Below, one piece after another: positions 1-20,000 of a stretch of DNA of 20,000 bases (the first letter of the stretch is position 1; every line of letters starts with the position of its first letter). The position numbers and the translations under genes are program-made. The stretch is from NCBI GenBank assembly GCA_022813865.1, contig JALDZX010000055.1, positions 116,871 through 136,870 on the forward strand. Direction: 5' to 3'. Origin of the DNA: Xylographa opegraphella (taxonomy: Eukaryota). The notes under the pieces were generated by a model. The model was given only the letters and a program-made list of their open reading frames with translations, was not told the origin of the DNA and did no database searches.

Positions 1-618
1 CTTGACTGTCGGTCAGGAAGGCATAGCTTCCGAGATCGTTGGTTCCAATCCACATGACATAGACGGCATTGTTGGCAGTCAACGCGGGGGTGAAGAGCGG
101 CTTGCCAGTGGCGTTATTCGTGCTGTTGAGATCAGCGATGAAAGCGGGGACCTCGTAGTCGATCACCGAAGGGAAATTGGCATTGATCGTCGACCAGATA
201 CGGGGAGTGATTTCGTTCGAGCACACCGCTCCACTGACGGCGTAGTTGTACAGAGTCATCTGAGGCTCGAATTGGTTGTTCACTTCCGAGCCCGTGTACT
301 GGATCACATAGCGTGGCCAGGTCCGCCCACCACCAGGTGTGCTAAAGCTCTGTACACATTTGTTCTTAGCTTGGGCATAAACCAGATTTGGAGAGGACAG
401 TCGAGTACCTCTGGAAGCAAAGTCCCTGGCGGAGGGGCTGATCCGTTATGTGAACCGAAGTAACCCAGCCGGCTCTCATCGGTGTAGCTGTCCCCGAAGG
501 TTATCAAGCTCGAGAAGCGCTCGACGACCCAGGCATCGCTCGCATTGGCTCGTTTGTGCAGACTCGAACACTCGATTGCGGTGCCCAGGAACAGCGCGGC
601 AAGAAGAGAGGACCACAT
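1..618 (-). CDS. Secreted SGNH/GDSL-like hydrolase (CE16-type acetylesterase), 3' part outside window
   Basis: ATG at 618; signal peptide MWSSLLAALFLGTA plus KR; block I FGDSY. Intron 350-408 (GTACTC...GCTAAG...CAG) joins to SFSTPGGGRTWPRY...NYAVSGAVCSN...WIGTND (blocks II and III). The frame stays open to the window edge. Confidence 0.88.
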
Positions 619-1726
619 CTCGAAATACAGCAGAAAGAGCAGCAGCGGGGGAAAGTGACGAGATGAGAGACTGCAGAAAGGCAGACGACAAGCGGTTCAT
701 TATATGCTAATGCATCCGGGGAAACGGAGAAGCAACGTCATCAGGTACAGCTCCAGCAGGTGTGCCGAAGCTCCTCTCCTCCTCCTCTCCAACGCCAGTA
801 TATCCGGCAATAAAGCTTAAGGTACATTTGGTGAAGAACATGGTTAAATGATACCTAGAGGTACCTTAGCTCCCCCCGGGACGACTAGTATGGAGAGCTG
901 CAGGTATCTCGGTATCTTCCAGCGAGGCGGTCTGTCTCTCCACAGGACTCTGTTCAGCACGGAGGCCATCGAGTGGAAGCTCCGGCCGAAGCATCACAGC
1001 TATTCGGGACATTTCTCGTCGAAGCTCCCGCCGATGGTCAGGAACAGCCTTGGCGTGGACAGACGGTCGACTTCGACTTCGAGCAGGTTTAGCCGGAGAC
1101 CGGCGAGGGGAAATCACGTCATAGCGTCATGTTAAGGCTGGATGTGTGCGTGCCAAGAGAGCTTAGCGAGGTGGGGAAGGACCCCGCGAGATACCCGATG
1201 CAGACTAGCGAGAAGAGGTACAGCTCTACTCGATTCCTCACCTACCTACCTTACGTAGTACAAAAGAGTATTTCCCTCATCGTCCCACTCGCGTTATACT
1301 CGAGCCTTAAGGTATTCACGACTTCTCCATGGCACGGCATCGTGATGGTGTCAATGCCACCTTCTGGCCCAGGATGGAACCCCAGATCCATGCTGTGCTT
1401 CAGCCAATCCTGTCCAATGACCAAACAGCATTAGTCCGTCCCGAGCGCTGTAAATCCGAAACATGAAACATGACAGCCGGAGGAGGGAATGCAACGAGCC
1501 ACGATGTCCGCTGCATCAAAACACATGCTCTCCAATGACAGTGAGCCATTCGTGCAGTAATGCCACCCCTTCATCCTATCATTTCCTCCTTGCACTACTT
1601 TGCTGTCAATTTCCCTCACTGATGCTGCATTGTCCACTTCAGTGAACATGTCTGGTTACCCACAGCTCATATCGGACTCCGATCGCCATTGTCTTGGCTA
1701 CCAAACTCTCAATACTACCGTATACG

Positions 1727-2576
1727 ATGTGGTTCGATCTCTTTGTCTGTGCAACGTTGGTATCCCTCGCGCGCCTCTCCTCGGCTCAAGTTTTCTCGAA
1801 TCTCCCTTCATGTCTTCAGCATTGCGTTGACAAGTATGATTCTCCATGCGGCAAAGCAGACATGAACTGTGAGTGTTCGAGCATTGGGGCGGCCCCGTCC
1901 GGCTGCGAGACTGACACGTCTAGGTCTATGCCGATTAGCTGGCGTAAGCTTCCTTACCAAAGTGGCCCAATGCTTCGAGAACTCTTGCGACGATACAGCA
2001 GATCTCGATTACCTTCTCACTGCTCTGGAGTCTGAGTGCCAGCTCTTGGGTAGCTCTATCCCAAGCGCCGTGATGGCAAGCGCGGAAGCTGTTGCCTCTG
2101 GTTCCAGTCCTTCGAGCGCGGGGACGGAGACAGATAACGGCCCGGGAGCGTCCCTAGCAACCGCAATGGCATCTAGGACTACGCAGACTGTCACGATAAC
2201 AGAAACAAACAGTTCGGGGCAAGTGACAGCCGTCGAGGTGCCTGAAGTCTTTGATGGGACGACAACTAGGATCGGTGACCTCTCGACCATGGGCTCGATG
2301 ATGGTTAGTACTTCAGGAAGTCTGACGCTTGCCCCGCCAACATCGTTCGCTTTATCGGCCACATTCGCCGACACAACTCTGGAGCCGTCAAGCTTAGCTT
2401 CTTTGTCACTCGGCGCGTTGTCAACAGCAAGTACGAGTACGTCGAGTGCTGCCGCTGCGGCGCCAAGCGAAGGGAACGGCTCGCTCTTCACATCACAGAA
2501 CGCCGCGAGGCAGGAAAGAGCCAGTGCACTCCTAGGGCTGACACTTGGCCTCGTGGCCGGAATTGTGTGGGTTTGA
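1727..2576 (+). CDS. GPI-anchored CFEM-domain cell-surface protein (~264 aa)
   Basis: Exons 1727-1868 and 1924-2576 (intron GTGAGT...CTGAC...TAG). Signal peptide; 8-Cys CFEM pattern LPSCLQHC...PCGKADMNCLC...QCFENSC...EC; Ser/Thr-rich stalk; C-terminal NAA plus hydrophobic tail ALLGLTLGLVAGIVWV (GPI signal). Confidence 0.88.
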
Positions 2577-3029
2577 GTCACTGGTTGTACAAAAAGGAGG
2601 GTACTCTTCGATGGGGCCGTACTGTAGACAAGGAATCTGATCAGATGAGCAACGATCCTGAATTTAGATACCCAATGATATCTTTCACTTCCAGTTCCTA
2701 TTAGTTATCTTGCGTAAACGACGAAGACAAATGTGGACAACAATTGATCGCAACACTTGTCATCGCCTTTGCTCCAGTCAACCGTGTTTAGTACCTATCA
2801 AGCAGCTAAATAGTGGGTCGACCATTCATCCGGCCGCGAGGGGCAGATCTCCCGATGTAGCCTCTTCTGCCCCGCATCACCATCCAGCAATTACGATATG
2901 GGCCAAACACCGGTAGGACGACCTCGCCGGCGCCAATCATGGGCGACCTTTGTTTTCGAGTGCGACCGGTGATGCAAGTCCTCGATTTTATGCTCACCAG
3001 CCAGAACTTGCCTCCCAACATTGGACAAC

Positions 3030-3933
3030 ATGTCTCAGCTGAAAGGAAACAAAGCGATCAGCATCCTGGATGCTGCGGCCAAGGGAAAGTATGGAGTGCC
3101 GGCAGTGGTCGTGGTGAGTTCTGGCGGTTGAATATTCCTTCTATCCTGATGTGCGTCCACAGTATAACATGGAGGCCATTATCGCCACCGTGCGAGCGGC
3201 GGAAGCCAAACGCTCGCCAGCGATGCTGCTGTTGTTCCCATGGGCTCAAACATACTCGTCCACATGCCTAGCTGCGCTTTGCGCACACGCTGCCCGAAGC
3301 GCCAAGGTGCCCATCACCCTACACCTGGATCATGCCCAAGATCCGCAAGCCATCCGCGAGGCGGCTGACATGGGCTTCTACGACAGTATCATGGTGGACA
3401 TGTCTCACCATGAGAAGGCGGACAATTTGCGGTTGACCAAGGAGCTGGTGGCGTACTGCCATGAGCGAGGTATCGCTACAGAAGCGGAGCCTGGTCGGAT
3501 TGAGGGTGGAGAGGACGGAATCTCCGACACAGCGGACCTCGCAGGTCTCCTCACATCCCCCGAAGAAGCACGCGAGTTCGTGGACACCGGCATCACCTGG
3601 CTTGCTCCCGCTTTCGGGAACGTGCATGGCAACTACGGCAGCCGGGGGATCCAGCTGGAATACGAACGGCTCGATGCTATCAACAAAGAGGTGGGAGACG
3701 AGACTCGGCTGGTGTTGCACGGGACCGACGGGTTTGACGAAGACATCTTCAAGCGTTGCATCCAGCATGGGATCACCAAGGTGAATGTCAACAAGTCCGT
3801 CAACCGCTGCTATATGGACATGCAGAAAGAGGGCAAGCTGGGCTTGACACAGTTGATCGAGCAAGGCACGAAAGCGATGCAGGAGAAGGTCGAGAACATA
3901 ATGGACCAGCTTGGCTCCACTGGCAAAGCGTAG
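3030..3933 (+). CDS. Class II (Zn) ketose-(bis)phosphate aldolase family protein (~284 aa), bacterial class IIB-like paralog rather than the glycolytic Fba1
   Basis: Exons 3030-3113 and 3163-3933 (intron GTGAGT...CTGAT...CAG). Motifs YGVPA..YN, LHLDH, DSIMVDMSH, EAEPGRIEGGEDG, AFGNVHG, LVLHG, KVNVN, and the C-terminal GSTGKA. Confidence 0.92.
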
Positions 3934-4243
3934 ATAATCATGCAACTTGGATGACTGCGCAATGGACCAAAGCTTGTTTGACTCCAGTCAGACATTGGCG
4001 TGTTCTTCGGAACAAGTGACTTGGGCATTACCTCGCAAATACCCCACCGGAAGAGCCGGTTCATGTATATAGTGTAGATAGTGGGGTTACTGACCCCACC
4101 ATCTACTCGTCTTCTTTCTCTTCATCCCAACTCTCTATTCTCACAACTCCTTTCAGGCATCATATTTCTGTCCATCGGGTCAAAGAAACTGCCGTTCTTA
4201 TTCACGTGTATCGTCCCATCCCCCAAGAAGACCAACTTGAACG

Positions 4244-4433
4244 GTATGGCTGCCATGTTGGCATCAGCTGTCTTTCCGGGGGTCTTATTCCACGATCAAG
4301 GTATTTATCAAATAGCATACGGGTGTTCATTGCTGTTTCGGCAGCTTTGATCTGAGATTATACCGTTGAACTTGATCTGGATAATTCCAGCGAAAGGACT
4401 TGCTTCATCCTTCCCCTAACCCTCTCCGTTCAG
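4244..4433 (+). other. Alternatively spliced 5'-UTR intron of nmt1 with two 5' splice sites and uORF(s)
   Basis: Donor 1 GTATGG at 4244, donor 2 AAG|GTATTT at 4301, branch CTAAC 4416-4420, acceptor CAG 4431-4433. In-frame uATGs at 4246 and 4255 lie between the donors. Splicing at donor 2 leaves uORF MAAMLASAVFPGVLFHDQD*. Same layout as the described Neurospora crassa NMT1 riboswitch intron. Confidence 0.8.
4314..4404 (+). ncRNA. TPP (thiamine pyrophosphate) riboswitch aptamer
   Basis: Conserved core GGGTG...CTGAGATTATACC...GAACTTGATCTGGATAATTCCAGCGAAAGG. P1 AGCA/TGCT, P2 ACGG/CCGT, P3 capped by GCTGT-TTCG-GCAGC, P5 CTGGA/TCCAG. Lies in an intron just upstream of a THI5/NMT1 gene. Confidence 0.96.
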
Positions 4434-4464
4434 ACTAATGATCTAGCAGCAACGTGGAACAATC

Positions 4465-5785
4465 ATGTCGACTGACAAGATCACATTTTTGACCAATTGG
4501 TGGGCTATGGTGTAGTTTGTCTTGTTATAGTGCACTAAATTGATAAAGGCATGCTACGCCATACCACGCTCCACTTTATCTTGCTCAGCACAAAGGATAT
4601 TTTGCCGAGGAGGGTATCAAAGTCGCTCTTCTCGAGCCCAATGACCCGAGCGTGAGTGTGACAGCGTGGAACGCCTGTCAAATACTGTGCTTAAACATCT
4701 CTCCAGGATGTTACCGAGATAATTGGGAGCGGAAAGGTTGATCTCGGCTTCAAAGCTATGATTCATACCTTAGCGGTCAGTCGTTGCTGGTAGATCATAT
4801 ATCTCAATAGCCGCTGAATAGTATCCTAGGCCAAAGCTCGCAACTTCCCTGTCACTTCGATCGGTTCTCTTCTCGACGAGCCCTTCACCGGAGTCGTCTA
4901 TTTAAAGGACAGCGGCATCACGACTGACTTCCATTCTCTCAAGGGCAAGCGAATCGGCTACGTTGGGGAGTTCGGCAAGATTCAGATCGATGAATTGACC
5001 AGCCACTATGGGATGACCCCCGATGAGTATACCGCCATCCGATGCGGTATGAACGTCTCGAAGGCCATCATCAACGGCGAGATCGATGCCGGCATTGGCT
5101 TGGAGAATGTACAAATGGTTGAGCTGGAAGAGTGGTTGGCTGGGCAGGGCCGACCCAAGGATGACGTTCAGATGCTCCGTATCGACGAACTCGCAGAACT
5201 CGGTTGCTGCTGCTTCTGTTCGATTCTCTATATTGGTGAGATATCATTCCCAGGCGTTCTGTATACAACAGAACATGCTCTAAAGAGACACTATTCACAC
5301 CATCTGTAGGCAACGACAAGTTCATTGCAGAGAATCCCGAGAGAGTGACCAAGTTCATGCGAGCATGTAAGAAGGCTACCGACTATGTGCTCGCCGAGCC
5401 AGAAAAGGCCTTGGCCGATTACATCGACATGAAGCCCATTATGGGAACAACTCTGAACAGGAAGATCTTCGAGCGCTCGTATGCTTATTTTTCGAAGGAT
5501 TTGCAGAACGTCAAGCGTGACTGGGTATGTTCAATTCAACGACGTAATTGAGCCTCATCTGACACTGCTCAGCAAAAAGTTACAAAGTACGGCAAGCGTC
5601 TGGGTGTTCTCAACGAGAGTTTCGAGCCCAATTATACCAACGAGTTCCTTACCTGGAGCCTGGATGGTGAATCTCCCGACCCAAACGGCGACCAGAAACG
5701 TATGGTGCAGCTGCAGGCAGAGGTCGCCACCCAGGGTGGCTTTCACCGTCTCCAGGCGTCTCATGCCCAGACTGTTTCCGCTTAG
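4465..5785 (+). CDS. nmt1: 4-amino-5-hydroxymethyl-2-methylpyrimidine phosphate (HMP-P) synthase, THI5/NMT1 (~346 aa)
   Basis: Exons 4465-4499, 4549-4651, 4707-4775, 4830-5235, 5310-5524, 5573-5785 (total 1041 nt, in frame). [27 protein letters not shown] (PLP Lys and substrate His), [11 protein letters not shown] motif. Confidence 0.98.
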
Positions 5786-6368
5786 AATTGGCGGCCATTA
5801 ACATGGGCACTGAAAGCGGTGTGACGGGGATGAAAGATTTTCTTTCGCTGTCGGTGAAGCATGGTATCATTGGCTGTACATTCACTCATAGATAGACATC
5901 TATATTAGCCGGCCATTTATGAAATTGTAGCACAAGAATGATGACCTATATCCACAATTGAGTTTACGTCCACACGAAAGCGAGGAACATCGCTCTCGCC
6001 GACAAGTCAGAGGGAAACTATTCCAGCTACCTCGTCACAACATACTCTGGCCTCGGGCTATCCCACTCTGGAATTCCACCACAAGGAAGAGTGCCTGGCC
6101 CCCTCCAACGGAAAATGGACGATGCCGTTCTAAAATATCCAATATCTCTAGGTGACGGGCTCCTGGTTGAATGCCTGATTGCCTCCGGTGCCCGGTACAG
6201 ACCTTCGACCGATCCCGTCCGTCTCCACTAGTATATTTCGAGACTAGCGCTTGTTCGTGGGCCATCGGTGCATCGGAGTCCTAATTGGCGGAGCACGAGG
6301 CAAAAGTGTAGTCACTCTCTCCCATTGCTCAATAATCGTAGCGGACGCTCTCATTCTCGATTTCGCAA

Positions 6369-6777
6369 ATGCGTCACACCCTCTCTTTGCTACAACACTC
6401 GGCACGTCTGACGCTGTTCACGCGTGCCAATTGCTCGCTCTGCTCGTCTGCAAAGACCGTGCTTGAGAGTCTAGGGAAACGGCGCAGCTTCGAGTACAAT
6501 GAAGTTGACGTGATGGCTGAAGGGCAGAAGGAGTGGAAAGACATGTACGAGTTTGATGTGCCCGTGGTAGGTGAATCTTGACCCTGGATACTGAGAGGAT
6601 GAGTGGGTGCCAGGAGGTCGCTGTGCTGATCTTTTGCAATTCCTTCAGGTTCATGTGCAGCGGGTCTTCCATACTTATTCGAAGCCAAACATTGTTACAG
6701 AAGCACGAAAGCTGATGCACCGCTTTCAAGAGGAGGAAGTGGAGGCCCTGATTGATGAGGCCGAAGGACACACCTGA
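6369..6777 (+). CDS. Small glutaredoxin-like protein (DUF836 / YDR286C-like), probably mitochondrial (~108 aa)
   Basis: Exons 6369-6566 and 6649-6777 (intron GTAGGT...CTGAT...CAG). LTLFTRANCSLC (CxxC), Y-E-F-D-V-P-V-V-H, KLMHRF; short basic N-terminus. Confidence 0.88.
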
Positions 6778-6895
6778 GAGAACATTGATGGTTGTTACTA
6801 CGTGGGAGTCCCCCTCCCGCTGACCACGCCATATGATCTGGATCAACGCTTCGGATCCGCTACGCCAGGCTTGTACTGCTTAACAGCATGGCTAT

Positions 6896-7955
6896 CTACC
6901 TTCCATAAGGGCCAGTCATCTTTGCTGCAGCCCCTTTCGCGATATTTAGAGCGGAGTGGACATATGAGCCTTTTGCGGTTGTTAATGCGGAGGTCAAATA
7001 GGTTGGGAGAGCGATCATGTCGGCAGCAACAGAGACCTTGAAAAGGGTCAGTAAAGTACCACACAATGAGCTGCAACGGTTACCATGTGAAATCCCTGAT
7101 CCGCATAATGTCTGGCCTGGTCCCCCGACGTGCAGTATATACCAGTGCTTTTGTTATGCTCCTTGGCCGAGCGTTGGATCGTGGCAATAGCCTCGTGCAA
7201 CTCATCGTCCATTTTCCCGTCTATTATGGGATGTCCGATATTGTTACCCAGGTCAAAAGGACCAATGAAGAGGCAATCGACGGCCGTTTGCGCAATGGCA
7301 TCAATCTAAGCAGACAAGAAATCAACATGGTGTCAGGATAATGATCATGGACTAGTCTTCAGCCTACGTTCTGTAAAGCCTCCTTCGTCTCAATCTGCAC
7401 AATTGTGAGTAAGGCGTCGTTGGCTTGGTGCAGATATTCGGTGGTTGTTTCAATCCCAAACTTATCCATCGGAAACGGGGATCCAAATCCTCTTTGACCT
7501 TGTGGGGGGAATTTGGCAGATTTGAGAAGTTTGATTGTGTCGTTGGCAGTATATATGAGGGGGACTATGATGCCGTGCGCTCCAGAATCAAGAGCTCCTT
7601 GGTGTCTCAGTCAGCTTCCAGATCCTGTCGTTGCAGGTTTACACCTTACTCTTCACCATCCATCCTTCATTGGCTGGAATTCTGACGATGGGACTGACAC
7701 CACATCCAGCAATTGCTGCCACAGCTTCATGCATCGCGGCATCTGATAAGGAATTGATTCAGTTTCTCAAATTAGGGTAACAGCGAGCACGCGTATACCA
7801 TCAATGTTACCATGCTCGGTGTCCACGCATATCCAATCAAATCCACATCTTGCTATCGTTCGGGAGTGGTTGCTCCCAGGAAGCATCTGCCATGCGCCGA
7901 AAGTCAAACCAGAGCCTGTGCGTAGAGCTTTCTGCAATCGATTGGCGGCCTGCAT
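6896..7955 (-). CDS. HpcH/HpaI family pyruvate aldolase (~280 aa)
   Basis: Exons 7955-7799, 7742-7650, 7597-7368, 7305-7084, 7036-6896 (843 nt, in frame). Motifs GFDWICVDTEHG, PIVR, RALDSGAHGIIVP, KFPPQGQRGFG, IVQIETKEAL, LFIGPFDL. Confidence 0.94.
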
Positions 7956-8416
7956 GGCTGTCCGTCAAGTTTAGGGGAATGATAGACTGCTCTGAGGGAA
8001 TCTTCAGTTTGTCTATCAATTGGCCATTCATTGCGGCGTGCCGGATGAATGTTTGCGGGGTGTTTCGTTGACATTATGCCATGACGCAGGAACCCCCACC
8101 ATCAGCACGCCGAACTCGGCCCTATATAAAACAGGCATTTATAGAGCTAGTCTCGAGTACAGTACTAGATATTTATCTTCCATTCGATAATACTCAAAAC
8201 TATACCAGCCTCGCCAAATATAAAGTATTGTAAAGAAGAAACGATAGCAACATCCTCCGTCAACTCCTTTGCGAGCGCCCTTTCAAACAATGCAACATGG
8301 AAAATAACTGCATAGCTCTCATGTTGGTTGGACCACACCATTGTGCGATCCTCCTTGGGTATTTTTCCTCGTGTAGCTAGAGTGACAGGTCGTGCTCGTT
8401 TGAGTTTCATGCTGTC

Positions 8417-9343
8417 TTAATGAGTGGATTGGTGCACGGGTGGCTCAATGAGTGTTGGTCTTTGAAGAGAAACCCGCTGATCCTCCAGAGGTGTTCCCCG
8501 TCCCGAAATGTATGGTGCGAATATTTCTCCGGGTTGATTCGACGGCTCGTAGGATGACTGCGAGTCCCACGAGGACGATACATGCCAGGAGAGCGCTGCA
8601 TATGGAATTGATCGAACCTCTTCCGACTGCGAAAACGAGCCCCGTCCGTGAAACTCTGGCAGCACGCGTTGGCACCACAGACAGATCTGACGGCACATCT
8701 CCCGCGATCCCTTCTCTAGCCCACATCCATCGCATTTCTTTAATTTTCTTTTCAAATCAGAATTTTGTTTCTCCTTGCATGTCCGACATAAGATTCCCTG
8801 TTTTGCTGTACACACACATAATCCTATGGCACCATAATCTATCGTTGAAGGGCTCGTGCTGTCATGCTGCAGACGCCGTGCTCGAGGATAACGAACCAGC
8901 CAGCATTTCCGACATAGGTTCCGCCGTCGATTTCCGAAGGTATTCTCGGATTTTCCAAATGACTGCTTTACGACGCAAGCCTCGCACACAAGCAGAGCGC
9001 ATAAACGACATGGCTTCGGGTTCTTGCCTCTGGTGTGACCAGTCTCAGAACAACTGTCGATAGATAATGACTTGAGCCGACGCCACAGATCTGTTTCATG
9101 ACAAACAAGATATGAAGGCGTTATCTTTGGGTAATCAGTCTCAGCCACTGGTGAGCCATGCAAGGCTTCATAGTAATGTGAGCTCGTATGTGCTAAGGAC
9201 TGTATGCTTTTCAACGTCAGGAAGGACGCGATGCTCTCAACAACAGGGTACAGAAGAATCAGGTCAAGCAGTGATGGCGCACTTGTACAACTGGAAGGAG
9301 CGTAGATGCGCCTATGTTCAGCATTTTGGGTGGAGGTTACCAT
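8417..9343 (-). CDS. Hypothetical protein with N-terminal F-box-like motif and multi-CxxC (putative Zn-binding) region
   Basis: Single long ORF (first ATG 9343; start uncertain). LLDLILLYPVVESIASFLTLKSIQSLAHTS resembles an F-box. It is followed by CRLC, CEAC, CRKC, CVC, CRTC, CDGC, CLWC. Confidence 0.65.
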   Translation of the reverse strand: MVTSTQNAEHRRIYAPSSCTSAPSLLDLILLYPVVESIASFLTLKSIQSLAHTSSHYYEALHGSPVAETDYPKITPSYLVCHETDLWRRLKSLSIDSCSETGHTRGKNPKPCRLCALLVCEACVVKQSFGKSENTFGNRRRNLCRKCWLVRYPRARRLQHDSTSPSTIDYGAIGLCVCTAKQGILCRTCKEKQNSDLKRKLKKCDGCGLEKGSREMCRQICLWCQRVLPEFHGRGSFSQSEEVRSIPYAALSWHVSSSWDSQSSYEPSNQPGEIFAPYISGRGTPLEDQRVSLQRPTLIEPPVHQSTH

Positions 9344-9672
9344 TTGGTTTGCTTGGGGCTTGTTCGAGGACAATGAATTCTCAAATAGCTCCTAACACTC
9401 ATATGATAAAGTAGACCCTGTGTGAAAGAAGCGGGATAGGAGGAATCACTGAGGGTTCTAAGATCAGACCGAAGGCTATCTCAAAGTGGTGTAGAAAGCT
9501 ATTAATAAGCCATGGATTGCCTTCAGGCTGACTGGAAGATCGCTCTGGGTATATATTCTGCCGTTCCAAATTTCACCGCTTTAGGCCCTCGGAACACGTC
9601 GAAATCAACCAGATTGCGACAAATACGACTTGGTCCCCCATTTAGCAATCGATCTGCGTAGCTCTCTAGAAG

Positions 9673-10773
9673 ATGTCCCAAAAGTGTGTTCACAAAGGCT
9701 GCGGCAAGAAGTTTGCCGATCCTGATGAGCCTTGCACCTATCATCCTGGACCACCTATCTTCCATGAGGGGCAGAAAGGTGTCTGCACTCCCTTTTTCAT
9801 TGTCAATACCGAGATGAGGCTGGCTAACGTTTTATGCTAGGCTGGCAATGCTGTAAACCACGCGTCTTGACGTTTGACGAATTCCTCACTATTCCACCAT
9901 GCACGACTGGAAAGCACTCCACGGAAGAAGAATCACCCCTGGATCCCGCAGCATCTTCTAATCAAGACGAACCTCCAAATCAAGCTCCGAAGCCCGTCGC
10001 TTCCCTTACTAGCGAGTCGCCAGCTGCCCGGACTCCACAATCTACGCCGCAGTCAGTACCCGAGCAAGCGCCGCCAGAACCTGAATCCGAAGAAGACGAT
10101 CCTTCGATACCAATCCCACCAAATACAACATGTAGGCGTCGAGGGTGTGGAGCTTCTTCATCAGTTTCAACTGCCTCGTCCCGTGAAGGTGAACAATGTG
10201 TTTTCCATCCCGGTCATCCTATTTTCCACGAAGGAAGCAAAGGGTGGACATGTTGCAAGAGGAGAGTTTTAGAATTTGATGAATTCTTGCGAATTGAGGG
10301 TTGCGAGAAGAGAGAACAGCATAAATTCGTTGGGAATGGCAAGAAAAGGAAAGCTGTCAATGGAGGCGGAGAAGAGAGAGTGGAGAATGTGAAGTACGCC
10401 AGTATCGCTCACCTATCTTAGGAAGGGACTAGCTGACGATTTGTCCTTTGTTACCAGACATGATTTCTATCAAACATCTACTACGGTTCATGCATCTCTG
10501 TATCTCAAGAAGATTTCCAAGGCAAACGCCAAAATATCTTTCTCCTCCCCAACGACAATTGAACTCGATCTTCCGACCACTGATAGCAAAAGATACAAAT
10601 CTTCTGTTCCTCTTTACGCGCCGATTAACACAGAAAAGTCGGCGTGGAAAATAATGGGCACGAAAATGGAGCTGACCCTGGTGAAAGCGGATGGTCAGAG
10701 CTGGCCGGTACTACGCGCAGACGAACGGAGAACTGGCGAGATAATCCAGGTAGGGAAAGCAGGGCAGGCGTAA
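9673..10773 (+). CDS. chpA: CHORD-CHORD-CS domain Hsp90 co-chaperone (Chp1/Rar1/morgana family, ~324 aa)
   Basis: Exons 9673-9778, 9841-10393, 10458-10773. Two CHORD repeats (CVHKGCG...[20 protein letters not shown]...C..GKH; CRRRGCG...CVFHPGHPIFHEGSKGWTCC...GC..H) and a CS domain (HDFYQT...GTKMELTLVKADGQSW). Confidence 0.95.
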
Positions 10774-11465
10774 CACCGGTCGCAAGATAGGAGGAGTATG
10801 TGATTGATGCAAGCCCGTCACGATATCAGGCCGAGGATATGAGAACAAACAGAAATATAATGAATAGATTCGACTAAGATACCTGTTACCTCATCTGATT
10901 AATAGACCATAGTCAAGCACTATTTGAAAGATAATCTTTTACTACAACATGCTCTCAGTATAGACACCCCTGCCCTTTAATTCATACGTTGAGATTGCTT
11001 TGATAGACAGCTTGCTTGACCACTTCACTGATTATATCAACAACTTTGATGTATCCGAATGGCGGTATAGGCGTTCAACGCACACTACTTATCAAGGAGG
11101 AAGACTGCATCGGAGCCGATTGCCTATAAGTCTGAAATATTGAGTACTGGGGCTCGCGTCTAGTTAAGAGAACGAAGCCAGTTGATCAGTGTAAATTTGT
11201 GGAATAATTTCTTGGCGGCCGCGACTGTCAAGTTTGCTATTGATCAGATTGCCGGTTGCTCAATGCCTGCAGCCAGCCGCACATGTGGAGAGCAAGCATG
11301 ATCTGAGCTCTCCAGGGGACGACTGCAATGCACGTATGTGTTGTCATTCGTGTCAATTACACTTACATTTTCAGTCTTATCTCCCAGTCCTCAACCTCAA
11401 GTTTTGAAATTTTGGGTCTGTAGAGCCGTTGCGCATCTTGTCTCATTGTTAAAATCATTTTGGAG

Positions 11466-12503
11466 ATGTCTTTGGACTGGGGGCTTGGCCGTTCAGCCTC
11501 GGAGAATGCTCTAGGCCAGGATGTCGTCGGTATGCCCATCTCCTACGATAAGTCAGTCCCGTGCTATTCAGCCATCTGATCCATCTAGCTTACCACATAT
11601 GACGAGGAAGGATCGTTAGCAGCCCAATCTTTACGTTCTTTATCGGCAAGCAACACCCGCCAACGACGATTCATACTGCGCTGGTAGCGGAACAATCTCC
11701 AGCCTTAGGGAATCTTGTCACTGGTATCATGGAGGAAGGTCAAACGGGCCGTGTCACCTTTGACGATGTGGATGAGGATACTTTTGCTCGTTTTGCACAG
11801 TTCGTGTACATGGGAGATTATGCGCCCGCCGCTCACGTGCTTGCTCGAACCGGAGATACCCGCTGTATCAGAGCCGCAGCCTGATACGTCCGAGCGTTTA
11901 GAAGTTGAAAGTCCTCCTCCGGAAACAATAAGGGAAATTGACAATGAGGAACTTGTTTACGAAGCAGTTCCTCCTGACGAAGAGTCGTGGGGCAAGTTCC
12001 GATCAAAGTCCAAGAAAGAAAAGAAAATTGGGATGAAAATGGCTAAGGCAAAGAGTGCTCAACGTCGTTCTTTCCGCGATCTCGATTAGCCTTTGCCAGC
12101 TTCCTCAACTCGTCTTAAGGAGACATGTGTCGTACGAGCGAATTCTTGCGCATTGGAGGATTATACACCCGTCTTCCTTGGGCACACCCATCTTTATGCC
12201 TTTGCCGATAAGTACGGTATAGAATCACTCAAGTCGACCGTACTTAACAAGCTATATGAGATCTTACGGCGATTCAAACCTTATGAAGCTCGCTATGGCG
12301 ATCTTCTGGAGCTACTTCGAGATACCTACGACAACACGCCGACTCGGACACCATTGGATCCCTTACGAGAGCTGGTAACGCAGTAAATTGCCTCTGAGGT
12401 GAAGCCAGTGATTGATACGAAGCAATGTTTGTCTCTTGTCGAAGAAGGTGGGCAACTCGCTCGGGATCTGTTTGTCATGTTACTCGAATAATTGCCTACT
12501 TGA
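11466..12503 (+). pseudogene. Disrupted BTB/POZ-domain protein gene
   Basis: ATG 11466, intron 11552-11610, BTB-like SPIFTFFIG...IHTALVAEQSPAL...MEEGQTGRVTFDDVDEDTFARFAQFVYMGDY. One-base frameshift near 11840; in-frame stops TAG 12087, TAA 12384, TAA 12489. The downstream part keeps fungal BTB-protein motifs (VFLGHTHLYAFADKYGIESLK, PLRELV, LVEEGGQLARDL). Confidence 0.85.
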
Positions 12504-12529
12504 GAACGCAGCGCGCCGGTGATGCTTGC

Positions 12530-12591
12530 AGACCATGGTATCGCTTGTCAGAACAAATATAGACCATGGTATCGCTTGTCAGAACATATAC
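12530..12591 (+). repeat. 31-bp tandem duplication
   Basis: AGACCATGGTATCGCTTGTCAGAACAAATAT followed by AGACCATGGTATCGCTTGTCAGAACATATAC (29/31 identical, first 26 nt perfect). Confidence 0.95.
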
Positions 12592-13569
12592 CTGAGATAG
12601 TGATTTCCGCTCCTCTGTCGGTTCCATGTGATCGCATTCATGATGGTATCATATAGTATCCTGGTTTAATACCCGCACATACTAGTACAAGAGTGAAGAC
12701 AATCCATCGAAGCTTTCCTCCCTCGTTTATTATTTCTCCATATCCCCTTGCACTTTATCACAGTTTCCTCCTTGGTGCGTCCGTTCCGATCCGTTCGCGC
12801 TCCGGTGTTTGACAAGCTAGCAACGGGCCGTTCCTTGGCCCGCTCAGTGGCGGATCTCTAACCTTATTCAGACGACCGCCGATTTGTCGCCCGGGCCAAG
12901 ACTTTCTCTCTCCTCCTTCCCCTTTGCTCCGTTGATATCAAGAGTGGCGCTTCGAGACATCCAACGGCTTTCCCTCCTGCTTCCATGCAGATTGCGCCGC
13001 TTCTAATCGCGTTGATTGGCTCGGACCGCTCAGGTCTAGAACATCGAAATACTTCGGTACGGTAGCTTGGTGACATGCGTGGTACCTGCCGTGGGTACCT
13101 TAGGTTGCACTCGTGAATGTGCTAGGTCGAGGGGTGAATTCTGATTAAGCCGCGATGCTTTGTCGTGGCCATTCTACCGTCATAGAGCACGACGTCTAAG
13201 AAAATATTAGACAGCAGTCGTCAGCATGCGCAATCTGATGTCAAGGCACCATCTGGGTAAGGCACAGTGGATGATCAACACTTCTGCAAGGGCGCGGACA
13301 GACACTCGTGCTAGCTTCAGCGAACCTCCGAACGGTGCACCTAACTAGTCTGCACCTTATCAATGGTATCTCAAAGCTCCGCGATGTCCTTCTGATTTGC
13401 CGCTCTGTATTTCGGGATGAGGCCGTATACGGCATCTGATTGTCATTATGTCGGTCACGAGTCACCGAGAGCCTTAATCGAATCAGTTCTGGCTCTTCTC
13501 ACTTAAAACATTGGATCTCTCCTCATTTCTCCGTCGTCGGCGTCTGCAAAGCTACTTTCCTCGTTCAAA

Positions 13570-15259
13570 ATGTGGTCTCAATCGATTCTTTATGCTGGGC
13601 TTGCCATTTGCGGTACCATCGCTCTTGCGTTGCCCCACTCGGCCTCCAAGGACAAACGGTCCTTCGTCGAACGCGATGGCGTTACCTATACTGTATTCGA
13701 GCATGCTGATACCGGAGCAAAACTGGAGTTCGTCACGAACTCCGGCATCTGTGAAACCACCCCAGGTGTCAACCAATACTCCGGATATCTTTCCGTGGGC
13801 ACAAACATGAGTGAATAATTTCTTTAACAAATGCTTCCTATAATGCGACTGACATGAAATCAGATATGTGGTTTTGGTTCTTCGAGTCTCGAAACAGTCC
13901 TACCACCGCGCCACTCGCGCTTTGGTTGAATGGCGGTCCGGGGTGCTCGAGCATGATTGGCCTTTTCCAAGAGAACGGCCCGTGCCACTTCGTCAACGGC
14001 GCTTCAACTCCATCCCTGAATCCCTACAGCTTTAACGAGTACGCGAATATGCTATATGTGGATCAGCCGATTGGCACCGGCTTCTCCTATGGCACCGATG
14101 ATGCTACCGGAACGGTATCCGCAGCGCCGTATGTCTGGACTTTACTCCAAGCTTTTTACACCCAATTCCCAACCTACGAATCGCGCCAATTTGGACTCTT
14201 TACGGAGTCTTACGGAGGACATTATGGTCCCGAGTTTGCCCATTATTTCCAAACCCAGAACGCCGCAATCAAGGCCGGCACGGTCAAAGGCGACAACATT
14301 GACCTTATTGCTCTCGGAATCAACAATGGATGGTATGATCCGATAATACAATACAAGGCATATGTGGATTACAGCTACAACAATAGCTACAAGCCACTTA
14401 TAACCGCCGCCCAACACACCTCTTATACAAACACTTATACCAATAATTGTCTCCCTCTGCTGAAGCAATGCTCGTCTGTCACAGGCGAGAACTCCGCCTG
14501 CGAGAATGCCGAAAATACCTGCTACAATGATATCGAAGGCCCGCTCACTCAAGTTGCGAACTTTGACGTCTACGATATTCGGGAGCCAAGCAATGATCCA
14601 TATCCACCGGAGACTTACGTCACATATCTACAGAGTGCAACTGTTACGAAAGCGATTGGAGCAAAGGCAACCTATACAGAGTGTCCAAATGCGCCATACA
14701 ACAAGTTCGCTGCTACTGGAGATGGTATGTGGTGCTTTCATGCTTGGATCATGCAATTATCCTCTCCTTGTCACCGTTGTAAATATTGCGGTGATCCAGG
14801 CCCTAACCCTCTCAATGGCTGCTGTTTGCATATTTGTGTAGATTTGTGTACGACGAAACTAACAAACTTTCCAGACTCTCGATCATTCCTCTCCACCCTA
14901 TCAAACGTTGTCGATACTGGTCTCACAACCCTCATTTGGGCTGGAGACGCCGACTGGATCTGTAATTGGTTTGGTGGTCTCAACTCCGCCAACGCGATCA
15001 CCTACTCTGGACAGTCTGCCTTCGCCGCTGCGCCGCTAAAGAGCTACACTGTTAGTGGAACCCAGACAGGAACTTTCAAAAGTGTTGGGAACCTGAGCTT
15101 CTTGAGGGTATTTGCAGCTGGTCATGAAGTACCTTATTACCGTAAGTACATTCGCTGCTCCGTACAGACGAGCAGATATCCTAACATGGCACAGAACCGG
15201 CCACTGCCCTTCAAGTATTCAAACAGACAATGTCGCAGACGCCGATCTCGTCGACGTAG
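13570..15259 (+). CDS. Secreted serine carboxypeptidase, family S10 (carboxypeptidase S1-like, ~477 aa)
   Basis: Exons 13570-13810, 13864-14724, 14875-15141, 15195-15259 (1434 nt). Signal peptide plus KR; CETTPGVNQYSGY, WLNGGPGCSS, DQPIGTGFSY; catalytic TESYGG (Ser), GDADWICN (Asp), AGHEVP (His). Confidence 0.96.
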
Positions 15260-16060
15260 CAATGGCCAGTGCGATTGGAGCGATTGGAGTACGACGAGTG
15301 ACATGAGGTGACGAAGCAGGATATGCAGTTTGACGAGCACATGAATAGGAGCTACCACACCCTTATATCCTTACTCTTCTTCACCCAGTGTCATTTATAA
15401 TGTAGAACCCATATTGACTAATGACATAACACTGCAAAGATACCATGCCGAACCAGGCACATGAAGAGTAGCCTCTGTATGTCGTGAAGTAGTCAAGGCC
15501 AAGAGGCCGAATATCTGCCAGGATTAAAAAGCCCCCTTTCTGTCATTCAATCACTTCCTGCCAACCGCAACAACCTCTCCCGTTCCAACATGGCCTCGTG
15601 CACGGGATGAAGGTCTCTGCGAATTCCCATTGCGCAATCAAAAAGAAGATCTTGTTTGAGGCAGTCGAAGACCCTTAGGGCATTGCGTGGATATGAATCA
15701 CTTTAATATGGTTTCGGGAAACAACAGGGGAGTTGTTCGATGGCAAGTTCGCTGTCCTGTCAGACGCTACGTCTTCCTAGTACAGTACGACCAAAAAAAT
15801 GATAACAGAGTCCGAGCGATTCATTCCTGTTCAGTGTACATACAAGAAAGTTGATAACCTGTTCTATGTAACTACCGGACTCTGGGGAGGTCAATGCTAG
15901 TAACCGTGATGAAATAACAGCCTGCACAAGCTGATGCCCTGACCTTTCCAATCCTCCGTGGCCCTCCATGATCAATATTCAACGCCAGTGCTCCTGCTGT
16001 TCGGCTCAACTTACTGATGCCGTCCTGCGCATGAGAAGGACCGCATGCTTCTCCCGCTAT

Positions 16061-17443
16061 CTAGTAGTCATACTCGTCGTAGCCATAAGCTTCACGGGCA
16101 TAAAGACCATCCTCGAAATAGAAATCAGCTTCAGCTTCAGCATCAGCCTCTGCCTCGGCTTCTGGGTATGCCTCCCTAGCATAAAGAGACATCCACTCTT
16201 CGTATTCAGGTTCAGCATCACGCTCCTCGAAGTAAAGCTCCTCTGGGAATGCATCCCTTGCCTCTATCCAGCGACGGGGAATAGGCGGCAGCTGTGCAGA
16301 CATCTGCATGCCACCGCCAGCACCGCCATTGCCCATGTTCGCGCCCCCATTGCCACCCTTGACATTGCCGCCGTTTTGGGCGGTGGAGCTTGACATGTTG
16401 ATGATTTGGCCGTTGCCCTTGAGGTTGGTCTTGCTTATAGTGTTCTTGTTCTTAGAGGTGTTGCCACCAGAGGATTTGCTGTTTCCTCCGGATGCTCCGC
16501 CACCGTCCAGGAACGCTTCGCGCTCGAGGATAAGAGTCTCCAGCTCCGCCTCACGCTCTTGGATCTCGAGGTTGCGAGCTGCAAGCGATCGCTTCCTTGG
16601 GATTGGAGGTAGCCCGACAGACATCCCGAGCTCCCCACCAGCACCTCCAGAGCCCATGTTTGCACCTCCTTTCCCACCTTGAACATTGCCACCCTTTTGG
16701 CTGGTCGCACTCGACATATTAATGATTTGACCATTACCAGAAAGGTTGGTCTTGTTAATCTTGTTGTTGTTCGAGGAGGTATTACCACCTTTGGCGCTGG
16801 AAGAGCCACCCTTTGCTGCACCGCCATTGAGGAAGGCTTCGCGCTCGAAGATGAGGGCTTCGATCTCAGCTTCAGCCTCGGCGTCGGCTTCAGCATCCCG
16901 CTCGTAAAGCAAGTCATCGACATCCCGCATCTCCAAATAATTAGTGTTGTAGAGTGATCGTTTGCCCTTGCCCTTCTTGCCGCCAGTTGAGGTGGCTGTA
17001 GCGGTATTTCCCCCATTGATGGCTGTGGTGCTTTGCATGTTGAAGTTTGAATTACTACCGAAAGTGTCGCCATTGAGCTGATAACTGTTTGCAACCTGGT
17101 TGCCACCACTAGCAGAGTTAGAAGAATGCTTCGGGTAAGCTGCGCGTTCGATGATGTGCTCCCCGCTTGCATCCCGGACGTAAATGCCCCAATTCTCTGC
17201 GTCCCGCGCATAAAGTCCCCGCTTACCTCCCTTCTTGGGGACTCCTTTCGTCGCCGGGGCGGGTGATTGAGTAACCGTGGTGCCGAGATTCAGAACATCG
17301 TTGGCGCCGAATTGGTCTTTACTAAATTTATAAGTCGTGTCGACAGTGGTACCTCCATTGGAAGAAGAAGACTTCTTGGCGTATGCCTCAGCGCCAAGGG
17401 TAAGACCAAGAATCACGGCGGAAGCGGTCGCGACAGTTTTCAT
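16061..17443 (-). CDS. Secreted Kex2-processed repeat protein (KEP) precursor, 460 aa, releasing four Gly/Asn/Ser/Lys-rich peptides
   Basis: Intronless ORF with signal peptide; KR/RKR/RR sites at aa 74-75, 161-162, 283-285, 390-391. Many hydrophobic-x-x-R sites (LYAR, IYVR, IIER, LYER, IFER, ILER, IEAR) are followed by EA/DA/YP/FP dipeptides. Internal 107-aa duplication. Confidence 0.85.
   Translation of the reverse strand: MKTVATASAVILGLTLGAEAYAKKSSSSNGGTTVDTTYKFSKDQFGANDVLNLGTTVTQSPAPATKGVPKKGGKRGLYARDAENWGIYVRDASGEHIIERAAYPKHSSNSASGGNQVANSYQLNGDTFGSNSNFNMQSTTAINGGNTATATSTGGKKGKGKRSLYNTNYLEMRDVDDLLYERDAEADAEAEAEIEALIFEREAFLNGGAAKGGSSSAKGGNTSSNNNKINKTNLSGNGQIINMSSATSQKGGNVQGGKGGANMGSGGAGGELGMSVGLPPIPRKRSLAARNLEIQEREAELETLILEREAFLDGGGASGGNSKSSGGNTSKNKNTISKTNLKGNGQIINMSSSTAQNGGNVKGGNGGANMGNGGAGGGMQMSAQLPPIPRRWIEARDAFPEELYFEERDAEPEYEEWMSLYAREAYPEAEAEADAEAEADFYFEDGLYAREAYGYDEYDY
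16274..16834 (-). repeat. Intragenic tandem duplication (321-nt period) encoding two 80-aa peptides
   Basis: aa 204-283 (16834-16595) and aa 311-390 (16513-16274) align without gaps; 57/80 residues identical by hand count. Confidence 0.95.
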
Positions 17444-19427
17444 TGTGAATATTCAACTGTAAAATCAATATTGAATAAAATTCGAAAAAGAGCCTGGAGA
17501 TCAACTCGTGAAATGCTCGTAGATAATAAAGGTATATCTCGTCAAGAGATTAAAGAGATACAATGACAACAATGTGATGAATATGAGATCTAATAGTCCA
17601 CCTGAGGAAGTTCAAGGACTTGATATACAATCGACCGGAGAGCATTCCAACATATCTTTGTGGCACGATACCTTGAAGTGATATCGAACTCAACACTCCT
17701 TCCGGTGTTGGATATACAGCAGGGTGAGAGAATACAACATACTGAAACTTGGGGTCAAGAGGGAGGCAAAAGACCATCCACGATACCAACAAAGTGAATG
17801 TAATTTGCAAGTCACATTACCAATGGCTCGGGCGTATGTAGTAAAGCTTGAATCAAGCAGACGCTCGAAGGTGAGACGGCGGCGTGGGAGCTATAACGAC
17901 TTGCGATTAGATGGTCGTGAACGAGATTAAATTATTGATGCCCGCTGAGAATCTCGCTCCAGAAAGACCGCCCTTGAGTCGTGAAGAAAGTACAACGTTT
18001 GAGACAACCCATGTAGAACCGTTCAATCCAGGCCTTGTCAAATGGCGTCCAGGAGTTCAGGCTAGTGCCCCAGCTTCTGAAATCAAGCCTGGCTTGAGGA
18101 CCACCACGCCTTCCAAACCTTTCATCTTGTCTCATGTGGCCTGATATTGAAGTTGGGATATTGTTCACGTTGGCCTTGAGAGCCCCAGCCGAGGTTTGTG
18201 CTATTCTAGCATACTCGTAACCAACGCACCTGGGCGGCGGCGGCTGTTGTTGAAAACTATCGGCAAAATGTTATCGTGGAGAGCCCGTTCGAAGGCGAGC
18301 GTGGCACAGATGCCAAGTAGCGTCCTAGTCCATCACTGCTGTTGATTGTAGCAGACAACGAACCCGTTCGCGATAGCATGCACTATACACAATCTACCGC
18401 TGTCACATTCGTTGAAGAACAATGTGGGAGGAAGGATGGGTCGGGGTTGCATGCGGTTGAACTGTGGCCTGCGGCTCGGCCGAACTCGAAGCTAATCCTA
18501 ATCCACGACACTTCTCGGGTCCAGCACTCTTGACAAAAGGCCGAATACGAACATTCACCGGCGCCGCAAGTGGTTATGCGGCGTCGATAACAGCGAGGCC
18601 TGGGTCACTGGCTAGGTATACTGAGCTTGCGTGATGCTTTTACTTGTTCAGCCTTAGGACCTAGCGGACGCCGTTGTTGGCGGGAGCGGGAGTGTTGCGT
18701 TTGACAGCTCATTCTGGATTCGTGTAAATGTGCTCAGCCTCCACCATGGCGCCCGGACTCAGCAGCAGGGATTCTCCAGCTTGTGCGCTCGTCCCACAGT
18801 TGGCAACCATCAAGTCCTGGAAAATACTGTTATCGACGGGGGTAGTGGTCTGCATGGAACGGTGCCTCTTCAGTCACGGACTGTCGTCTGACACACGACC
18901 CCTTACAGAAGAAAGCAGGATTGATCAGGGCCACCACTGCACAACTTGCATTGGCTTCCTTGCCCGACGTCTCTCAACGTCCCAGAGCTTCACCAACACA
19001 ACATTGCATTGCCACCCTAATGCACCCCTCTTGGGCCTTCTCGGAATTATTCAACGGGCAAACTGGGGTCTCGTCGATATCGAAGCAGCTGTTTCCAAGC
19101 TACCTCGGTCAAACACCAATATCAGTGGTGCTGTCTTGCATCGAACTCTTGGCTGGTTCCTGCCCCTGATGGTTCCTGCCCCTGTGAATCGACCAACAAT
19201 GGAATGAACCCGGAGGTAATGTCCCGTGCAACTGTTCCACAGGCACGTATATATATCACTGTACGGTCGCTGAAAGAAGCGATCGGTAAACATGGGAAAG
19301 TCTGGAAGACCCACAGCCTTCTTGCGCCGATGAGAATTAAGTTATCTTTTACGCTTATCAGTTTTCAGGTAAAATTCGTTTATTCCCCTACAAGCGTTGA
19401 TCGCTGTTTACAAAGCTTGTCTCCACC

Positions 19428-19922
19428 ATGAAGTTCACTACTACTTTCGTGATCTCCTGCCTCTCATTCGGCACTTTCGCTCTGGCCAAACAATTCCCAA
19501 ACATGCAGCGTCATCAAAACTACGACACCCGAAAACGCAGTGCAATGGCTGCAGCCGAAGCATACGCCTATGCATCTCCTCAATTCCATGACGGTGAGGT
19601 CGATCTGTTCTCGCGCGATGCCGATCCAGAAGCCTACGATGAAGAGTACGAGATCTTCAGGCGTGGCGCCTTTCCAGACTCGCTTCCCGACACAGACGGC
19701 CTATTCGAACGAGATGCTGATGCCGATGCTGAGCCGGAGGAGTGGGTGGAAAAAGAATTCTATATCATTCCACGAGATGCCGAGGCGGAGGCTTACGCAG
19801 AAGCTATAGCTCTTCCATGGACCCCGAAGATCAATGTTAATGGGGGTAAAATAACTAAGGATACGCTAAAATGTAACAAGAAGGATGTATGCTCTGGTAC
19901 CATTGAAATACAAAATAATTAA
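19428..19922 (+). CDS. Small secreted Kex2/Ste13-type propeptide precursor (164 aa) with a basic C-terminal peptide
   Basis: Signal peptide MKFTTTFVISCLSFGTFALA; RKR then SA-MA-AA-EA-YA-YA-SP; LFSR|DA-DP-EA; IFRR|GA-FP; LFER|DA-DA-DA-EP; IIPR|DA-EA-EA-YA-EA-IA-LP; then WTPKINVNGGKITKDTLKCNKKDVCSGTIEIQNN. TATA-like TATATATA near 19248. The 3' end is uncertain because of a possible intron from GTATGC at 19887. Confidence 0.8.
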   Translation: MKFTTTFVISCLSFGTFALAKQFPNMQRHQNYDTRKRSAMAAAEAYAYASPQFHDGEVDLFSRDADPEAYDEEYEIFRRGAFPDSLPDTDGLFERDADADAEPEEWVEKEFYIIPRDAEAEAYAEAIALPWTPKINVNGGKITKDTLKCNKKDVCSGTIEIQNN

Positions 19923-20000
19923 CTTGTTCTGTTCTTTGTAACGGCGTGTTACATGGCACCTTAACAAGTAATAGACGGAACGGGACTAAAGCGCGTCCGG

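Follow-up and report, generated by a model that had tools for sequence, protein, structure and literature searches.

Among animal host-defence peptides, the promelittin and apidaecin multipeptide precursors carry acidic pro-pieces and X-Ala/X-Pro activation runs. In fungi, the precursors known as KEPs are cut by KEX2, after which STE13 takes off X-A/X-P dipeptides, and the pipeline described with them selects proteins with a signal peptide, no membrane anchor and at least four KR/RR fragments, of which at least three share one motif (PMC6339444). Kex2 sites in fungal effectors also take the form LxxR, with Leu at P4 and Arg at P1 (10.1101/2020.05.27.120113), and the Kex2-type precursor Rep1 of Ustilago maydis gives rise to peptides that assemble into amyloid fibrils (PMC3133707). 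Here we describe a pair of genes from Xylographa opegraphella, located in a 20-kb window (20,000 nucleotides, the whole stretch of DNA analyzed), that recalls each of these systems in part. We lean towards reading the two as unrelated prepropeptide genes that have been kept adjacent and would be matured by one shared secretory-pathway machinery.

Table 1. Features of the divergent gene pair, numbered along the window.
Feature	Positions	Strand	Remarks
Large precursor gene (P0001)	16061..17443	-	Single ORF, 460 aa; putative signal peptide, four cores, acidic spacers and tail
Acidic C-terminal tail, residues 392-460	16064..16270	-	Tyr/Glu/Ala-rich, net -21, no core
Core P4, residues 311-389	16277..16513	-	Long unit, net +5; I-L-E-R-EA before, RR390-391 after
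Core P3, residues 204-283	16595..16834	-	Long unit, net +6; I-F-E-R-EA before, KR284-285 after
Core P2, residues 105-160	16964..17131	-	Short unit, net +3; R100-AA-YP before, KR161-162 after
Core P1, residues 23-73	17225..17377	-	Short unit, net +4; KR74-75 next
Signal-peptide-like N-terminus, residues 1-19	17387..17443	-	MK, hydrophobic run, AEA; then one Y-A dipeptide
Divergent intergenic region	17444..19427	.	1984 bp; both promoters presumed here
Small precursor gene (P0002)	19428..19922	+	164 aa in the no-intron reading; 10 homologues, 23 with profile
Acidic propeptide, residues 21-130	19488..19817	+	Net -17; R116, then seven X-A/X-P dipeptides
Predicted mature peptide W131-N164	19818..19919	+	34 aa, net +3, six Lys, no Arg
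Candidate intron	19887..19974	+	GT at 19887; apparently used by gene model P0022

The two genes are arranged head-to-head, and translation returned exactly the two divergent ORFs, with start codons about 2 kb apart, that had been noticed in a sequence-only reading of this DNA (Table 1). Both are real genes, encoding putative secreted propeptide precursors. Consecutive locus tags were found for the two genes in X. soralifera, X. carneopallida, X. bjoerkii and Lambiella insularis, so that the conserved synteny proposed beforehand as a check of the pair is kept in these four relatives, three of them Xylographa species. In X. parallela and in one distant pair the contigs bearing the two families are equal in length, and beyond Xylographaceae and that distant pair no such equality was seen. 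The large precursor had 19 homologues at E ≤ 0.01, and all eight named ones were Lecanoromycetes. Neither protein matched a Pfam family at E ≤ 1, in agreement with the earlier impression that no named family covers these peptides; the precursors form an undescribed, lichen-restricted family whose function is most likely defence or self-assembly. No gene was recognised between the two, the ORFs at 17911-18144 and 18728-19207 being without a Pfam match; the region also contains a 15-nt direct repeat in tandem (19154-19184).

The large precursor begins with MK, a 15-residue hydrophobic run and AEA, a stretch that the alignment shows to be conserved (read by eye), and the N-terminus of the small precursor, judged likewise from its sequence, also looks like a signal peptide. 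The four cores of the large precursor are Gly/Asn-rich (G+N+S+T+Q amount to 51-68% of their residues), cationic through Lys only, and set apart by acidic spacers; net charges are +3 to +6 for the cores and -2 to -21 for the spacers, and +2 to +7 for the 39 long units of the family. Two sizes of unit could be distinguished, short (P1 and P2, ~50 aa) and long (P3 and P4, ~80 aa), with a strand-turn-strand core predicted in each. Long units conserve a GG-x-GGAN-x-G-x-GG-x-GG stretch and a PP[IM]P end, P3 itself running from F-L-N-G-G to L-P-P-I-P-R. A seed HMM built from P3 and P4 matched these two at ~1e-46, as expected by construction, and P1 and P2 with an i-E of 0.006; P1 aligned to positions 10-57 of the long-unit HMM. 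When 19 short units were compared with the 39 long units by hhalign, the probability was 96% (E 3.8e-9, score 46.4), against a peak score of 17.4 in 100 column shuffles. The loose fit of P1 and P2 to the P3/P4 frame, first seen by eye, thus reflects diverged copies. Relatives of the large precursor carry 2 to 5 units each. In the tail, four hydrophobic-x-x-R sites are followed by D/E-A, and the predicted structure there has pLDDT < 50.

AlphaFold modelled the large precursor with its four units stacked in a beta-solenoid-like body (core pLDDT 70-88, pTM 0.42), a model of the uncut precursor that rests on 18 sequences. In this model, as in that of the small precursor, order was confined to the cores, with strands at residues 33-41 and 50-58 in P1, 215-250 in P3 and 322-357 in P4 (block-mean pLDDT 72-84, 76-86 and 72-88, respectively). 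The top VIA-align match was the E. coli CsgA fibril (Z 6.3, rmsd 8.7 Å, 99 aligned), which falls below the noise mark of Z 7-8; among the matches listed, 50 of 50 titles look beta-solenoid, and FapC appeared at Z 4.5. Foldseek returned no match at E ≤ 0.001, and a PDB sequence search gave nothing relevant at E ≤ 10 and no significant match (lowest E-value 0.086). The stacking of the four units is as compatible with a structural role as with defence, or more so.

These features bear on the idea of repellent-like self-assembly on hyphae, in which the Gly/Asn-rich units would form curli-like cross-beta fibrils and the small gene would be independent. The modelled stack, the matches headed by CsgA, the composition of the cores and the precedent of Rep1 (PMC3133707) point in this direction, as does the variable number of units among relatives, which a polymerising module would predict. 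However, the structural match is at noise level, and the Gly-rich stretch, the best-conserved part of the long units, has low model confidence and lies outside the predicted stack; we regard this explanation as doubtful. In a more specific form, about equally doubtful, Kex2-released units might build a eukaryotic curli-like cross-beta (beta-solenoid) extracellular polymer on lichen-fungus hyphae, the acidic spacers acting as built-in anti-aggregation chaperones. If true, a small, secreted, self-aggregating beta-solenoid peptide would also become a candidate ice nucleator for lichens, whose proteinaceous nucleators have yet to be named; outside bacteria, ice nucleation is described as largely unexplained at the molecular level, and the ice nucleators of Fusarium are thought to be far smaller proteins (PMC12978214).

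The distribution of arginine is patterned. In the large precursor, a hydrophobic residue occupies P4 in 14 of 19 Arg and X-Ala comes next in 11 of 19, either count being reached in 0 of 5000 composition shuffles, and 13 non-dibasic Arg have L/I/F at P4; in the small precursor, four of the eight Arg show both features (p = 0.0004, shuffles). The grammar previously read from these proteins, a hydrophobic-x-x-R or KR followed by X-A/X-P, is therefore strongly non-random. Of 37 long-unit starts in 20 proteins, 27 are immediately preceded by a run of 1-14 X-[A/P] dipeptides that is exactly in register with an Arg, and the remaining ten fit too, by eye, once the start is placed two residues earlier, at GG. 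Each of the four dibasic sites of the large precursor is immediately C-terminal to a core, such sites are also printed behind long units of relatives, and the only Arg inside cores (R283 and R390) stand at core ends, the other non-dibasic ones being in spacers.

This arrangement weighs on whether the large precursor might stay uncut, as an intact secreted beta-solenoid with long acidic loops, for instance an adhesin or an ice-binding surface protein. AlphaFold does join the four units in one body, and adhesins and an ice-binding protein occur among its weak structural matches. Nevertheless, an uncut product is highly improbable, because the dibasic sites, the X-A/X-P runs kept in register and the Arg-free cores are hard to explain without proteolysis.

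Acidic R-D/E-A-Y-P-E-A spacers also flank unrelated cores, as read in P0070, P0072, P0075 and P0077 and aligned in P0041-P0044. Since the same spacers surround unrelated cores, the grammar is lineage-wide rather than pair-specific; what had been taken as a processing grammar shared by the pair is indeed common to both genes but does not single them out. Within P0077, this grammar accompanies two copies of a Lys/Gly/Ala-rich core which, by inspection, looks like an amphipathic antimicrobial peptide.

In the small precursor, the dipeptides DA EA EA YA EA IA LP separate R116 from Trp131. Its propeptide has pLDDT mostly < 50 up to residue 112 and one predicted helix (118-126), and a small beta-hairpin sheet is predicted for W131-N164 (pLDDT 77-83, AlphaFold), which carries Cys149 and Cys155. 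The motifs W-T-P-K-I and K-D-T-L-K-C are invariant across an 11-sequence alignment (A2) and are retained by distant relatives. In two of these 11 sequences (P0026 and P0031), and likewise in most of the distant members of the family, a stretch containing KK precedes the Trp instead of the X-A/X-P register, which makes the precise start of the small peptide uncertain. The gene model for this locus, P0022, has 153 aa and ends at D153; nine orthologues and nine more distant relatives read through the candidate intron, retaining the second Cys, and all 18 keep C-S-G-x-[IV]-x-[IV]. Judging from these sequences, 19887-19974 is probably not a genuine intron.

In order to evaluate whether the two peptide types share a core, as the sequence-only reading had proposed by aligning the small peptide in register with the repeats of the large gene, several comparisons were made. 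Smith-Waterman alignment of the 34-aa small core with P1, P2, P3 and P4 gave p = 0.064, 0.128, 0.107 and 0.354, respectively (5000 shuffles each), and with the whole large precursor p = 0.245 (3000 shuffles). An HMM of the 39 long units gave ten proteins of the small family scores of -1.3 to -2.3 bits, within the range of 2000 shuffled controls (maximum 2.9). The hhalign probability between the small and large profiles was 0.13%, and the score of 7.7 was equalled in 42 of 100 column shuffles. No homology between the small and large cores is detectable, and the proposed register finds no support in these values; the similarity falls short of the significance over composition-shuffled controls that the same reading had demanded.

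The result weighs most on a two-gene functional amyloid, in which the large gene would supply multi-copy fibril subunits and the small one, like CsgB for CsgA, a homologous nucleator or cap locked by a disulfide. Conservation of the gene pair speaks for such a system, and so do the stacked strand-turn-strand layers, the beta-solenoid titles led by the CsgA fibril, the G+N+S+T+Q-rich cores and the Rep1 precedent (PMC3133707). Against it, the small core is non-homologous to the repeats, and with that the major subunit and homologous single-copy relative envisaged earlier lose their footing; neither a Curlin repeat nor any other Pfam family at E ≤ 1, nor a relevant PDB match, was found. Furthermore, the peptides are hydrophilic and strongly cationic, the spacer grammar extends beyond the pair, the CsgA match lies under the noise mark with Foldseek empty, and the model depicts the uncut precursor from 18 sequences. 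Overall, a two-gene amyloid appears unlikely.

Under the reading that we favour, of two unrelated precursors and one maturation route, the signal peptide would be taken off first, and a Kex2-type endoprotease would then cut behind the KR/RR that closes each core, as well as behind the Arg of hydrophobic-x-x-R sites within the acidic spacers. The X-Ala/X-Pro dipeptides next in line would be removed by a Ste13-type dipeptidyl aminopeptidase and the basic residues trimmed by a Kex1-type carboxypeptidase, cleavages and enzyme types alike being read from the grammar. The large gene would thus give four related peptides, Lys-rich and Gly/Asn/Ser/Thr-rich, two of ~50 and two of ~80 aa, and the small gene a single peptide of 34 aa that is probably a beta-hairpin held by a putative Cys149-Cys155 disulfide. 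Before cleavage, the acidic spacers would offset the charge of the cationic cores. As to function, we tentatively propose extracellular cationic effectors, most likely antimicrobial-type defence peptides in amplified copy number; the main alternative, self-assembly as a cross-beta surface layer, seems less probable. Pheromone- or hormone-like signals of KEP type, perceived by the producing fungus or its algal partner, would agree with the high conservation of the small peptide and with the Ste13-type signature after Kex2 sites, which alpha-type pheromone precursors typically show and which has been proposed as a mark of KEP signals (PMC6339444). Yet cores of 50-80 aa far exceed pheromone-type peptides, such as the 14-residue repeat in that source, and four diverged cores with low-complexity Gly-rich segments and high net charge would be odd receptor ligands, so that signalling is distinctly unlikely.

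Regarding known systems, the large precursor has the same overall plan as KEPs, including the yeast alpha-factor precursors (Le Marquer et al. 2019, PMC6339444; Umemura 2020, PMC7329392): a putative signal peptide, related cores bounded by KR/RR, and X-A/X-P dipeptides behind the cut site. Cut in silico at all KR/RR it yields five fragments, and at least three share one motif as judged by HMM and hhalign, where PMC6339444 uses Fimo. It differs from typical KEPs, which have short motifs, in its 50-80 aa, Gly/Asn-rich cores that are predicted to be folded, in its many additional monobasic hydrophobic-x-x-R sites and long acidic spacers, and in the dipeptide runs of its relatives, which reach 14 units; the family was found only in lichen-forming Lecanoromycetes, a group that neither survey mentions in its main text. 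An alpha-type pheromone precursor was also considered, and the signature is present, but the cores (34-80 aa) are much larger than the peptides in PMC6339444. Dikaritins have a short repeated core (as defined in PMC12048977), whereas the cores here are 51-80 aa long, with just two of them near-identical; the nine ORFs scanned in the window (S10 peptidase, CFEM, class II aldolase, CHORD and five without family) included no DUF3328 (UstYa), tyrosinase or methyltransferase gene of the dikaritin/ustiloxin type.

K2PP effectors with LxxR, such as SnTox3, ToxA and SIX proteins, have a disordered pro-domain that is cut off where an aliphatic P4 is combined with Arg at P1 (10.1101/2020.05.27.120113), a likeness that covers the pro-region of the small precursor and the spacer sites; they are single folded effectors of plant pathogens, whereas here short peptides are predicted, with dipeptidyl-aminopeptidase-type runs behind the pro-region. 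Rep1, likened here to the large precursor, gives 11 peptides against four predicted for the latter, and its amyloid has been shown, while for the large precursor amyloid formation is no more than hinted at by the weak structural match. Curli CsgA/CsgB and Pseudomonas FapC share with the large precursor imperfect Gly/Asn/Ser/Gln-rich repeats, for which stacked strand-turn-strand units are predicted here; they differ in that they have no sequence match to it, the structural match at Z 6.3 is within noise, its units are parted by protease sites and acidic spacers, and its partner gene, unlike that of curli, is not homologous to the subunit. The animal defence precursors belong to another kingdom and resemble the precursors described here in logic only: cationic cores are combined with anionic spacers, dipeptides are taken off stepwise, and one precursor carries several copies.

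The two open reading frames named in the sequence-only reading were recovered exactly where it had placed them, one encoding the large precursor (P0001) and the other the small precursor (P0002), with their start codons facing each other across 1984 bp; no Pfam family was assigned to either product at E <= 1. An exact tandem repeat and a second short stretch between the two genes are possible promoter elements. The carboxypeptidase ORF runs through at least one intron. Its similarity to carboxypeptidase Y (1.5e-40) exceeds that to Kex1 (1.2e-25), so a Kex1 identity was rejected and it is probably not the trimming enzyme. No RiPP tailoring gene was detected among the 9 ORFs scanned in the window, nor any peptide-tailoring enzyme among the CFEM, aldolase and CHORD genes.

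Features of the window around and including the divergent precursor genes
Feature	Position	Strand	Description
Weak CFEM-domain ORF	1727-2035		E 4.5e-4, below Pfam cut-off
Class II fructose-bisphosphate aldolase	3169-3933		
CHORD-domain protein	9834-10421		
Serine carboxypeptidase gene	13854-15311	+	Peptidase_S10, E 2.4e-81; tail to tail with large precursor gene
Large precursor gene (P0001)	16061-17443	-	ORF, 460 aa
Exact tandem direct repeat TGGTTCCTGCCCCTG	19154-19184		Two copies, 16-nt spacing; ~245 bp upstream of small-gene ATG
TATATATA stretch	near 19250		Beyond the TGGTTCCTGCCCCTG repeat
Small precursor gene (P0002)	19428-19922	+	ORF, 164 aa

The N-terminus of P0001 resembles a signal peptide, as judged by eye, and the protein carries four cores (P1 to P4), each directly followed by a dibasic site (KR74-75, KR161-162, KR284-285 and RR390-391). 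One 80-aa long unit occurs twice in closely similar form, as P3 (204-283) and P4 (311-389); P1 (23-73) and P2 (105-160) are shorter and align to its positions ~10-60. When 19 short units were compared with 39 long units by hhalign, the probability was 96% (E 3.8e-9, score 46.4, against a top score of 17.4 in 100 column shuffles), and it was 98.6% with a less clean set of short units. Gly, Asn, Ser, Thr and Gln make up 51-68% of the P0001 cores, whose net charge is +3 to +6 (+2 to +7 for the 39 long units across the large family), and the spacers and 69-aa tail range from -2 to -21. The positive charge of the cores is provided exclusively by Lys, with none of the 19 Arg located within a core save R283 and R390 at the extreme core ends. 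Most invariant columns of the large-family alignment belong to the long unit's second half, which is rich in Gly (GG-x-GGAN-x-G-x-GG-x-GG).

The arrangement of residues around the presumptive cleavage sites was far from random. In P0001, a hydrophobic residue occupies P4 at 14 of the 19 Arg and X-Ala follows 11 of them, counts that were each reached in 0 of 5000 composition-preserving shuffles, while both features coincide at 4 of the 8 Arg of P0002 (p = 0.0004); the processing grammar proposed earlier for both precursors, hydrophobic-x-x-R or KR followed by X-A/X-P runs, thus exceeds chance. Among 20 proteins of the large family, 27 of 37 long-unit starts (F/L-[LMF]-x-G-G) lie directly after 1-14 X-Ala/X-Pro dipeptides that are in exact register with the upstream Arg. 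The other 10 have GG ahead of the motif, and the same rule fits by eye if the peptide begins at that GG. Register is kept across run lengths of 2 to 28 residues, as stepwise dipeptide removal would demand. Maturation of Kex2-processed repeat proteins (KEPs) has been described as the successive action of KEX2, STE13 (on XA/XP) and KEX1 (PMC6339444, in part), and Kex2 is reported to cut fungal effectors at LxxR, with an aliphatic P4 and Arg at P1 (preprint 10.1101/2020.05.27.120113, in part). The grammar of P0001 and P0002 matches this KEX2, STE13, KEX1 route, through enzymes that would be of these types, and the precursor and processing architecture of the pair is considered very probably correct.

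The conserved part of the small family corresponds to residues 131-164 of P0002 (W-T-P-K-I ... K-D-T-L-K-C-N-K-K-D-V-C-S-G ...), and W131, T132, P133, K134, I135 and D145-C149 are invariant in its 11 aligned sequences, with C155 near-invariant. The profile search retrieved 23 proteins; among the 16 that were aligned, 11 keep the peptide and both Cys, four (P0041-P0044) match the acidic spacer only, and one (P0037) differs. In the AlphaFold model (11 sequences), residues 1-112 were mostly below pLDDT 50, one helix was placed at 118-126, and only 131-164 were folded, as a small sheet (pLDDT 77-83). Between R116 and W131 stand seven X-A/X-P dipeptides. P0026, P0031 and most of the distant members have a KK-containing stretch in place of this register, so the exact N-terminus of the small peptide is less certain than the core starts of the large gene. 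The deposited model of the small gene (P0022, 153 aa) ends at D153 without the conserved second Cys, implying an intron called at the GT of 19887 (19887-19974). Translation continues through this stretch, with that Cys retained, in all 9 orthologues and another 9 relatives; the unspliced reading is therefore the better one, and the intron was probably mis-called.

The sequence-only reading had further proposed that the small peptide shares a core with the large repeats and, in a candidate functional-amyloid or nucleator system, acts as template, cap or signal beside a multi-copy structural peptide. The shared core did not rise above shuffled controls, the check that the reading itself had set. 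Smith-Waterman scores of the 34-aa small core against P1, P2, P3 and P4 were reached by 6%, 13%, 11% and 35% of 5000 shuffles, respectively, and that against whole P0001 by 25% of 3000. An HMM of the 39 long units scored all 10 small-family proteins tested at -1.3 to -2.3 bits, within the spread of 2000 shuffled sequences (979 reported, maximum 2.9). Profile-profile comparison of the small core gave probabilities of 0.13% with long units and 0.08-0.18% with short units, and 42 of 100 column shuffles reached its score. The apparent match by eye at GG, K, NK, SG, I and N reflects shared composition. Complex prediction of the small core with P0001 residues 24-392 scored 0.00, with alignments unused, and is evidence neither way. 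A complete two-gene system in which the small peptide serves as nucleator is improbable.

The window is fungal DNA, and its large-precursor family is small: 19 relatives of P0001 were found at E <= 0.01, and a search of 1.84 billion representative proteins with an 18-member profile gave only 42 matches at E <= 0.001 (23 at E <= 1e-10). The eight relatives with an organism name all belong to lichen-forming Lecanoromycetes, with identities of 81-85% in five Xylographa species, 59% in Lambiella insularis, 41% in Trapelia coarctata and 35% in Icmadophila ericetorum. No relatives of P0001 or of the small-family alignment were found in metagenome contigs. An identical (100%) P0001 model was absent among the relatives found, so the annotation of its own genome may lack the large gene or model it differently. 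One family member, P0021, has an aberrant Cys- and Arg-rich C-terminal part after a partial third unit, and lacks the acidic tail; a frameshift or mis-assembly probably accounts for this model.

The pairing of the two genes is real but limited in reach. Consecutive locus tags were found in X. soralifera (MMC17_009403/04), X. carneopallida (MMC34_004442/41), X. bjoerkii (MMC18_004909/10) and L. insularis (MMC13_007335/36), and contigs of equal size carry both genes in X. parallela (180800) and in the distant pair P0017/P0031 (32932), whereas no small-family partner on a same-sized contig was found for Trapelia, Icmadophila or the other large-family contigs. A further small-gene paralogue of X. 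soralifera (P0032, MMC17_008133; 38% identity) is not linked to the pair; it keeps the K-D-T-L-K-C ... C-S-G core and has I-T-P where W-T-P stands.

The grammar is not confined to the pair: weak matches of both profile searches were other secreted-looking precursors (P0070, P0072, P0075, P0077 and P0041-P0044, Lambiella and Circinaria among the sources) in which the same Y-x-R-D/E-A-Y-P-E-A spacers flank quite different cores. One of them, P0077, has a Lys/Gly/Ala-rich core in two copies that, judged by eye, resembles an amphipathic antimicrobial peptide. Such antimicrobial-like cores within the same grammar family, together with cationic cores between anionic spacers, amplification through several copies per precursor and stepwise dipeptide activation, favor secreted defence peptides as a tentative reading of the pair's products; a role in signalling is improbable. 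If the defence reading holds, the peptides would be new scaffolds from slow-growing symbiotic fungi. The acidic spacer with its dipeptide grammar, occurring lineage-wide, offers a possible key for finding a whole class of lichen peptide precursors.

Self-assembly into a curli- or repellent-like surface layer was weighed against the predicted structures. AlphaFold (18 sequences) gave whole P0001 a mean pLDDT of 48 and a pTM of 0.42, with order only at 33-58, 109-143, 215-250 and 322-357 (block means 70-88), each a strand-turn-strand, and with disordered or helical spacers. Foldseek against the PDB returned nothing at E <= 0.001 for this model. With VIA-align (48161 chains), the matches listed were, judging by entry titles, beta-solenoid or beta-helix proteins only: the E. 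coli CsgA fibril came first (Z 6.3, rmsd 8.7 A, 99 aligned; models that lack a true match commonly peak at Z 7-8), followed by SufD-type proteins and then adhesins, pectate lyases, the FapC amyloid (Z 4.5) and bactofilin. These rows indicate a predicted fold class rather than kinship. Searching the PDB with the large-family profile produced chance-level rows (lowest E-value 0.086), VIA-align of the small-protein model nothing at Z >= 2, and the ESM Atlas no usable match for the small core or the P3 unit. The solenoid-like model keeps self-assembly alive, as a rather unlikely reading, and lends no support to the small gene as nucleator. If self-assembly were confirmed, the locus would offer a fungal counterpart of curli produced via proteolytic release.

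Ribosomal secreted peptides of lichen fungi are almost unexplored: lichen fungi are not mentioned in the main texts of two large KEP surveys (PMC6339444, PMC7329392), and a repeated precursor is described in none of the clusters examined by a 2025 lichen RiPP study (PMC12048977), as far as the portions consulted go. No description of this precursor family was found in the literature searched, and the supplementary tables of the KEP surveys may list lichen proteins. The locus is a clean, conserved case of a lichen-restricted precursor family with explicit, testable maturation termini. Membership of the large gene in the curli family was rejected, as neither the sequence signature nor subunit/nucleator homology was found. 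With respect to KEPs, the large gene has the KR/RR-bounded fragments and repeats used to recognize them (PMC6339444, in part), whereas its cores are unusually long and predicted to be foldable; it would represent an undescribed, lichen-restricted member of that group.
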